Shown in pieces: positions 1 through 64,000 of a stretch of 64,000 nucleotides of DNA. The notes beneath the pieces were generated by a model, which worked only from the letters and a program-made list of their open reading frames with translations, did not search any database and was not told the DNA's origin. Source of the DNA: a bacterium (GTDB lineage: Bacteria; UBA8248). The stretch spans positions 352,001 through 416,000 of the forward strand of contig OZ253442.1 in the NCBI GenBank assembly GCA_965261085.1, in the 5' to 3' direction. The stretch's first letter is position 1. Every line of letters starts with the position of its first letter. The position numbers and the translations under genes were made by a program.

Positions 1-80
1 GAGAAAATTGACGAGTCATCTCTTGACAACTTGATAACGATGCTCATTCCGAGGTCTGGCTTGTTCCCTGTAGTATTTTT

Positions 81-581
81 TCATTTTGTACTTGGATAGA
101 CTGCCTTTTTACTATTGTCGTGCCACGGATCATACCAAAGTATTTGGCACACTTGCCCAGCCCGGATTCCATACAACCTTTCTCTGGAATTGATTCTTAA
201 AGACACGATTGTTTCGATGTCATCTTCTTTAATATCTTTGAGTCTTTTCTTCGCAACTGAAGAGAGTTTCGAAACGAGAATCGGATGATTATTGTTGCCT
301 TGCCTTCGGCCACCGCTTGCCTGATATAACTCGGCCCAAGTCATGGTCTCCCAGTTTGAAATTGTCTCATCAATTAGTTGTCTAAAATCAAGATTCTCGC
401 ATGCGCCAATACCCCATGGGCTATCCCAATCAATCTTGCCCAAATGCCAGCAAATCGGCAAATGATCATAAGGCTGTCTTTCTTTGTCCTGGCGAACTTG
501 CTTGGGAGATTTTAGATTTGAATCACTGGAAGTTGTGGGAATTTTTTTTGACTTTGCTTGACTATTCCTGGATCGAGCCAT
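81..581 (-). CDS. Putative toxin (PanT-type, possibly RelE-like fold) paired with Panacea antitoxin
   Basis: 166 aa, overlaps the stop of the upstream Panacea gene by 20 nt; basic protein with C-terminal 'SLRINSRERLYGIR..ILWYDPWH..VYPS' pattern; AT-rich. Confidence 0.6.
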   Translation of the reverse strand: MARSRNSQAKSKKIPTTSSDSNLKSPKQVRQDKERQPYDHLPICWHLGKIDWDSPWGIGACENLDFRQLIDETISNWETMTWAELYQASGGRRQGNNNHPILVSKLSSVAKKRLKDIKEDDIETIVSLRINSRERLYGIRAGQVCQILWYDPWHDNSKKAVYPSTK

Positions 582-993
582 AATACTCTGCTAGTGATTC
601 ATGTGAAATAACTTCATCACCCCTCTCCCTCGTCGGGATGTCCTTCCTCGCATTCTTCCAGGGAGGCTCAGAATGCGTAAGATCACTCAGTTGCTGACCG
701 CTAAATTCCCCATAATGGGCCACCACAACATTTATAGTTTCTCGCTCGCTTTCGGACAGCGCGTCGGCATTAGCTCGAACTGTTGATACAGAGAAAGCAC
801 CTTTATGCCTTTTATATAGGTCAGGGCACACTGGTCCATTCGCCCATGCCTGAATATCTTCAGGAAACAAAGGTTCTTCATCCCAGACGAGATGCCAAGC
901 CTGCGCATAATAAATAAGTTTTTGAAGTTTCCATGTGGAGATCTTGCCAGTTTTCGACAGAATGTACTCGGCGACATCGTAAACCGACGCCAT
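562..993 (-). CDS. Panacea-domain (DUF4065/SocA-like) antitoxin
   Basis: MASVYDVAEYIL..KLQKLIYYAQAW..IQAWANGPV..LTHSEPPW motifs; ATG at 993 preceded by GGGGAGGGG RBS (ORF-track start 1092 is probably too long). Confidence 0.9.
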   Translation of the reverse strand: MASVYDVAEYILSKTGKISTWKLQKLIYYAQAWHLVWDEEPLFPEDIQAWANGPVCPDLYKRHKGAFSVSTVRANADALSESERETINVVVAHYGEFSGQQLSDLTHSEPPWKNARKDIPTRERGDEVISHESLAEYYGSIQE

Positions 994-1175
994 AATCCCC
1001 TCCCCCTTTTGTTTTACGCAATAACTTATTTTGACATATCCCCGCGCCACAGGGCAAGGGGGACCATCAGGCAAACCTGATGGGTAGCTCAATGAAAATA
1101 CTCGATAAACCCAACAATGTCGATATCTTATCCAGGAACGCGCCTGAGGGAAGCGGATGCGCTCAGCATGATCCG

Positions 1176-1970
1176 TCAGATCGAATACATCTCTCCCCCG
1201 TCGACCTGCAGCGCCGCGCCTGTGATGTAGCTCGCACGCTCGCTGGCGAGAAAGGCCACCGCCGCCGCGAATTCCTCCGCCTCTCCCAGGCGGCCGATGG
1301 CGATGTCCTTCACCACCTCGGCGTAGACTTCTTCCTCGGTGCGGCCGCTTTCTTGGACCATCTTCGCGATGCGCTCGGGCCAGTGGGTGGAAAACCGCCC
1401 CGGGTTCACGATGTTCACCAGAATCCCGTCGCGCACGAACTCACCCGCCAGGGATTTCGTGAAATTGAGCAGCGCCGCCTTCGATGCGTTCGATACCACG
1501 CGGCGGGGCCTGGGCTGACGGCTGCTCGTGGAGCCGGTCATGATAATGCGGCCCCACTTTTGTTTTTGCATATAGGGAATCACCAGACGGCTGAACTCGG
1601 ACGCCGCATAGAGGATGCTGCCCATGGAACGCTCCCAGTCGCCGCGCTCAACGTCGAGAAAATCCTTTGTCGTGCTCACGCCTGCGTTGCTCACGAGAAT
1701 GTGGACGGCGCCGAAAAGGGCGACCGTCTCCTCCACCACGCGGGCGATGTCTTCGGGGACGCTTACGTCGCAGCGCATGGCGCGCACCACGCCCTCCGAG
1801 ACCGACTGGATAACTTGTTTGGCCGCCGCCAGACGCTCCTCGTTCCGCGCGCAGATGCAGACGTCGCAGCCTTCCCGCGCGAGTTCCTTGGCGATGGCAA
1901 GACCCAGACCCGCGCTCCCGCCGGTGATGATGGCGGCTTTCCCGTGAAGTCCCAAATCCATTTTGTTCAT
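1176..1970 (-). CDS. Short-chain dehydrogenase/reductase (SDR)
   Basis: TGGSAGLG, SNAG, VNPG, VDGG motifs; YxxxK appears as SNASK. Confidence 0.9.
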   Translation of the reverse strand: MNKMDLGLHGKAAIITGGSAGLGLAIAKELAREGCDVCICARNEERLAAAKQVIQSVSEGVVRAMRCDVSVPEDIARVVEETVALFGAVHILVSNAGVSTTKDFLDVERGDWERSMGSILYAASEFSRLVIPYMQKQKWGRIIMTGSTSSRQPRPRRVVSNASKAALLNFTKSLAGEFVRDGILVNIVNPGRFSTHWPERIAKMVQESGRTEEEVYAEVVKDIAIGRLGEAEEFAAAVAFLASERASYITGAALQVDGGEMYSI

Positions 1971-2075
1971 CCCTTTTTTGAAGATATGCGAAACAAGCCC
2001 GAGAATGATTGAGAATGCGCATACGCCCCCTTATAATCCACGCATTCCATCGTCCGCCACCTGAAGGGAGAAAAA

Positions 2076-2348
2076 ATGACGGAGCGCGCCGATTTCCGCC
2101 AGTTCTACCGCGACGCCCACAAAGTGGACCTCCTCACCGACCGCGAGAAAACACTCATCGGCCTGGCCATCGCCATCGTGCGCAACTGCCAGCCGTGAGT
2201 GGACCGCCGCCTGGCGGACGCCGGGAAAGCGGGCATCGCAGAGGAGACGCTCGACGCCACCTTCGACTTGACGGCCGCCGTCATGGCGGGGGTCGCCCAG
2301 AGCATGAACCAGCGCTCCAAGGCTTCTCGCAGCCAAGGCGATTCCTAG
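2076..2348 (+). CDS. AhpD/carboxymuconolactone-decarboxylase-like selenoprotein (CxxU), in-frame UGA at 2196-2198
   Basis: Hand translation MTERADFRQFYRDAHKVDLLTDREKTLIGLAIAIVRNCQP-U-VDRRLADAGKAGIAEETLDATFDLTAAVMAG...; GAAGGGAG RBS; CMD-type pattern continues past the UGA; hairpin downstream. Confidence 0.8.
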
Positions 2349-2358
2349 AGATCTCCCC

Positions 2359-2910
2359 ATGAAGAACCGGTTCAAGAAATTCCTGGATTTCGACGACCCG
2401 AACAAGCTCATGCCGTGGAAGGACAAAAGCCCCGAACCCCAAGGGGAGGAGCCTGAGGATCGCCCCGAAATCGCCATCAAACCGGCCTGGTATTTCGCGA
2501 TGTATTTCATCATGGGCGTGGGGTTCGACACCCTGTTTCCCACCAACGTCTTCCCCGAGAAAGTGCGCTTCATGCTCGGGGCGGGGCTGGTGCTCGCAGG
2601 CGCGATTCTCAATTCAACCTCTTTGGCGCGCTTCAGGAAAGCCCACACGAACCATGCGACAGATGCGCCCGCGCGCGTCCTCATCACGGACGGCCCCTAT
2701 AGCTTCTCGCGAAACCCGATCTATCTCGGCTTCATGTGCCTCTACATGGGTCTCGGGATTTTTCTCAACAATCTTTGGATATTCGTTCTGGGAGCGCCGC
2801 TGGTCGCCACGATTCAGGCCGTGATTATCACGCGCGAGGAGGATTACCTCGCGGGAAAATTCGGTGAGGAATACGGCGACTACTGCCGGAACGTGCGCCG
2901 CTGGTTGTAG
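2359..2910 (+). CDS. Isoprenylcysteine carboxyl methyltransferase / PEMT-family membrane protein
   Basis: LITDGPYSFSRNPIYLG and EEDYLAGKFGEEYGDYCRNVRRW motifs. Confidence 0.9.
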   Translation: MKNRFKKFLDFDDPNKLMPWKDKSPEPQGEEPEDRPEIAIKPAWYFAMYFIMGVGFDTLFPTNVFPEKVRFMLGAGLVLAGAILNSTSLARFRKAHTNHATDAPARVLITDGPYSFSRNPIYLGFMCLYMGLGIFLNNLWIFVLGAPLVATIQAVIITREEDYLAGKFGEEYGDYCRNVRRWL

Positions 2911-3311
2911 GGGTTGTTGGAAAGGACCTGGTTTAATCGGAATTCTTCCCCCCGGCGCGGCTGTGTATTTCACCCTTGAACAGCATTGCCAACTGACGCG
3001 AAAGAAGAGAACCGCATCCACTTTGTGATCAAACCCGACCGTGTAGAAAAGAAGTTCACTCCCCCCTTGAGGGGGAGTCGAAGAGCTAAGGGGGAATGCC
3101 CGCAAGCGATTCGGTGGGGGGAGAGTTCCGACTGATGGAAGAAGTATTCCTGCGACCGAGGACAGAGGATTTCCTGCAATAAAAAGCTCCCCTCACCGAG
3201 TCAGCCTTCACCTGTCGGTTCGGCTTCCTCGACTCCCCCTCAAGGGGGGAGTGAACTTCAAAAGCGTGCATGAAACCCAAAATCGCTTCTCGGAGGTTTC
3301 CCAACAACCCC
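2910..3311. mobile_element. MITE-like non-autonomous element with internal REP-like palindromes
   Basis: Inverted ends GGGGTTGTTGGAAA / TTTCCCAACAACCCC; internal CTCCCCCCTTGAGGGGGAG and CTCCCCCTCAAGGGGGGAG palindromes; no transposase. Confidence 0.65.
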
Positions 3312-3583
3312 TCTAGCGCGGCTCACTCGAAAAGGGCCTTGTATCATTTTGAATTATTTATAACGATTTTATTTATAGGCACTTAGGAGGAAAGGACTAA
3401 AAAATATTAACAGGTTTTATTGGAAAAGAGTTAACTCGTGTTCAGTATTATTTATGGAGTGAAAAACATCGTTTTGACGTGCGCACATAAAAAAGTAGTC
3501 TCACCCCATTTGGCCGCGATCTTACAATGATTCAACAAGCACTTGTATGGGCACTTGAACCTAGAAGATGCGCCCCTCCGTTA

Positions 3584-3801
3584 GATGGTGAGTTTTTTGC
3601 CGTTAATAAGTTGGTTGCTGAGATGAAAATGATCCTGATTATGCAGCAGCTTTTGAGGCTAAGCCTACATCTGGTGCTGGTAGTCCTGCGGGTGGTGGGC
3701 GTAACTTGCCTCCAGAAAGCCGTGGCGGTAAGCCAGGAGAGGAAAAAACCTCTTTGGAAAAAATTCGGAGTGGTCTTGACAGTTTTATTGGTGAAAATTA
3801 G
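3584..3801 (+). pseudogene. Frameshifted C-terminal fragment resembling a phage capsid scaffolding protein
   Basis: DGEFFAVNKLVAEMK then a frame change at AAAA 3626-3629 to NDPDYAAAFEAKPTSGAGSPAGGG...KTSLEKIRSGLDSFIGEN*. Confidence 0.45.
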
Positions 3802-3946
3802 AGCGATTCGTTATAAGATTCTCTCAGGGGTTAATTGCTTTATACTGAGGTATTGACACAATATGACACAGGTGAATACGATTAAGAATCCAGGTATCTA
3901 TTTTCACGCCCGGAATAAAGGGAGTGTTACAGATAGGTAGAATAGA

Positions 3947-4642
3947 ATGAAACCGAAAGTAAAAGATGTCTTGAATGCAAGCGTAGTTTTTCGTGGTATA
4001 GAATTGCTCAACACTCAAGAAATGATAGATAAATTCAAGAATGATGTGCAGTCTGAAGTGATTTTGAATGCTGGCACATTTCTTGGAGTACAAGCTGACG
4101 CCTCTCTGGCTATAGGACGATCTTTTTCGTTTACAAAAGACCGGATAGAAATTCAATCTGCTAAAAATCAATCAATTTGTAGACTTGAGTATCCCAAAAT
4201 AGAATTCCTTGGCCGTTTAGCAGAAATTGCACACTTATCAATTAAAAATACCTTTCCCCTAACTTATGGAAAAATAATTCCTATCGGGTACAATGTTGAA
4301 TTGCTCTATGATCTTTTGTCTGAATCTGAAAGATCGGCTTACCAATATATTGCTAGGAGAATCTTTTCTCCTTTTAAGGATGAATTTAATTGGGGGTTAA
4401 TTGGTGGTACTGGTAAATTTTCCTTTAATGAACTTTATAAGGAAGACTATCAGCGATGGAATGTGCAAATTGAGCCTCGTTTTAATCAAGAAGATACTTC
4501 GACAATATTTCTCGCCACAAATTTACATTTCAATAATATTGAGCTACCAAAAACCAAAGAGGAAATTTTAAATTCACTAAACAGAGTGTGGGAACAAGCT
4601 CATAAGCTTGTAGAAAGAATTGATGAAAATGTCGATAACTAA
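3947..4642 (+). CDS. Cassette 1 gene A: uncharacterised ~230-aa protein (TIGR04255-like)
   Basis: AT-rich ORF; shares SVV, IG(Y/I)N and N(L/I)H motifs and length with 32095..32787. Confidence 0.7.
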   Translation: MKPKVKDVLNASVVFRGIELLNTQEMIDKFKNDVQSEVILNAGTFLGVQADASLAIGRSFSFTKDRIEIQSAKNQSICRLEYPKIEFLGRLAEIAHLSIKNTFPLTYGKIIPIGYNVELLYDLLSESERSAYQYIARRIFSPFKDEFNWGLIGGTGKFSFNELYKEDYQRWNVQIEPRFNQEDTSTIFLATNLHFNNIELPKTKEEILNSLNRVWEQAHKLVERIDENVDN

Positions 4643-5378
4643 CGAAACGATGCGGCCAATCAATAGTAATGAATCCCTCTGGAATGAAGGTTCGTATCCC
4701 ACTGAAGCCCCAAAAATGAGGCGGCTGGATAATCTTTACGATTTTTCTAATGTGGATAATTGGACGACAAAACAGAATGAGGATTCTCATATCTTAGATA
4801 AAATCCGTTCATTTTCCGAATTGCCTGATGGATGGCATTACGGAGAAGGTCGCGGAGCTACTGAACAAGCTCAAGAGATGGCTAAAATGATTTGCTCGCA
4901 ACTACCAGAGTTTGGGATAGACATTAAATTATTCCCAGGCATTTATGGAGGCATTACTATTTTTGGATGCCGAGACAGTCACTTTTTTGAAATATTTTGC
5001 AGTGAAGATGGTTTGATTGATATTTTGCACGAATTTGAAGGAAACACATTATCTGAACAGGATGACAAATCATTGGGTGAAGCAATTCAATATTTGAGGG
5101 ACCAATTGTGGGATGCGGAATCTTGGATGGAAAGCTTTTTGAAGGAGAAATCATTAGGCTTCTCAACCCTTTATTATTCGACGAAGAACTACAACGATTT
5201 ACAAGCAATGCTTTTACCGGGTCATCAAAAGACGGCGGTATATCAGTTTTCTCTACAGAATGCGCCCGAAGATGCAGCGGTTCTGAATGCCGACACATTT
5301 GTCGTTACTACTCAAATTTTAACCCACCCATCCTATGGAGAATACTTTCCAGCGAGTTACCTTCAACCGCAGAATTAA
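4620..5378 (+). CDS. Cassette 1 gene B: uncharacterised protein (start may be ATG 4623 or 4629)
   Basis: Overlaps gene A stop; ELPDGWHYGEG..A..LFPGIYGGITI core parallels 32784..33488; C-terminal ~90 codons overlap gene C. Confidence 0.65.
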   Translation: MMKMSITNETMRPINSNESLWNEGSYPTEAPKMRRLDNLYDFSNVDNWTTKQNEDSHILDKIRSFSELPDGWHYGEGRGATEQAQEMAKMICSQLPEFGIDIKLFPGIYGGITIFGCRDSHFFEIFCSEDGLIDILHEFEGNTLSEQDDKSLGEAIQYLRDQLWDAESWMESFLKEKSLGFSTLYYSTKNYNDLQAMLLPGHQKTAVYQFSLQNAPEDAAVLNADTFVVTTQILTHPSYGEYFPASYLQPQN

Positions 5379-5557
5379 TAGCTGAGCCGTCGATAACTGG
5401 CGATCCATGTCATTTAAATATAATCAATATAACTAAGGGCCAAAGCAGGAACATAGTTAAAACAATTAAACTTAATGAATTAGATATTTGTGATGGATGC
5501 GAGTATCGACCCTTGACCCAAGAGGATATAAATAATTTTGAGAAATTATCCACTTAA
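5108..5557 (+). CDS. Cassette 1 gene C: putative ART-fold-like toxin
   Basis: GTG start with GAGGG RBS; EIIR..NAF..GISVF..PSITGDPCHLNI parallels 33485..33928. Confidence 0.6.
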   Translation: MGCGILDGKLFEGEIIRLLNPLLFDEELQRFTSNAFTGSSKDGGISVFSTECARRCSGSECRHICRYYSNFNPPILWRILSSELPSTAELIAEPSITGDPCHLNIINITKGQSRNIVKTIKLNELDICDGCEYRPLTQEDINNFEKLST

Positions 5558-5644
5558 GTAAAAGACTCATTGGCAATCCGTATAAGTACTGTAAGTGCCT
5601 ACAAGTAAAAGCATTATCAATATTTCAAAATGATACAAAGCCCG

Positions 5645-5679
5645 AAAAGAAAAGAGGCCGCCCCCGGCGGGGCGGCCTC
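5645..5679 (-). terminator. Rho-independent terminator of the PPC-domain gene
   Basis: GAGGCCGCCC/GGGCGGCCTC stem followed by a T-rich run on the minus strand. Confidence 0.75.
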
Positions 5680-5714
5680 GTGAAGCATCCTTCTTACGAT
5701 TGATTCTCTTAAGA

Positions 5715-6320
5715 CTAACGCACACCCTTGGGCTTGGGACGCGCCTTGCGTTTCGCCATCGCTTTTTTCATGTCGGCGCTCGATTTCCCGTTCGTCTCGA
5801 TGCCGTAGACCTCGCCCACGCGGGTGTGCTTGTCCATCAGGCGCATGAAGGAGATATCCGACAACTCGGCCAGCACCATCTCGCACGTGCTGAAAATGGT
5901 GCATCCCTCGACCAGGTGACCACCGAAGCACGTCGCTTCGGGCCGGCCCATCGATATGGTGGCGTGGGCGTGGAGGTAGGGCTCCCCCGCCTCGGTCTGG
6001 GTGATGTTCCCGCTCATCTGCAAAAGCTCGAGCGGGCCGTTGATGGGCGTAAAGATGCGGCACTCATCGTTGATGGGAAACGGGTCGGGGAACTGCCAGA
6101 CGTTTCTGAGCACCGCTTTTTGCAAGCTAGCCGCCACGCTCAGGATGACGCCCGCCTTCACGCCCTTCTCCTGGCATATCTTGAGCGTCGTGCCGAACAG
6201 ATCATCGCCCGGCGCCATGCGGATGGCCAGGACACGGCCGATGCCCGCCTCGCCCACGTCGTAGCGGGCCTTGCGGGTCTTCCAGTTGGAATTATCGAAA
6301 TTCGTCAATTTTTTCGCCAT
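5715..6320 (-). CDS. PPC-domain (DUF296) protein
   Basis: RMAPGDDL, ELLQMSGNI, YLHAHATIS, FGGHL motifs. Confidence 0.85.
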   Translation of the reverse strand: MAKKLTNFDNSNWKTRKARYDVGEAGIGRVLAIRMAPGDDLFGTTLKICQEKGVKAGVILSVAASLQKAVLRNVWQFPDPFPINDECRIFTPINGPLELLQMSGNITQTEAGEPYLHAHATISMGRPEATCFGGHLVEGCTIFSTCEMVLAELSDISFMRLMDKHTRVGEVYGIETNGKSSADMKKAMAKRKARPKPKGVR

Positions 6321-6453
6321 GGATACTCATTCTCCTTAAAAAGGTCTCTCGCCTCGCCTGTGAAAAGATGCGTTGAGTACAAAATTTTCGGGGTTATATC
6401 ATGCCGGACGTCGGCGCGCATTCTAAATCCGATCGCGCGAAATGAAAACCGCC

Positions 6454-7737
6454 TCAAAGGCTCGGCGCCTCGTAGCGGATTTCCCCGCCCGTGACGGTGC
6501 AGACGACGAACGCGCCCGCATCAAATACGCTGCCGAGGTTCAAACCGCCTAAACCGCGAGGCGGACATACGACGCAAAAATCAGCCGCGCCACCCGGCTT
6601 CAAGACGCCCAGGTTATCGAAGCCGAGCGCCTCGGCGCCTGAGCGCGTGCACATTTCCAGCAACTCGGCGTCGCTTATCTCCACATCCGTCTCGCGTAGC
6701 GCGCGAGCCTCATCCAGAAGCGAGAGGGTGGGGCTGCTCGCCAGGCTGTCGGTACCCAGGCACAAATCCAGCCCCGCCTCGCGCATGCGCGCCGCATCGG
6801 CGAAGGGATGGCCGAAAAAACGCGCCGAGCGCGGACAAAGACAAACGCGCACCCCGTTCTTCCGGAGGAGCGCCCAGTCTTCCGCGTTCGTCTGGTTCGC
6901 GTGAACGGCCAGAGCGAGGCCATCGAGCGCACCCGCCAGGTCGAGATGGGCGACGGGCCGAAGACCCGAGGGCTTGTAGCCGTCCAGAGAGCCGTTCAAA
7001 TCCCGGTGCACTCTCGCGAGCGCGCCGCCGCCGTCTTGCAAAAATTCGATCTCGTGCGCGCTTTCACCCAGGTGCGTCGCTACGGGCCAGCCTCTCGCTC
7101 TCGCCTCATTCAACACCACGCGGTATAGGGCGAGCGACGCGGTGTAGGGCGCATGGGGACTCAGGCCATGCCGGACGGCGTTCGGAATCGCGCCTTTGTA
7201 TTCCGGGAAAAGGTCGCAGGCTTCGAGCTTTTCCGCCAGAATCTCATCCGCCCGGGCCGGGTCGAGACCCAGCACCTCGTGGAACACCACGCCGCGCATT
7301 CCAGCGCCTGAAATCGCCGTCGCGCTCTCCCCCGAGATGGAGACGTCGCCCACGCAGGTGACGCCCGCCGCCAGACTCGCGGCAACGCCGATCTGCGCCG
7401 ATGCCAGAAAAAGATGCGCGGGCCAGCCTCTCATCTCGCGTACGAGCGAGACTATCCACTCCTCCATCGGGCCGGGTTTGCGCTTTAGACCTGAGAGTTC
7501 CAGGTGCGTGTGCGCGTTGACGAGGCCGGGAATCAGTATAGCGCGCCCGAAATCGCGCTCCTCTGCCACCGGCACACTGGGGCGAACGAAGGCCTCATCC
7601 CCCACCGCCAGAATCCGGCCCGAGGACGTGAGCAGCGCGCCGCGCCTGATGGGCGGCCCTTCCACCGGGCACACGAGGTCCGCCAGCCAAAGCTCCATTT
7701 TCTGCGTTCGGGGCGTTCGGGGCGATTCCGTCGTCAC
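6454..7737 (-). CDS. Amidohydrolase, probable aminodeoxyfutalosine deaminase
   Basis: PGLVNAHTHLE, SPHAPY, THLGES, LGTDS; directly downstream of mqnC. Confidence 0.75.
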   Translation of the reverse strand: MTTESPRTPRTQKMELWLADLVCPVEGPPIRRGALLTSSGRILAVGDEAFVRPSVPVAEERDFGRAILIPGLVNAHTHLELSGLKRKPGPMEEWIVSLVREMRGWPAHLFLASAQIGVAASLAAGVTCVGDVSISGESATAISGAGMRGVVFHEVLGLDPARADEILAEKLEACDLFPEYKGAIPNAVRHGLSPHAPYTASLALYRVVLNEARARGWPVATHLGESAHEIEFLQDGGGALARVHRDLNGSLDGYKPSGLRPVAHLDLAGALDGLALAVHANQTNAEDWALLRKNGVRVCLCPRSARFFGHPFADAARMREAGLDLCLGTDSLASSPTLSLLDEARALRETDVEISDAELLEMCTRSGAEALGFDNLGVLKPGGAADFCVVCPPRGLGGLNLGSVFDAGAFVVCTVTGGEIRYEAPSL

Positions 7738-7751
7738 GAGAGAGGGAGCTG

Positions 7752-8831
7752 CTAGATCAATTCGTAGAAGAAATTGCGCCGCCTCGGCGTGAAGCCGGCG
7801 TTTCGCGCCATGCGGTGGAGGTCGTCCTCGTTCAGGGCGTAGGTCGTTCCGGCGGCGCTCACGACGTTTTCCTCCAACATGGTGGAGCCCATGTCGTTAC
7901 ATCCGTAGTGGAGCGATATCTCTCCGATCTTCATGCCCTGCGTCACCCAGGAGGATTGAAAGTTCAAGATGTTATCGAGATACAGCCTGCTGATCGCCAG
8001 CATCCGCAAATACTCGCTGCTGCCCACCGTCTGGGCCTTGAGCGCCGCCGCGCCGTCGTTCTGGAACGTCCAGCAGATGTACGCCGTGAATCCTCCCGTC
8101 TCGTCCTGAAGCTCGCGCAGGCGGTGGAGGTGCTCGACCCGCTCCTCATTCGTTTCCACGTGGCCGAACATCATCGTGGCGCTGGAGCGGATGCCCAGAT
8201 TATGGGCGACGCGCATGACCTCGAGCCAGCCCTCCGTATTCACTTTCAGCCTCGATATCGTATCGCGCACGCGGTCGACAAGAATCTCGCCGCCGCCTCC
8301 GGGCACCGAATCGAGACCCGCCGCGCGCAGACGGGTGAGCACCACCTCATAGGGCATGTCTTCGAGCCTGGCGATGTGGTGAATCTCAGGCGGACTCAAG
8401 GCGTGGAGATGAAGGTCCGGAAACTCTCCCTTCATCCAGGAGAAGAGCTCCTCGTACCACTCGATTCGCAAGTCGGGATGGTGCCCCCCCTGGAGCAGAA
8501 TCTGCTTGCCGCCGACGGCGTAGAGCTCGTCCAGTTTTAATCTTATCTCTTCGCGCGTACGGATATAGGCTTCGGGGTGATCCCCCGGCGGGCGGTAGAA
8601 CGCGCAGAACGTGCAGTAGACGTCGCACACGTTCGTGTAGTTGATGTTCCTGTCCACGCAATAGGTGGCGTAGCCCTCGGGATGTAAGCGCGCGCGCACG
8701 TCGTCCGCCGCAGCGCCCAGGGCGACCAAGTCGTCCCCCTCGAGCAGGGCGAGTCCCTCCTCAAAAGAGAGGCGCTCGCCTCCCGCCGCCTTCTCAATCG
8801 CATCGTAAAACGCCGTCGTCGCCGTGGTCAT
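7752..8831 (-). CDS. mqnC: Cyclic dehypoxanthinyl futalosine synthase (radical SAM)
   Basis: DRNINYTNVCDVYCTFCAF, PGGGGEIL, QSSWVTQG, MLEENVVSAAG. Confidence 0.92.
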   Translation of the reverse strand: MTTATTAFYDAIEKAAGGERLSFEEGLALLEGDDLVALGAAADDVRARLHPEGYATYCVDRNINYTNVCDVYCTFCAFYRPPGDHPEAYIRTREEIRLKLDELYAVGGKQILLQGGHHPDLRIEWYEELFSWMKGEFPDLHLHALSPPEIHHIARLEDMPYEVVLTRLRAAGLDSVPGGGGEILVDRVRDTISRLKVNTEGWLEVMRVAHNLGIRSSATMMFGHVETNEERVEHLHRLRELQDETGGFTAYICWTFQNDGAAALKAQTVGSSEYLRMLAISRLYLDNILNFQSSWVTQGMKIGEISLHYGCNDMGSTMLEENVVSAAGTTYALNEDDLHRMARNAGFTPRRRNFFYELI

Positions 8832-8882
8832 GGATTCCTCGGATGAAGTTCAAGCCTTGGGAATAATGCGCGAGAGATATTG

Positions 8883-10622
8883 TCAGGTCAACAGATGAAA
8901 CCGGCGGAGCGAATCGTTCCCCTGCCCCGGCGCCAAGTCGCGGGGATTCTCGATGGCGAGGATGGTGAGCGGCTCGGTGCGGTTTCTCACCTCGATCTGA
9001 TGCGCGGGAAAGGCGGAGACGTTCGCGCCCGCGCGCTCCGCCACCCGGGCGGAGATGACGAGCCGACAGCCGTATTCCTTGGTCAAGTCCTGAAGGCGGC
9101 TGGCCGTGTTCACCGTATCGCCCACCGCCGTGAGATATTTGGCCACGCCCCGGCCCATCTCGCCCACCACGGTGGGGCCGGTGTGCACCCCGATGCCGAC
9201 GCGGAGTGGTTCATCTAATTCCTCGGCAAACGCTTCGCTCATCTCATCGAGCGCGTCCACGATGGCGCAGGCCGCCGCGAGGGCCTGCCTGCAACCCTCC
9301 TCGGGGCCTTCTTCCACACCAAAGAGCGCCATGACGCCGTCTCCCACGAACTGGTTGATGAGACCCCCCTCTTTGGTGATCGCCTCGCCCATCACGTCGA
9401 AGTAGCAATTGAGGAAAAACACCACGTCATAGGGGAGTTTCTTCTCGGCGATGCGGGTGAAGCCCCTCAAGTCGGCGAACAAGACGGCGACTCCGCGCTC
9501 CTGGCCCGAGGCGTAGCCCTTTTGCGCAAAGCCTTGCGCCGCATCCGCCCCGGCGGGCAGCATGAGCAGAACCGAGAGGTCCGTCCCCGGCCTCAACTGG
9601 CACGCCAGGCGAACGTCGGGAGCGGCCTTGATGCGCTCCAGAACGCGCTGCTCCTCGGGTTGTGCGGGCGGCAGTGCGTCCGCACAGCCCAGTAATTTCA
9701 CCCGGCAGGTGGAGCACCGCCCCCGTCCCCCGCATACGGAGGCGTGCGGGACGCCTGCGGAGCGGCTCGCCTCCAGCACGGTGGAACCCACCGGGGCGAG
9801 CGCTTCGCGCCCGCCTGCGTAGCTAACCTGAAACGTCTTTCGCCTCCGCTCCAGCGCGCAGCGCGCCCCGCGCGCGACGAGCACCAGCCCGAGCAAACCC
9901 AGATAGCCCCACCACAGGTTATCTCGTGCAACCTGGAGCATTCCCCTTTGCGCGCGATTGGGCATCTTGCTGCTGCTCAACATCTCGCGCCGCCAATTCC
10001 CCTCCGCCGAGAGCCGAGCAGCTTCACGACCGCCCTGGCTGAAACCTGCAAGCGAGAGGGCCGCTACGAGCGTCATGACGGCCAGGCACGCCGGAAACCA
10101 CTTCGAATACCAGGGCTTGAGCCTCAGCCAGTAGTGAAGGCCGACGCAGGCGTGCGTCCAGGCGATGAGCAGAAAAATCGCTTGCTTGAGACCGACGTCC
10201 GGCGAGCGTTCCCAATAGAGGAACATGATGCGCGTATAGGAGTCCACCGTACCGAACCACTCATGGGCCAGTCGTGTGCCCACGACGTGTGAGATCATGA
10301 ACAAGGGAATCGAGAGACCGAAAATAATCTGGGCCGCCTCCCAGATCGGCATCCTGAGGCTCCTGCGATTGAAGAGGCCGTACATCGCAAGCACCGTATG
10401 CAGTATGAGCGAACTATAGAAAAGCACCGAACCCGGGGCGCTTCGCCAGAATCCCAGAAACCAGAACCTGCCCGCGTCCATCGCGGCGAGCGAGGCCAGC
10501 CCCAGGGCATGGTTCAGAAGATGGGTGATGAGAAAAAGAAAAAGAACGCAGCCGGTCGCGAGGCTCATGCGTCTGCGCCAGTGTTCTATGGACGAGGCGG
10601 CGGCAGGTGCGTCGGAGGTCAT
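8883..10622 (-). CDS. Membrane adenylate/guanylate cyclase with 2Fe-2S ferredoxin domain (CyaC-like)
   Basis: His-containing TM region, HASVCGGRGRCSTC..RLACQ, FADLRGFT, GDGVMALFG, GDTVNTASRL; start refined by GGAG RBS. Confidence 0.9.
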   Translation of the reverse strand: MTSDAPAAASSIEHWRRRMSLATGCVLFLFLITHLLNHALGLASLAAMDAGRFWFLGFWRSAPGSVLFYSSLILHTVLAMYGLFNRRSLRMPIWEAAQIIFGLSIPLFMISHVVGTRLAHEWFGTVDSYTRIMFLYWERSPDVGLKQAIFLLIAWTHACVGLHYWLRLKPWYSKWFPACLAVMTLVAALSLAGFSQGGREAARLSAEGNWRREMLSSSKMPNRAQRGMLQVARDNLWWGYLGLLGLVLVARGARCALERRRKTFQVSYAGGREALAPVGSTVLEASRSAGVPHASVCGGRGRCSTCRVKLLGCADALPPAQPEEQRVLERIKAAPDVRLACQLRPGTDLSVLLMLPAGADAAQGFAQKGYASGQERGVAVLFADLRGFTRIAEKKLPYDVVFFLNCYFDVMGEAITKEGGLINQFVGDGVMALFGVEEGPEEGCRQALAAACAIVDALDEMSEAFAEELDEPLRVGIGVHTGPTVVGEMGRGVAKYLTAVGDTVNTASRLQDLTKEYGCRLVISARVAERAGANVSAFPAHQIEVRNRTEPLTILAIENPRDLAPGQGNDSLRRFHLLT

Positions 10623-10647
10623 AAAGCGCATCTCCAAACAGGCGGCC

Positions 10648-11439
10648 TCAGACGGGGTTTTTCTCCAGAAACTGCTCCATCTGCGCGATGAAGGCGTCGG
10701 GCTGATCCCAGAATACGCTGTGGCCCGCATCGGGGATGATTGAAGTGGCGCAATCGGGAACGTTGTTCCGATACACCTCGCTGAAAGCTATAGGACCTGC
10801 ATCGTTCTCTCCGTGGCACACCCAGGTGGGGACGGAGATTCTGTGCAGCTCGTTTCTCAAATCGGGCATCGTGAACAGCGCGTTTGCGGTATCGGCGAAC
10901 GTCTCGGGCGTATTCTTCAAGAACCTCTCCTTGTACTCGCCGGCCAGGGGACCCTCGCGCAGGCTTTCGGGGAGTTCACCCCGGCGCACCTTGAATTCAA
11001 GCAGCGCCTCCATGCCTTCTGATTGCGCGACCGCCAACTGCTCGTCGAACATCTGCCGGTATGCGCCCGAGGGCGGGCCACAGGATGAGGCCGAGAGCAT
11101 GAGGCGGTTCAGGCGCTCCGGGTGTTGAATCGCGAGCGTGGTGCCCGTGCGCCCGCCCATGCTTTGGCCCAGATAATCGGCCCGCTCGATCTTAAGAGCG
11201 TCCAGAAAACCGAGCACGTCATCCGCGAAAGTCTGGATGGTGTAGGGGCCTGCCGGATTGTCCGAATCGCCGTGGCCGCGCAAATCAAGCGCCAACACCC
11301 GAAAACGCCCCGCCAGCCGGTCGATGATGGGCCTGAAGGTGAAATGAGAGTTCTGAAAACCGTGCACGAGAAGAAGAGGAGGCCCCTCCCCGCGCTCTAT
11401 GTAGTGGATGTCTATCCCGTTCACGCGCGCTTTCGGCAA
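10648..11439 (-). CDS. Alpha/beta hydrolase
   Basis: HGF, DLRGHGDS, GQSMGG, AGH; TTG start with AAAGGAG RBS. Confidence 0.88.
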   Translation of the reverse strand: MPKARVNGIDIHYIERGEGPPLLLVHGFQNSHFTFRPIIDRLAGRFRVLALDLRGHGDSDNPAGPYTIQTFADDVLGFLDALKIERADYLGQSMGGRTGTTLAIQHPERLNRLMLSASSCGPPSGAYRQMFDEQLAVAQSEGMEALLEFKVRRGELPESLREGPLAGEYKERFLKNTPETFADTANALFTMPDLRNELHRISVPTWVCHGENDAGPIAFSEVYRNNVPDCATSIIPDAGHSVFWDQPDAFIAQMEQFLEKNPV

Positions 11440-11461
11440 GGCTGTTCTCCTTTCAGTGTGC

Positions 11462-13711
11462 TCACGCCCCGACAGGCGGCCGCTCGTTCCTGAGCTCGGG
11501 CGTCGCCTCCTCATAGGCGTGCGCGACGCGCAGCACGTCGGTCTCGCGCCAGGGGCCGCTCACGATCTGAAGCGAGGTGGGCATCCCCTCTGCGTTCCGG
11601 CCCATCGGCGTGACGAGCGCCGGAAAGCCCGTGGCGTTGTGCGGCCCGAGAAACGGCCTGTGGATGTTCTTGTAGGGAACGTCCCTGCCGTTCATCCGAA
11701 TGAGGAGCGTCGCAATCGGCGGGGCGACGCAGGGCATGGCGGGCTGGATCAGCGCGTCAGCGCCCTCAAAGAACCCGGCGACCTCGCGCTGCATCAATAC
11801 GCGCTCGCGCATCGCGCGAACGTAATCATCCGGCGCGATCTGGAACGACCACTCCAAACGCTCGAGCACGTCCTCCCCGTAGCCTCCCGGGTTTTGCTCG
11901 AAAAACGGCCTGTGAAACTCGCTGAACTCAGGCCCCGTGATGAGCGGGAACAAATCCATCAGCTTCTGATAGTGCGTGAAGGAGACCTCCTCCACCCGTG
12001 CGCCCAGGGCGCGGAACACTTCCACCGCCGCCTCGAACGCCGCCATGATCTCGGAATCCACCTCGGCGTCTCCGTGAAAATCCGGGCAGACGAGTATGCG
12101 GCTCCCGCGCACCCCGTCCTCCAAACTTGCGGTGTAATCGGGAACGGGCACGTTTTGAGACTTTGAATCCTGGGCGTCATAGCCGGCCATCGCCTGAAGC
12201 ATGAGGCCTGCGTCGCGCGCCGTGCGCGTCATGGGGCCTGGGTGGTCGAAGCTCAAGGAGTTGGGGCAAATGCCCCTCAGACTCACCCGGCCGTGGGTCG
12301 CCTTGAGCCCCACGCCCCCGCACAGAGAGGAGGGGTTGCGGATGGAGCCGCCCGTGTCGGTGCCGATGGCCGCGGGCGCGAGCCCCGCCGCGCAGGCGGC
12401 GCCCGAACCACCGCTCGAGCCGCCGACGATTCTCTCGGTGTTCCAGGGGTTTCGCACGGTGCCGTAATGGGGGTTGATGGTCACCGGGGCGGCGGCGAAC
12501 TCGTGCGTGGTCGTCTTGCCCAGCATGACGGCGCCCGCACCCTTCAAGCGCCTGATGATTTCCGCGTCCTCGCGCGGCACGTTGTCGCGATGAAAAGAAG
12601 AACCGTTGGTGGTAAGCACCCCCGCCGTATCGACGATGTCCTTGGCGCCATAGGGAACGCCGTGCATGGGGCCTCGCCACTGGCCACCGACAATCTCGGC
12701 CTCGGCGGCGCGGGCCGCCTCCATGGCGGCTTCCGCCGTCACCGTCTGGTAGGCGAATATCTCGGGGTTCAGCGCCTCGATGCGGCGCAGGTGCGCCTCG
12801 GCCACCTCGACGGGGGAGATTTCTTTTTTGCGAATCATCCCCGCGAGGTCATGAATACTCGAAAAACAAAGGTCATCGCTCATGTCGTCCTCCTTAGAAA
12901 CCGCGTCGCCCATCACCACCACGTGAGCACCCTCCTCATCGACGAACCGGGGCTCCCAGCCTTCGGGCGCCAGGCCGTCTTCGACGAGAAGCTCATAATA
13001 ACGCCTTAAACCTTCCAGTTCCTCATCGCCCACGTCGTAGCGGATGCACTCGGTGAGGTAACACCACGCCGTGTTCTTGTCGACGCCCGGGGGAAGCGCG
13101 CCGTTTACGATCTCCTCTATCTTCCCCACGCCCTCTTTTTTCGCGTTCTGCAAAAGCGCGGCGGCCTCTGCGTCTCCCGCTCCCGGTCTGAACACCCAGA
13201 GCGCATAGACGAAGGGAAGGCCGGTAAAATTCCGCCACTCCTCGCCCAGATCGAGCACGTAGTGCTCACCGGGCGGTTCGCGCAGGGCGTTGTCCCCGAT
13301 GAGCAAAAAGGCGTCGATCGACTCATCCTCACGCGGTGGTTTGAGCGGGTCGATGGGCACGAACTCGGGCTCCGCCCCCCAGCGGTGTTTCAGATAGACG
13401 CGCGCCATGTTCGTCGCGGCGAGCGACCAGCTATCCAGCCCCACGCGTCGCAGGGAGTCCGCCGGTTTCCGGCAATAGAGCCGGATGCTCTCCACCGGGC
13501 CGTGGCTCGCGATGCCCACCCCAGGAACGAAACGCGCGCCTTGCATCTGAAAAAGGGCGAACGAGGAAACGAGCGCGCCGTCTAGTTCGCCGCTTTCCAG
13601 CATTTGCGCCAGCTTCGAGGGGGGTTCGACGATGAGTTCGACCCCGGGGTTTCCCTCGAGCGCGATGGTGAGGGGCCTTGCGTTCAGGAAGGGAACGGTG
13701 CCGAGTTTCAT
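11462..13711 (-). CDS. mqnA: Chorismate dehydratase MqnA fused in frame to an amidase-signature (GatA-like) protein; amidase also has its own start at 12883
   Basis: N-terminal LGTVPFLNARPL..LLIGDNAL..DLGEEW..TGLPFVYALW; C-terminal GAKD, GGSSGGS, GTDTGGSIRNP; no stop between the two parts. Confidence 0.85.
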   Translation of the reverse strand: MKLGTVPFLNARPLTIALEGNPGVELIVEPPSKLAQMLESGELDGALVSSFALFQMQGARFVPGVGIASHGPVESIRLYCRKPADSLRRVGLDSWSLAATNMARVYLKHRWGAEPEFVPIDPLKPPREDESIDAFLLIGDNALREPPGEHYVLDLGEEWRNFTGLPFVYALWVFRPGAGDAEAAALLQNAKKEGVGKIEEIVNGALPPGVDKNTAWCYLTECIRYDVGDEELEGLRRYYELLVEDGLAPEGWEPRFVDEEGAHVVVMGDAVSKEDDMSDDLCFSSIHDLAGMIRKKEISPVEVAEAHLRRIEALNPEIFAYQTVTAEAAMEAARAAEAEIVGGQWRGPMHGVPYGAKDIVDTAGVLTTNGSSFHRDNVPREDAEIIRRLKGAGAVMLGKTTTHEFAAAPVTINPHYGTVRNPWNTERIVGGSSGGSGAACAAGLAPAAIGTDTGGSIRNPSSLCGGVGLKATHGRVSLRGICPNSLSFDHPGPMTRTARDAGLMLQAMAGYDAQDSKSQNVPVPDYTASLEDGVRGSRILVCPDFHGDAEVDSEIMAAFEAAVEVFRALGARVEEVSFTHYQKLMDLFPLITGPEFSEFHRPFFEQNPGGYGEDVLERLEWSFQIAPDDYVRAMRERVLMQREVAGFFEGADALIQPAMPCVAPPIATLLIRMNGRDVPYKNIHRPFLGPHNATGFPALVTPMGRNAEGMPTSLQIVSGPWRETDVLRVAHAYEEATPELRNERPPVGA

Positions 13712-13719
13712 GGTGATGC

Positions 13720-14859
13720 TCAGGCGTGAACTGCCCATTGATCTCCTTGGCGCGTGACTTCCCGGTAGAGCGTGTCGCGCTCGATGGGCTCGCGCCCCGC
13801 CTCTCTGATGAGGCGGCGGATGTCGTTCACGGTGAGTTCGTGCGGCGTCTTCGCACCCGCCATGTGGTAGATCTTCTCCTGAACGACGGTGCCGTCCAGA
13901 TCGTCCACGCCGAAGCGCTGCGAGATTTGCGCGATGGGCTGGCCCACCATGATCCAGTAGGCCTTGATATGGGGGATGTTGTCGAGCAAAAGACGTCCGA
14001 CGGCGTAGTTTCTGATGTCGAGCATCCCGCCCGTGGAGGGGATGTCGTCCATCTGCGTGTTCTCGGGGTGAAACGCGAGCGGGATGAAGGTGGTGAACCC
14101 GCCGGTTTCATCCTGTAAATCCCTGAGCCTCAGCATGTGATCCACGCGATCCTCGTTCGATTCCACGTGGCCGTAGAGCATGGTGCAGGTGCTGCGGATG
14201 CCCTTGTTGTGGGCGATGCGGTGGATCTCGAGCCAGTCCTCGCCCGAGTGCTTGCCCTTACAAATTTGGGAGCGTGTGGGTTCGGCGAAAATCTCCGCCC
14301 CGCCGCCCGTGAGTGAACCGAGCCCCGAGCGCACCAGATGCTCGAGCGTCTCCTCGACGCTCATCTTCGCGACGTTGTCGGCGAGCCAGCGAATCTCCGT
14401 GGCCGTGAAGACTTTCAGGTGCAACTGGGGGTGAATTTCCTTGATACCCTGGATCATTTCGAGATAATAATCGAAAGGCAGATCGGGATGCAGGCCGCCC
14501 ACCATATGGAACTCGGTGCGGCCCCGGCCCAGCGTTTCCGCCATCTTGAAGATTTCCTCCAGCGAATACGCATAGGCGTCCTGCTGGCCTTCTTTTTTGC
14601 CGAACGCGCAGAACTTGCACGCCTTCCACAACACGCAGATGTTCGAATAGTTGATGTGGCTGTTCACGTTGTAATAAGTGCGATTCCCGTGCAGGCGCTC
14701 GCGGACGATGTTCGCCAGATAGCCGACGGCGTTCACGTCTTCGGCCTCATAGAGGCGCACGCCTTCCTCGAAGGAAAGGCGCAGACCCGCTTCCACTTTT
14801 TCCAAAATATCGCCCAGAGGGCCTCTCTGGACGCGCGAGCGCATGAAGTCGCGGTTCAT
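13720..14859 (-). CDS. mqnE: Aminofutalosine synthase (radical SAM)
   Basis: HINYSNIC..CKFCAF, FIPLAFHPENT, HIKAYWIM, EKIYHMAGA. Confidence 0.92.
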   Translation of the reverse strand: MNRDFMRSRVQRGPLGDILEKVEAGLRLSFEEGVRLYEAEDVNAVGYLANIVRERLHGNRTYYNVNSHINYSNICVLWKACKFCAFGKKEGQQDAYAYSLEEIFKMAETLGRGRTEFHMVGGLHPDLPFDYYLEMIQGIKEIHPQLHLKVFTATEIRWLADNVAKMSVEETLEHLVRSGLGSLTGGGAEIFAEPTRSQICKGKHSGEDWLEIHRIAHNKGIRSTCTMLYGHVESNEDRVDHMLRLRDLQDETGGFTTFIPLAFHPENTQMDDIPSTGGMLDIRNYAVGRLLLDNIPHIKAYWIMVGQPIAQISQRFGVDDLDGTVVQEKIYHMAGAKTPHELTVNDIRRLIREAGREPIERDTLYREVTRQGDQWAVHA

Positions 14860-14985
14860 GGTTCACCTTCTTTTTTTCGTCTCATCGGAGAATCAATCCA
14901 GCCGGTAACGCACGTGCGCATTCTGTAGGCTGAAAGGGGGTATGTCAACGCGAGGAGGGGGTGGGGGGGCATCTCAATCTCGCCA

Positions 14986-15609
14986 TCATTCAGCGCCCAT
15001 ACCGAGCATGAGCTTGATTGTACCCAACCAATCCAAATAATGGAGAATCGCAAGAAGCGAGGCGATTACAGGAATCACTAGGAAAATCGCCTTTATGAGT
15101 CGTCCCAGTATGCTGCCTTCCACCATAGCTCCGTCGAAGCCAGCAGAATCAATAAATCTAAACGGTATCCGGGCAAACAATTTAAGAAACCGTCCTATCC
15201 ACCAAAAGGGATTGAATGTTCGTTTGACCGATTTCCCTCGATCAGATTGATATACACCGATAGCGCGATCCAAAAGACTAATTACGCGGTTGTGTCTTAT
15301 TTGGTATGTGTCGATCTCGAACAGGTCTCGCAGGATGTCGACATTAAGTGGATAGCCTCCAGTTGTCGGAGACGGCGTCCATTGAACTACCAAAGGCACC
15401 CCTGTTGCACGAATTATTTCGTGAGCTTCTTCAATCATCAAGTCAATTTCATGACGAGCTTGTTTTGCGTTTTCCTCCTCTGCGCGAGCATTATTTAGCC
15501 AATGAAATGTAGAATTCTCGAAGTAGATAACAACTTGATTGCGAAATTCTCTCAGTTGATTCAGTCTTTTTTTGTTTTCCCAACATGGAATATCTTTGTA
15601 TGACTTCAA
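14986..15609 (-). CDS. Hypothetical membrane-anchored protein downstream of the R-M pair
   Basis: 207-aa AT-rich ORF with hydrophobic C-terminal helices. Confidence 0.65.
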   Translation of the reverse strand: MKSYKDIPCWENKKRLNQLREFRNQVVIYFENSTFHWLNNARAEEENAKQARHEIDLMIEEAHEIIRATGVPLVVQWTPSPTTGGYPLNVDILRDLFEIDTYQIRHNRVISLLDRAIGVYQSDRGKSVKRTFNPFWWIGRFLKLFARIPFRFIDSAGFDGAMVEGSILGRLIKAIFLVIPVIASLLAILHYLDWLGTIKLMLGMGAE

Positions 15610-15641
15610 TTCAGGTGGTCCCTATTGCGTTTCAAGCGGTT

Positions 15642-16520
15642 CTATTCGAACGGTTCGAGTCTATTTTTAAGGTCTCGCTCGAACGCCTCTCGCCGAATCG
15701 TCTCGGCAGCGAGGAGCTTTTCGTTCGTATCCTCCAAGGTGAGAACCTCCCAGTGCCCCCGTGAAAGTCGGTAGCGCCCCTCGGAGTCGTGGGTGAGTTC
15801 CGGTACCAGCCAGATAACATCGCCGTCATTGAGATCATGATTGGGATTGAGGCTGGGGCCTCCAATCGACTCAAAGAAGGGACGGTCCACCGCGACGGCA
15901 ATTCGTGATCCCCAACGTCTGAGAGTAGGAACCTTTATCTGTAATTGCGGCATGAGGCGCTTCGCGCTCGAAGAGCGCCAATCCGGCCTGCGCACCGCGT
16001 CGGGAAACGGCGGTTTTGGATGAGCATCGTCCCGCAAATTCAAGAATTCGGATTGCATACCTTTGCCCGAGAAATAAACCGCCTGGATTTCCAACCCATA
16101 CCACCTGAGATCGTCACCGGACGTTCGGGCGACGACCAGGTCTATCTTCCCTGCGGGCTTGTCCGTGCTCGTTCCGCGCATGAAAGGCACCTCGCGGGCC
16201 AGCATCGCTTCTTCCGAAGAAAAACCGACGATCTCCGCAAGCCAATTTACGAGTAGTTGTTTCTCCTCGAACCTGACCGGACAAACAACGACCGGTTCGC
16301 CTTGGGGCGAACCCAACCGTCCATCTTCGCCTTTTTCATAACGATGGAGGGAACATACACCGCCTCGTTTCCGACATGGCGGCCAGCCTTTCTGAAACGG
16401 ACATGGAGGGGCTTCGCGCTCCTCTTGTAAAGCTATCTTCGCCAGTTGGCGACGCTCATCGGGAGAGAGGCCGGGAAATGGCCGCCCATACCATTCCGCG
16501 ATACCGTATCGCACACTCAA
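15642..16520 (-). CDS. NotI-family restriction endonuclease
   Basis: CPF..C..GGVCS..VCPVRF Cys4 site, IDLV..LEIQAVYFSG, RPDWRSSSAKRLMPQL. Confidence 0.85.
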   Translation of the reverse strand: MSVRYGIAEWYGRPFPGLSPDERRQLAKIALQEEREAPPCPFQKGWPPCRKRGGVCSLHRYEKGEDGRLGSPQGEPVVVCPVRFEEKQLLVNWLAEIVGFSSEEAMLAREVPFMRGTSTDKPAGKIDLVVARTSGDDLRWYGLEIQAVYFSGKGMQSEFLNLRDDAHPKPPFPDAVRRPDWRSSSAKRLMPQLQIKVPTLRRWGSRIAVAVDRPFFESIGGPSLNPNHDLNDGDVIWLVPELTHDSEGRYRLSRGHWEVLTLEDTNEKLLAAETIRREAFERDLKNRLEPFE

Positions 16521-17461
16521 TCGACAAACACCGGTCGGGGTGTGATGACGAGTTCGGGTATCCGGGCGTGATGGGTGTTCTTCATGAACACCCGAACGGC
16601 GTGGAAGGCGTGTTTGCGGATCAGGCGCTCAATCTCGGGCGCGCCATCGTAAGTCATGAGAAACTCCGCACCGCTATCGGCGAGCATTTCGAACAATCGC
16701 GCATGGTCTATCTCGTTGTGGGCATACAGCCGCTTTCCCGCCCGTTTTCCGCCTGCGGTGTAGGGCGGATCAGCGAATACAACCAGTTCGTGAATACGAT
16801 CCCTCAATAAATCGTCCAGCCACTTTATGCCGTCGGTTTCGGAAAAGCCGATGCGATCCGCATATTCGGTAATCTCACGCAGACGCTTCATGATCGTCTC
16901 GGGATACCAACGAGACGCGACGCCTTTTCCATTTTCTCCCGCGCGGCTCAATGACGCGCCAGGGGCGAGAATGCCGCCTCGGCGCGTCCGGTTCAGCACA
17001 AGAGTGCGGAAGCCGTGCCCGACCAAATCTTCCGGGGTCTGACGGGATAGCGCGTTCACGGCCTCTCGTGTCGGCTCGAAGCGCGCGATCCGCTCACAAA
17101 GCTCGGGGCCGTGGCGCAACGCCACATTCCAAAAGGCCGCCACGTCAGGGTCCAACTCCGCCATTAGGCATCGTTCCGCCAACCCTTCCATCACGGCGGT
17201 CAACGAGACGATGCCGCCACCGGTGAAGGGTTCGACAAGAAGTCGGGGGACTAGATTGAGATTTCGGAGCCAAACCCGGATATGGGGAATCAGCCACGTC
17301 TTGCCGCCAGGGTACCTGAGAGGACTACGCTGTGGCACCGAAGCGACGTTCACCGCCGGAATCGGCGAAAGCGGTATTGCGCCTATCTCGGCGCGCCTCG
17401 GTGTAGCGAATATCTGGGCTTGCCGCCCACTCGCCGCTTTAACTTCCACTGTATTCCTCAA
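16517..17461 (-). CDS. Dam/D12-class DNA amino-methyltransferase
   Basis: SPLRYPGGKT, EPFTGGG, DPPY; 4-nt overlap with the endonuclease. Confidence 0.88.
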   Translation of the reverse strand: MRNTVEVKAASGRQAQIFATPRRAEIGAIPLSPIPAVNVASVPQRSPLRYPGGKTWLIPHIRVWLRNLNLVPRLLVEPFTGGGIVSLTAVMEGLAERCLMAELDPDVAAFWNVALRHGPELCERIARFEPTREAVNALSRQTPEDLVGHGFRTLVLNRTRRGGILAPGASLSRAGENGKGVASRWYPETIMKRLREITEYADRIGFSETDGIKWLDDLLRDRIHELVVFADPPYTAGGKRAGKRLYAHNEIDHARLFEMLADSGAEFLMTYDGAPEIERLIRKHAFHAVRVFMKNTHHARIPELVITPRPVFVD

Positions 17462-17588
17462 GCTGGCCTCGTAATCGTATTTCTTCAGGAAACCGGGCGG
17501 CGATGCTCATTATGCGCCAGGCATCAAATCCCGTCAAAACCAAAGCCGCCCAAATACCTCCCCACACGTCGAATTGCCCCGCGCCGCC

Positions 17589-18464
17589 TCACTCACCGAA
17601 GAAGTATTTCACCCCGAGCATCACGGAGAAGTGGTTCATGCCGCTGATTTCGGTGGTGTTCGTAAGATCGGGAACGGGGTGGAAGTCGTAGTCGCCCTTG
17701 GCCTCCATGTCGCCCACCATGGAGTAGGTGAGCTTCACGCCCACCAGCATCTTCTCGCTCACCCGGTAGTCGAGGCCCGCGTGCAGATGCGCGGATAAGA
17801 CGGTGTCGGTCAGGTCCTCGTTCTGGCGGCCGTTGTACTGCTCGGGCCTGTCGCAATCCGACGCAGGGTTCTTGCACGAGTATCGGGCCTCAAAGAACAC
17901 GCCCGAGAGTTCGACGAAAGAAACGCCCACGCCTGCGCCCACGTAGGGCGTGAAGCGGCTGCCGGGGAGTGAAAAATCGTAGTAGGCGTTCAGCGAGAGG
18001 GTGCGCGTCGTCAGATCATCGATAGTGGTGCTGGTCCTGCTCTGGTAGTTGCTCACCGGGCGGGCCATGCTGCGCGAGCCGCCCAGATAGGTGATGCCGG
18101 TGAATTTCTGTTCGACGTCGTTTTTCCGCTGGGCCAGCGCCAGTTCCATGCGAATTGCGCCGAAGTAGCGGCCGATGGAAATCTCGAACGCGGCGCCGTC
18201 GTCCGCATCCAGGTCGTAGTACCACCGGTAGCCTTCGGGCCTGTCATTGACCAAGTGGCTGCAGTCGTCTTCGGGGTAGCAGATGTTGTCGCGGTTGTGG
18301 CCCGCCTGCTCGATCCCCGAAGCCTTGTTAATCCCTGCGCCGGCGCCCACGTACCAGCCGGAGGGCTTCGCCTGCTGGGCGGCGCTCGCACCCGCCAAGC
18401 CCAGGATTGCGCACAGCGCCAGCGCGGTCATGATGACGCGCAGTTTTATGGATGATGCTCGCAT
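17589..18464 (-). CDS. Outer-membrane beta-barrel protein (opacity/OmpW-like)
   Basis: Signal peptide, WYVGAGAG, NAYYDF, TPYVGAGVG, terminal GVKYFF. Confidence 0.8.
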   Translation of the reverse strand: MRASSIKLRVIMTALALCAILGLAGASAAQQAKPSGWYVGAGAGINKASGIEQAGHNRDNICYPEDDCSHLVNDRPEGYRWYYDLDADDGAAFEISIGRYFGAIRMELALAQRKNDVEQKFTGITYLGGSRSMARPVSNYQSRTSTTIDDLTTRTLSLNAYYDFSLPGSRFTPYVGAGVGVSFVELSGVFFEARYSCKNPASDCDRPEQYNGRQNEDLTDTVLSAHLHAGLDYRVSEKMLVGVKLTYSMVGDMEAKGDYDFHPVPDLTNTTEISGMNHFSVMLGVKYFFGE

Positions 18465-18574
18465 TTCTTTCCTCCCGCTTTGCTATTCGATGGTTTGATG
18501 CGGAACCTCGTGGTGAACGTCGCTTTAGCGCGGCGGCCGCCGCGCGTCAAGAGCCGCTCGCGGCGCTATGTTTC

Positions 18575-19048
18575 TTAAGCCGGATTCTCCGGGTGCCGTT
18601 CGACCCGCACCTCTGAGCCGAGAACCGAACCGGTGGTCCCTCGAAACACGCCCCGGCTCGGCGGGACGTCGGTGTAGTCGCGGCCCACCGCCACGCGGAC
18701 GTGGCGCTCGCCTCCCTCGATATTGTTGGTCGGGTCGAAGCCCGTCCACCCCACGCCCGGAAACCAGCACTCCACCCAGGCGTGGCTCTCACCCGTGGCC
18801 TCGCCTGCGGCTTCTGGCCCGAGATAGCCCGACACGTAGCGGCACGGAACCCCCCAGCCGCGCATGATGGAGGCCATCACGTACGCGTAGTCCTGACAAA
18901 CCCCCCGCCCGGTCTCGAGAATCTCTTCGATGGGCGAGTCCACCCGGGTGTGGCCCGGAATGTATTCGAAGACATCGTGGAGTTTTGCGCAAAGCGCGCG
19001 CGCATCACCACACCCATCGACCGGTAATCCCGCTTTCCTCAGGCGCAA
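18575..19048 (-). pseudogene. 5'-truncated transglutaminase-family gene
   Basis: GVCQDY, RYVSGY, SHAWVE, FDPTN, GRDY present; N-terminal domain absent and replaced by AT-rich sequence. Confidence 0.65.
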
Positions 19049-19325
19049 ACCCTCTCTTTTCTTTTCGTGACGAATAATTATCGATAAAGAGTAAATTTAC
19101 TTCTATATTTGCAATAAATTGGCCTAACCGAAGCGAATTCACCTCGGCTCGACTAGCAGTCGTTAAGATTGTGGTTGCGCTGGATTACTGCTTGTCGTAG
19201 TATTTTTATTGCATCGCAACACAATACCAATGAGCCTGATAGGGTGGTTGGCCGTTGATTTTCGGCCTGCGAACCAGCCGCGCATGACGCGGAGGAAAAA
19301 CAACTCTCATGAAAAGGAGAACCGC

Positions 19326-20441
19326 ATGAAACGTCGTGACTTTATTGCCGGTACCGCGGCCGGGACCGCCGCTGCGGTCGTGGCGGGCAGCGGGTTGGCC
19401 CAGGCCCAGAAGGCGCCCGCCATGATGAGAAAGCGCATCGAGATCGCCATCGTCACCACTTGGCCGCGCGATTTCCCCGGACTCGGCACCGGGGCGCAGC
19501 GCTTCGCCAAACGGCTCCAGGATATGAGCGACGGCCGCATCAAGGTGAGCTACTTCGCCGCCGGCGAGCGTGTCGGCGCCTTCGACTCGTTCGACGCAGT
19601 CGCTTCGGGCAACGCGCAGGCCTACCATGCGGCCGACTACTACTGGAAAGGTAAGCATCCGGGTTGGGCCTATTTCACTTCCGTGCCTTTCGGCCTCACC
19701 TACACCGAGATGAACGCCTGGATCCGTTTCGGCGGAGGACAGCAACTCTGGGACGAGCTGGCCGGGGAGTTCGGACTCAAGGGCCTCATGTGCGGCAACA
19801 CGGGCGTCCAGATGGGCGGCTGGTTCCGCAAGGAGATCAACAGCGCCGACGACCTCAAGGGCCTCAAGATGCGCATCCCGGGCCTCGGCGGCGACGTCAT
19901 GGCGAAGCTCGGCGCCTCGCCGGTGTCCCTGCCGGGCGGGCAGATATACGAGAACCTCGTTTCGGGCGCCATCGACGCCACCGAATGGGTGGGGCCGTGG
20001 AACGACGAGGTCATGAAGTTCTACGAAGCGGCCAAGTACTACTACTATCCGGGCATGCACGAGCCGGGCTCGATGCTTTCGGCGGGCTTCAACAAGAAGT
20101 TCTGGGATTCGTTGTCGAAGGCCGATCAGACGCTGATCGAGGCCGCGGCCTCCATGGAGAACGACGTGATGATGGCCGAGTACAACGCCAAGAACGGGGC
20201 GGCGCTGGCTCGGCTGACGCGCGATCAGGGAGTCCAGGTGCGCAAGTTCAACGACGACATCTACGACTCGTTCGGGAAAGCGGCCGAGGAAGTCTTTGCG
20301 GGGGTGGTGACCCACAGCGACCTCGCCAAGCGCATCCACGAAAGCTTCGACAAGTCGCGTCGGGAGATCGGCGGCTGGTCGAATCTCTCAGACCAGGCAT
20401 ACGTGGCGCAGCGCAACCGTGTGCTGGGTGTTACCAGCTAA
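19326..20441 (+). CDS. TRAP transporter substrate-binding protein (DctP/TakP-like), Tat signal
   Basis: MKRRDFI twin-arginine leader, GNTGVQMGGWFRKEI, GLKMRIPGLGG; AAGGAG RBS. Confidence 0.92.
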   Translation: MKRRDFIAGTAAGTAAAVVAGSGLAQAQKAPAMMRKRIEIAIVTTWPRDFPGLGTGAQRFAKRLQDMSDGRIKVSYFAAGERVGAFDSFDAVASGNAQAYHAADYYWKGKHPGWAYFTSVPFGLTYTEMNAWIRFGGGQQLWDELAGEFGLKGLMCGNTGVQMGGWFRKEINSADDLKGLKMRIPGLGGDVMAKLGASPVSLPGGQIYENLVSGAIDATEWVGPWNDEVMKFYEAAKYYYYPGMHEPGSMLSAGFNKKFWDSLSKADQTLIEAAASMENDVMMAEYNAKNGAALARLTRDQGVQVRKFNDDIYDSFGKAAEEVFAGVVTHSDLAKRIHESFDKSRREIGGWSNLSDQAYVAQRNRVLGVTS

Positions 20442-20483
20442 ATGTCCGGCGCATAGTGTGACAGACCGCTACGGTTTCCCACG

Positions 20484-21491
20484 GTGACGGAGGCTCAGTT
20501 GGACGCGGACGGCAGACGGCCCGGCATCGCGGATGCGCTCTACCGCGCATTCGCGCTGTCGCTGGCCGCCACGACGTTCGTTTTCCTTTTCAATAACTAT
20601 CTGGTCTTCTGGCGGGGCTGGCCGGGTGTCGCGCGTATCCTCGGGGGGGCGCCGCCCGGCGGGACGGCGCTTATCCAGGCATGGTTGCAACTCACCTGCT
20701 ACGTCCTTCCGGTCGTCGCCATCACCATCTTCGCGCTCAGGACCCGGGAGAGGCCGTTCGCGTCGGACGCAGCACTTCTCAGCTCCGTCACCGCTTATAT
20801 CATCGCTGCGGCCTTTTGGTCGACGTTCTTTATCGGCATCGTCGACGGAGTCATATCGTTCCTGCGCGTGGAAGGGCTGTTGCCCGCGCTGTTCGGCAAG
20901 AAGCTGGCTCAGCAACTGGGCGTCTCGAACTTCCGCGGCCTCTACGTGCATTTCCCGCTGATGCTCATGGCGGTGGTGGTGGCCTGCTTCAAGCGTGGGC
21001 TCGACTTCATCTGGCTTTCGCTGTTCGTGGTCGTCGCCGAGTTCCAGATCGTCATCGCGCGCTTCATCTTCTCCTATGAGCAGGCTTTCATGGGAGATCT
21101 GGTCCGTTTCTGGTACGCCGCGCTGTTCCTGTTCTCCAGCTCTCATACCCTGTTCGCAGAAGGCCACGTCCGCGTGGACGTGCTGTACACGCATTTCAAC
21201 GAACGGCGCAAGGCCCTGGTCAACGCGTGGGGTTGCATGGTGCTGGGCGTGCCGCTGTGCTGGACCATTCTCGCCGTCGGCATGGCGGGCAAGGCGTCCG
21301 TCATCAACAGCCCGCTGCTTTATTTCGAAACGTCCCAGAGCGGGTACGGTCTCTACGTCAAGTACCTGATGGCGGGTTTTCTCGCCGTGTACGCCGTGTC
21401 CATGATGACGCAGTTCCTGGCGTTCTTCCTTGACTCCATGGCGATTCTTCGCGGGCAGACCGCGAGCCACCCGACACCCGATCCGGCCTGA
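20484..21491 (+). CDS. TRAP transporter small permease (extended DctQ)
   Basis: Multiple TM helices, EGHVRVDVLY motif. Confidence 0.85.
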   Translation: MTEAQLDADGRRPGIADALYRAFALSLAATTFVFLFNNYLVFWRGWPGVARILGGAPPGGTALIQAWLQLTCYVLPVVAITIFALRTRERPFASDAALLSSVTAYIIAAAFWSTFFIGIVDGVISFLRVEGLLPALFGKKLAQQLGVSNFRGLYVHFPLMLMAVVVACFKRGLDFIWLSLFVVVAEFQIVIARFIFSYEQAFMGDLVRFWYAALFLFSSSHTLFAEGHVRVDVLYTHFNERRKALVNAWGCMVLGVPLCWTILAVGMAGKASVINSPLLYFETSQSGYGLYVKYLMAGFLAVYAVSMMTQFLAFFLDSMAILRGQTASHPTPDPA

Positions 21492-21493
21492 CC

Positions 21494-24145
21494 GTGGAGC
21501 TTTTCTTCCTCGCACTGCTGATCCTGGCTATGGCCGGGGCGCTGGCATCGGGTTACCCGGTGGCCTTCGCGCTGCCCGGCGCGGCCATCCTGACCATCGG
21601 ACTCGCAGCGTTCACCGGCTACATCTTTGCCGGGGACGCAAGCGCCTTCTTCACGCAGGACGGCCCCGTCCAGTGGCTTACGGCCGGTGTCACCAATTTC
21701 CGGGGCGTCTACTGGGAAGTCGAGCGCGACACCATTATCGCCGTGCCGTTGTTCGTGTTCATGGGCATCATGCTGCAACAGTCCAAGATCGCCGAAGACC
21801 TGCTGGTGACCATGGCGCGCCTTTTCGGGCCGGTTCCGGGCGGTCTCGGCATCTCGGTGGTGCTGGTGGGGGCGCTGCTCGCCGCCACCACCGGCATCCT
21901 CGGCGCCACCGTGGTGGCCATGGGCCTCATCTCGCTGCCGGCCATGTTGCGCAACGGCTACTCGCGCCGGCTCGCCACCGGGACCATTTCCGCGGCGGGC
22001 ACGCTGGGGCAGATCATCCCGCCCTCCGTGGTGCTCATCATCCTGGCCGACCAGCTCTCCAACGCCACCGATCAGGCGGGCACGTTGCGTCAGGCGGACT
22101 TCAAGTCGGCCACCGGCCAGTTCATCATGCCCACGGAGTTCGGCATCACGTCGGCCAGCGCCGGCGACATGTTCCTGGGCGCCATCGTGCCCGGCCTAAT
22201 AATGGTGGGCCTGTACGTCATCTATATTCTCTCGGTCGCGCTCATACGGCCCGGCAACGCGCCGGCCATCCCCATCGAAGGACGCATCGACCGCCAGTTC
22301 GTCGTCCGCGTGGTGTTGGCCCTGGTTCCGCCCCTGGCGCTCATCCTGGCCGTGCTCGGATCCATCATCGCGGGTATCGCGACGGTCAATCAGGCCGGCG
22401 CCATCGGCGCCGTCGGCGCCACCATCATGGCGGGGTACCGGTTGGCCGAAGGGCGACGCGGGTGCTACACGCCGGCCATTATCGCGGCTGTTTCACTGCT
22501 CGCGCTCTCCATCCTGCTGGCCACCGTCGACCTGAACATACGCACCATTCACAGCGCCTACGAGGCCATCGGCGTGACGCTTGCCGCCATCGCGGTCGTC
22601 GGGCTGCTGGTCGCCGTGACCTGGAGCGGCTGGCGCGCCTACCGCGCCGAGAAGATGCTCGCGGGCGTCATGGTCGAGACCGCCAAGACCACGGCCATGG
22701 TCTTCATCATCCTCCTGGGCGCCGCCATGCTGACGGCGGCCTTCCGAAGCTTCGGCGGCGAGGAGTTGGTGAAGGAATTTCTCACCACGCTGCCCGGCGG
22801 TTTCTGGAGCCAGTTCATCGTCGTCATGGCGGTGATCTTCATCCTCGGGTTTTTCCTCGATTTCATCGAGATCGCGGTGGTGGTGGTGCCCATCGTGGCC
22901 CCCATCCTGCTCGCGGACCCCTCGGCCAACATCACCGCGGTCTGGCTCGGGGTGATGATAGGCGTCAACATGCAGACCTCCTTCCTGACGCCGCCGTTCG
23001 GTTTCGCACTCTTCTATCTGCGCGGAGTCGCGCCGCCCTCCGTGCTGACGACTGACATCTACCGGGGCGTGGTCCCGTTCATCGCGCTGCAACTCGTGGC
23101 CCTGGCCATCGTCGGTTTCTATCCTCCCCTGGTGAACTACCTGCCGACGCGCACGTCGCTCACCGGAGAGACCGCGCCGCCTCCCCGGAACCCGCGCCTC
23201 CAGGCCTGCCTGGAGCAGTACCTGTTCGAGCGCTACGACCGCGACGGCGAGACGATTCGCGCGAGCATACGAACCGCCCAAAAACTCGATACCAGCTATC
23301 TGCCGGTGAAAATCCGCAAGCAACTGACCGGCGGCATGGAGAAGGCCGCCCGGACCTTCGATCTGGTTTCCGAAGTGCGCCGCGCCAGCCTGGAGCGAAA
23401 GACGTACGGGGAGACCTACAAGGACGTACATACCGTCGTTCGACGGGTCAACGCGGATGAGAAGCGGATCGCCCGCGAGATCCGCGAGCTCCGCACCACC
23501 ATCCGGCGCATGGGACCAGATGCGGACGAGGCGGCGGCGTTTCGTCACGAAATCGATGAGTTGACGAAGCAAAGGGTTCGCGTGGAGGCGAGGCGTCCCG
23601 AAGGCGGAAAGGAAATGCGCAGGCGTTACCTGTCTCTGGAAAAGAAGGAGACCGGCGCCCGCCGCGCCTACCGGCGCAATGTCGACGACGCCTACGCCTC
23701 CGTGCTTTCGGTGCGTGAGATGCTGGCGAAGGTACCTGCCCTGAAGAAAGCCGGCGCAAAGCTCAAGGGGTTGCCGGAAATCCTGCAAACGCAGACGGCC
23801 AAAAAGGCGGGTTCCGCCATCCGTGACGCCGAGCGGGCGTTCCGGGGCGTTCCCGGAACCTACGATTTACGCTCCACCCTCTCCAGGGCGCGTTCCGACG
23901 CGAGGCGAGGCGCATCCGGCCGCAAGCGCGCCGCGAAGCGCCTGAATGATGTGATCGCCCTCCTCGAGCGCGAGGTGGCGTGGCGGTCCCGGGCCGCCAG
24001 GGAACTGGACTCCGGTCTGGCCGCCTACGAGACCGCACTGCGCGGAACCATCGGCATCCGGCAGCTAGAGCGGCTGCCGACCCGGATCGCAAAACCCGTG
24101 GCGACCTGCATGTCGCACCACCGCGACATCTCGTTGAGCTTCTAG
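21494..24145 (+). CDS. TRAP transporter large permease DctM with long soluble C-terminal extension
   Basis: AVPLFVFMG, GTLGQIIPPS, NMQTSFLTPPFGFALFYLRG. Confidence 0.9.
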   Translation: MELFFLALLILAMAGALASGYPVAFALPGAAILTIGLAAFTGYIFAGDASAFFTQDGPVQWLTAGVTNFRGVYWEVERDTIIAVPLFVFMGIMLQQSKIAEDLLVTMARLFGPVPGGLGISVVLVGALLAATTGILGATVVAMGLISLPAMLRNGYSRRLATGTISAAGTLGQIIPPSVVLIILADQLSNATDQAGTLRQADFKSATGQFIMPTEFGITSASAGDMFLGAIVPGLIMVGLYVIYILSVALIRPGNAPAIPIEGRIDRQFVVRVVLALVPPLALILAVLGSIIAGIATVNQAGAIGAVGATIMAGYRLAEGRRGCYTPAIIAAVSLLALSILLATVDLNIRTIHSAYEAIGVTLAAIAVVGLLVAVTWSGWRAYRAEKMLAGVMVETAKTTAMVFIILLGAAMLTAAFRSFGGEELVKEFLTTLPGGFWSQFIVVMAVIFILGFFLDFIEIAVVVVPIVAPILLADPSANITAVWLGVMIGVNMQTSFLTPPFGFALFYLRGVAPPSVLTTDIYRGVVPFIALQLVALAIVGFYPPLVNYLPTRTSLTGETAPPPRNPRLQACLEQYLFERYDRDGETIRASIRTAQKLDTSYLPVKIRKQLTGGMEKAARTFDLVSEVRRASLERKTYGETYKDVHTVVRRVNADEKRIAREIRELRTTIRRMGPDADEAAAFRHEIDELTKQRVRVEARRPEGGKEMRRRYLSLEKKETGARRAYRRNVDDAYASVLSVREMLAKVPALKKAGAKLKGLPEILQTQTAKKAGSAIRDAERAFRGVPGTYDLRSTLSRARSDARRGASGRKRAAKRLNDVIALLEREVAWRSRAARELDSGLAAYETALRGTIGIRQLERLPTRIAKPVATCMSHHRDISLSF

Positions 24146-24664
24146 TAGCGCCATCCGTGAGCCTCCAACCGGCAGTCCGGCAATGCCGGCTCAATCAGTT
24201 GCAGACATGGCCACCCCTGAAAACGTTGGCGAAAAGCGAGTCAGGAAAGAATTGAAAATAGGGCATCCAGTCGTATCATTACCGGCGCAATCTATTTAGA
24301 TGCCTATTTTTATCCCGTTCAGGTGATATATCGAGCCGTTTTCATCAGGCATGAAATTCTCTTGTCCCATTGATATCATTTCAAATATCTATTCTCATCA
24401 ATCTCATCCGGAATCCGCCTTCTTTAATATGTCATCAAAACGAAAACGGCTTTATTAAAACCCCCGCGCATCCCGGCGCGTCTTCTCGGATTATCCTGCA
24501 AACTTCTTCCCATATCCGGCTCGCGCCTGTGACGCAACCCGTTCGAAGCTCACCATACGCGCCTTGGCTTGAGCAGGGAGAGGCGGCCGGTGCGCGCATT
24601 CACCCACTCGCGCGTCACTCGGGCGGCGGAACGTACCCGGCACCCTCGAAAAACGCCTTGCCTT

Positions 24665-24916
24665 TCAGATCATCCCGCCGATGAAACCTTGCTTGCGAGT
24701 TCTGGCGACCGGTTCGAGATGCGCCTTCCTGGAGCGGCATTCCCGGCAGCGCAGGAGGGGCTCCAGGTCTTCCACGCGCATTCCGCGATGCACTTTTTCC
24801 GTCCCCGGCCGGGCCAGTATCTCGGCGGGCTCCAGGGCCGTCTCCCGGCCGCAGTTCTTGCATACCGCGATGAAATACCAGTCTCCCCCGGCGTAATCGC
24901 CCAGGCAAAGCGCCAC
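24665..24916 (-). CDS. Small Zn-ribbon protein (CxxC...CxxC), coupled to the Y-family polymerase
   Basis: GTG overlaps the polymerase stop (TAGTG) with GGAGG RBS; CKNC..CREC. Confidence 0.6.
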   Translation of the reverse strand: MALCLGDYAGGDWYFIAVCKNCGRETALEPAEILARPGTEKVHRGMRVEDLEPLLRCRECRSRKAHLEPVARTRKQGFIGGMI

Positions 24917-26154
24917 TACTGGAAATCCTCCAGTTGAGGAATGCGGCCGTACGCAATCTTGGCCCCCGCGTAGCCGCCCGGAGGAGCGCACCCGCCGTAG
25001 CCGACGAGGGTGCGCGCATAGCGGCCATTGATCGAATCGACGGCGGCGGTAAGCCTTCCCAGCCGACGCCCCTCGTCCGGCTTTCCAAATGGCAGCTCGA
25101 GCTGCGCTTCATCCGAGGGGACGAGGCGGTCGAACGACACGGTGACCCGGAACAGGGCGGCCCGGCCCCGCGCCCTGGTGAGTGCGGTCCAGAGCGCCGA
25201 GAGGACGCCGAGGCAGGTCAGATCGTCGTTCGCTCTTTCGACGAGCGTCGAGGCCGTCCAGGAGGGCGCATCGAGGCAGTCGGCCGACAGGGTGAGCCTC
25301 CGGGCGAGGAACCCCTCCCGGCGCAGACGCCGGGCCGCCTTCACCACCAGTTGCCTGGCCATCGGCCGGGCGGAGAGCGCGCCGCGCTCCCCCGGAGGCA
25401 GGACCCGGCCGTGGCCGATCGAGCCACGCCTCGTCACCGGCGGTTCCACGGCATAGCCGTGGAGCGCGTACCAACAGCGCTCGCCGGCCACGTTGCCCCA
25501 GACCGAACGCAGCCGTCCGGGGCTGGTGTTCCAAACCTCCTCGATCGTGGCTATCCCGCTGCGCTTCAAACGCGCGTGCATGCGACTGCCTACCCCGGGC
25601 AACGCCTCGAGCCCGAGGTGGAGCAGAGGACCCGGCAGGTCGCCGGGAAGCAGCACCGTCAGACCGTCCGGCTTTTCCAGGTCCGCGGCGATCTTGGCGA
25701 GCCACCTGTTGGGCGCGCAGCCGATGGAGCAGGTGATGCGCTCCCCGACGGCCGCCCGCACCCGGCTCTTGATCCTTCCCGCGATCTCCTCGGGGCGGTC
25801 CCGACCCCCCAGAACGGCGGCGCACTCGTCGATCGAGCAAACGACGTCAATCGGCAGCACGGAGAGCACCGCAGCGATGATCCGGTGGTGGATCCGGACG
25901 TACAGATCCGGCCGCTGCGGCGGGAGAGCTATCCCGGGGCACAACCGGCGGGCTTCTGCGATCGGAGTCCCGGTCTTGACGCCGAACCTCTTGGCCGCGG
26001 CGTTGGCGGCTATCACGCAACTGTTGCGCGCCCCCGCAAACGGTATGACTCCAACGGGGCGGCCGTGCAGGCCGGGGTCCGCCTGCTCTTCGCAGGAAGC
26101 GAAAAAGCCGTCGAAATCGATATAGAGCCGCTTCGATTCGCTTGGTCGGCGCAT
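24916..26154 (-). CDS. Y-family DNA polymerase (DinB/UmuC-like)
   Basis: LYIDFDGFFASCE, SIDE, AKIAADLEKPDG. Confidence 0.9.
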   Translation of the reverse strand: MRRPSESKRLYIDFDGFFASCEEQADPGLHGRPVGVIPFAGARNSCVIAANAAAKRFGVKTGTPIAEARRLCPGIALPPQRPDLYVRIHHRIIAAVLSVLPIDVVCSIDECAAVLGGRDRPEEIAGRIKSRVRAAVGERITCSIGCAPNRWLAKIAADLEKPDGLTVLLPGDLPGPLLHLGLEALPGVGSRMHARLKRSGIATIEEVWNTSPGRLRSVWGNVAGERCWYALHGYAVEPPVTRRGSIGHGRVLPPGERGALSARPMARQLVVKAARRLRREGFLARRLTLSADCLDAPSWTASTLVERANDDLTCLGVLSALWTALTRARGRAALFRVTVSFDRLVPSDEAQLELPFGKPDEGRRLGRLTAAVDSINGRYARTLVGYGGCAPPGGYAGAKIAYGRIPQLEDFQ

Positions 26155-26167
26155 GGCTCACCATGGA

Positions 26168-26182
26168 GAACAAAAAGCGAAA
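26168..26182. promoter_or_regulatory. Putative LexA box GAAC-N7-GAAA
   Basis: GAACAAAAAGCGAAA just upstream of the Y-polymerase start. Confidence 0.5.
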
Positions 26183-26289
26183 ATAACACATGACGAGCGG
26201 CCCATGCAAGATGAAAATCGGTGGCGCGCGCGATGTGATCTCCACCGGATCGTCCCCGAGCCGCCTTGCGGCGTTATCGTTGCCGGTCC

Positions 26290-26323
26290 GTCAGTTGACA
26301 GTCGACGCCTGACACTTTAGTTT
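26290..26323 (+). promoter_or_regulatory. higBA promoter with overlapping inverted-repeat operator; probably leaderless transcript
   Basis: TTGACA (26295)-17 nt-TAGTTT (26318), ATG 6 nt later; GTCAG..CTGAC palindrome. Confidence 0.55.
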
Positions 26324-26329
26324 TGGTCA

Positions 26330-26608
26330 ATGATCGCGTCTTTCAACCACCGGGGCCTGAAAGCACTCTACGATGAGCGAGCGGCGCGGTGGGTTGCGCC
26401 GGAGCATGTCCAGAAGCTGAGGGATGTCCTGGCTGTTCTCGACAGGAGCCGACGGCCACAGGACGTCGATATTCCCGGTTTCCGGCTCCATCCACTGAAG
26501 GGTGAACTGAAGGGCCATTACGCCGTGGCGGTCTCGGGGAACTGGCGGGTGACCTTTCGGTTCGAAGAGGGGGACGTAGTCGACGTGGATTACCTCGACT
26601 ACCATTGA
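26330..26608 (+). CDS. higB: HigB toxin (RelE/ParE family)
   Basis: MIASFNHRGL..PGFRLHPLKG..VSGNWRVTFRF..VDYLDYH. Confidence 0.92.
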   Translation: MIASFNHRGLKALYDERAARWVAPEHVQKLRDVLAVLDRSRRPQDVDIPGFRLHPLKGELKGHYAVAVSGNWRVTFRFEEGDVVDVDYLDYH

Positions 26609-26618
26609 TGGGGGTAAA

Positions 26619-26909
26619 GTGATGGCGATGAAAAATCCTCCGCATCCGGGCGGGATCGTGAGGCGGCAATGTCTCGAACCGCTCGGATTGTCCGTGACGA
26701 AGGCCGCCGAGGGCATCGGCGTCGCACGCCAGACCTTGTCGGAACTGCTCAACGAACGCACAGGGGTCTCCATAGAGATGGCGATTCGACTTTCCAAGGC
26801 GTTCGGCTCGACACCGGAGACCTGGCTCGGCCTACAGATGGCTTACGATCTTTGGCAGGCGCGCGCCCATGTCGACAAAATCAAGGTCGAGAAGTTCGGG
26901 GCGGCCTGA
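26619..26909 (+). CDS. higA: HigA antitoxin
   Basis: MKNPPHPG..HTH..EMAIRLSKAFGSTPETWLGLQ. Confidence 0.92.
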   Translation: MMAMKNPPHPGGIVRRQCLEPLGLSVTKAAEGIGVARQTLSELLNERTGVSIEMAIRLSKAFGSTPETWLGLQMAYDLWQARAHVDKIKVEKFGAA

Positions 26910-27127
26910 TTCCGACATCGCTACTCAAGATGCCTCACAGTTCAGTCCGGCAGGTTATCGCAGCAGTTAAAGTAGTACACGGACTTTTCGCGACGTACCG
27001 GGCCGAACGTCTTGCGGCACTCGTAGCTGCCCGACCCGATTCCAGGCGCCAATATCCGAAAACCCGCGGTCTGGCAGGGAGATAACCAGGATAGGCAGGC
27101 CACCGCAAATGCAGGAGGAGAGAGGAG

Positions 27128-27595
27128 ATGAAACCCGAAATAGCGCCCGAATTGCAAACCACCGACTGGCTCAACACCGACAACCCCATCACGCTTGAAG
27201 CGTTGCGCGGCAAAATCGTGCTGATTGAAGCCTTCCAGATGCTTTGCCCGGGATGTGTCTCCCGCGCCCTGCCGCAAGCGATGCGCGTGCGGCAGACATT
27301 CAGCCCCGACGAAGTCGCCGTAATCGGTTTGCATTCGGTGTTCGAGCACCATGCCGCGCAGGGCACTCGAGAGGCGCTGGCCGCATTCCTCCATGAATAC
27401 AGGATCGCGTTCCCGGTGGGTATCGATGCGCCATCGGATGGCGCGGGTCCACCGAAGACGATGACCCGCTATGCCATGCAAGGCACCCCGACCATGATCC
27501 TCATCGATCGGGAGGGACACCTGCGGAAGCAGAAGTTCGGCGGAGAGGAAGACCTCGCCCTCGGCGCCGAGATCATGTCGCTCCTGCGCGAATGA
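27128..27595 (+). CDS. Redoxin/TlpA-like thioredoxin-fold protein
   Basis: FQMLCPGC, GLHSVFEHH, GTPT. Confidence 0.88.
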   Translation: MKPEIAPELQTTDWLNTDNPITLEALRGKIVLIEAFQMLCPGCVSRALPQAMRVRQTFSPDEVAVIGLHSVFEHHAAQGTREALAAFLHEYRIAFPVGIDAPSDGAGPPKTMTRYAMQGTPTMILIDREGHLRKQKFGGEEDLALGAEIMSLLRE

Positions 27596-27651
27596 GCGGT
27601 CGTACCGCCGATCTGAAACCCGATACCGAGCAAGAGTTCCAAGTCAGGACA

Positions 27652-28082
27652 TGAGTTGTTGTTGAATAAGCCGGCTCTGGGAGCGGGCTTATTTGACGCA
27701 GTTCCTCCTTTCTCGGTCGGAACTGACTCCTTTCTCAGTCGGAACTGACCTCATTGGTCGCGTCAAATCCTCCCTCCTGGAGTTGTTGAAAAAGGCCCCC
27801 CAAAGGGGTTGACAACCTCCCCAATCGAGAGTGTTCACCGTCATTCCGGCGCATGCCGGAATGACGAACAAAACCTCACCGCCTCTTGCAGTGGGCCGTT
27901 TTTATGAACGGCCCAAGGTCGCGAAATGAGAGACGACCCTTGGAAATGTAGGGACAACCCCCTGTGGTTGTCCCTACTCAGGATAGGCACGGGAGCCTCG
28001 GACAGGCACGGGGGCCTGTCCCTACAAACCCTCTACTTGCAGGATTTCCATGCTGGGTTTTTCAACAACCTCTCATTGGTCG
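27652..28082. repeat. Mosaic of REP-like palindromes plus a MITE-like element (27779-28072)
   Basis: Ends GGAGTTGTTGAAAAA / TTTTTCAACAACCTC; GTCATTCCGGC..GCCGGAATGAC and GTAGGGACAACC..GGTTGTCCCTAC hairpins; tandem CCTTTCTCRGTCGGAACTGAC. Confidence 0.65.
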
Positions 28083-28242
28083 GGTTTGGCCCTCGACGCG
28101 CTCCCGATCAAGGCCTTACGGAGCGGGCCATTTGCGGATGTGATAAGCTGGGCTTCTATATTTCCAGCCGGCTGGATTCGCCGTTGGCGCCCGGACAGCG
28201 AAACCCCTGGTCCACGCCGACGCGCTGTGGAGGCGAAAGTGC

Positions 28243-29892
28243 TTGCCTGAATTCGAGTATCTCTGGGATCTGGTAATCGTACTCGGGTCGGCGGTCGTGG
28301 TCGCAACGGTGCTGCGCCGCGTGGGTGTTCCGTCGATCGCCGGGTTTATCCTCGCGGGCGCCCTCGTAGGACCGACGGCATTGAGCCTCGTGGACGACTC
28401 CCATCAGGTCGAGGTGCTGGCCGAGATTGGCATCGTCCTCCTTCTGTTCGGGATCGGTCTTGAAGTCTCGCTCGGCCACCTGCGACGCCTTTGGAAAGCC
28501 ATCCTGTTGGGCGGGAGTATTCAGGTGGCAGCTACGGTCGCATGCACTGCTGCCGTGGCCGTCTGGTTCGGACTCGAAACGGGGCCCGCGGTATTTCTCG
28601 GCTGCGTCGTCGCCGTATCCAGTACCGCCATCGTTTTGCGAGGCCTGTCTACGCGGGGGGAATTGGATTCGCCGCACGGCCGACTGGCGGTCGGCATTCT
28701 TGTCTTCCAGGACTTGTGCGTGGTTCCAATGCTCCTGGCGGTGCCCATTCTGGCCGGACAACAGAGTTCCACACGAGAAATCGTAGTCGCGGCCATCATC
28801 GGTATTCTTATCCTCATGGGCGTGCTGGTTGCAGCCAGCCGCGTCGTCCCGTATCTACTCGCGTTCGTGGCCAAGACGAGGGAGAGGGAACTCTTCGTAC
28901 TGACCGTATTTCTCGGATGCTTCGGGATCGCTTGGGGCTTGTCGCTGGCAGGAATCTCGCTTGCGCTCGGGGCATTCCTGGCCGGCCTGATCGTCGCCGG
29001 AAGCGAGTTTCGTCACCAGGCGATGTCGGATTTGATTCCCGTGCGAGAAGTTTTCGCAAGCGTTTTTTTCGTTTCCGTGGGCATGCTGCTGGACGTTTCG
29101 GATGTGTTCGAGCATTTTGCACCGATTCTCGGGCTTCTCGGCCTCATCCTCGTCGGCAAATTCGCGATTATGCTCGCAATGGGGTTGATCCTGCGATTGC
29201 CGCTTCGCGTGGCTATCCTGTCGGCGGCCACATTGTGTCAGATCGGCGAGTTCTCCTTCGTACTACTGAATGCAGTTTCGGGAACCGGTCTCCTTGGTGA
29301 CGAGTTGTCCCACAATCTCCTGGTAGCGATCATCCTGTCCATGCTGTTCACACCGATGGTAATCGCATTCGGCCCTCATCTGGCTCTCGGTGCGGACCGC
29401 GTCCCATGGCTGAACCGGATACTGGGCGCCGAACCTCCCGGATTCGATGCTCATGAACCGCAAAGCAATCACATCATTGTTGCCGGCTACGGCCGGGCAG
29501 GCCGGGAAGTATGTCGGTCCGCTCGAACTGCGGGATTCGCTTGTATCGCGGTCGACGTGAACGTCGATAATGTTCGTGCCGCAAAAGCGGCAGGAGAACT
29601 GGCTGTTTATGGAGACGTCACGCAGATGGAAGTGCTGGAGGAGCTTGGTTGCAGGAATGCCCGTCTGGTGGTGGTGACCATAAACGACACGCGAGCCACA
29701 GAACTTGCGGTTCGCGCAATTCGCCGGACGGCTCCTGACGCTCCCATCATTGCGCGCGCCCTCTACGATATAGACGAGGATTCACTGAAGGTGGCCGGCG
29801 CCACGAGGGTCATCACGGCGGAAGCCACGACCAGCGCCGTGATCGTCAGTACATGTCTCACAGAACTGGGATCCCCAAAGACGGAAGCTTAG
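28243..29892 (+). CDS. Kef-type cation:proton antiporter (CPA2) with TrkA-N domain
   Basis: LAEIGIVLLLFGIGLE, SSTAIV, LVFQD, QIGEFSFVL, GYGRAG. Confidence 0.9.
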   Translation: MPEFEYLWDLVIVLGSAVVVATVLRRVGVPSIAGFILAGALVGPTALSLVDDSHQVEVLAEIGIVLLLFGIGLEVSLGHLRRLWKAILLGGSIQVAATVACTAAVAVWFGLETGPAVFLGCVVAVSSTAIVLRGLSTRGELDSPHGRLAVGILVFQDLCVVPMLLAVPILAGQQSSTREIVVAAIIGILILMGVLVAASRVVPYLLAFVAKTRERELFVLTVFLGCFGIAWGLSLAGISLALGAFLAGLIVAGSEFRHQAMSDLIPVREVFASVFFVSVGMLLDVSDVFEHFAPILGLLGLILVGKFAIMLAMGLILRLPLRVAILSAATLCQIGEFSFVLLNAVSGTGLLGDELSHNLLVAIILSMLFTPMVIAFGPHLALGADRVPWLNRILGAEPPGFDAHEPQSNHIIVAGYGRAGREVCRSARTAGFACIAVDVNVDNVRAAKAAGELAVYGDVTQMEVLEELGCRNARLVVVTINDTRATELAVRAIRRTAPDAPIIARALYDIDEDSLKVAGATRVITAEATTSAVIVSTCLTELGSPKTEA

Positions 29893-30201
29893 GCTGGGAT
29901 ACCCAGCCGAGCCTTGACGGGAATCGGTATCGCTCCTGAATTCACCGTCGGAATTCACAAGCAACCACATACCCAATTATTCATAAGATCGCCTGCGCCA
30001 TCACGTCGACAGCAGGCTGGTCCTTAAAACATCACCATATGTAATGTCAGGAAATAGAGTCGAAAAATCTGCTTTTTTCAATGCATTGCAGCCTTGATTG
30101 GACATTCGGCAAATCCCCCCTCAATTGGCGGAAGAATCAGACGGCAGCGGATCCGGTCCGCCTGTATTCGGGAACCTGGATGGTCTCCATCAGAGGGGCG
30201 G

Positions 30202-30669
30202 CTAGGGACGAATTTGTAAGGTGAGAACGGTCTCCACCGGCGCGTCGTAGGTGAGCTCGTTGATGTTCAAGGCCGCGCGCGCGTGCTTTCCCCTCTCCTC
30301 GCCGAGCACCTCGACCAGAAGGTCGCTCTCCCCGTTCACCACCCAGGGCGCCTCCTGGAAGCCGGGCGCGCTGTTCACGTAGCCGATGAGGCGCACGGCC
30401 CGGACGATGCGGTCCAGGTCGCCCCCCAGGCACGATTTCGCCATGGCGAAGTGGTTGAGACCACACAGACGCGCCGACTGATAGCCCTCCTCGACGGTGA
30501 CCCCGCCGCCGAGTTTCCCCTGAATGGGGATCTCTCCGTTGTATTGGCCGATGGTGCCGGCGAGGAAAAGCACCTCGCCCACCGCCACGCCGGGGATGTA
30601 GTTCGCCACGGCGGTCGGGACTTCCGGAAGCTCGATCCCGAGCTCTTCCAGCCTCTTTTCAATATCCAT
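30202..30669 (-). CDS. RidA/YjgF family protein
   Basis: MDIEKRLEELG..ANYIP..VNGESDL..GKHARAA. Confidence 0.88.
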   Translation of the reverse strand: MDIEKRLEELGIELPEVPTAVANYIPGVAVGEVLFLAGTIGQYNGEIPIQGKLGGGVTVEEGYQSARLCGLNHFAMAKSCLGGDLDRIVRAVRLIGYVNSAPGFQEAPWVVNGESDLLVEVLGEERGKHARAALNINELTYDAPVETVLTLQIRP

Positions 30670-30984
30670 TTCCGCGCTCCATGCCTGATGATGAAACGAT
30701 CCAAAGAGGCGAGCGTGCTCCTTCGCGCCCGCGGTTTCTCTGGGCGGGTTCGATGCTGTCCGGCCCTTTGATGAAGGCGATCCTGACGCCGGGGCGGCTC
30801 TCCCCGGACTCGCGCCAAGATGCCGGGACGATAGTAACACAACTTCGCTTCCCCACTGCTCCCCGAATTTTTTCGATGACGCTGCGTATCTGCGCGCCGG
30901 GGGTGGGAATCCACATGGATTTTTGTCCGGCTACAAGGCTCCCCGCCCTGAATCATTTCTGCGCCGGCGTATGGGGGGTAATCC

Positions 30985-31379
30985 TCGAATCCACTCCCCC
31001 CTTGAGGGTCGGTCTTTCCTCCTCGGGAAGACCGACGCAGAAGCCGAGCGTTTTGTGTGCGAAGGCTGATGCGGTGGGGGGTGAATTCCGACTGAAGAAG
31101 GAGGAATTCCTACGACCGAAGAGGGAGAGTTTGCGAAAGCCCGGGAACGAGGAACATATCGTTTCGCAATTCCTCGCTCCTCGGGGCTGTTGAAAAAGTC
31201 CCCTTTTTAGAGAGTAGAGGGGACACCCCTTTCGACTGGTAAAAGCAACCCCCCTGTCCCCCCTTGTCAAGGGGGCTTTTCTTCCACCCCCTCGTCGGGG
31301 GGCATCGCCTTTACCCCCCTGACAAGGGGGGACAGGGGGGTTGCTCCCTTGACAAAGGCTTTTTCAACAACCCCTCCTC
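30985..31379. mobile_element. REP-like repeat plus MITE-like element (31183-31374) with apparent 5-bp target duplication TCCTC
   Basis: TCCTC-GGGGCTGTTGAAAAA..TTTTTCAACAACCCC-TCCTC; nested CCCCCTTGTCAAGGGGG palindromes; 31070-31128 resembles 3110-3170. Confidence 0.65.
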
Positions 31380-31410
31380 GCACGGAACTGACCTCCCCGG
31401 TCGGGGTTGA

Positions 31411-31770
31411 TTACTCGCTCAGGACCTTGTCGGCCCATTCCACGAGCGCCACCAGGTCCTGCGGCGTCACGAAGCGCGCGTTCTTGCCTTCCAGGTCATC
31501 CTCATAGACCGCACGGGCCCGCGCACACGCCGTTCATATATGGACGGGAATCTCAAACTTTACCGTCTGGGCCATCGTCTCTCTTAATGGCGGCCAGCCG
31601 ACGGGCGTCACCGCGTTCATCACCTCGTCTTTCATCAGGTTCACCGCCTCGCCGAGAAGAAACAGCCGCACCTCGTGGCCCGCCTCCGCAAAGGCGTTCG
31701 CGTGCAAAAAGGCGAACGACCCTTTCGTGGATTCATCCGAACCCCAGGGACTCTTGATGAGCACTTTCAT
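31411..31770 (-). CDS. DsrE/DsrF-like selenoprotein (UxxC), in-frame UGA at 31534-31536
   Basis: MKVLIKSPWGSDESTK..FLLGEAV..IPVHI-U-TACARARAVYEDDL..LVEWADKVLSE*; AGGAGG RBS; DsrE-type C-terminus lies beyond the UGA. Confidence 0.85.
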
Positions 31771-32094
31771 AAGGGTGATTCCTCCTGAAAACAAATGATG
31801 ACGATGTGAAAGGTCGGCGCAACGCGGCCAGTGTGAACATCGGGAGACACGATGCGTCATGGGCGAAGATAGCACCGCCGCGCGGGTCGCGCCAACGGGG
31901 TGGGGAGGGGGGGCCGAGGTTAAGTATCAAAACGCGCGGGGCGCATTAACTCGCATTTGCCGTCATCACAATATTTTTCGGATATTTCAAAATCCGCCGC
32001 GGGAGTGCCGACGACACTCTTCATTGCGTTTACGTAACAAAAATTACATAATTCATTACCGTCTAAATTTTCCATATCAGGAAGGCCGAACTGT

Positions 32095-32787
32095 ATGAAT
32101 CAGACGAAATCTCCCGGTTCTGATGGGGGAAATGACATCAAGCTTATCGAATTGTCCGTAGTACTTGTAGCGAATTCCAACAATCCATCCATCATCAACC
32201 CCGACTTCCTGCGCTACAACAAAATAGTGGACGACAGCTATGAGGTTCAAGACTCGCCCATTTCCACACCGGCATTTTCCCAAGTGATGTTCAAGAACGG
32301 GATTACGGTAACATCGGCTCCCGATCGTGTGATATTCGCGCATGCTGGCACACTGAACAGGGACGATATCGTGTCTCCAGGAGTCACGAAGCGCTACTTA
32401 GAGTGCGTCCCGCACGTACCCTACCGCGCCATCGGCATCAATCCGAAAGGATTTCAGAGCGCGCCTAGAAAAGAGCCGATCCCTGTTGTGAATATGCTGC
32501 GCGACAAAGGCTCATGGGCATCGTTCGAGGACGTTACTCCAGAAGTGCAACTAAAAGCTATATATCGCTACAGCGAAAGGATCATCTCCTTGGATATTGC
32601 TCGCGCGGATATAACGGAAAATGGTAAAAAAACATCCGGAACGCTGTATCAAGCGAATATCCATCGCGAATTAACCGAGACAAATACAGAGTTCCGCATA
32701 AATCGCTTATCATCGGTTCTGGATTCGTGGAAGAACGATCTGGAAGATTTTTACAATTTGACGAACAAATTCTGCGGGGAGGGATGA
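32095..32787 (+). CDS. Cassette 2 gene A: uncharacterised ~230-aa protein (TIGR04255-like)
   Basis: LSVVLVA..NPSIINPDFL..AIGIN..NIH; parallels 3947..4642. Confidence 0.75.
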   Translation: MNQTKSPGSDGGNDIKLIELSVVLVANSNNPSIINPDFLRYNKIVDDSYEVQDSPISTPAFSQVMFKNGITVTSAPDRVIFAHAGTLNRDDIVSPGVTKRYLECVPHVPYRAIGINPKGFQSAPRKEPIPVVNMLRDKGSWASFEDVTPEVQLKAIYRYSERIISLDIARADITENGKKTSGTLYQANIHRELTETNTEFRINRLSSVLDSWKNDLEDFYNLTNKFCGEG

Positions 32788-33488
32788 TGTCCATTGCAAC
32801 AGGTCCGGAGCCAATACCGGCTTCAGAGACGGCAGTCGACATTGAGAAACTAGTAGCCGATTTTGAGCAACAGGATGCTTATCCGAAATTTGGCGCGATG
32901 TCGATTCATAGCGCACATGTGTTCGTCAGCCACACGCTTAGTTCTTCGAGTTGGCATTCACCAGTTCGATATGCGCGCTTCTCGGATGCCTTACAACCAG
33001 AAGTACAACCCGGAGAGATTTTATCCCATCTGATACCATCCTCTTCTCAGGGTCAACCGAAACCGAGTCTCTCCCCACTTGATTGGGAGTTGCTCGGCGA
33101 GTTTATCGCACATGGCGCAAAAGACTTCCCCGTCCAGTTTGCCGACGCTTTGCGCGATCTGGATGACGTCGTCGAAGAAGCCGAAGAAGAAGGCTTCCCT
33201 GTACCAAAAGAGATCGCTCTCGACAATGCGAAACGGTTGCTGAGGGAAATGTACACCATATCACCACGCCGTTTTGAGGTTTATCCCATGCCGGATGGCG
33301 AAGTCGCCATCGACGCGCCCGATGGCCGAGGAAGTTCCGTGCTGCTCTTGTGTGATTCGGATGGCGGCGCGTTGTGCCTTGTCAATATGAAAGGCAAGCA
33401 TCGTCGCGCCCGATATTCCACCACTGAAGCGCTTCCCGACGGTTTCATACGTGAAGCTATGGCCGAACTTGAACAGCAGAACAATTGA
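32784..33488 (+). CDS. Cassette 2 gene B: uncharacterised protein
   Basis: ATGA overlap with gene A and GGAGGG RBS; EEEGFPVP..ALDNA..VYPMPDGEVAID core. Confidence 0.7.
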   Translation: MMSIATGPEPIPASETAVDIEKLVADFEQQDAYPKFGAMSIHSAHVFVSHTLSSSSWHSPVRYARFSDALQPEVQPGEILSHLIPSSSQGQPKPSLSPLDWELLGEFIAHGAKDFPVQFADALRDLDDVVEEAEEEGFPVPKEIALDNAKRLLREMYTISPRRFEVYPMPDGEVAIDAPDGRGSSVLLLCDSDGGALCLVNMKGKHRRARYSTTEALPDGFIREAMAELEQQNN

Positions 33489-33928
33489 ACCCGGAGAAAG
33501 CACCCGAGAACATCGGGCAGGACGAGGAACTCGGACGCAGCGTATTCTCAAGACGCAGAGCGAGACGTGCACGACGTTCAAGAGTCCCAGCGGATGTGTT
33601 TTTGGAAAAAGAAGGCGAACCCAAGATTTCCGTTGACAGGCTGAGCGTAGCGCCGCCGGATGTAGCCACCGAGATAGCTGAGGCCGTGGCTGCTAAGCGT
33701 AACGCTAACGCTACCTTCTACGGATGGGCTTTTCTCACCGCTTCCCGAACACGGGAAAATGGGCGGGAAGCACTCGCTTCACCCCTAGAAAGTAACCCGT
33801 ATCACGCCGATATCGTATTGCCTCAATCTGCAGTTGAAGACCGAGAAGAGCAACAACGGCACGCGCTGGAACTGGCGGATGCTTCACGCTGGCGAGAAAG
33901 TCCGAGCTCCTCCCAAGAATCGTCTTGA
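33485..33928 (+). CDS. Cassette 2 gene C: putative ART-fold-like toxin
   Basis: TTGA overlap with gene B; ELGR..VFL..KISVDR..PLESNPYHADI. Confidence 0.65.
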   Translation: MNPEKAPENIGQDEELGRSVFSRRRARRARRSRVPADVFLEKEGEPKISVDRLSVAPPDVATEIAEAVAAKRNANATFYGWAFLTASRTRENGREALASPLESNPYHADIVLPQSAVEDREEQQRHALELADASRWRESPSSSQESS

Positions 33929-34010
33929 ACCGATAACCAAAGAACGACCCCCGATTCCCCGTTTACGCTCTCCCGCATTATCCCGCACTTGCCTTCTTCG
34001 GCCTCACCTT

Positions 34011-35183
34011 TCACTCCCTGAACACGTTCACCTTTATGCTCCGCAGCGCCTCGCGCGGGCCGGCCCTGGTTTCGCGCATGATTCTCACCTCTCCCCGGTA
34101 TGCCCCGGGCGGCCAGCGCACCTTCGTCCGCTTGCCCACGGCCCGCCAGATACGGATACGGTGTCTTTTGAGCGATTCCTCTTTTTGGGCGAGCACCCCG
34201 CCGTCGGGACCCAGGAGGCGCAAGGATATAAAATCGCCCCGTCTCAGCCCTGCGACCTCGGCCCAGAAGACCAGCGCGTGTGATGAGGCCGGAAGCGACT
34301 TGGCGCCAAGCGCGCCCGTGCGGACCTCCTCCGTCGTGGGCAGATGATCCGCAAAACCTGCTTGGTAGGGAATGGCCGATAAGTAGCGCAGCTTCTCCAG
34401 AACCTCGCGCCGCCAGAGCGGCGTTTTTCCCAAGTCGCATTCCGCGCCACCCTCGACACCCACGAAGGGGTCGACGACCTTTCCTTTTTTTTCGACTGAT
34501 ATGTGCAGATGCGGAAATTCCGTGCGCCCCGAGAGGCCGACTGCGCCCAAGCGCTCACCCGCGCGCACCCGGCCACCCCTTCTGACCGAAACGCTCCCCC
34601 GCTTCATGTGGCAATACTGGGTATGCCAGCCCTCGCCGTGGTCGACGCGCACGCCGTTGCCGCAGTCTTTTCCCTTCAAGGCGGCGCGGCCGATAAGGCG
34701 GACATCCAAGTCGCTCATTCCGTCGCGTACGCCGACCACCCTGCCATCGGCGGCGGCGCGCACCTCGATTCGCTCGTGCAGTCTCCCGGCGTGAGCCAAG
34801 GCGATGTCGGTGCCCTTGTGCCCATCGTAGCTCATTCGCCCACAGGCGAAGTCGGCGTATCCCTTCCCGGGGTCTGAGTCGACGTAGTTGAAGACCCAGC
34901 AATCGACCCCCGGCTCGCAATCAATCGGCAGCGAAAGCGGGAGTGGCGAGCGCCCGAACGAACGCCCGGTGAGATCATGGGCGGCGATGGCCCCGGGCGC
35001 AGGCGCGCGCCTCGCGACCCGGCCACGGGAGAGGCGGCTCCGCGCGAGTTTCGGCTCCGCCTCCCGCCGCGACACGAACTCGGGCCCCTTGACCATGAGT
35101 AGATCGAATTCGAAAATCGCCCACACGGCAAGGATGGCGAAGAGGAAGGTCATGACCATGATGGCGAGCAGAATGCGGAGCAA
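34011..35183 (-). CDS. M23 family metallopeptidase
   Basis: N-terminal TM, HKGTD, TQYCH, FPHLH. Confidence 0.88.
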   Translation of the reverse strand: MLRILLAIMVMTFLFAILAVWAIFEFDLLMVKGPEFVSRREAEPKLARSRLSRGRVARRAPAPGAIAAHDLTGRSFGRSPLPLSLPIDCEPGVDCWVFNYVDSDPGKGYADFACGRMSYDGHKGTDIALAHAGRLHERIEVRAAADGRVVGVRDGMSDLDVRLIGRAALKGKDCGNGVRVDHGEGWHTQYCHMKRGSVSVRRGGRVRAGERLGAVGLSGRTEFPHLHISVEKKGKVVDPFVGVEGGAECDLGKTPLWRREVLEKLRYLSAIPYQAGFADHLPTTEEVRTGALGAKSLPASSHALVFWAEVAGLRRGDFISLRLLGPDGGVLAQKEESLKRHRIRIWRAVGKRTKVRWPPGAYRGEVRIMRETRAGPREALRSIKVNVFRE

Positions 35184-35774
35184 GGCTCAGGCCTCCGTCG
35201 TCCGGGGACTCTTGATGTGCGCTTTCATGGGGGCGGTCTCTCATTGAAACCCAAGCCTGAAAGCGGGTGAGTCGGGTTTGAAGATAGCACCGCCGCCCGA
35301 ATCGCGGCAATCGGATTAGATGGATAATCAGGGGAGCGGGCGGTTCGCGAACCACGCTTCAGGAAGACGCGAACTCCCCCTCAGCGGGGAAGTTCGACCC
35401 TTCTCGGTCGGAATTGATTGCGCACTTGCCCGCATTCGCCGTCACGGGTTTTTCAGGACGATGGGGTATGCTCGGAAGGCCGCCCGTCGGCCTTCGGTTT
35501 TTCAGGTGGCGAAGGCGGCGCGGAGCGCTGGAGCCGGGTGGACGCTCCAGCGAAGTGAGGAACATGCAAAATGCAAAAAATAATATGTGAAAATATCGAT
35601 AAATTCACGGGGTTTTTCGATAAATAAATGACCATTTATTTTCTTCGGAAAAGACGCCGCCGCATTGCAGCGCAGGGGAATTCTGCCATGGACAGCTACT
35701 CCCTCGATAACGGGAAATGCACGGTTTTGCGGGGAGTTGCGCCCCCGCTCAAAGCGTCCACCCAGCCGCGCCTT

Positions 35775-36002
35775 CTAGGGTCCCGGATAGGCCTCGGGCG
35801 GTCTGGCGTCTTCTTCGGTTCTCTTTGATTTTATTCGCTTTCTGGCGACGAGAGGGTCATCCTTGAGTCGCGCGATCGGGTCCTCCTCATCGTCCCCGCG
35901 CCCGTAGGCGTTGCCCTTCTCGAACGCGAGCCGTCCGAAGAGACGGTTCAGGTTGTTGCGCGCGGTTTGCTCGTCTCCGGCGTCTTTTCTTCGTTTCTTC
36001 AT
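35775..36002 (-). CDS. Small hypothetical protein
   Basis: 75 aa, ATG preceded by GGGGAGAG RBS. Confidence 0.45.
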   Translation of the reverse strand: MKKRRKDAGDEQTARNNLNRLFGRLAFEKGNAYGRGDDEEDPIARLKDDPLVARKRIKSKRTEEDARPPEAYPGP

Positions 36003-36040
36003 GTTTTCTCTCCCCTTCTTTCACAAGCAAAGTCAATAGC

Positions 36041-37147
36041 TTACAGGATTCTCCACCTCTCGCCTACCGCCATCACCCTGACGCGGGCGGCATCCGCGCC
36101 CGTCTTCTCCATGTGCGTCCTGAGGACGCGGGGCGGATGGTCGATGGGTTCATCGGTCAGATCGAACGTACCCCAGTGCATGGGGATCATCCGGCGCGCG
36201 CCCAGATCGTGAAACGCCTGAAGCCCCTCGGCGGGGTTCATGTGAGGATAGCGCATCATCCACCTGGGCTCATACGCGCCGACCGAGAGCATGGCCACGT
36301 CGATGGAACCGAATTTGCGGCCAAACTCCTTAAACCCTTGAAAATAGCCGCTGTCCCCGCCGTGAAAATACCTGCGCGTACCGGTCTCGATGAGCCAGGC
36401 GCACCAAAGCGTGGAGTCCCTCGCCGTGCCGAACCGGTTCGACCAGTGCTGCGCGGGCAGGCAGGTAAGGCGCACACCGCCTTGCTCCGCGCTTCGCCAC
36501 CAGTCGAGTTCCACGGCGCGCCTGCCGAGTGATTCCACGAAAGCGCCCAGCCCCACGGGCACGAACCACGTGACGTCTTCGGGCAGGTTCTCTATCGTCC
36601 ATGAATCGAGATGATCGTAGTGGTTGTGGGAGATCGTCGCCACGGCACCCCCCGGTATTGAGGCCGCAGGCACGCCCGGGGGCTGATGGCGTCGATACAA
36701 CAAGGCCCTCGCGCCGAAGTGCGGATCCGTCAGGATAACGTTCGGTCCATCCTGAATGATGAAACCGCAATGCCCGACACACGTGATGGAAGGCTCCTCT
36801 CCCGCTTTCGAGAGATACGCGCCATCGTTGGGAACGACGGGAACATGGGGCGTTTCGCCGTTTTTGATCTCAGCGAATTCGTTTCGGTACAAAAACTTCC
36901 ATTTCAGCAGACTGACCCGCGAACCCGGATTCGGCCACCAGGGGTTGAACCAGGCTCCCGGCTCGCCATGCGGCCAATAAAGGGATTCCGCCTCGCGCGA
37001 GATGAGGCCCTGCGATTCAGCAGGAGGAGGCTGTGGCGCCTTGATGCCCAGACCCATTCGCGCGCATCCTCCCGCCAAGCCCAAGACGCCGAGGCCCGCC
37101 AAACCAGCGCCTTTGAGAAATTTCCGTCTGCCGATTTTCGGTTTCAT
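36041..37147 (-). CDS. Tat-exported MBL-fold metallohydrolase (NAPE-PLD/RomA-like)
   Basis: GRRKFLK leader, SHNHYDHLD, PAQHWS, GAYEPRW, PMHWGTF. Confidence 0.88.
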   Translation of the reverse strand: MKPKIGRRKFLKGAGLAGLGVLGLAGGCARMGLGIKAPQPPPAESQGLISREAESLYWPHGEPGAWFNPWWPNPGSRVSLLKWKFLYRNEFAEIKNGETPHVPVVPNDGAYLSKAGEEPSITCVGHCGFIIQDGPNVILTDPHFGARALLYRRHQPPGVPAASIPGGAVATISHNHYDHLDSWTIENLPEDVTWFVPVGLGAFVESLGRRAVELDWWRSAEQGGVRLTCLPAQHWSNRFGTARDSTLWCAWLIETGTRRYFHGGDSGYFQGFKEFGRKFGSIDVAMLSVGAYEPRWMMRYPHMNPAEGLQAFHDLGARRMIPMHWGTFDLTDEPIDHPPRVLRTHMEKTGADAARVRVMAVGERWRIL

Positions 37148-37200
37148 CGCAACCCACGCGGTGGCTGATTCAGAATATCCCTTCCCTGCTGAGCGGGAAA

Positions 37201-38073
37201 TCAACCCAGGGACGCATACCACTCGGCAATCGCCCGACCCATCTCACCGGGTGAGTCCTCATGACAATAATGAAGCCCGGCAACCGTCGCCTCCGTCACG
37301 TTCGGCCAACCGCGAACCATTGTCCTATGTTCTCCCACGAGAACGGCTCCCGGTTCGCTGTTGATGAAAAGTTTCGGAACCGGGTGTTTCTCCAGCCACG
37401 CGTTGTTGCGCTCGATGATTTCGAGAACGTCCGCAGGCTCCCCCTCGATGGGAATCTCGCGCGGCCATGTGAGCGTGGGCCTTCTGTCCTCGCCGGGATT
37501 GCGGTAGGGCCTCCGGTATTCATCATGAATTTCATCCGAAACGTCGCGGATGACCATGGCGGGCAAAATCTTCTCCACAAAGAAGTTCTGCTCCAAAACG
37601 AGTTCCTCGCCCTCCTCGCTACGAAACCTTTTGAACAGGGCCTGAACGTCCGGCGGCCAGTGGCTCCACTCAAAATCGCCGACGACGCTCTGGCAGATCA
37701 CGACGCCCTTGAGTTTATCCTGTCTCTCCGACGCCCACGTGAAGCCGAGTTGCGCGCCCCAGTCGTGCGTGACGATGGTGACGTTCTCCTCCACTCCCAG
37801 GGCATCCATCAGCGCGTTCGTGAACGGCTGGTGATCGGCCAACCGGTACATGGAGCCGGCGAGTTTTGCGGAATCGCCCTGCCCGATATTGTCTACCGCG
37901 ATGCAGCGGCCCAGACCCTCGACGTGCGGAATCACGTTGCGCCACATATAAGACGAAGTGATGTTGCCGTGGAAAAAGACGATAGGGTCCCCCTCGCCCG
38001 CCTCCACGTAGGCCATCTTTTCGCCCAGAACTTCCGCGAATTTTTTCTGATACTTCATGCGAGGCTCTATCAT
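37201..38073 (-). CDS. Haloalkane dehalogenase
   Basis: HGN.TSSYMWRN, HDWG, RRPTLTWPREIP, GLHYCHEDSP. Confidence 0.88.
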   Translation of the reverse strand: MIEPRMKYQKKFAEVLGEKMAYVEAGEGDPIVFFHGNITSSYMWRNVIPHVEGLGRCIAVDNIGQGDSAKLAGSMYRLADHQPFTNALMDALGVEENVTIVTHDWGAQLGFTWASERQDKLKGVVICQSVVGDFEWSHWPPDVQALFKRFRSEEGEELVLEQNFFVEKILPAMVIRDVSDEIHDEYRRPYRNPGEDRRPTLTWPREIPIEGEPADVLEIIERNNAWLEKHPVPKLFINSEPGAVLVGEHRTMVRGWPNVTEATVAGLHYCHEDSPGEMGRAIAEWYASLG

Positions 38074-38101
38074 CACTCCCTCATGCCGTTCAGGTCCCAA
38101 T

Positions 38102-39154
38102 TCATTCACCAACCCGTAAGACCAGCTTGCCGCGCACGTGGCCCTCTTCCAAGAGCGTATGAGATGCCGCGATGTTCTCCGCGTTCATTTCTCCCATATC
38201 GGTGATCTGCGGCACCTTGATCTCGCCCATCTCCACCCAGTCGCGAATCTCCTCGAGCGCCTTCTTGTAGACGCCATAGTAAGCAGGACCGCCCCCGCGC
38301 ACGGGCGCACGCAGGAAGGTGCCGTGAAACGAAGCCGATTTGGTGAACAGCGGACCTTCCTGGGATGAGAAAAATTCATCGATGGGCGCTCCCGGTTCGG
38401 GTGCGATGGAGGAGATTCGCCCCCAGTAGTCCACGACTTCGCAGCAGAGTTTCTTCATCTCACGGCCCACGAAATCAAACGTGGCGGGAAAAAGACGATC
38501 TCCGTTCATCTCAACCGCCCGGCGGGACAACTCATCGAGCGAGAGTCCCGAATACCTCAACACGGCGACGGGGGCCGGAGCGATCAAATCCTCTATGTAT
38601 TTTGCGCTCCCATCGCTTCCCGCCGTCACGATGATGGGAGATGCACCGATGCGCGCAAGCATCTGAAGTCCCATGGTTCCCACGCCGCCCGAACCGCCCG
38701 CCACGAAAACCGCCTCTCCCGGCTCCACCCGCGCCTTCATCACCACCGCCTCATGGGCGGTCAGCGAGACGAGCGGCAAGGCGGCCGCTTGCCCGAAAGT
38801 GGCATTGGCCGGCTTTTTCACGACGAACGCCTGATGGATGCACACGAACTCCGCATAGCCGTCCCCGCCGCTGTCACCGAACCTCGGGAGATAGGCCATC
38901 ACCTCATCGCCGGGAGAGAATTCCGTAACGCTCGCGCCCACCGATTCGACCACGCCTGCGGTATCCCTGCCCAGGATGATGGGAACCGCGCCCTGGTTGC
39001 CGCCCCGTCTCGCCTTGAAATCGGTCGGGTTCAGGGAGACAGCCCTCGCCCGTATCTTCACCTCTTCAGACCCGGGCTCTCTCTCGGGCCAATCGGCATC
39101 CTCGAAATTCTCCACGCCACCGAACTCTTTCAATACGACCGCGTACATTTTCAC
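38102..39154 (-). CDS. NADPH:quinone oxidoreductase (MDR family)
   Basis: SLNPTD, GGSGGVG, GHVRGKLVL. Confidence 0.85.
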   Translation of the reverse strand: MKMYAVVLKEFGGVENFEDADWPEREPGSEEVKIRARAVSLNPTDFKARRGGNQGAVPIILGRDTAGVVESVGASVTEFSPGDEVMAYLPRFGDSGGDGYAEFVCIHQAFVVKKPANATFGQAAALPLVSLTAHEAVVMKARVEPGEAVFVAGGSGGVGTMGLQMLARIGASPIIVTAGSDGSAKYIEDLIAPAPVAVLRYSGLSLDELSRRAVEMNGDRLFPATFDFVGREMKKLCCEVVDYWGRISSIAPEPGAPIDEFFSSQEGPLFTKSASFHGTFLRAPVRGGGPAYYGVYKKALEEIRDWVEMGEIKVPQITDMGEMNAENIAASHTLLEEGHVRGKLVLRVGE

Positions 39155-39160
39155 CCTCCG

Positions 39161-39958
39161 CTATACCATCCAGGCCCCGCCGGCCAAGACCAATCCCTGT
39201 CCCGTGACGTTTTTGCTCTCATCGCTCGCGAGATACACCGCCATGTGACCCACGTCGTCCGTCGTCTGCTCGCGTCCCAGGGGAACCGTCGCCTCGACGA
39301 ATTCATCGAACACCCGCCTCGCGGGCCTGTCCGTCTCCGCTCCTATGATAACGCCGTGGCCCTTCTCCCAGATATTCGTCCACAACAGACCCGGGTTAAT
39401 TGCGTTGACGTTCACGTTATAGGGGGCCATCTCCTTGGCGAGGCTCATGGTGAAGTTCAAGCAAGCCGCCTTGGACGCGGAATAATGCGGCACGTCCGCG
39501 TTCGCGCGTCTTGCGGCGAGCGAGGCCAGGTTGATGATTTTTCCGTATCTGCGCTCCCGCATATGGGCGGCAATAGCGCGGCACATCAGAAAAACACCCG
39601 TCGAGTTGACTGTAAAAACGGCGTTCCACTCCTCGAGCGTTATGTTGTCTACCGGGTTTCCCACGAGCGCCGCCCCTCTCCCGTGGCAATTCACCAGGAT
39701 GTCGACCCGCCCCATCCGATCGACCGCCGTCTGGGCGATGTTTTCCGCGTCTGTTTCGCTCGTCACGTCCGCCGCCAGGGCGAAATGCGCTCCCTCGCCG
39801 GCGTCGTCGAGTCCTCTTTGGGTAACCTCGTCATTGACGTCGACCACGCAAATTTGCGCACCCTCGCGGGAAAAAGCGCGGATGATGCCCCGGCCGATTC
39901 CGCCGCCACCTCCCGTGACGACCGCCGTTTTTCCTTCCAGACGCATTCTTATTTCCAT
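39161..39958 (-). CDS. SDR oxidoreductase (tandem copy 2)
   Basis: TGGGGGIG, YSASK. Confidence 0.9.
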   Translation of the reverse strand: MEIRMRLEGKTAVVTGGGGGIGRGIIRAFSREGAQICVVDVNDEVTQRGLDDAGEGAHFALAADVTSETDAENIAQTAVDRMGRVDILVNCHGRGAALVGNPVDNITLEEWNAVFTVNSTGVFLMCRAIAAHMRERRYGKIINLASLAARRANADVPHYSASKAACLNFTMSLAKEMAPYNVNVNAINPGLLWTNIWEKGHGVIIGAETDRPARRVFDEFVEATVPLGREQTTDDVGHMAVYLASDESKNVTGQGLVLAGGAWMV

Positions 39959-39964
39959 CCTCCG

Positions 39965-40756
39965 CTAGACCATCCAGGCCCCGCCCGCTAGGAGCAGGCC
40001 CTGCCCGGTGACGTTTCGGCTCTCATCGCTCGCGAGATAGACCGCCATGTGGCCCACGTCGTCCGGCGTCTGCTCTCGGCCCAGGGGAACCGCCGCCTCG
40101 ACGAACTCGTCGAACACCCTTCTCGCGGGCCTGTCCGTCTCCGCGCCGATGATGACGCCGTGGCCCTTCTCCCAAAGATTCGTCCACAACATGCCCGGGT
40201 TGATCGCGTTGACGTTCACGCTATAGGGAGCCATCTCCTTGGCGAGGCTCATGGTGAAGTTCATGCACGCCGCCTTGGACGCGCAGTAATGCGGCACGTT
40301 CTCGTTCGCGCGCCTTGCGGCGAGCGAGGCCAGGTTGATGATTTTCCCGTACTTCCGATCCCGCATATGGGCGGCGACCGCCCGGCACATCAAAAACACG
40401 CCCGTCGAATTCACATTAAAAACGGCGTTCCACTCCTCGAGCGTTATGTTGTCGATGGGGTTTCCCATGAGCGCCGACGGCCTTCCGTGGCAATTCACCA
40501 GAATATCGACCTGCCCCATCCGCTCGATAGCCGTCTGTACGACGTTTTCCGCGTCCGTCTCGCTCGTCACGTCCGCCGCCAGGGCGAAATGCGCCCCCTC
40601 GCCGGCGTCACCGAGTCCTTGCTTGGTTACCTCGTCATTGACGTCGACCACGCAAATTTGCGCGCCCTCGCGCGCGAAAGCGCGGATGATGCCTCTGCCG
40701 ATTCCGCCGCCGCCGCCCGTGACAACCGCTTTTTTCCCTTCTAATCGCATTCGCAC
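39965..40756 (-). CDS. SDR oxidoreductase (tandem copy 1)
   Basis: TGGGGGIG, YCASK; near-duplicate of the neighbouring gene. Confidence 0.9.
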   Translation of the reverse strand: MRMRLEGKKAVVTGGGGGIGRGIIRAFAREGAQICVVDVNDEVTKQGLGDAGEGAHFALAADVTSETDAENVVQTAIERMGQVDILVNCHGRPSALMGNPIDNITLEEWNAVFNVNSTGVFLMCRAVAAHMRDRKYGKIINLASLAARRANENVPHYCASKAACMNFTMSLAKEMAPYSVNVNAINPGMLWTNLWEKGHGVIIGAETDRPARRVFDEFVEAAVPLGREQTPDDVGHMAVYLASDESRNVTGQGLLLAGGAWMV

Positions 40757-41029
40757 CCCTCCTGAAAGAAAACTTCATGTATCCATCGGACAAAAAACCG
40801 CTCACGCACATCTCGAGGCGGGACATCGGCCCCCGTTCCTGAAGCGATATTTTTCTCGATTCTAACAAGAATACCGCGGGGTGAATATCTCGAACCCGAA
40901 TCCCTGAAATTCACCCCTCGGGGAGTTTCCCCCGCATGGGGAGAATGGTATTCTCCCCCCGTTCCAAAACCCTTTGCACAACAATCGCGGACGCCGCAAG
41001 GACGTCCCTCAAAACGACAGGAGCATGAA

Positions 41030-41464
41030 ATGTCCCTCATTAAAATGGCGAAAGAATCCATCGACGTCGGCATCGTGGTGAAAGACCTCGACGTCGCCGA
41101 GAAATTCTACGGCGGCGTGCTGGGACTCCCGATCGTGCGCGAAGTCGAGATTACGGCGGATAAGGCCAAACAGGCCGGCTGCGCGTCGGGCAGATTCGAG
41201 TTCAAGGCGTTTCAGGCCGGCGAGGTGCAACTCAAGGTCGTTCAGGCGGATTCTGACCCGCCCTCCGGCGGCGGAATCGTGGATGCATCGACCGGATTCC
41301 GCTACCTGACGTTCACCGTCGAGAGCGTACAGGAAGCCCACGACGCCCTGGCGGCGGCGGGTGCGAAGATAATGGGCGAAATCACAGAAGTCGTGCCGGG
41401 CCGGTTCATCATCTTTTTCCAGGACCCTGACGGAAACATGCTGGAATGCGTCGGCCCCAGATAA
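41030..41464 (+). CDS. VOC/glyoxalase family protein
   Basis: VKDLDVAEKFYGGVLGL..QDPDGNMLE. Confidence 0.88.
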   Translation: MSLIKMAKESIDVGIVVKDLDVAEKFYGGVLGLPIVREVEITADKAKQAGCASGRFEFKAFQAGEVQLKVVQADSDPPSGGGIVDASTGFRYLTFTVESVQEAHDALAAAGAKIMGEITEVVPGRFIIFFQDPDGNMLECVGPR

Positions 41465-41554
41465 GTTTGATGCGAGCGGGCATTCCGCTCACCCTGAAAA
41501 AAGGCGCAGGCGCTTCCCGGAACAAAAGCCCTGCCGTGTAGCGGGAGTATCGAG

Positions 41555-42175
41555 ATGTACGGGTTTCTCCAGGTGTATCTGGTGGAATTCGCCTATGGCG
41601 GGGTATTTCTGATCCTCGTGCTTTGCGGTCTTGGCCTGCCCGTCCCCGAAGACATCCCCATCATCATCTCGGGCTATCTCGTGCATCTGGGCACCATGGA
41701 TTTCTGGCCCGCGCTCACCGTGAATCTGCTGGGCATCATGCTCGGCGACGTGATGATTTACGGCTTCGGCTACTGGATGGGCCCGAAAGCCCTGGAACAT
41801 CGCATCCTTCGCCCCGTCATGACGCCGGACCGGATGGAGAAAGTCCACGACTTGTTCGACCATCACGGCAGGAAGGCCATCTTCTTCGGCCGCTTCGTCG
41901 CGGGTTTGCGCGCGCCGCTGTTTCTCGCGGCGGGAATCACCCGGCTTCCCCTTCGCATATTCTTCGGCATGGACCTGACCGCGGCGCTCCTGAGCGTGCC
42001 GCTGATGCTCGCGGCGGCTTGGTATTTCGGGGATCACATCGACGATTTACGCAGGATGGTGGGAACGGGCAAAGCCATCATCATTCTCGCCCTGGGAGCC
42101 GGAGCCGCCTGGATGACGGCGAAATATCTGTGGCGAAAATGGAGGTCGAAAGACTCCCGGCCCGCCTCATCCTGA
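41555..42175 (+). CDS. DedA family membrane protein
   Basis: GLPVPED, GD..Y..G, FFGRFVAGLR. Confidence 0.9.
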   Translation: MYGFLQVYLVEFAYGGVFLILVLCGLGLPVPEDIPIIISGYLVHLGTMDFWPALTVNLLGIMLGDVMIYGFGYWMGPKALEHRILRPVMTPDRMEKVHDLFDHHGRKAIFFGRFVAGLRAPLFLAAGITRLPLRIFFGMDLTAALLSVPLMLAAAWYFGDHIDDLRRMVGTGKAIIILALGAGAAWMTAKYLWRKWRSKDSRPASS

Positions 42176-43123
42176 GGACCGGGCTACGACCAAGGCCTCC
42201 GGCCCGAAGACGGAGGCCCGGCTGATTTCATGCGCGCCGCGCGGGTCGATTCTGAGCACGTGCATCCGGCACCCGATTCCGTGCGATTGATATACCTCGC
42301 GCATCGCGTTGCCCACCCGGCCGGGGTGGTTCCGGCAAATCGCCAGGATGCAAGGCCCCGCGCCGCTGATGCAAGAACCCAGCGCACCGGCTTCATACGC
42401 CGCCTCGAACACTTCTTCCAGCGGACCCATCAACTCCGCGCGGTAGGGCTGGTGCAGCCTGTCCTGCATGGCGTCTCGGAACAACTCATCACGCCCGGTG
42501 GCGAACGCCGCCATGAGCGCGCCTACTCTTTGGACGTTGAAAATCGCATCGCCCAGAGAAACCTCCCCTGGCAGTTTTTGTCTCGCCGCATGCGTGCTCA
42601 CCTCGAAATCGGGGACGACAATCACCCACCGGTAGTCCTCCACCACGGGCATTCGCGTGTAGATGGTCTTCCCGTCCGTGGTGGTCGCCGAAATACAGAA
42701 ACCCCCGATCAGCGCGGGTACGACGTTATCGGGGTGTCCTTCCATCTCCACGGCGATTTGCACGAGTTCGTCCATGCTCAGCGGGCTGCCGAGCAGGATG
42801 TTCGCCCCCACGATTCCGCCCACGATGGCGGCCGAACTGCTCCCCAACCCCCGCGCCAGAGGTATGTGGTTGCGCTGTTTCATCCATAAGCCGTTGAAAG
42901 GCCGGTTCACGCGGTCGAACACCCGCTTCACCGCCTGCACGCAAACGTTCGATTCATCCTTGGGGATGACGTCGCTGCCCTCTCCTTCGACCTCGAGCGC
43001 AACGCCCCAGGGGAGGCTGTCTAGTTCTATGCGGTTATAAATCCTGAGCGCGACGCCCAGGGCGTCGAACCCCGGACCGAGATTCGTCGTACTCGCCGGA
43101 ACTTGTACGCGCACCAAAGCCAA
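42167..43123 (-). CDS. thrB: Homoserine kinase
   Basis: VPASTTNLGPGFD, IPLARGLGSS, EGHPDN, DRLHQPYR, SGAGP. Confidence 0.95.
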   Translation of the reverse strand: MALVRVQVPASTTNLGPGFDALGVALRIYNRIELDSLPWGVALEVEGEGSDVIPKDESNVCVQAVKRVFDRVNRPFNGLWMKQRNHIPLARGLGSSSAAIVGGIVGANILLGSPLSMDELVQIAVEMEGHPDNVVPALIGGFCISATTTDGKTIYTRMPVVEDYRWVIVVPDFEVSTHAARQKLPGEVSLGDAIFNVQRVGALMAAFATGRDELFRDAMQDRLHQPYRAELMGPLEEVFEAAYEAGALGSCISGAGPCILAICRNHPGRVGNAMREVYQSHGIGCRMHVLRIDPRGAHEISRASVFGPEALVVARSSG

Positions 43124-43143
43124 GACAATCTCCTCGAAACACC

Positions 43144-43725
43144 TTAAGCCGAACGAATATCCGACGAGAGAGCGAAGGAGCAACCCGCCGCCCTCATCTC
43201 CTCGATGGCGTTTTCACCGTCTCGGGGTTCGACGTTCACCGCGCGGATGGCGTCCGCCACCAAGACGACTTCGAACCCCTCGCGCCTGGCGTCGAGCGCC
43301 GTGGCCTTCACGCAATAATCCGTCGCCAGTCCGCAAACGAAAAGACGCCCGATTCCTTTTACTCTCAAATCATCGGCCAACGAGGCGCCGTCAAACCCCG
43401 AATACGCCTCGGCGCCCCGGGTCGTGGCCTTGGATACCACCATCTCCACTTCCCCCGCGTTCATGCGCGAATGAAAAGCGGCGCCCGGCGTATCGGCCAC
43501 GCAGTGAACGGGCCAGATTCCGCCCTGCGCCTGAAACGACATATGGTCGGCGGGGTGCCAGTCGCGCGTCGCCACCTTCATCCAGCGCGGGATACCCAGA
43601 AGCCCGTTCACCGGCGAGACGATCTCGTCCCCCTCGGCGACGGCGAGCGCGCCGCCCGGACAAAAATCCACTTGCAGATCGACGACGACGAGGCCGTCTT
43701 CCGCACCCGGTGAGTATACAGCCAT
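43144..43725 (-). CDS. pncA: Nicotinamidase/pyrazinamidase
   Basis: VDLQVDFCPGGAL, DWHP..H, WPVHC, GLATDYCV. Confidence 0.92.
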   Translation of the reverse strand: MAVYSPGAEDGLVVVDLQVDFCPGGALAVAEGDEIVSPVNGLLGIPRWMKVATRDWHPADHMSFQAQGGIWPVHCVADTPGAAFHSRMNAGEVEMVVSKATTRGAEAYSGFDGASLADDLRVKGIGRLFVCGLATDYCVKATALDARREGFEVVLVADAIRAVNVEPRDGENAIEEMRAAGCSFALSSDIRSA

Positions 43726-43729
43726 CGTC

Positions 43730-44533
43730 CTATTTCTCCTCTCTCAGCCTCAGGCGCCACAATTTTCCGTCCGCCCGGCGTATGGAAACACTCATACCCT
43801 GCGGATGCGCCAGAAAAATATTTTCGAAAAAATCCACCGTCTGAATCTCTTTTCCCTCCACCTCGAATATGACGTCACCCCGACGAAGACCCGCGCGCGC
43901 CGCCGGAGCACCTCCCCGCACCTGAGACACCAACAGACCGATCGTCCCGCCATCCCCGAAAAAGCGCGCCAACGCCGGCGTGAGCTTCTGGAGAACGAGA
44001 CCCAGCTTTTCGGGGTGCGTGTGCTCGCGCTTCATCCGGAAACCGTGTTCCATAATGACGTGCTTCACGTATATCGGCGATTTCATCCGCAAGGCCAGCG
44101 CGATGGCGTCCGAGGGGCGGCTGTCGATGGAAAAACGCCGGCTTCCCGCTTTCATATCGATAAAGGCGAAATACGTGCCTCCCTTGACCTCCGTGATGAC
44201 CACCCGGAGAACTTCCGCCTTGAGGGTTTTCAGAATGTTGCGCATCAAGTCGTGCGTCATCGGCCGGTGCGGCACGGCCTTCTCGAGTTCCATGTGAATC
44301 GCCCGCGCCTCCGCCGGGCCAATCCAGATGGGCAACAACTTACCTTCCCTTTTCTCTTCTAAGAGTACGACGGTCTCGTCACTTCTCCGATCGACCAGAA
44401 TATCCTTCACCTGAACCCGGCGAAGCCCGGAGAGCGCCGCATGCGCGTTCACCAAATGCGCATGCGCGCCGAAAACGACGGCGACGAGAAGAAGAAGACA
44501 GAAAGATGATTTTTCAAGCCGCTTAAGCTGCAT
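43730..44533 (-). CDS. Bifunctional nuclease (DUF151) with signal peptide and C-terminal PDZ domain
   Basis: LPIWIG..EA, RPMTHDL, DSRPSDAIALA; PAARAGLRRGDVI. Confidence 0.8.
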   Translation of the reverse strand: MQLKRLEKSSFCLLLLVAVVFGAHAHLVNAHAALSGLRRVQVKDILVDRRSDETVVLLEEKREGKLLPIWIGPAEARAIHMELEKAVPHRPMTHDLMRNILKTLKAEVLRVVITEVKGGTYFAFIDMKAGSRRFSIDSRPSDAIALALRMKSPIYVKHVIMEHGFRMKREHTHPEKLGLVLQKLTPALARFFGDGGTIGLLVSQVRGGAPAARAGLRRGDVIFEVEGKEIQTVDFFENIFLAHPQGMSVSIRRADGKLWRLRLREEK

Positions 44534-44584
44534 GGCCTCGATTCCTGATCATTTCGCCCGCGTTCGAGAAGCCGATGGAGCACC

Positions 44585-45025
44585 TCAGCGCGCAGGCTCC
44601 GACGAGACCCGGAAGACGCATTCGGGAATCGGCATGTCCACCCGCTGCTGACCCGGTTTTTCCTCCACCTTGGTCTCGTAGATTCCGTCGCAATCGACGT
44701 CGAGAAGCGTGATGTCGTATGGATACTTGTTGTCCACGTCGATGTTGATCGCGAAAATACGTTTGTTGATGGTGAGCGTTTCGAACTGGAATTCCCACTC
44801 ATCGAGATACTGCTTGATCAGGGTCTCCTCTCCGGGAATGCGTCTACTGAGATCGCGCCGGATCCATCCGAGAAAACGAGAGCGGCTGAGTTCGGGCGTA
44901 TCGAAACCCTCCGGCCTTTTCTCGACGGGGCTATCCCCCGGATTCGCCGGCGCCGCGAATACGCTTCCGGATCCCAGAAGCGTCATCACCAAGAATACAA
45001 GAACACAGATTCGCCCGAAACGCAT
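44585..45025 (-). CDS. Hypothetical exported protein
   Basis: Signal-peptide-like N-terminus; in the same operon-like run as the DUF151 gene. Confidence 0.55.
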   Translation of the reverse strand: MRFGRICVLVFLVMTLLGSGSVFAAPANPGDSPVEKRPEGFDTPELSRSRFLGWIRRDLSRRIPGEETLIKQYLDEWEFQFETLTINKRIFAINIDVDNKYPYDITLLDVDCDGIYETKVEEKPGQQRVDMPIPECVFRVSSEPAR

Positions 45026-45302
45026 ATTCACTGACATCACCCCCGGCATCGACGTGAAACCCGGCGGATCGTCGGGTTCGCAACACTTCCACTCCATGAA
45101 GATTAGCATTCGCCGCGCACCGCCTCAAGAGAAGCACCTCCGCCCCAAAAGCGCAAAAAACACGATTCGCCCGATGCGCTTTGACATTTTCGGGAAGCGG
45201 ATTATTCTTCGCATATCGGCGAATTCTCATCCCGGCTTAAGGGGCGCATGAAGCGCGCGCGCCGAAAACGACCATCACGGAAACTCCCGAGGAGAAGCTC
45301 AC

Positions 45303-45656
45303 ATGACGACGAGAGAAAGAAAAGCCCGGCTCATCCGGCCCGAAGATCGTGAATCCGAAGGCATGGCGGGCGGCGCGAGCCACAAGTCCATCGTATCGAA
45401 AGGGGGCGACGGAACGGACCTCACCGTCTACTACTCGCTGATTCAGCCGGGACAAACGCACGACTGGCATCACCACGAGGAGGATGAGGTCATATTCTGC
45501 GTGAGCGGGACGGGGAGATACGACCTCGATGACGGCGAGATCAACTACGGCCCCGGGCAATTCATCTTCATGCCCAAGGGCACGCGCCACTGCAACAACT
45601 GCGTGAGCGAGGAAGACGTGAGGCTGGTGGCCATCTTCCAGCCGGGCCGCGAATAA
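45303..45656 (+). CDS. Cupin domain protein
   Basis: HHHEEDE..G.G..PKGTRH. Confidence 0.85.
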   Translation: MTTRERKARLIRPEDRESEGMAGGASHKSIVSKGGDGTDLTVYYSLIQPGQTHDWHHHEEDEVIFCVSGTGRYDLDDGEINYGPGQFIFMPKGTRHCNNCVSEEDVRLVAIFQPGRE

Positions 45657-45707
45657 AGGCGCGCCCGCGCACGGACCGGGAAAACAAAGAGGAGCCTGGA
45701 GACGCAG

Positions 45708-47105
45708 ATGGACCCCATGCAGAGAATCATCGCGCATTACGCGAATCTTGAGTTCGAGGATCTGCCCGCAGAGGCCGTCCACGCCACCAGAAACCTCATC
45801 GTCGATTCCCTCGCCTGCGCCATGGCCGGCTCGGCCGCGCCCTTAAACCCCGAGATCATCGAGCGCCACATCCGCTGGGGCGGCGCGCCCGAGGCCACGG
45901 TACTGGTCTTCGGGCGCCGGCTGCCTGCGCCGACGGCGGCCTGGCTGAACGCCGCCATGATTCACTCGAACGATTTCGACGACACCGAAGACACCACCCA
46001 GAACCATATCTTCGTCACGATTCTTCCCGCCCTTCTCGCCGCGGGCGAGAGTTGCGAACGGGCGATGCCGGGCCGGGAAGTCATCGCGGCACTGGCGGGC
46101 GCAGCGGACGTGACTTTACGGCTGAACGCCGTCGTGCACCAAAGCATTCATCCGGGCTGGCTGCCCACCACGGTGTTCGGCGCCGTCTCGGCCTCGATGG
46201 CCGCCGCCCGGGTTCTGGGACTGGGTGAAGACGGCATCGCCAATGCGGCGGGCTTCGGCTATGCGCAATCACACGGGAACCGGCAGGCGCTGCTCGACGG
46301 TTCCGTCGCCAAACGCTTACAACCCGCCTTCAGCGCGCGCGCAGGCGTGCATTCAGCCGTTTTGGCGCAAACCGGCGCCACCGGCCCCAGGCGCATCGTC
46401 GAGGGGGCGGACGGCGTCATCGAACTTTTCGGCGGCGGCCAGGGCGACCCGGGCGCGCTCACCGAAAAGCTGGGTGAGAAATTCCACGTCACCCGTATCG
46501 GCATGAAGCCCTACCCGAGTTGCCGGGTTTCCCATCCCCACATCAGCGCCGCCCTGGAGGCGCGTGAGCGGCTCGGCCATTTTGAGGCAAGCGACGTAGA
46601 AAGCGTCGAGGTATGGGCCACGCCGATCGGCCACTCGATGATAGGACAACCCTTTCAAATAAGAGAAAACCCCCAGGTGGATGCGCAATTCAGCGCGCAG
46701 TGGACGACGGCTTTTTCTCTGCTCAAAGGCGTTCCGCGAATCGCGCACTTCGATCCGGACGCCATCGTCTCGGGAGCGGAGGTAATCGAACTCGCGCAGA
46801 AAACCAGGGTCCGCATCTGGGAGGAGGAGAGCCTGCTGCTCGTGCCCGTGCGCATCCGCGTCAAGCTGAAAGACGGGAGAAAGGCCGACGTCACGCACGA
46901 TAAAATCAAGGGTTCTCCCGAATGGGCCATGAGCGAAAAAGAGAGAAAGGAGAAATTCTTCTCCTGCGCCGAGGCCGCAGCAAGGAGGCTCGAGCCCGAA
47001 CTCCTGGAGCGCGCCTTCGAGGAACTCTCGGCCCTCGAGGATTGCGCTGATATCCGGCCGATTCTCGCCGGACTCACCCCTGCGAAAAACCCGGCCCTCG
47101 CATAG
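45708..47105 (+). CDS. MmgE/PrpD family protein
   Basis: HSNDFDDT, KPYPSC..SH, AQFS. Confidence 0.9.
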   Translation: MDPMQRIIAHYANLEFEDLPAEAVHATRNLIVDSLACAMAGSAAPLNPEIIERHIRWGGAPEATVLVFGRRLPAPTAAWLNAAMIHSNDFDDTEDTTQNHIFVTILPALLAAGESCERAMPGREVIAALAGAADVTLRLNAVVHQSIHPGWLPTTVFGAVSASMAAARVLGLGEDGIANAAGFGYAQSHGNRQALLDGSVAKRLQPAFSARAGVHSAVLAQTGATGPRRIVEGADGVIELFGGGQGDPGALTEKLGEKFHVTRIGMKPYPSCRVSHPHISAALEARERLGHFEASDVESVEVWATPIGHSMIGQPFQIRENPQVDAQFSAQWTTAFSLLKGVPRIAHFDPDAIVSGAEVIELAQKTRVRIWEEESLLLVPVRIRVKLKDGRKADVTHDKIKGSPEWAMSEKERKEKFFSCAEAAARRLEPELLERAFEELSALEDCADIRPILAGLTPAKNPALA

Positions 47106-47140
47106 AATTTCGCCGCAGACGCCTCTATAATTCCCTACCC

Positions 47141-48724
47141 ATGAGCCGAGAGAACGAGCAAGCCATACATCCGGGCGCCAACATCGCCTGGGCGAGGAGG
47201 AGATACGGTCCGCGCGAGGCGGTGGTGGACGGCGGGCGCCGCTTAAGTTTCTCGGACGTGTATGACCGCAGCAAGCGAGCGGTGAATGCGCTCATCGCGA
47301 ACGGCCTCGAACCCGGCGATCGCGTCGCCAAGCTCATGCGAAACCGCGCCGAGATCATCGAGATCAATTTCGGCGTCGCGATGGCGGGCGGCGCCTCCTT
47401 GAACCTGCACGGAAGAAACGTTCTCAAAGAACACGTCCACATGCTGAACGATTCGGAATCCACGTTCCTTCTCCTGGATGAACATCACAAGGAATACGCC
47501 GAAGGCATCAGGAACGAATGCCCGCATCTGCGCCGCATCATCGCCGTGGGGTGGGAGGGCGCGGGCGTGATCGCGTATGAGGACTGGCTACAGAAAAGCT
47601 CCTCAGCGGAGCCCGGTGTCGTTCTCGGGCCGGATTCCCTCTTTCACCTTCATTACACCTCGGGCACGACCGGAGTGCCCAAGGCGGTCGTCAATACGCA
47701 CCGGACGCACGTCGCGTGGCTGGCGAAGTTTTTCAGAAACCTCGACTACCGGATGGGCGCGCGCGACTCCATGCTCCACGCGGGTCCCATGACGCACGCG
47801 TCGTTCAACTTCATCGAGACCACGTTCCTCCGCGGGGCGCGAAACATCATCATGCCCGCGTTCGAGCCGGAACTGTTCCTCGAGATGACGCAAAAAGAGG
47901 GGGCCACGACCACCTACCTCGTCTCCACGATGGTGCAGCGGCTCATCGAATGCGGAAAACTCGAAAGTGCTAACCTCTCGAGCCTGCACACGATCACCTA
48001 CGGGGCCGCACCCATCTCGGAGGAAAACCTGAAACACGCCATCGAACAGGTCGGCCCCATCTTCCGGCAAACCTACGGGCTGACCGAAGCGCGCCAGCCA
48101 ATCGCGATCTTGGACCCGTGGGATCACGTGGTGGACGGAACACCCGGGGAGCGTGCGCGCCTCGCCTCGTGCGGAAGGGTGGCGGCAGGGGTCGAACTCG
48201 AACTCTTAGGCGATGACGATCTGCCCGTCGCCACCGGCGAGATGGGAGAAATCTGCGTCCGGGGGGACTACGCCATGGCGCGCTACTGGAAAAACCCCGA
48301 AGCGACGGCGGAGACCATGCGAAACGGCTGGGTGCACACAGGAGACCTGGCCGTCTCGGATGAGGAGGGATATCTCTACATCGTCGACCGCAAGAAGGAG
48401 ATGATCATCACGGGCGGGTTCAACGTCTATCCCTCGGAAGTGGAGCGCGCCCTGTGCCGCCACCCCGCCGTCCTGGAAGCGCTGGTGATAGGCGTGCCCG
48501 ACGAGAGGTGGGGCGAGGCCGTCAAGGCCATGGTCGTGCTGCGTCCCGGGGAATCGCCTGCGCCCGCAGACCTCATCGAATTCACACAAGGAGAGGTCGC
48601 CGGCTTCAAGAAACCCAGGCACATCGAGTTTTTGAGCGAAATTCCAAAAAACGCGCAGGGAAAAGTCTTACGACGCGAAATTCGGGAAAAACACTGGGCC
48701 GGGAGAGCGCGAAGGGTGAACTGA
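47141..48724 (+). CDS. Acyl-CoA synthetase / AMP-binding enzyme
   Basis: YTSGTTGVPK, YGLTE, HTGD, GKVLRR. Confidence 0.92.
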   Translation: MSRENEQAIHPGANIAWARRRYGPREAVVDGGRRLSFSDVYDRSKRAVNALIANGLEPGDRVAKLMRNRAEIIEINFGVAMAGGASLNLHGRNVLKEHVHMLNDSESTFLLLDEHHKEYAEGIRNECPHLRRIIAVGWEGAGVIAYEDWLQKSSSAEPGVVLGPDSLFHLHYTSGTTGVPKAVVNTHRTHVAWLAKFFRNLDYRMGARDSMLHAGPMTHASFNFIETTFLRGARNIIMPAFEPELFLEMTQKEGATTTYLVSTMVQRLIECGKLESANLSSLHTITYGAAPISEENLKHAIEQVGPIFRQTYGLTEARQPIAILDPWDHVVDGTPGERARLASCGRVAAGVELELLGDDDLPVATGEMGEICVRGDYAMARYWKNPEATAETMRNGWVHTGDLAVSDEEGYLYIVDRKKEMIITGGFNVYPSEVERALCRHPAVLEALVIGVPDERWGEAVKAMVVLRPGESPAPADLIEFTQGEVAGFKKPRHIEFLSEIPKNAQGKVLRREIREKHWAGRARRVN

Positions 48725-48786
48725 GAAACCCCCGCTTTCATCGTCGATTCATCACAACGAGCATTTTTTCAACAGGAGAGACGCCA

Positions 48787-49569
48787 ATGGACCTGACGCA
48801 AGAGTTCGGACTTAAAACCGTGAAATACCGCAAGGAAAACCGCATCGCCTACGTCACCCTGAACCGCCCCGACAAACTCAATCCCCTGAGCTTCGCCACG
48901 GTGATGGAGCTTCTCCGGTGCTGGGAGGACGTGAACGACGACAAGGAGGTGTGGGTGGCGATACTTGCGGGCGAGGGGAAGTCCTTTTGCTCGGGGTGGG
49001 ATCAGAACCTGGAAGAAGATGAACTCAAGATAGGCGCCGTCCGCCCCAAGGGGATCCTCTACTGCGACCTGGACTGGGTGAAGAAACCCATCATCTGCGC
49101 GGCTCAGGGCTACGCCATCGGCGGCGGCATGAGCCTGCTCCTCGGCGCGGACATTCGCGTGGTCTCCGAAGACGCCAAGATCGGCTATTCCCAGCCCAAG
49201 ATCGGCATCATCAGCATCGGCGGAGCCATGCGCCTTCCCGAGGCGATTCCCGGCCTCGCCAGATGGTACATGTTCTCGGGCGAACTCATCGACGCGCAGG
49301 AGGCGTACCGCCTGGGCCTCGTGGTGAAGATCGCCAAAAACGGGGAACTCTTAGACACCGCGACCGCCATGGCGAACCAGATCATCGAGTGCTCACCCAT
49401 GTCGGTGCAATACACCAAGGAAGAGATCGCCGTGGCCGCCAACGTGTCGATGTACGAGGGCTATCGCCTGTGCCGGCCCATCATGAACCGCTTCTACCAG
49501 ACCGAAGACTACCGCGAGGGCAAGAACGCGTTCCTGGGAAAACGAAAGCCCGAGTGGAAGAACTGCTGA
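48787..49569 (+). CDS. Enoyl-CoA hydratase/isomerase
   Basis: TLNRPDKLN, FCSGWD, GYAIGGG, EDYREG; AGGAG RBS. Confidence 0.9.
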   Translation: MDLTQEFGLKTVKYRKENRIAYVTLNRPDKLNPLSFATVMELLRCWEDVNDDKEVWVAILAGEGKSFCSGWDQNLEEDELKIGAVRPKGILYCDLDWVKKPIICAAQGYAIGGGMSLLLGADIRVVSEDAKIGYSQPKIGIISIGGAMRLPEAIPGLARWYMFSGELIDAQEAYRLGLVVKIAKNGELLDTATAMANQIIECSPMSVQYTKEEIAVAANVSMYEGYRLCRPIMNRFYQTEDYREGKNAFLGKRKPEWKNC

Positions 49570-49679
49570 GCCGATAGCAAAGATAAACGGGAGAAGGCGG
49601 GCGTTTGCCTCCCGGGGTTGCGGGACGGCCCGGTATGAAGGATAAGCCTTAATCGGCCATCCCGATCCCAGGAGCGCGC

Positions 49680-50873
49680 ATGGATTTTTCTACGGGCAAG
49701 GATGAGGCCGGCATCCGGCAAGGCTGGCCGATCATCCTCGCGTGTTTTTTCACCATATTCACCGCCTACACCACAGCCTTCATCCTGGGGCCCATGCTCG
49801 AAGTCATGGGCCGCGACCTGGGCCTCTCCCTCACGGCCATGGGGCAGTTGGCGGCCATCACCTTCATCCCCTGGGGGGTGGGCGCGCCCCTGCTGGCGCC
49901 GTTTTCTGATCGCTACGGCCGAAAGCACGTCATCCTCGTCGGGGTCGTGGGCCTGTCGCTGTCCAGCATCGCCACATCGTTCGTGGATGGGTACCTCGCG
50001 GTGGCGGTCTTGCGCTGCATCGCGGGCTTAAGCGGCGCCCTGGTGCCACCCACGGCGGTGGCGGCTATCGGGGACAACTTCACGGGCCGAGCGCGCGGCC
50101 TGGCCATCGGGTTCGCAACGGCGGGCGTGGCCATGGGCCTGCTCGTCGGAATCCCGGGCGTGGCTTTTCTGACGGATCACCTGGGCTGGCGCAACGCTCT
50201 TTGGATTACGGGCCTCTTCGGCCTGACTCTTTCCCTGTACACGCTCCGCTCGCTGCCCAGCGGGAGGCGGACCGACGCGCCGTCTTCCTATCTGGCCAGC
50301 TTCGCGTGGATGCGCCAGGGCGCCACATGGCTCCTGATGAGCGGCAACGTCGTCGAGCGGCTCATGACCTCCACCTTTCTGATCTATGTCTCCGTTTTTC
50401 TGATGCGCACCTTCGATGTTTCTCTCTCCACCGCGGGGAGCCTGCTCACGGCGATGTCCGTGGGCGCGCTCATCGGCGGCCTCCTGGGTGGCACGCTCGC
50501 GGGCGTGCGGCGGCGCTTCCTCATCATCACCGCTTTGGTTCTACTCCAGGGAGAGCTTCTGGCGTTTCACTTCTCGGGGCTGGGTTTTCTGGGCTTCACG
50601 ATTGCGGCGGGCTTTCTCTTCTCGTTCTTCAGCCATCTCAGCAGGCCCGCCGTGATGGATGACCTCATATCGATCGCCCCGCAGGCGCGCGGCGCCATCA
50701 TCGGCTTCTATTCGACGAGCAACCAGGCCGGTCTCTTCCTGGGAGCCTCCCTGGGCGGGTTCGCCATACAGTGGGGCGGCTTCGAGGCGCTCGGCTGGCT
50801 CGTCCTGGGTGCGGCGATCCTGGGCGGGGGGTTCTACGGAGCGAGCGCGTGGGTGCTGAGACGAAAAGGCTAG
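49680..50873 (+). CDS. MFS transporter
   Basis: About 12 hydrophobic segments, SDRYGRK motif. Confidence 0.9.
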   Translation: MDFSTGKDEAGIRQGWPIILACFFTIFTAYTTAFILGPMLEVMGRDLGLSLTAMGQLAAITFIPWGVGAPLLAPFSDRYGRKHVILVGVVGLSLSSIATSFVDGYLAVAVLRCIAGLSGALVPPTAVAAIGDNFTGRARGLAIGFATAGVAMGLLVGIPGVAFLTDHLGWRNALWITGLFGLTLSLYTLRSLPSGRRTDAPSSYLASFAWMRQGATWLLMSGNVVERLMTSTFLIYVSVFLMRTFDVSLSTAGSLLTAMSVGALIGGLLGGTLAGVRRRFLIITALVLLQGELLAFHFSGLGFLGFTIAAGFLFSFFSHLSRPAVMDDLISIAPQARGAIIGFYSTSNQAGLFLGASLGGFAIQWGGFEALGWLVLGAAILGGGFYGASAWVLRRKG

Positions 50874-50907
50874 GCTTCCGACACTTGCAGCCCTTAGTCC
50901 TCCAATA

Positions 50908-51008
50908 TATACGATATTGCGTATATATCTCATTTATACTTTATTGGGTATAAAAATATATTATACCCATAAGCGTATATTGACATATTATACGATTTAG
51001 CGTATATT
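50908..51008 (+). promoter_or_regulatory. hipBA promoter with four operators TATAC-N8-GTATA at exact 27-bp period
   Basis: Operators start at 50908, 50935, 50962, 50989; TTGACA 50980-85, 17 nt, TATATT 51003-08. Confidence 0.85.
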
Positions 51009-51030
51009 ATCTTTCTAGGAGGAACAGACG

Positions 51031-51285
51031 ATGAATGAGCATATTACCCGATCGGAAAAGCAGTTGGGAGCCGCCCTGCGCCGAGTCCGCAAGCAGTGTG
51101 GTCTCACACAGGCTGAACTCGGCGAAAAAATCCATATGCGCCAAGCCACCATCTCCAAGCTTGAGGGCGGCTCGTCGGCAAGCCGACTCCACACCCTCAT
51201 GGCGTCTCTCGCCGCTCTGGATCTGGAACTGGTCGTGCGTCCGCGCAGCCGGAGCGCGAGCGATGAGATTGAGGTGCTGTTCTGA
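51031..51285 (+). CDS. hipB: HipB-type HTH antitoxin
   Basis: GLTQAELG..RQATISKLE; upstream of HipA. Confidence 0.9.
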   Translation: MNEHITRSEKQLGAALRRVRKQCGLTQAELGEKIHMRQATISKLEGGSSASRLHTLMASLAALDLELVVRPRSRSASDEIEVLF

Positions 51286-51323
51286 TAGCCAGACGACGCG
51301 CCTACATACCGCTGGTCGTCTAT

Positions 51324-52598
51324 ATGAACAGCCGCCTTGTCGGGCGGTTGCGCAAGGCGCCGAGCGGAGCCATCGATTTTCGCTACGATGATAGTTGGCT
51401 CGCCTGGGAGAACGGTTTTCCGGTTTCACGCTCCTTGCCGCTGCGTGAAGACCCCTATGTCGGGGAACCTGTCGTCGCGGTGTTCGACAATCTGCTCCCC
51501 GATAACCCCGACATCCGCCGCAGGCTGGCCGAGCGCTCGAGCGCGGCGGACTCCGATGTATTCGGCCTGCTCAGCGCCGTCGGCCGCGATTGCGTCGGCG
51601 CTATGCAGTTGCTCCCGGAAGGAGAAGAGCCCGGTCCGGCCGGTTTGGTTAACGGATATGTCTTGAGTGACGACGAAATTGCCAAGAGACTCGCCAATCT
51701 GGGCAACAATCCGCTCGGCGTCAGCGAAGAGTTCCGCATTTCACTCGCGGGCGCACAGGAAAAGACCGCCCTGCTCTACTGGAAAAACGAGTGGCGCATC
51801 CCGCACGGCACGACGGCGACGACCCATATTCTCAAACCGCAAATCGGACGGCTCGCCAACGGCGTCGACCTATCGCTTTCCGTCGAGAACGAGCATCTTT
51901 GCATGCGACTCATCTCCATGCTCGGCATGCTTGTGGCCAACACCCGCATGGAGACGTTTGGTGAGAAGAAAACGCTGGTAGTGGAGCGTTTCGACCGGCT
52001 CTGGACAAAAGACGGACGCCTCCTGCGCCTGCCGCAGGAAGACTGCTGCCAGGCGCTTTCGGTGCCCTCGGCCAAAAAATACGAGAGCGACGACGGACCG
52101 GGGCTTCCCGATCTGCTCGACCTGTTCATGAGCAGCGATAAACCAGAACATGATCGAAAGATGATCATGAAGGCAGCCATCGCCTTCTGGCTCCTCGCCG
52201 CTACCGACGGCCATGCCAAGAACTTCAGCCTGTTCCTTCATCCGCGAGGCGGGTTTTCGTTGACGCCGCTCTATGACGTGATGTCGGTTCAGCCGAACTT
52301 CGATGCGCACCAACTTCAGCAACGCGAAATGAAGATGGCCATGGCAATCGGCGAAAAACGCCATTACGTCGTAAATGAGATTATGCCGCGCCATTTTCTG
52401 CAAACGGCGGCGGCCAGTGACATGGGCCAAAGCGTCGTCCGGGAGATATTCGAAGAGCTACTCGAACGAGGAGAGGCGGCGATCTCGAACGTGGGGGATG
52501 ATCTGCCGCCCAATTTCCCCGAACCGCTTTTACAAAGCGTTACAGAAGGTTTTCGCGGACGCCTCCGTCGACTGGAGCGTTGGACATCAGCTTCATGA
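51324..52598 (+). CDS. hipA: HipA kinase toxin (ancestral start probably at 51285, now ATA)
   Basis: FDNLLPD, ISLAGAQEKT, VERFDR, DGHAKNFS, PLYD. Confidence 0.92.
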   Translation: MNSRLVGRLRKAPSGAIDFRYDDSWLAWENGFPVSRSLPLREDPYVGEPVVAVFDNLLPDNPDIRRRLAERSSAADSDVFGLLSAVGRDCVGAMQLLPEGEEPGPAGLVNGYVLSDDEIAKRLANLGNNPLGVSEEFRISLAGAQEKTALLYWKNEWRIPHGTTATTHILKPQIGRLANGVDLSLSVENEHLCMRLISMLGMLVANTRMETFGEKKTLVVERFDRLWTKDGRLLRLPQEDCCQALSVPSAKKYESDDGPGLPDLLDLFMSSDKPEHDRKMIMKAAIAFWLLAATDGHAKNFSLFLHPRGGFSLTPLYDVMSVQPNFDAHQLQQREMKMAMAIGEKRHYVVNEIMPRHFLQTAAASDMGQSVVREIFEELLERGEAAISNVGDDLPPNFPEPLLQSVTEGFRGRLRRLERWTSAS

Positions 52599-52644
52599 CG
52601 AAGCGCGAGCGCTGTACTCCTCACCCGAAATAGCGGACCACGCC

Positions 52645-54309
52645 CTACTTCTTCACCGCGTCCTTACGTCTCGGCTCGGGGAAGACGTCCTGATCGATAA
52701 TCACGTCGACGACGGCGGGGCCTTCTTCTTTGAGCGCCTGCGCGTAGACGTCCTCCAACTCTTCGGGGTCCTCCACCCGGTAGCCCGCTGCGCCGAAGAC
52801 GCGCGCGTACTCGTCGAACCTCGGGTTGCCGATGACGTCGGCGATGTAGCGCCCATCGTAGAAATGCTTCTGGTAGGCGCGCTCCGAACCCAGGTTGAAA
52901 TTGTTCAGGATGACGCAGACGGTCGGCAGGTTCTCGCGAATCGCAGTCTCGAGTTCCGCCCCGTTGCACAGGAACGCGCCGTCGCCGCTGATGGTGACGA
53001 CCTTCTGGTGCGGACGCGCCAGCTTGGCCCCCAGTCCCAGGGGATAGCCGATGCCGATGGCCGCCAGATCCTGGGGCGCCACGAAACTCCTGGCGCCGCC
53101 AAATCTCTGGTATTCATACACATAGCTCGCCGCGCTGCCCGCGTCGTTCGTGATGATGGTGTTCTCGGGCAGAACTCTTGCGAGGGCCATCTGCGCGCGC
53201 CTGGGATCAATTGGCTTTCCGCCGTACTCGAGCGCCCGCTCTCGGTGTTTTTCCTGCGCGGCGCGCACCGCCGCCGCCTCCGCGCGCCATGCGGGGCGTT
53301 TACCCCCTTCGCCCAACACACCGAGTACGGATCGTAACGCAAGGCCCGCCTCCGCGTTCATCCCCACCTCAGTGGCGAAGTTCCTGCCGATATTATGCGG
53401 GTCCATGGCGGCGTGAATGAGTTTGGCGCCCCCGAAGAAACCGGGCCGTAAAAACGTGGTCGAATGCGCGAGCCTGGTGCCGACGGCGAATACGACGTCC
53501 GCCGTCTCGAAAAGCTCCTGCGCCTCGGGCAGCGTGCCCCGGCCGATTGAGCCCAGGAACAGGGGATGCCCGTTCGGGGCCACGTCGTCCCTCCCCGTGG
53601 AGGTCATGATGGGCGCGTCGAGCGCTTCGGCGAGTGCGACGAGTTCATCGCTCGCCTCATCCCAGAGCACCCCGCCGCCGCCGATGAGCAGGGGCCGCTC
53701 GGCGGATTTCAGGAGCGCTACCGCCCGCGCGACAGCATCGGGGTCGGGTGCGAGCCGCGCACGCACCGGATGCGGCGGAGCGCCGTTATCGGAATAATCC
53801 GCCCTCTCGTTCAATACGTCACGCGGCAAGTCGATGTGTACGGGGCCGGGTACGCCTGACATCGCAACGTGATAGGCCTCGCGAATCACGTCGGCCGCGC
53901 GTTCTGGTTTTCTCACCTGAACCGACCATTTCACCATCGGGGCGAACATGGCGATCTGGTCGAGTTCCTGGGTGGATTCGCGAAAGGTGTCCTTCATCAT
54001 GGGAGCGCCGGTGATGACCAGCACCGGGCTTTGCGCCATCATCGAATGCGCCACGCCGGTGACGAGGTTCGTGGCCCCGGGGCCGTTCGTCGCCATGCAC
54101 ACGCCCACCTCTCCCGTGAGGCGCGCGAAGGCGTCCGCCATCAGGGCGGCGCTTTGCTCGTGACGCACCGTGAGGAAAGAAATGTCATCGCGGCCATACA
54201 TGCCGTCCAGTATCTCGATCATGCACGAACCCGCCATGCCGATTACGTGCTTCACCCCCAGTTTCGCCAGCGCATCCGCCACCGCGTGTCCAGCCGTCAT
54301 GGTCGCCAT
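52645..54309 (-). CDS. Thiamine-pyrophosphate enzyme (acetolactate synthase/Xsc-like family)
   Basis: VRHEQSA, NGPGATN, GPVHIDLP, GDG..NN. Confidence 0.88.
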   Translation of the reverse strand: MATMTAGHAVADALAKLGVKHVIGMAGSCMIEILDGMYGRDDISFLTVRHEQSAALMADAFARLTGEVGVCMATNGPGATNLVTGVAHSMMAQSPVLVITGAPMMKDTFRESTQELDQIAMFAPMVKWSVQVRKPERAADVIREAYHVAMSGVPGPVHIDLPRDVLNERADYSDNGAPPHPVRARLAPDPDAVARAVALLKSAERPLLIGGGGVLWDEASDELVALAEALDAPIMTSTGRDDVAPNGHPLFLGSIGRGTLPEAQELFETADVVFAVGTRLAHSTTFLRPGFFGGAKLIHAAMDPHNIGRNFATEVGMNAEAGLALRSVLGVLGEGGKRPAWRAEAAAVRAAQEKHRERALEYGGKPIDPRRAQMALARVLPENTIITNDAGSAASYVYEYQRFGGARSFVAPQDLAAIGIGYPLGLGAKLARPHQKVVTISGDGAFLCNGAELETAIRENLPTVCVILNNFNLGSERAYQKHFYDGRYIADVIGNPRFDEYARVFGAAGYRVEDPEELEDVYAQALKEEGPAVVDVIIDQDVFPEPRRKDAVKK

Positions 54310-54432
54310 CAATCCGTTCTCCTTAAAAAACGCCGAAGCGAGCGCGAGCCTTTGCGCTCCGTTTCTCTCCAATAATTTTTCTGTCCGTTGAGATTAGGCC
54401 CCGTGCGCGCGATTCGTCAAAGGCCTCAGGCG

Positions 54433-55161
54433 TTAGCCCACGTTTCCTTTCGCGTGTATGGCGTTGGCGATGAGGTTCACCGCATGGTCCGCATTCGCCT
54501 CGGGTCCGGCCGTCTCGGCGAAGCGGTAAAAACTCTTGGCCAGCCTCAAAGAATCACCGCCCAGGGCGGCCAAATCCGCGCAGAGACGCTCGGCTTCCGC
54601 ATCCAGCTCCGAGTCTGCGACCACGTGATTCACCATGCCGATGCGCCTGCCCTCTTCGGCGTCGATCTCACGGCCCGTGATGACCATCTCGAAACCGTGA
54701 CGCCGGTCCAGCTTTCTCGCCAGATGGCTGATGACCACCGTGGGCGGAAAGCCCTCCCTGATCTCGGGAAAGGCGATTCGCGCGGCACCAGAAGCCAGCA
54801 CGATGTCCGCACGGCTGATAAGGCCCGCCCCCGGCCCGTAGGCGCGGCCTCTTAAGGCCGCCACCGTTACGGCGGGAGAAAACTCCAGGGCGTCGTTCAT
54901 CCTCACGATTGCCCGGAAGCGCTCTCTTATTACGTTCACGGGCGGTAGTTGCGCGCCTCCGCGCACGCTCTCTCTCCCTGCGCAAAAATCCTCGCCCTCT
55001 CCGCTCAGCAGAACGACGTCGCATTCCTCGCCCGCCTGAAGGAGGGCTTCGGTGAGTTCTCCCATCATCTCGAACGTCAGGCGATTCGCGTGAGACCCAC
55101 GCGCGAGCGTGACGCGGCCAAGGGCGTTTTCCTTTTCATAGCGAACAAACTCCATTTTCAT
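54433..55161 (-). CDS. Enoyl-CoA hydratase/isomerase family protein
   Basis: FCAG, FPEI..G, IDAEEG..IGMVN. Confidence 0.85.
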   Translation of the reverse strand: MKMEFVRYEKENALGRVTLARGSHANRLTFEMMGELTEALLQAGEECDVVLLSGEGEDFCAGRESVRGGAQLPPVNVIRERFRAIVRMNDALEFSPAVTVAALRGRAYGPGAGLISRADIVLASGAARIAFPEIREGFPPTVVISHLARKLDRRHGFEMVITGREIDAEEGRRIGMVNHVVADSELDAEAERLCADLAALGGDSLRLAKSFYRFAETAGPEANADHAVNLIANAIHAKGNVG

Positions 55162-55293
55162 CCCCCTGTAAGCAGAAGCCGGACCTCCCAAAATAACCAG
55201 GCGTCACCGGCAATATATCTTTGATCCCGAAATTTTCGGGATTATCGCCCGAAAACTTCCGAAAAGTAAAAACGAAAAAAGACTTGCAAAATT

Positions 55294-55308
55294 GTTCGTA
55301 ATTTGTTT
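55294..55308. promoter_or_regulatory. Putative LexA box GTTC-N7-GTTT upstream of rlmD-lexA-dinB
   Basis: GTTCGTAATTTGTTT in the AT-rich promoter region. Confidence 0.55.
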
Positions 55309-55355
55309 GTATAAAAAATGTATTATTTTCGTAGAGTATATCCTAAGAGGGCCCG

Positions 55356-56735
55356 ATGGCTGTGACTACCCTTCCGCTCCGTCAAAACGAGACCGTCTAC
55401 GAAGCGCAGGTGGAGAGCATCGCCACCGGCGGGGCGGGCGTCGCGCGTCTTGACGGCCGCGCCGTCTTCATTCCCAAAACGGCCCCCGGAGACACCATCC
55501 GCTTCCGAATCGTAAAGGACAAGGGGAAGTATCTGCTCGGCGAGCTCACGAAAATCATCCAGGCGGGTCCGGCGCGAACCCCGCCCCCCTGCGCCCACTG
55601 GAGCGACTGCGGGGGATGCGCCCTGCAACACATCGAGCCCCCGGCCCAGATGGAGGCCAAGAAACGAATTTTCCTCGACACCCTCACCCGCATCGGAAAG
55701 ATCGAGCTGGGCGTTCCCGTACAAACCATTACGCTTCCTGAAAATGCGAACCGCTACCGCATGCGCGCGCGATTTCAGATACGAGGTTCCGGGATCGGCT
55801 TTTTCGCCCCGGGCGCACGGCGTCTGGCCGGAATCGAAGACTGTCTCCTGGTGGAGCCCTCCATCGCGAACGCCCTCCACCAGATCAGGCACTTGCTCCA
55901 GGCGGAGCCGAAAACGAGGAAAGTGGAAGCCGTGGAAATGACTTCTTTAGGATCAGAGGATGAGGCGTCCGTAGGCCTTTATCTCCATCCGGTGGGGCAT
56001 CGGGATCACAAAAACCGGAAAATCAATCGCCAGGCGTTCGACGCATGGGAAAAATTCGCCGGGGAAAACCGTTTTCCGCTGGCCGCAGCCGGTGGACGCG
56101 AACCCGGGGAGCCCCCCCGGTGGCAGGCGCGATATCGACCCGATATGGAGCATCCGGATTTGCCCTTATCCGTATCGCCCGAATCCTTCATTCAGCCCAA
56201 CCGGGCGCTCAATCAAATTCTCGTGAAGAACGTGATCGAAGAATCAGGGTTGAACGGCGAAGCCTGCGTTCTGGACCTCTATAGCGGAGCAGGGAATTTC
56301 TCCTTTCCCCTGGCGATGAGGGCCAAACACGTTCTGGGGATCGAGGAAAACCCCTACGCCGTCGCCGACGCCAACATGAACCGGGAGAAAATCGGGGTCG
56401 GCAACGTGGATTTTCTTTGCCGGACCGCCCAAAAGCTCACGAAAGACGAAATCGTCTCGAAACTCGGCGGCGAGACGCCCGACGTCGTCGTGCTCGACCC
56501 GCCCAGAAAAGGCGCGCTCGACGCCATGCCCCTGATATTAGGGCTCGCGCCCAGCCGGGTCGCCTACGTCTCCTGCAACCCGGCCACCTTCGCCCGCGAC
56601 GCCCGCGAACTCGCATTGAGCGGCTATCGCGCGCGGGCCGCTTATGTGTTCGACATGTTCCCCCATACCGCCCATCTGGAAATACTCACTTCGTGGACCC
56701 GGAAGAACACTTCCGGTCCGACCCAACGATCCTGA
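55356..56735 (+). CDS. rlmD: 23S rRNA m5U methyltransferase (RlmD/RumA family)
   Basis: TRAM domain, C..CGGC, DLYSGAG, LDPPRKG, YVSCNP, DMFPHT.H.E. Confidence 0.85.
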   Translation: MAVTTLPLRQNETVYEAQVESIATGGAGVARLDGRAVFIPKTAPGDTIRFRIVKDKGKYLLGELTKIIQAGPARTPPPCAHWSDCGGCALQHIEPPAQMEAKKRIFLDTLTRIGKIELGVPVQTITLPENANRYRMRARFQIRGSGIGFFAPGARRLAGIEDCLLVEPSIANALHQIRHLLQAEPKTRKVEAVEMTSLGSEDEASVGLYLHPVGHRDHKNRKINRQAFDAWEKFAGENRFPLAAAGGREPGEPPRWQARYRPDMEHPDLPLSVSPESFIQPNRALNQILVKNVIEESGLNGEACVLDLYSGAGNFSFPLAMRAKHVLGIEENPYAVADANMNREKIGVGNVDFLCRTAQKLTKDEIVSKLGGETPDVVVLDPPRKGALDAMPLILGLAPSRVAYVSCNPATFARDARELALSGYRARAAYVFDMFPHTAHLEILTSWTRKNTSGPTQRS

Positions 56736-56750
56736 AAAGGGAGGTCTCTC

Positions 56751-57368
56751 ATGTTCCTCACGCGAAGACAACGAGAAATTTACGAGCACATCAAGGAGTT
56801 CATCGGGGCGAACGGCTACGCGCCCTCCATCGTGGAGATCGGGAAACACTTTCACCTCACCTCGCCCGCCACGGTGCACAAGCACCTGCAGAACATCGCG
56901 GGAAAAGGCCTCATCAAGAGAAGCTGGAACAGGAGCCGGGCCATCGAACTCGTCCCGGGTTCCGACACCATCGCCGCGAGCGCCGAGCCGGCGCGGATGG
57001 AGCTTCCCCTGCGCGGCATGATCGCGGCGGGCATGCCGCTCGAAGCGGTAGAGGACACCGAGACCATCCCCCTTCCCTGGTCGTCGGGAGACGGCAACCT
57101 CTTTGTCCTCAAAGTGAAGGGCGATTCGATGATAGAGGATCATATTCAGGACGGGGACTACGTGATCGTGGAGAGCCGAAACAATGCGCTCAACGGGGAG
57201 ACCGTGGTGGCGCTCGTGAACGGAGAGTCCGCTACGCTCAAGCGGTTCTACAGAGAGGGCGCGCAAATCAGGCTCCAGCCCGCGAACGAGGCGATGGCGC
57301 CCATCATGGTGAACGAAGAAGACTTGGCCGTTCAGGGCGTCGTCGTGGGCGTGCTCAGAAAGTATTGA
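56751..57368 (+). CDS. lexA: LexA repressor
   Basis: LTRRQ..PSIVEI..SPATVHKHL, AAG cleavage site, GDSM, TLKR. Confidence 0.95.
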   Translation: MFLTRRQREIYEHIKEFIGANGYAPSIVEIGKHFHLTSPATVHKHLQNIAGKGLIKRSWNRSRAIELVPGSDTIAASAEPARMELPLRGMIAAGMPLEAVEDTETIPLPWSSGDGNLFVLKVKGDSMIEDHIQDGDYVIVESRNNALNGETVVALVNGESATLKRFYREGAQIRLQPANEAMAPIMVNEEDLAVQGVVVGVLRKY

Positions 57369-57393
57369 CGCCGCCGCGTCTCCTGAGAGAGGG

Positions 57394-58623
57394 ATGGGCA
57401 TGCCGCAGCGCCCAGAAGAGATATCGCCGGAGCCGCCGCTCGAGGTAAGGCTCATCGCGCACGTGGACATGGACGCTTTTTTCGTGTCCGTGGAGCGCAT
57501 GGGCCGGCCCGACCTCGAGGAGAAGCCCGTCATCGTCGGCGGCAGCGTGGGGCGTCGCGGCGTGGTCTCCGCCGCTTCTTATGAGGCGAGAACCTTTGGC
57601 GTCCACTCGGCCATGCCCATGGCCCGCGCCCGCTCGCTGTGCCCCCACGCCGTCTACATCGAGGCGAACCACAAGAAATACGGAGAAGCCTCCAAACGGG
57701 TGATGAAGATATTAGGCGACTTCACGCCCGCGGTGCAGGCAGTCTCCGTGGATGAGGCGTATCTCGATTTGAGCGGCACCGAACGCTTACACGGCCCCCC
57801 GCTTCAGACGGCGGCGAGAATCAGAGAAACCGTTTTGCGCGAGACGAACTGCTCGGCCTCCATCGGGCTGGCGTCGAGCCGCCTGGTGTCGAAAATAGCG
57901 TCCGCGCTTTCGAAACCCGCCGGCATCCTGCGCGTCTACCCGGGCGGAGAGGCGGCCTTTCTGCGTCCCTTGAAGGTGAGCAAAATCCCGGGCGTCGGCA
58001 AGGTGATGGTCGAGAAACTGAATCGCCTGGGCATCTGGAGCATCGGCGACCTTAGCCATCAGTCGCTGCCTTTTTTAGAGGCGCAGTTCAAGAATCTGGG
58101 CCCCGAGCTCTACCGCAAGGCGAGAGGGCTGGATGATTCCGAACTCGTGCTCGAAAGCCGGCCCAAGAGCATCGGCAAGGAAACCACCTTCGCAGAGGAC
58201 ACCTCAGAGCGCGCTGAGCTTGAAGCCATTCTCACGGGATTGGCCGAAGAAGCGAGCGCGCGCGTGCGCCGCCGGGGCCTGTGCGCGAGGCATATCACCC
58301 TCAAAATCCGGTTTTCCGATTTCACGACGCTCACGCGCTCGTTCACGCTCGAAAAACCCACCCATCTGGATAAGGAAATCATCGAACCGGCACTCAAACT
58401 CCTCCGGCGCACATGCCGGAAAGAGGGCAGGAACCGGAAATTCCGCTTGCTGGGGGTCTACCTATCAGGACTCGATGAGGCGCGCGCGCAGCCGCTGCTG
58501 ATCGAGGATCAAGACCGCGAGAAGGAAGAGCGCCTCGTGGAGAGCCTTGATGAGATTCGCGAGCGCTTCGGCCACGAGGCCGTCTTCGCGCGCAAGAGCG
58601 TGGAGCGAATCAAGAAACCCTAG
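57394..58623 (+). CDS. dinB: DNA polymerase IV
   Basis: HVDMDAFFVSVE, SYEAR, SVDEAYLD, SKPAG. Confidence 0.95.
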   Translation: MGMPQRPEEISPEPPLEVRLIAHVDMDAFFVSVERMGRPDLEEKPVIVGGSVGRRGVVSAASYEARTFGVHSAMPMARARSLCPHAVYIEANHKKYGEASKRVMKILGDFTPAVQAVSVDEAYLDLSGTERLHGPPLQTAARIRETVLRETNCSASIGLASSRLVSKIASALSKPAGILRVYPGGEAAFLRPLKVSKIPGVGKVMVEKLNRLGIWSIGDLSHQSLPFLEAQFKNLGPELYRKARGLDDSELVLESRPKSIGKETTFAEDTSERAELEAILTGLAEEASARVRRRGLCARHITLKIRFSDFTTLTRSFTLEKPTHLDKEIIEPALKLLRRTCRKEGRNRKFRLLGVYLSGLDEARAQPLLIEDQDREKEERLVESLDEIRERFGHEAVFARKSVERIKKP

Positions 58624-59534
58624 AGGCGGCTCAGGACCAGAATCGTCCCCACCACCGTCATCGCCGCGCCCAGCACGAGCCTGCCCGTGATGTTCTCGCT
58701 CTCCCGCAGGAACAGGTGAGAAACCATGATCACCAGAAGCGGCTGGATCGACGTGATGGAGGTGACGCCCACCGCGTAGGTGCGCGCCATGGCGTTGCTG
58801 AACGAGGGCACCGCTATCGTCTGGAAGACGGCGGCGATGAGCATCCACTTCCAGCTCGCCCGGGGGATTCTTCCTTCCGTCTCCTTGTGCGCGAAGCCGA
58901 CCGCCACCACCCAGGCGAAGACGAGTCCTATCCATATCAGTATCGCCGATGCGGCCAGCGGGTTCATGTCGAGCGTGATGCTTCTCACCATGACGCCCGA
59001 CACGCTCCAGTTCAGCGTGGTCAGGCCCGCCGAGATGTAGCCCTTGACGATGTCTTTTTGCGTGAGGCCCGCTTCGGGGTTCGCCTGCGCCGGTTCGGAG
59101 CGCACCACTATGGTGAGCCCCAGGATCAGGAACAAGAGCCCCAGGATGATGGGAAGCGTGAACGGCTCGCCCAGGAATATGGAGGCCAATATCGCGGTGA
59201 CGGCGGGCGTGCTCGCCGCGATGGGAATCGTGCGGCTCGGCCCGATGCGCCTGATGGCGTAATAGTAGGTGAGCCTCGAGATGGTGATCATGAAAAAGGC
59301 GGTGATCGGCAGCAGTATCCACGTTCTCGTCGACCCGGGCTGAAAGGCCGAGGCCGGCAGGGTGAAGAAGATCAGCACGGCGACGAACACGCCGTTCAGC
59401 GTCGAAATGGCGGCGGTCGTCCTTAGGAGCGGCGCGTTCTTCATCGCCAGGCGCACGCAAAAAGACAGGCTCGTCCAGCTCAGGAGCGCCGAGGCGGCGA
59501 ACAGCAGGCCCACGGCATGGGTGGATAGATTCAT
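58620..59534 (-). CDS. DMT/EamA transporter
   Basis: Two EamA-like repeats, FLGE / FLRE motifs. Confidence 0.88.
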   Translation of the reverse strand: MNLSTHAVGLLFAASALLSWTSLSFCVRLAMKNAPLLRTTAAISTLNGVFVAVLIFFTLPASAFQPGSTRTWILLPITAFFMITISRLTYYYAIRRIGPSRTIPIAASTPAVTAILASIFLGEPFTLPIILGLLFLILGLTIVVRSEPAQANPEAGLTQKDIVKGYISAGLTTLNWSVSGVMVRSITLDMNPLAASAILIWIGLVFAWVVAVGFAHKETEGRIPRASWKWMLIAAVFQTIAVPSFSNAMARTYAVGVTSITSIQPLLVIMVSHLFLRESENITGRLVLGAAMTVVGTILVLSRL

Positions 59535-59577
59535 AACCGCTTTCTAGGAGTTCGTAAATTTTTGCCGGACAGCCCCG

Positions 59578-60036
59578 CTACCCGGGCCGCTTCAGCGTCC
59601 AGTTATCCGTGACGGACGTCGCCGCGCTCATGAACAGATACAGGATGCACCCCGCGCGAAACTTCTCCTTCACCTCTTCGAGCTGCTCGGCGGAGCCCGC
59701 CGAGGTTACATGAACATCCAGTTCCACGCCGGTGACGCCCCCGTTTTCGGCATGGGGGTCGCCGGGCGCGAAACGCTCCATCGTGAGTCTTCCTTCGATC
59801 GCGCAATCATCGATCGGCATGCCGACTTCTTTCGCAAAAATCTCCACGTGCGCCGCGCCGCAGCCCGTCAGCGCGCCGAGCATGTACTCGGCGGGGGTGG
59901 GATGCTCGAACAGCCCGCCGCGCTCTACCGGTTCGTCGCTTGCGAACTCGGGGCAATCGCGCGCCTGTATCCGCGCGCGCAAATCCCCCATCCATTGCGC
60001 GTTAGCGACACGGGTCACGGTATTCTGCTCGGCCAT
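59578..60036 (-). CDS. OsmC family protein
   Basis: SDEP..GG..PTPAE..LGALTGC..C. Confidence 0.85.
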   Translation of the reverse strand: MAEQNTVTRVANAQWMGDLRARIQARDCPEFASDEPVERGGLFEHPTPAEYMLGALTGCGAAHVEIFAKEVGMPIDDCAIEGRLTMERFAPGDPHAENGGVTGVELDVHVTSAGSAEQLEEVKEKFRAGCILYLFMSAATSVTDNWTLKRPG

Positions 60037-60131
60037 CTCGACTCCCTCTTTGAATGAAAATGATTCAGCTTTCAGCCTACTACATCACTTCTTCACCGCG
60101 CTATGCGGATCGGGCGAAGCCGCAAACCCCT

Positions 60132-61259
60132 TCACTGGTCCTCCATCGCGCTCAGGACGGCGGATATGAAACCCAAAAATCGCGCGCCACCCAGAATCTT
60201 GGCGAGAGAAAAAACATCCGCCTCGATGCCCACGTGGCGAAAACCACCGAAGACGAAGGATGACACTGCTTCCTCAGAGCTCTCCCGCGCACGATTCGCC
60301 AGCAAGATGCTCTCAGACGCCGGGATGAAGGGATCCTCACGCCCGTGCAGAAAAAATTTCTTCCCCCCGACCTTGGGAACGACGTCGCGCATCCCCCAAC
60401 CCCGCAGGCGTTCGCGCTGTGCGGCTCCTTGCCGCGCATAAAGCGCCTCGAAACGTTCGTTCGACTTGTTCTCCATCAAGGCGAAGATCGCGCGCGCGTT
60501 CCCCGGCAAGCCCGCGAGCAAATCGCCTATTTCCGCCGCTTCGTCTTTCCGCTTTCTCGAAACGATCGCGTCGATGCGATCCCGATGGGCTTCCAAACCC
60601 AAAAGGTTCGTGTTGTAGCGCAAGAAGAGCCATTTTCCGTGGCGAATGGGCAGCCCCCCGGGGAAGGCGGGCCGGCTCTGCCCGCCGCTTGTGGTGAGGT
60701 GTCTCAGCACGTTTTTGAGATCATAATAGGCGCCCACGCCGATGAACGCGGCCATCTTCTGACCCACCGCCGGCCTTGCCGCCGCGCGAAGGGCCGGGCC
60801 GGCGGCGAAGGAAAACGCCAGAAGGCTGCACTTTTCGAAAGAACCCGCGCCGCCTCGCGTCATCCACGAGAATGCTTTCGCGATGCGCACAACGTCCGCT
60901 TCATCGGGGCGAAACCGCTTCATGCCGGGCAAATCAGGAACGAGCGCCGCAAACCCGAGCCTCGCAAGCGATTGCGCGAACGCCACCAGCCGATGATCCG
61001 CCTTGCCCATCGTACTCATTCCGTGCACGAGGACGACGCACCCGCGCGCGAGCGCATCGCCCCAGTGGAGGGAATCACGCGGCGAATAGGAATCCGCCAA
61101 AACTCCATCGAACGAAATCTCGGCTCTTACCGGCTTATTCGTGAGAAGCGAGAGCCAGCCGCCGCTCCGCCCGTCGAGCAGCGCCTGGGCCAGCAGGAGG
61201 GAATCCACCGGGTGACGAAGCCTCGGGGATAAGCGCGATGCGACGAACAACAGGCTCAA
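60132..61259 (-). CDS. Alpha/beta-hydrolase-like protein
   Basis: VLVHG, AFSFA, LHGREDPFIP, H near the C-terminus. Confidence 0.65.
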   Translation of the reverse strand: MSLLFVASRLSPRLRHPVDSLLLAQALLDGRSGGWLSLLTNKPVRAEISFDGVLADSYSPRDSLHWGDALARGCVVLVHGMSTMGKADHRLVAFAQSLARLGFAALVPDLPGMKRFRPDEADVVRIAKAFSWMTRGGAGSFEKCSLLAFSFAAGPALRAAARPAVGQKMAAFIGVGAYYDLKNVLRHLTTSGGQSRPAFPGGLPIRHGKWLFLRYNTNLLGLEAHRDRIDAIVSRKRKDEAAEIGDLLAGLPGNARAIFALMENKSNERFEALYARQGAAQRERLRGWGMRDVVPKVGGKKFFLHGREDPFIPASESILLANRARESSEEAVSSFVFGGFRHVGIEADVFSLAKILGGARFLGFISAVLSAMEDQ

Positions 61260-61315
61260 GAGTAACGAAGCGACCAGCGCAAGGCGCCGAAGAGTGACGA
61301 GCCGCCTGAAGATAT

Positions 61316-64000
61316 TCAGCCCACCGTCGCCTTTTCAAAATACTGCTGAAGGTATCTGCCCGTGTGCGATTCGGGGTTCTGCGCCACTTCCTCGGGCGTC
61401 CCTTCGGCGACGATGCGGCCTCCCTGCTCCCCTCCTTCGGGGCCTAAGTCGATCACCCACTCCGCGTTGCGGATGACGTCCAGATTGTGCTCGACGACGA
61501 CCACCGTGTTCCCCAGCCCCACGAGGCGCGTCAGCACGTTCAGCAACCGCTCCACGTCCTGAAAGTGAAGCCCCGTCGTGGGCTCGTCCATGAGGTACAT
61601 GACGCCGCGGGGCGGCTTGGCGGCCAACTGGCCCGCTATCTTCAGGCGCTGGGCCTCGCCGCCCGAGAGCGTGTTCACGGGCTGGCCGATTCTGAGATAG
61701 TTCAGCCCTACGTCTCTCAGAATCAGCAGCTTGTTCAGCACCGAGGGCACGTGATCGAAAAACAGGCCGGCCTCATCCACCGTCAAGTTCAGCACCTCGT
61801 GGATGTTCTTGCCCTTGTACTGGATCTCCATGGTCTGGGCCTTGAAGCGCCTACCCTCGCAATCTGGACAACGAATGAAGATATCGGCCATGAAGTGCAT
61901 CTCTATCTTCTGGATGCCGCTTCCGGTGCAGGACTCGCACCGCCCCCCGGTGGTGTTGAACGAAAAATGCCCGGGGCCGTAGCCCATGTTTTTCGCCAGA
62001 GGGGTGTCCGCGAACAGGCGCCGAATCGCGTCGTAGGCCTTGAGATACGTGATCGGGTTGCTTCGGGGGCTTTTGCCGATGGGGCTCTGGTCGAGCAGGA
62101 CGACGGAATCGAGCGCATCGAAGCCCTCTATCCGCTCGAAGCGACCGATGGAGCCCTTGCCGTCGTGGAGAATACGCGCGAGGGCCGGATAGAGCGTGTC
62201 GTGCACCAGCGTGCTCTTGCCCGAGCCGGACACGCCCGTTATCGCCACCAGACGCCCCAGGGGAACGTGGAGGTCCACCCCTTTCAGGTTGTTCTCCCGC
62301 GCGCCCAGCAGAGAGAGATAGGAGCAACTCCCGTTATCTCCCCGCTTGATCTTCCGCGGGTTGATCTTGCGCTCGCCGCTCAGGAACTTCGCCGTCACCG
62401 AACTCCGGCATTCGTCGAGCTCTTCTCTGGAGCCGGAAAAAACAACCTCGCCCCCGCGCTCGCCCGCGCCGGGACCCAAATCCACGACGTGATCCGCCTC
62501 GTCGATGACGTCGCGGTCATGTTCGACCACGATAAGGGTGTTTCCCCGATCAACCAGATCCTTGAGTATCCCCACCAGGCGCGCGTTGTCCCTCGGGTGT
62601 AGACCGATGGTCGGCTCGTCCAGGATATACAGCGTGCCCGTCAGGTGCGCGCCCAACTGGTTCGCCAGGTTGATTCTCTGGTGCTCGCCGCCGCTCAGGG
62701 TCCTGGTCTCCCTGTCCAGCGTCAGGTATTCCAGGCCCACCTTTTGGAGGAAATCGAGGCGGTCGCGCACCTGCTTCAAAATGTCGCCCGCGCGCTCGTA
62801 TTGTTCAGGCGTAAGCGGCGGGGCCTCGAAGTATTCCCTTAATTCGCTCACCGGCATGGCGCAGACGTCGGCGATGGTGCGATCGCCCAGCTTGATCCAA
62901 AGGGCCTCGGGGCGCAGTCGCGTACCCCCGCATGAGGCGCATTTCTGCAGATTCTGGTAGCGACGTATCATCACGCGCACCCAGACCTTGTATTTTCTGC
63001 GCTTGAGCCTCTCGAAGAACCGATAAACACCCAGAAACGCTCCCGATCCCTCGAACACCATTTTCTTCTGATCCTCGGACATCTCCTGCCAGGGAACGTG
63101 AATGTCGAGGCCATCCCTCTTGGCGGCTTCCTGGAGTTGTTCGCCGAAATACCGGCGGTAGCGCGGCCTCGCCCAGGGCTCCACCGCCCCCTGGGCGAGC
63201 GTTTTCCTGGGCTCGGGGATGATGAGGGCCTCATCGAAATTCAGCGTGTTCCCGAACCCGCCGCACTCCTGACAGGCCCCGTTGGGATTGTTGAAACTGA
63301 ACGTGTGCGGGACGGGTTCTTCGAACGTATGGCCGCAGCACTCGAGCTTCTGGCTGAAGCGAAGCCTCGGCCCATCCACGAGCTGCACCTCGGCGACGCC
63401 GCCGCCCTCTCGAAACGCCGTTTCCAACGATTCTCCCAGGCGCGCGCGGTTTCTGGAGGATATCTTCAGGCGATCCACCACCACCCGAATCGTATAGGGG
63501 TTCCGCACGGCGGGCCTTTCCTCCAGAGGTTCTCTTTTCCGGGGACGGCCGCGTTTTTTCGCTTCGGGCGGCGGTTCGACTTCCTTCCTTAGTCTCTCGA
63601 AAAGCGGAGGGCCGATGTTCACGATCTCCTCATCCACCATCACGCGAATATAACCCTGCGCCACCATGGATTTGAGTTCCCCTTCCAACTCCCCGGCATC
63701 GCACGGAGCCATCGGGAAGAGCAAGAACGCTCTCGCATCCGCATAGGCGTTCAGCAAGAGCGCCACCGTGCCGTCGACCGTGGCGGGCGAAACCTCGCTC
63801 CCGCAATCGGGGCAATGGATCTTTCCCGCCTTGGCGAAGAGCAGGCGCAGGTAGTCGTAAATCTCGGAAGCCGTACCCACCGTGGAGCGCGAATGGTTCA
63901 CCGGGTTGTATTGCTCGATGGCGATGGCGGGGCTGATGCCCTCGATGTAATCCACGTCGGGCTTGTCCACGCGCTCTAGGAACTGCCGCGCGTAGGTGGA
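61316..64000 (-). CDS. uvrA: Excinuclease ABC subunit A (5' end beyond the window)
   Basis: STVGTASEIYDYLRLL, LSGGE twice, GVSGSGKS, DEPT twice, Zn fingers; frame open to the window edge. Confidence 0.95.
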   Translation of the reverse strand, partial: STYARQFLERVDKPDVDYIEGISPAIAIEQYNPVNHSRSTVGTASEIYDYLRLLFAKAGKIHCPDCGSEVSPATVDGTVALLLNAYADARAFLLFPMAPCDAGELEGELKSMVAQGYIRVMVDEEIVNIGPPLFERLRKEVEPPPEAKKRGRPRKREPLEERPAVRNPYTIRVVVDRLKISSRNRARLGESLETAFREGGGVAEVQLVDGPRLRFSQKLECCGHTFEEPVPHTFSFNNPNGACQECGGFGNTLNFDEALIIPEPRKTLAQGAVEPWARPRYRRYFGEQLQEAAKRDGLDIHVPWQEMSEDQKKMVFEGSGAFLGVYRFFERLKRRKYKVWVRVMIRRYQNLQKCASCGGTRLRPEALWIKLGDRTIADVCAMPVSELREYFEAPPLTPEQYERAGDILKQVRDRLDFLQKVGLEYLTLDRETRTLSGGEHQRINLANQLGAHLTGTLYILDEPTIGLHPRDNARLVGILKDLVDRGNTLIVVEHDRDVIDEADHVVDLGPGAGERGGEVVFSGSREELDECRSSVTAKFLSGERKINPRKIKRGDNGSCSYLSLLGARENNLKGVDLHVPLGRLVAITGVSGSGKSTLVHDTLYPALARILHDGKGSIGRFERIEGFDALDSVVLLDQSPIGKSPRSNPITYLKAYDAIRRLFADTPLAKNMGYGPGHFSFNTTGGRCESCTGSGIQKIEMHFMADIFIRCPDCEGRRFKAQTMEIQYKGKNIHEVLNLTVDEAGLFFDHVPSVLNKLLILRDVGLNYLRIGQPVNTLSGGEAQRLKIAGQLAAKPPRGVMYLMDEPTTGLHFQDVERLLNVLTRLVGLGNTVVVVEHNLDVIRNAEWVIDLGPEGGEQGGRIVAEGTPEEVAQNPESHTGRYLQQYFEKATVG

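Follow-up and report, generated by a model that had tools for sequence, protein, structure and literature searches.

Three overlapping genes, here called A, B and C, lie in a low-GC unit within a 64,000-nucleotide piece of a UBA8248 genome (contig OZ253442.1, positions 352,001 to 416,000; hereafter the window). They raise two questions: what the three genes do together, and whether they are a second version (copy 2) of a similar trio found elsewhere in the window (copy 1). The original prediction saw in them a separately acquired copy of one widespread module that ends in a toxin-like gene. Our analyses lead us to favor, with moderate confidence, the view that the copy 2 region is a single operon of three co-translated genes and that A-B-C serves as a toxin–antitoxin or abortive-infection type of conflict module, able to move horizontally and made up of three families absent from curated libraries. 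The genes are numbered (A1, A2 and so on) where the copies have to be told apart.

Gene layout, composition and spread of the cassette

The ATGA and TTGA overlaps that were predicted to couple the three genes, the TTG start of C and the promoter-like sequence upstream are all present (Table 1). The ATG of B overlaps the stop codon of A, with a further in-frame ATG at 32787, and the TTG of C overlaps the stop codon of B; no alternative C start (ATG, GTG or TTG) lies between the B stop and the conserved LGR motif. The reading frame of C1 begins with GTG at 5108, as had been stated. The promoter-like site agrees with the sigma-70 consensus at 3/6 and 5/6 positions (8/12 in all), and a scan of 31000–34600 with minima of 4/6 for each hexamer and 9/12 for the two together returned no promoter-like sites. 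Alignment of the three closest cassettes indicates that the hexamers are identical in L001 and read TTGCGT/CATACT in L002, with the spacing maintained in both, and that L003 does not keep them. The RNA structure at the B–C junction is nothing special (z = -0.78), no inverted repeats were found flanking copy 2, and tRNA and Rfam scans across the 64-kb window gave no match.

Table 1. Positions of the cassette features, counted from the first nucleotide of the window
Feature	Positions	Strand	Details
Copy 1	3947..5557	+	ORFs: A1 3947-4642, B1 4620-5378, C1 5108-5557
Low-GC cassette unit, copy 2	31941..33928	+	Promoter region and genes A, B, C; delimited by GC, GC3 and blastn block
Promoter-like TTGCGT-17-CATAAT	32024..32052	+	TTGCGT 32024-32029, CATAAT 32047-32052; putative function
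Shine-Dalgarno-like AGGAAGG	32079..32085	+	Read in the sequence; 9 nt before the ATG of A
Gene A	32095..32787	+	ATG 32095, TGA 32785-32787; 230 aa
Gene B	32784..33488	+	ATG 32784, TGA 33486-33488; 234 aa; acidic, pI 4.7
Gene C	33485..33928	+	TTG start 33485; 147 aa

As claimed, copy 2 is less AT-rich than copy 1, with a GC content of 0.518 against 0.371; that of the whole window is 0.598. GC ranges from 0.45 to 0.56 along the copy 2 unit and from 0.60 to 0.67 in its flanks, and GC3 is 0.51–0.56 in the cassette against 0.67–0.80 in neighboring genes. A blastn block at 31941-33915 corresponds to L001 4850-6806 at 80% identity. This foreign GC and GC3, an A tree (FastTree) on which taxa are scrambled, and the IS or integrase genes that flank the cassette in L003, L008, L035 and L036 argue that the cassette is probably horizontally mobile. 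Two separate acquisitions, as originally proposed, would be in keeping with the two different foreign compositions of the copies. A search of 50,697 phage records gave no match for A2 or C2, and plasmid records gave none for C2, A1 or C1; the negative results for copy 2 count against the conflict-module reading.

For copy 2, the claim of a widespread conserved module is borne out. In loci fetched through A, B and C lie directly downstream of it and in the same order in 48 of 80, and the taxa concerned include Proteobacteria, Acidobacteriota, Nitrospirota, Binatia, Latescibacterota, Rhodothermales, Chloroflexota and Cyanobacteria, with a patchy distribution across phyla. The distances of A, B and C are correlated (Mantel r 0.69–0.72; 0/999 permutations as high). 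Dozens of independent genomes repeat the gene order, the overlaps and the weak start of C, which puts the cassette beyond chance.

Three gene families and the decay of gene C

A, B and C are real genes under purifying selection, with dN/dS values against the sister genome L001 of 0.14, 0.31 and 0.23, respectively. None of them matches Pfam, NCBIfam, PADLOC or PHROGs; PADLOC-DB 2.0 yields 0 families for the three at E ≤ 1, and no known toxin, antitoxin or DNA-binding domain was detected in them with the curated libraries. Pfam and NCBIfam likewise reveal no DNA-binding domain (HTH, RHH, AbrB or other) in A or B, a new DNA-binding fold being possible, and sequence and profile searches of the PDB gave no match, C included.

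The alignment divides B into a hypervariable N-terminal half and a conserved domain that spans its C-terminal ~120 residues; dN/dS against L001 stands at 0.59 in the N-half and at 0.11 in the C-half. The C-terminal domain carries a net charge of -8. C belongs to a family of 560 cluster representatives (50% identity; E ≤ 1e-3) in which Ser49 and His107 are invariant in the alignment and Arg18, Phe39, Asp51, Arg52, Gly80, Trp81, Pro100, Asn104 and Ile110 are nearly so. A median of 5 Lys or Arg within the 20 residues past the LGR motif forms a basic patch, and its charge complementarity with the B domain, together with the correlated divergence of the two genes, may be a sign that B and C pair. 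A B–C fusion was considered in L020 and rejected, a stop codon lying between both genes.

Start codons were counted in 49 cassettes, less 5 irregular ones for C (n = 44) and also less L002, which has no B start, for B (n = 43); the most upstream C start was taken wherever several were possible (12/44). B starts with ATG in 36 of 43 cassettes and overlaps A by 4 nt in 26 of 43. C starts with GTG in 18, TTG in 16 and ATG in 10, that is, with a codon other than ATG in 34 of 44, and its start overlaps the B stop by 4 nt in 19/44 and by 1 nt in 4/44. C is also the gene that decays: of the 52 loci that have a gene of the B2 or C2 type, five show C frameshifted, truncated or absent, and one has a broken A. 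C is lost with A and B intact in four loci (L024, L027, L030 and L034), the conserved domain of B is never lost while C stays, and no locus has C without the middle gene. The suggestion that low translation of C is consistent with a toxin gains comparative support from these start codons, set against those of B, and from the decay of C; C itself, with a pI of 5.5, is not basic overall, which counts against the conflict-module reading. So does the chance that misassembly of metagenome-assembled genomes produced some of the frameshifts in C.

A carries the motifs NPSIxNPDFL, GINPKG and ANIHR, conserved His and Asn residues (alignment) and no internal duplication. It has 173 homologs at E ≤ 1e-3, with no Pfam domain among the 120 matches listed. 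TIGR04255, a candidate family, was set aside: NCBIfam has no match to A, and the term occurs in no paper. The third genes that follow A relatives are of several types, namely a cyanobacterial-type C, a protein of 216 aa and one that is HEPN-like by eye (L060 and L065; no Pfam match), and the latter two types are interleaved on the A tree. Across A, B and C, their alignments, the copy-1 proteins and these alternative partners, Pfam, NCBIfam, PADLOC and PHROGs returned only a Uma2 neighbor and an unnamed PHROG (the third gene of L060). Of 11 cyanobacterial plasmid loci inspected, 7 have a distant A relative (25–30% identity) ahead of a giant repeat-protein gene, with B and C absent; the giant genes encode 6,000–11,000 aa with CARDB, Ig, Calx-beta or "polymorphic membrane protein" annotations. 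A C- or B-like domain within the giant Anabaena protein was sought by HMM search and not found. Close to one A relative there is a gene with a polymorphic-toxin HINT domain.

Independent occurrence of the three genes, which would speak against the original prediction, was therefore found in part: distant A relatives exist without B and C, and one B-C pair, on a Hymenobacter plasmid, exists without A, with a DUF4209 (HEPN) gene in its place upstream. Since its relatives stand beside giant repeat-protein genes without B and C, A is not specific to modules of this kind. A may be an accessory sensor or regulator outside the core, given that effectors of other types accompany its relatives and that a B-C pair can do without it. 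These varied partners make A a candidate reusable sensor or adaptor domain.

Relation between the two copies

The reported absence of nucleotide similarity between the copies stands, blastn of the two coding regions giving no match. BLASTP of the three protein pairs gives E > 1 each, tblastn, hmmsearch and jackhmmer find no link, and the copy-1 proteins match neither the other B- and C-types (BLASTP) nor Pfam, NCBIfam, PADLOC or PHROGs. A set of 5.8 billion proteins contains no homolog of the C1 ORF, which overlaps the B1 ORF by 270 nt. The original prediction had called both the same cassette, and profile–profile comparison bears this out only in part, with a link that is credible for A, partial for C and weak for B. 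With hhalign, a broad A profile matches the A1 family, which has 6 members, over 153 columns (E 7.8e-6, probability 84%), against E 0.31 for the reversed control and 0.19–0.81 for 20 column shuffles; a narrow A profile gives E 0.2–0.23. The homology of A1 and A2 that these alignments suggest is credible, the link being seen only with the broad profile. B1 reaches E 0.32 against the B2 family and E 0.01 against a bridged B' profile, which is weak though better than all 31 controls; B' itself matches the B2 family at E 5e-5. Compared directly, C1 and C2 give E 0.1–0.22 (0.22 with the C-superfamily profile). A cyanobacterial-type C profile to which the Hymenobacter sequence was added matches the C2 family at E 1.8e-8 and C1 at E 7.6e-5, in the latter case over the N-terminal 32 columns only (reversed control E 0.0015; thirty shuffles at least 0.043).

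We consider it unlikely that the copies are different cassettes that have nothing but a three-gene layout and sizes in common, with B and C motif matches that arose by chance. The pairwise searches, the values obtained with the narrow A profile, the C superfamily and B1 (E 0.01–0.3), and a C1 ORF that lacks database homologs and overlaps B1 all fit such a view; the broad A profile and the cyanobacterial-type C profile, each set against its controls, speak against it. So do the similar sizes of the genes, the position of the C1 GTG, which lies where the B-like domain of B1 ends, and the placement of Phe, Ser, Trp, Pro, Pro-x-His and Ile of C1 on conserved columns in an alignment that is itself non-significant. 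With both divergent copies present, the genome lends itself to a natural test of cross-neutralization.

Proposed function and known systems

Restriction and defense genes recur around the cassette. In L002 it lies between hsdM and hsdS, and on a Picosynechococcus plasmid between hsdR and hsdS, adjoining HepT/MNT and VapC; these two cassettes are thus inside type I restriction operons, and several others adjoin restriction genes. The Hymenobacter plasmid B-C pair adjoins HipA as well as the DUF4209 gene. Among up to 6 nearest neighbors, a gene matching a PADLOC model (E ≤ 1e-10) was present in 10 of 18 sampled loci, a raw count. Against the conflict-module reading, 8 of the 18 had no defense neighbor, and the neighbors of copy 2 in the window are housekeeping-like (YjgF-like, M23 peptidase and metallo-beta-lactamase-fold proteins).

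We envision C as a small cytoplasmic enzyme that acts as the toxic effector; its Ser and His are invariant, its Arg, Asp and Asn are conserved, and its basic patch suggests nucleic acid as the target. C would be made in small amounts, as expected of a non-ATG start reached by re-initiation at the B stop, and B in excess from its ATG start. The conserved acidic C-terminal domain of B would bind C and keep it inactive until a trigger, for example phage infection or loss of the element, is sensed by the fast-evolving N-half of B, by A or by both, whereupon C would be released.

The cassette could instead be a mobile accessory operon without a toxin, in which C and possibly also A would be enzymes or regulators of an ordinary kind, such as those of nucleic-acid modification or repair alongside restriction systems, and the weak start sets subunit stoichiometry. 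Many operons without a toxin have stop–start overlaps, the searches turned up no known toxin fold or motif, the conserved His and Asn of A and C suit ordinary enzymes, and copy 2 keeps housekeeping-like company in the window. This reading nevertheless appears improbable to us in view of the selective loss of C with A and B kept (four loci, against 0 in the opposite direction), the exchange of the third gene for unrelated proteins, the patchy distribution across phyla and the proximity of B and C to HipA, HEPN, VapC and HepT modules. Slightly less probable again is a role among secreted or polymorphic toxins, with A as adaptor or chaperone for exported effectors, C as an anti-competitor effector and B as its immunity protein. 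No signal peptide or secretion-associated domain is obvious by eye in A, B or C, and none was found by Pfam; the order of B before a weakly translated C that overlaps its stop is the toxin–antitoxin pattern; the giant Anabaena protein is free of B- and C-like domains in the HMM search; and cassettes lie within restriction-modification operons, with no secretion genes alongside in the 18 loci scanned. What draws attention to this role is the position of A relatives directly upstream of the giant repeat-protein genes (7/11 plasmid loci), the HINT-domain neighbor and the hypervariable N-half of B, a trait that is typical of immunity/effector pairs too.

The conflict-module reading has a bolder form, possible though doubtful, in which A-B-C is a new system of abortive infection that spans phyla and often travels with restriction-modification. 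C would then be the first of a class of small toxins, as yet undescribed, that depend on Ser and His and attack nucleic acids. B would inhibit it as an acidic, decoy-like protein that senses phage with the surface of its hypervariable N-half, and A would be a promiscuous sensor or adaptor, coupled repeatedly to C-type, 216-aa, HEPN-like and giant surface proteins. The two very divergent versions in this one genome would, if this is true, amount to layered immunity by non-cross-reacting pairs.

No paper on the A-B-C family showed up in the literature listings, and all three genes stand outside Pfam, NCBIfam, PADLOC and PHROGs, yet C alone has 560 representatives and the cassette extends across many phyla. 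If C is a toxin, the toxin–antitoxin and defense repertoire would gain a new family of enzymes, and the cassette would be a new case of a module set within restriction operons. Should the cassette prove not to be toxic, three sizeable families of no described function have been defined, gene boundaries included.

Omega-epsilon-zeta is a three-component type II toxin–antitoxin operon. The type II layout is present here as well, in adjacent, co-oriented small genes of one operon with the proposed antitoxin B before C. Lower translation of the toxin and translational coupling are known type II traits (PMC7167474), and the three-component paaR-paaA-parE operons described there resemble the cassette in their three small co-oriented genes with the toxin (here the proposed toxin C) last, in a toxin translated less than its partner, in their coupling and in a mobile, patchy distribution. 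Unlike in those operons, no DNA-binding domain is detectable in the product of the first gene, A, with its 230 aa. A, B and C match no ParE, zeta, antitoxin or regulator family, and the conserved part of B is C-terminal, its N-half being hypervariable.

PrrC combines an ATPase domain with an Arg-Glu-His triad. C, by comparison, has 147 aa, matches no curated family, PrrC included, and comes with partner genes of its own, A and B; the window's copy, moreover, is not beside a restriction system. The resemblance is one of location, PrrC/EcoprrI being a nuclease of abortive infection whose gene lies within a type I restriction locus (PMC12707154). The cassettes of L002 and the Picosynechococcus plasmid are similarly placed inside type I restriction-modification operons. 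HEPN models do not match C either, and its conserved Arg, Ser-x-Asp-Arg and Asn-Pro-x-His differ from the Rx4-6H motif of HEPN proteins. HEPN RNase toxins occur in defense and restriction contexts (PMC3710099) and touch the family at two points: the third genes of L060 and L065, HEPN-like by eye (Pfam found nothing), and the DUF4209 (HEPN) protein that replaces A upstream of the Hymenobacter plasmid B-C pair.

The Pfam SocA_Panacea model matches neither A nor B, A is not adjacent to the effector, and A relatives are also found beside giant repeat-protein genes, all of which set the cassette apart from Panacea systems. Yet just as the Panacea (PanA) antitoxin domain pairs with many unrelated toxins (bioRxiv 10.1101/2021.05.07.442387), A and, less markedly, the B-type domain are each a conserved partner accompanied by interchangeable third genes of different families.

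Layout, site and protein families of the cassette

The weak, coupled start of gene C, the asymmetric decay of the cassette, its genomic context and its modularity all point to the copy 2 trio (A2, B2 and C2) being a toxin–antitoxin or defence-type module. The ATGA and TTGA overlaps, the TTG start of C and the TTGCGT-17-CATAAT site on which the original prediction rested are all present in the sequence (table). Apart from this TTG, no ATG, GTG or TTG codon stands between the stop of B and the conserved LGR motif of C. The promoter-like site agrees with the consensus at just 8/12 positions and a consensus promoter scan of 31000-34600 returned 0 sites; in an alignment of the three closest cassettes with ours, the hexamers and their spacing are conserved in the sister genome (locus L001) and in L002, not in L003.

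Features in the window, in window coordinates
Feature	Position	Strand	Details
Gene A	32095-32787	+	230 aa, ATG start; read in sequence
Gene B	32784-33488	+	234 aa; ATG overlaps A's TGA as ATGA; second ATG at 32787
Gene C	33485-33928	+	147 aa; TTG overlaps B's TGA as TTGA
Promoter-like TTGCGT, 17 nt, CATAAT	32024-32029, 32047-32052		upstream of A; read in sequence
Shine-Dalgarno-like AGGAAGG	32079-32085		5' of A; read in sequence
M23 peptidase gene	34014-35183		beside copy 2
Flanking block in common with L001	35420-37628		82% identical
Tandem direct duplication	39147-39948, 39951-40752		802 nt, 87.5% identity
Short-chain dehydrogenase gene	39968-40756	-	contains second duplicate
Inverted repeats around copy 1	3334-3385, 5592-5643		52 nt, 87% complementary, 2206 nt apart
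B1/C1 ORF overlap	5108-5378		270 nt, different frame
Nested palindromic element	2909-3312, 30985-31374		upstream of each cassette
Similar stretch of nested element	3108-3162, 31068-31122		55 nt, 82% identical
SocA/Panacea-domain gene	562-1092	-	antitoxin-like; Pfam E 2e-22
166-aa ORF	81-581	-	start overlapped by SocA/Panacea gene; Pfam none

Copy 2 is a compositional island (GC 0.518, with GC3 of 0.51-0.56 vs 0.67-0.80 in neighbouring genes). Scans of the window for tRNAs and Rfam families found neither, and no flanking inverted repeats were found around the cassette. Around it lie genes for a YjgF-like protein, an M23 peptidase and a metallo-beta-lactamase-fold protein, along with a small ORF that has no annotation. 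The cassette DNA is 80% identical between the window and L001, and the closest flanking block common to both begins beyond the peptidase gene. In L001 an M78/PD-Lambda-2_B-like gene and a 171-aa ORF (L001 6849-8472) adjoin the cassette instead of this peptidase, which indicates that the site is variable. The window also contains a tandem duplication, the second duplicate of which lies inside a short-chain dehydrogenase gene.

Single A, B and C sequences had no match in Pfam, NCBIfam, PADLOC or PHROGs, no member of the A (32 sequences), C (68) or B (28) alignments matched Pfam, and PDB sequence and profile searches found nothing. In A, positions holding Pro, Asp, Asn, Arg, Tyr and His are invariant or nearly so, and its motifs are NPSIxNPDFL, GINPKG and ANIHR; a search for repeats inside the protein found none. 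B (pI 4.7) combines an unalignable N-terminal part of 73-183 aa, rich in Ser/Thr/Pro (26% vs 15% in the C-terminal domain), with a well-conserved C-terminal domain of ~120 aa and net charge -8; dN/dS differs between its halves, at 0.59 for the N-half against 0.11 for the C-half. Across the C alignment Ser49 and His107 are invariant, Arg18, Phe39, Asp51, Arg52, Gly80, Trp81, Pro100, Asn104, Ile110, Leu130, Ala131 and Trp136 are at least 90% conserved, and the LGR motif is followed by a basic stretch (median 5 K/R in 20 residues). From these conserved residues and the basic patch, we infer that C could be a Ser/His enzyme acting on nucleic acid.

The families are broadly distributed. For A, 173 of 357 word-sharing candidates are homologues at E<=1e-3; among the 120 matches listed none carries a Pfam domain and the two that are named are both "hypothetical protein". 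An exhaustive HMMER search with C gave 560 cluster representatives at E<=1e-3 and 316 at 1e-10, with homologues of 75-184 aa among the 150 matches listed. A scan with the A alignment, one genome per species, confirmed 94 relatives, and in the best 80 of these 94 tblastn found a B2-type gene in 50/80 and a C2-type gene in 49/80. Both lie directly downstream of A in the same order in 48/80 loci from many phyla, which bears out, for copy 2, the proposal of a widespread conserved module; one locus, L062, has C with a middle gene of another type. On the A tree all B2/C2-type loci except L062 form a single clade, in which Gammaproteobacteria, Binatia, Nitrospirales, Rhodothermales, Latescibacterota, Acidobacteriota and Dehalococcoidia are intermixed, a pattern that fits horizontal transfer. 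Relative to L001, A has a dN/dS of 0.14, B of 0.31 and C of 0.23, evidence of selection on all three. Across 43 cassettes the pairwise distances calculated for A, for the C-terminal domain of B and for C correlate with one another (r 0.69-0.72; 0/999 permutations as high), which shows a shared history as a unit and is not proof of binding.

Start codons, decay and genomic neighbours

Among 49 cassettes having both B and C (48 loci and the window), five were dropped because no start lay near the stop of B (L012, L028) or the junction was irregular (L020, L034, L063). In the remaining 44, C starts with GTG in 18, TTG in 16 and ATG in 10, a non-ATG count that may be inflated by our choice of the most upstream start where several were possible (12/44). 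The start of C overlaps the stop of B by 4 nt in 19/44 and by 1 nt in 4/44; B starts with ATG in 36/43 and overlaps the stop of A by 4 nt in 26/43. Type II toxins are less efficiently translated than their antitoxins and parD shows translational coupling, according to a review of type II systems (PMC7167474). The low translation originally proposed for C has comparative support in these non-ATG starts (34/44), and C is a putative toxin.

Decay was surveyed in 52 loci having a B2- or C2-type gene. C is frameshifted in L024 and L034 with A and B intact, absent from L027 (2711 onward) and reduced to an N-terminal remnant in L030 (6196-6576), again beside intact A and B. The reverse, loss of the conserved domain of B while C persists, occurs in 0/52 loci. 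In L063 the whole cassette has decayed, with C truncated and the sole broken A of the 52. This imbalance (4 vs 0) is suggestive of selective decay of C, from small numbers and with the caveat that MAG frameshifts can be assembly errors.

Genomic context was sampled at 18 loci (up to 6 nearest neighbours each, PADLOC models at E<=1e-10), and at least one PADLOC match was present among the neighbours in 10/18, as a raw count. In L002, which carries type I R, M and S genes, the cassette lies between hsdM and hsdS, and Pfam adds HepT; a Picosynechococcus plasmid carries an A–B–C-like trio, its C starting with GTG, with hsdR and hsdS on either side and HepT/MNT and VapC adjacent. PrrC is the classical gene nested within a type I locus (PMC12707154). 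Type IIG enzymes (L008, L061, L072), a type I R gene (L019 and L031, the latter also with the TIR candidate PDC-S35), SoFic (L011), a GajB-like helicase (L015), HmaA (L017) and PD-Lambda-2_B (L001) also lie near cassettes, as do Pfam-annotated transposase or integrase genes (L003, L008, L035, L036). Neighbours are purely metabolic in L004, L005, L010 and L022.

Modularity of A, B and C

In 30 of the 80 A loci tblastn found no B2-type gene, and other genes lie downstream. These include a cyanobacterial-type pair, B'/C', in 11 loci (L048 without C'), a third type in L046, L058 and L080, and a 216-aa protein in L044, L055 and L064. The third genes of L060 and L065 look HEPN-like by eye; Pfam gave no match for their products, so the label is ours. 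On the A tree these loci are interspersed with those of the 216-aa type. Profile comparison makes C' a homologue of the C2 family (hhalign E 1.6e-7, probability 94%; reversed control 0.27, 20 shuffles 0.001-0.67), and adding a Hymenobacter sequence improves E to 1.8e-8. B' with bridging sequences aligned to the C-terminal domain of B2 (E 5e-5, probability 67.5%; 20 shuffles at least 0.089).

Distant relatives of A (25-30% identity) have giant genes just downstream in 7/11 cyanobacterial plasmid loci inspected (H2, H3, H4, H7, H8, H13 and H19; L083-L086, L088, L091, L093). These genes span 19-35 kb, and the repeat-rich proteins they encode reach 11,150 aa and carry the annotations CARDB, Ig, Calx-beta, S8/S53 or "polymorphic membrane protein"; in the giant Anabaena protein no domain resembling B or C was found. 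Of the other four loci, H1 has the A–B–C-like trio described above and H5, H10 and H17 have no clear arrangement. On Hymenobacter sp. APR13 plasmid pHA (L089), a 194-aa B-like gene and a C'-like gene follow a DUF4209 protein, without A. The C'-like gene is an unannotated 116-aa ORF (L089 3492-3842) that matches cyanobacterial-type C (hhalign E 2.2e-13) and overlaps the stop of the B-like gene as ATGA; a HipA module adjoins. DUF4209 is a HEPN family found in restriction-related operons (PMC3710099). Together, the A relatives beside giant genes and the Hymenobacter B–C pair without A suggest a core pair of B and C, with A as a replaceable accessory that has wider uses. Independent occurrence of the genes, which the original prediction itself named as counting against it, is thereby seen in part.

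Relationship to copy 1 and to known systems

Copy 2 was originally taken for a second, independent copy of the cassette A1–B1–C1 at 3947-5557 (copy 1) in the same window. The ORFs of copy 1 are of similar size (231, 252 and 149 aa), C1 does have the GTG start claimed for it, and copy 2 is indeed less AT-rich (GC 0.518 vs 0.371); the coding regions of the two share no similarity in DNA. In BLASTP each of the three protein pairs had E > 1, the copy-1 proteins had no match among the 80 A loci, and HMM and jackhmmer searches found no connection between the copies. A1 belongs to a family of just 6 members. Its hhalign E was 0.2 against a narrow A2 profile, 1.9e-4 against an A2-seeded profile and 7.8e-6 (probability 84%, 153 columns) against a broad 81-sequence A profile (reversed control 0.31; 20 column shuffles 0.19-0.81). 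A1 and A2 are thus probably remote homologues.

For the other two genes profile comparisons gave less. B1 reached a best E of just 0.01 (30 shuffles at least 0.11, reversed control 0.58). No homologue of C1 was found in the protein database, and C1 aligned to the C2 family non-significantly (E 0.1-0.22), with conserved columns that still hold Phe, Ser, Trp, Pro, Pro-x-His and Ile; its N-terminal 32 columns gave E 7.6e-5 against the C'-plus-Hymenobacter profile (30 shuffles at least 0.043), yet the reversed control gave 0.0015. The architecture of the two copies is the same, and their relationship is probable at A and tentative at B and C. The copies may be two separate acquisitions, as originally proposed, which fits their different foreign compositions.

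Several features around copy 1 are worth recording. Its AT-rich island (GC 0.38) lies between inverted repeats and looks like a small non-autonomous mobile element with the cassette aboard. The B1 ORF extends ~89 codons beyond the usual end of B-type domains into C1, and the GTG of C1 stands at the expected GTGA-type junction, which would fit loss of the B1 stop. A nested palindromic element (outer inverted repeat GGGGYTGTTG..AAA, inner CCCCCCTTG..AAGGGGG) lies upstream of both cassettes; it could represent an intergenic repeat found across the genome or mark a hot spot for insertion. The SocA/Panacea-domain gene and the adjoining 166-aa ORF (81-1092) probably make up another toxin–antitoxin pair, whose putative toxin lacks annotation.

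A full-text literature search, supplements aside, returned no paper on the A, B or C family. TIGR04255, considered as a lead for A, appears in no paper and has no match to A. In layout the cassette resembles its closest known counterparts, namely three-component type II toxin–antitoxin operons, abortive-infection genes embedded in restriction loci, PrrC among them (PMC12707154), and promiscuous partner domains of which Panacea is an example (bioRxiv 10.1101/2021.05.07.442387), but it differs from all three at every point of protein family, and we class it as a candidate toxin–antitoxin or defence-like module made of undescribed families.
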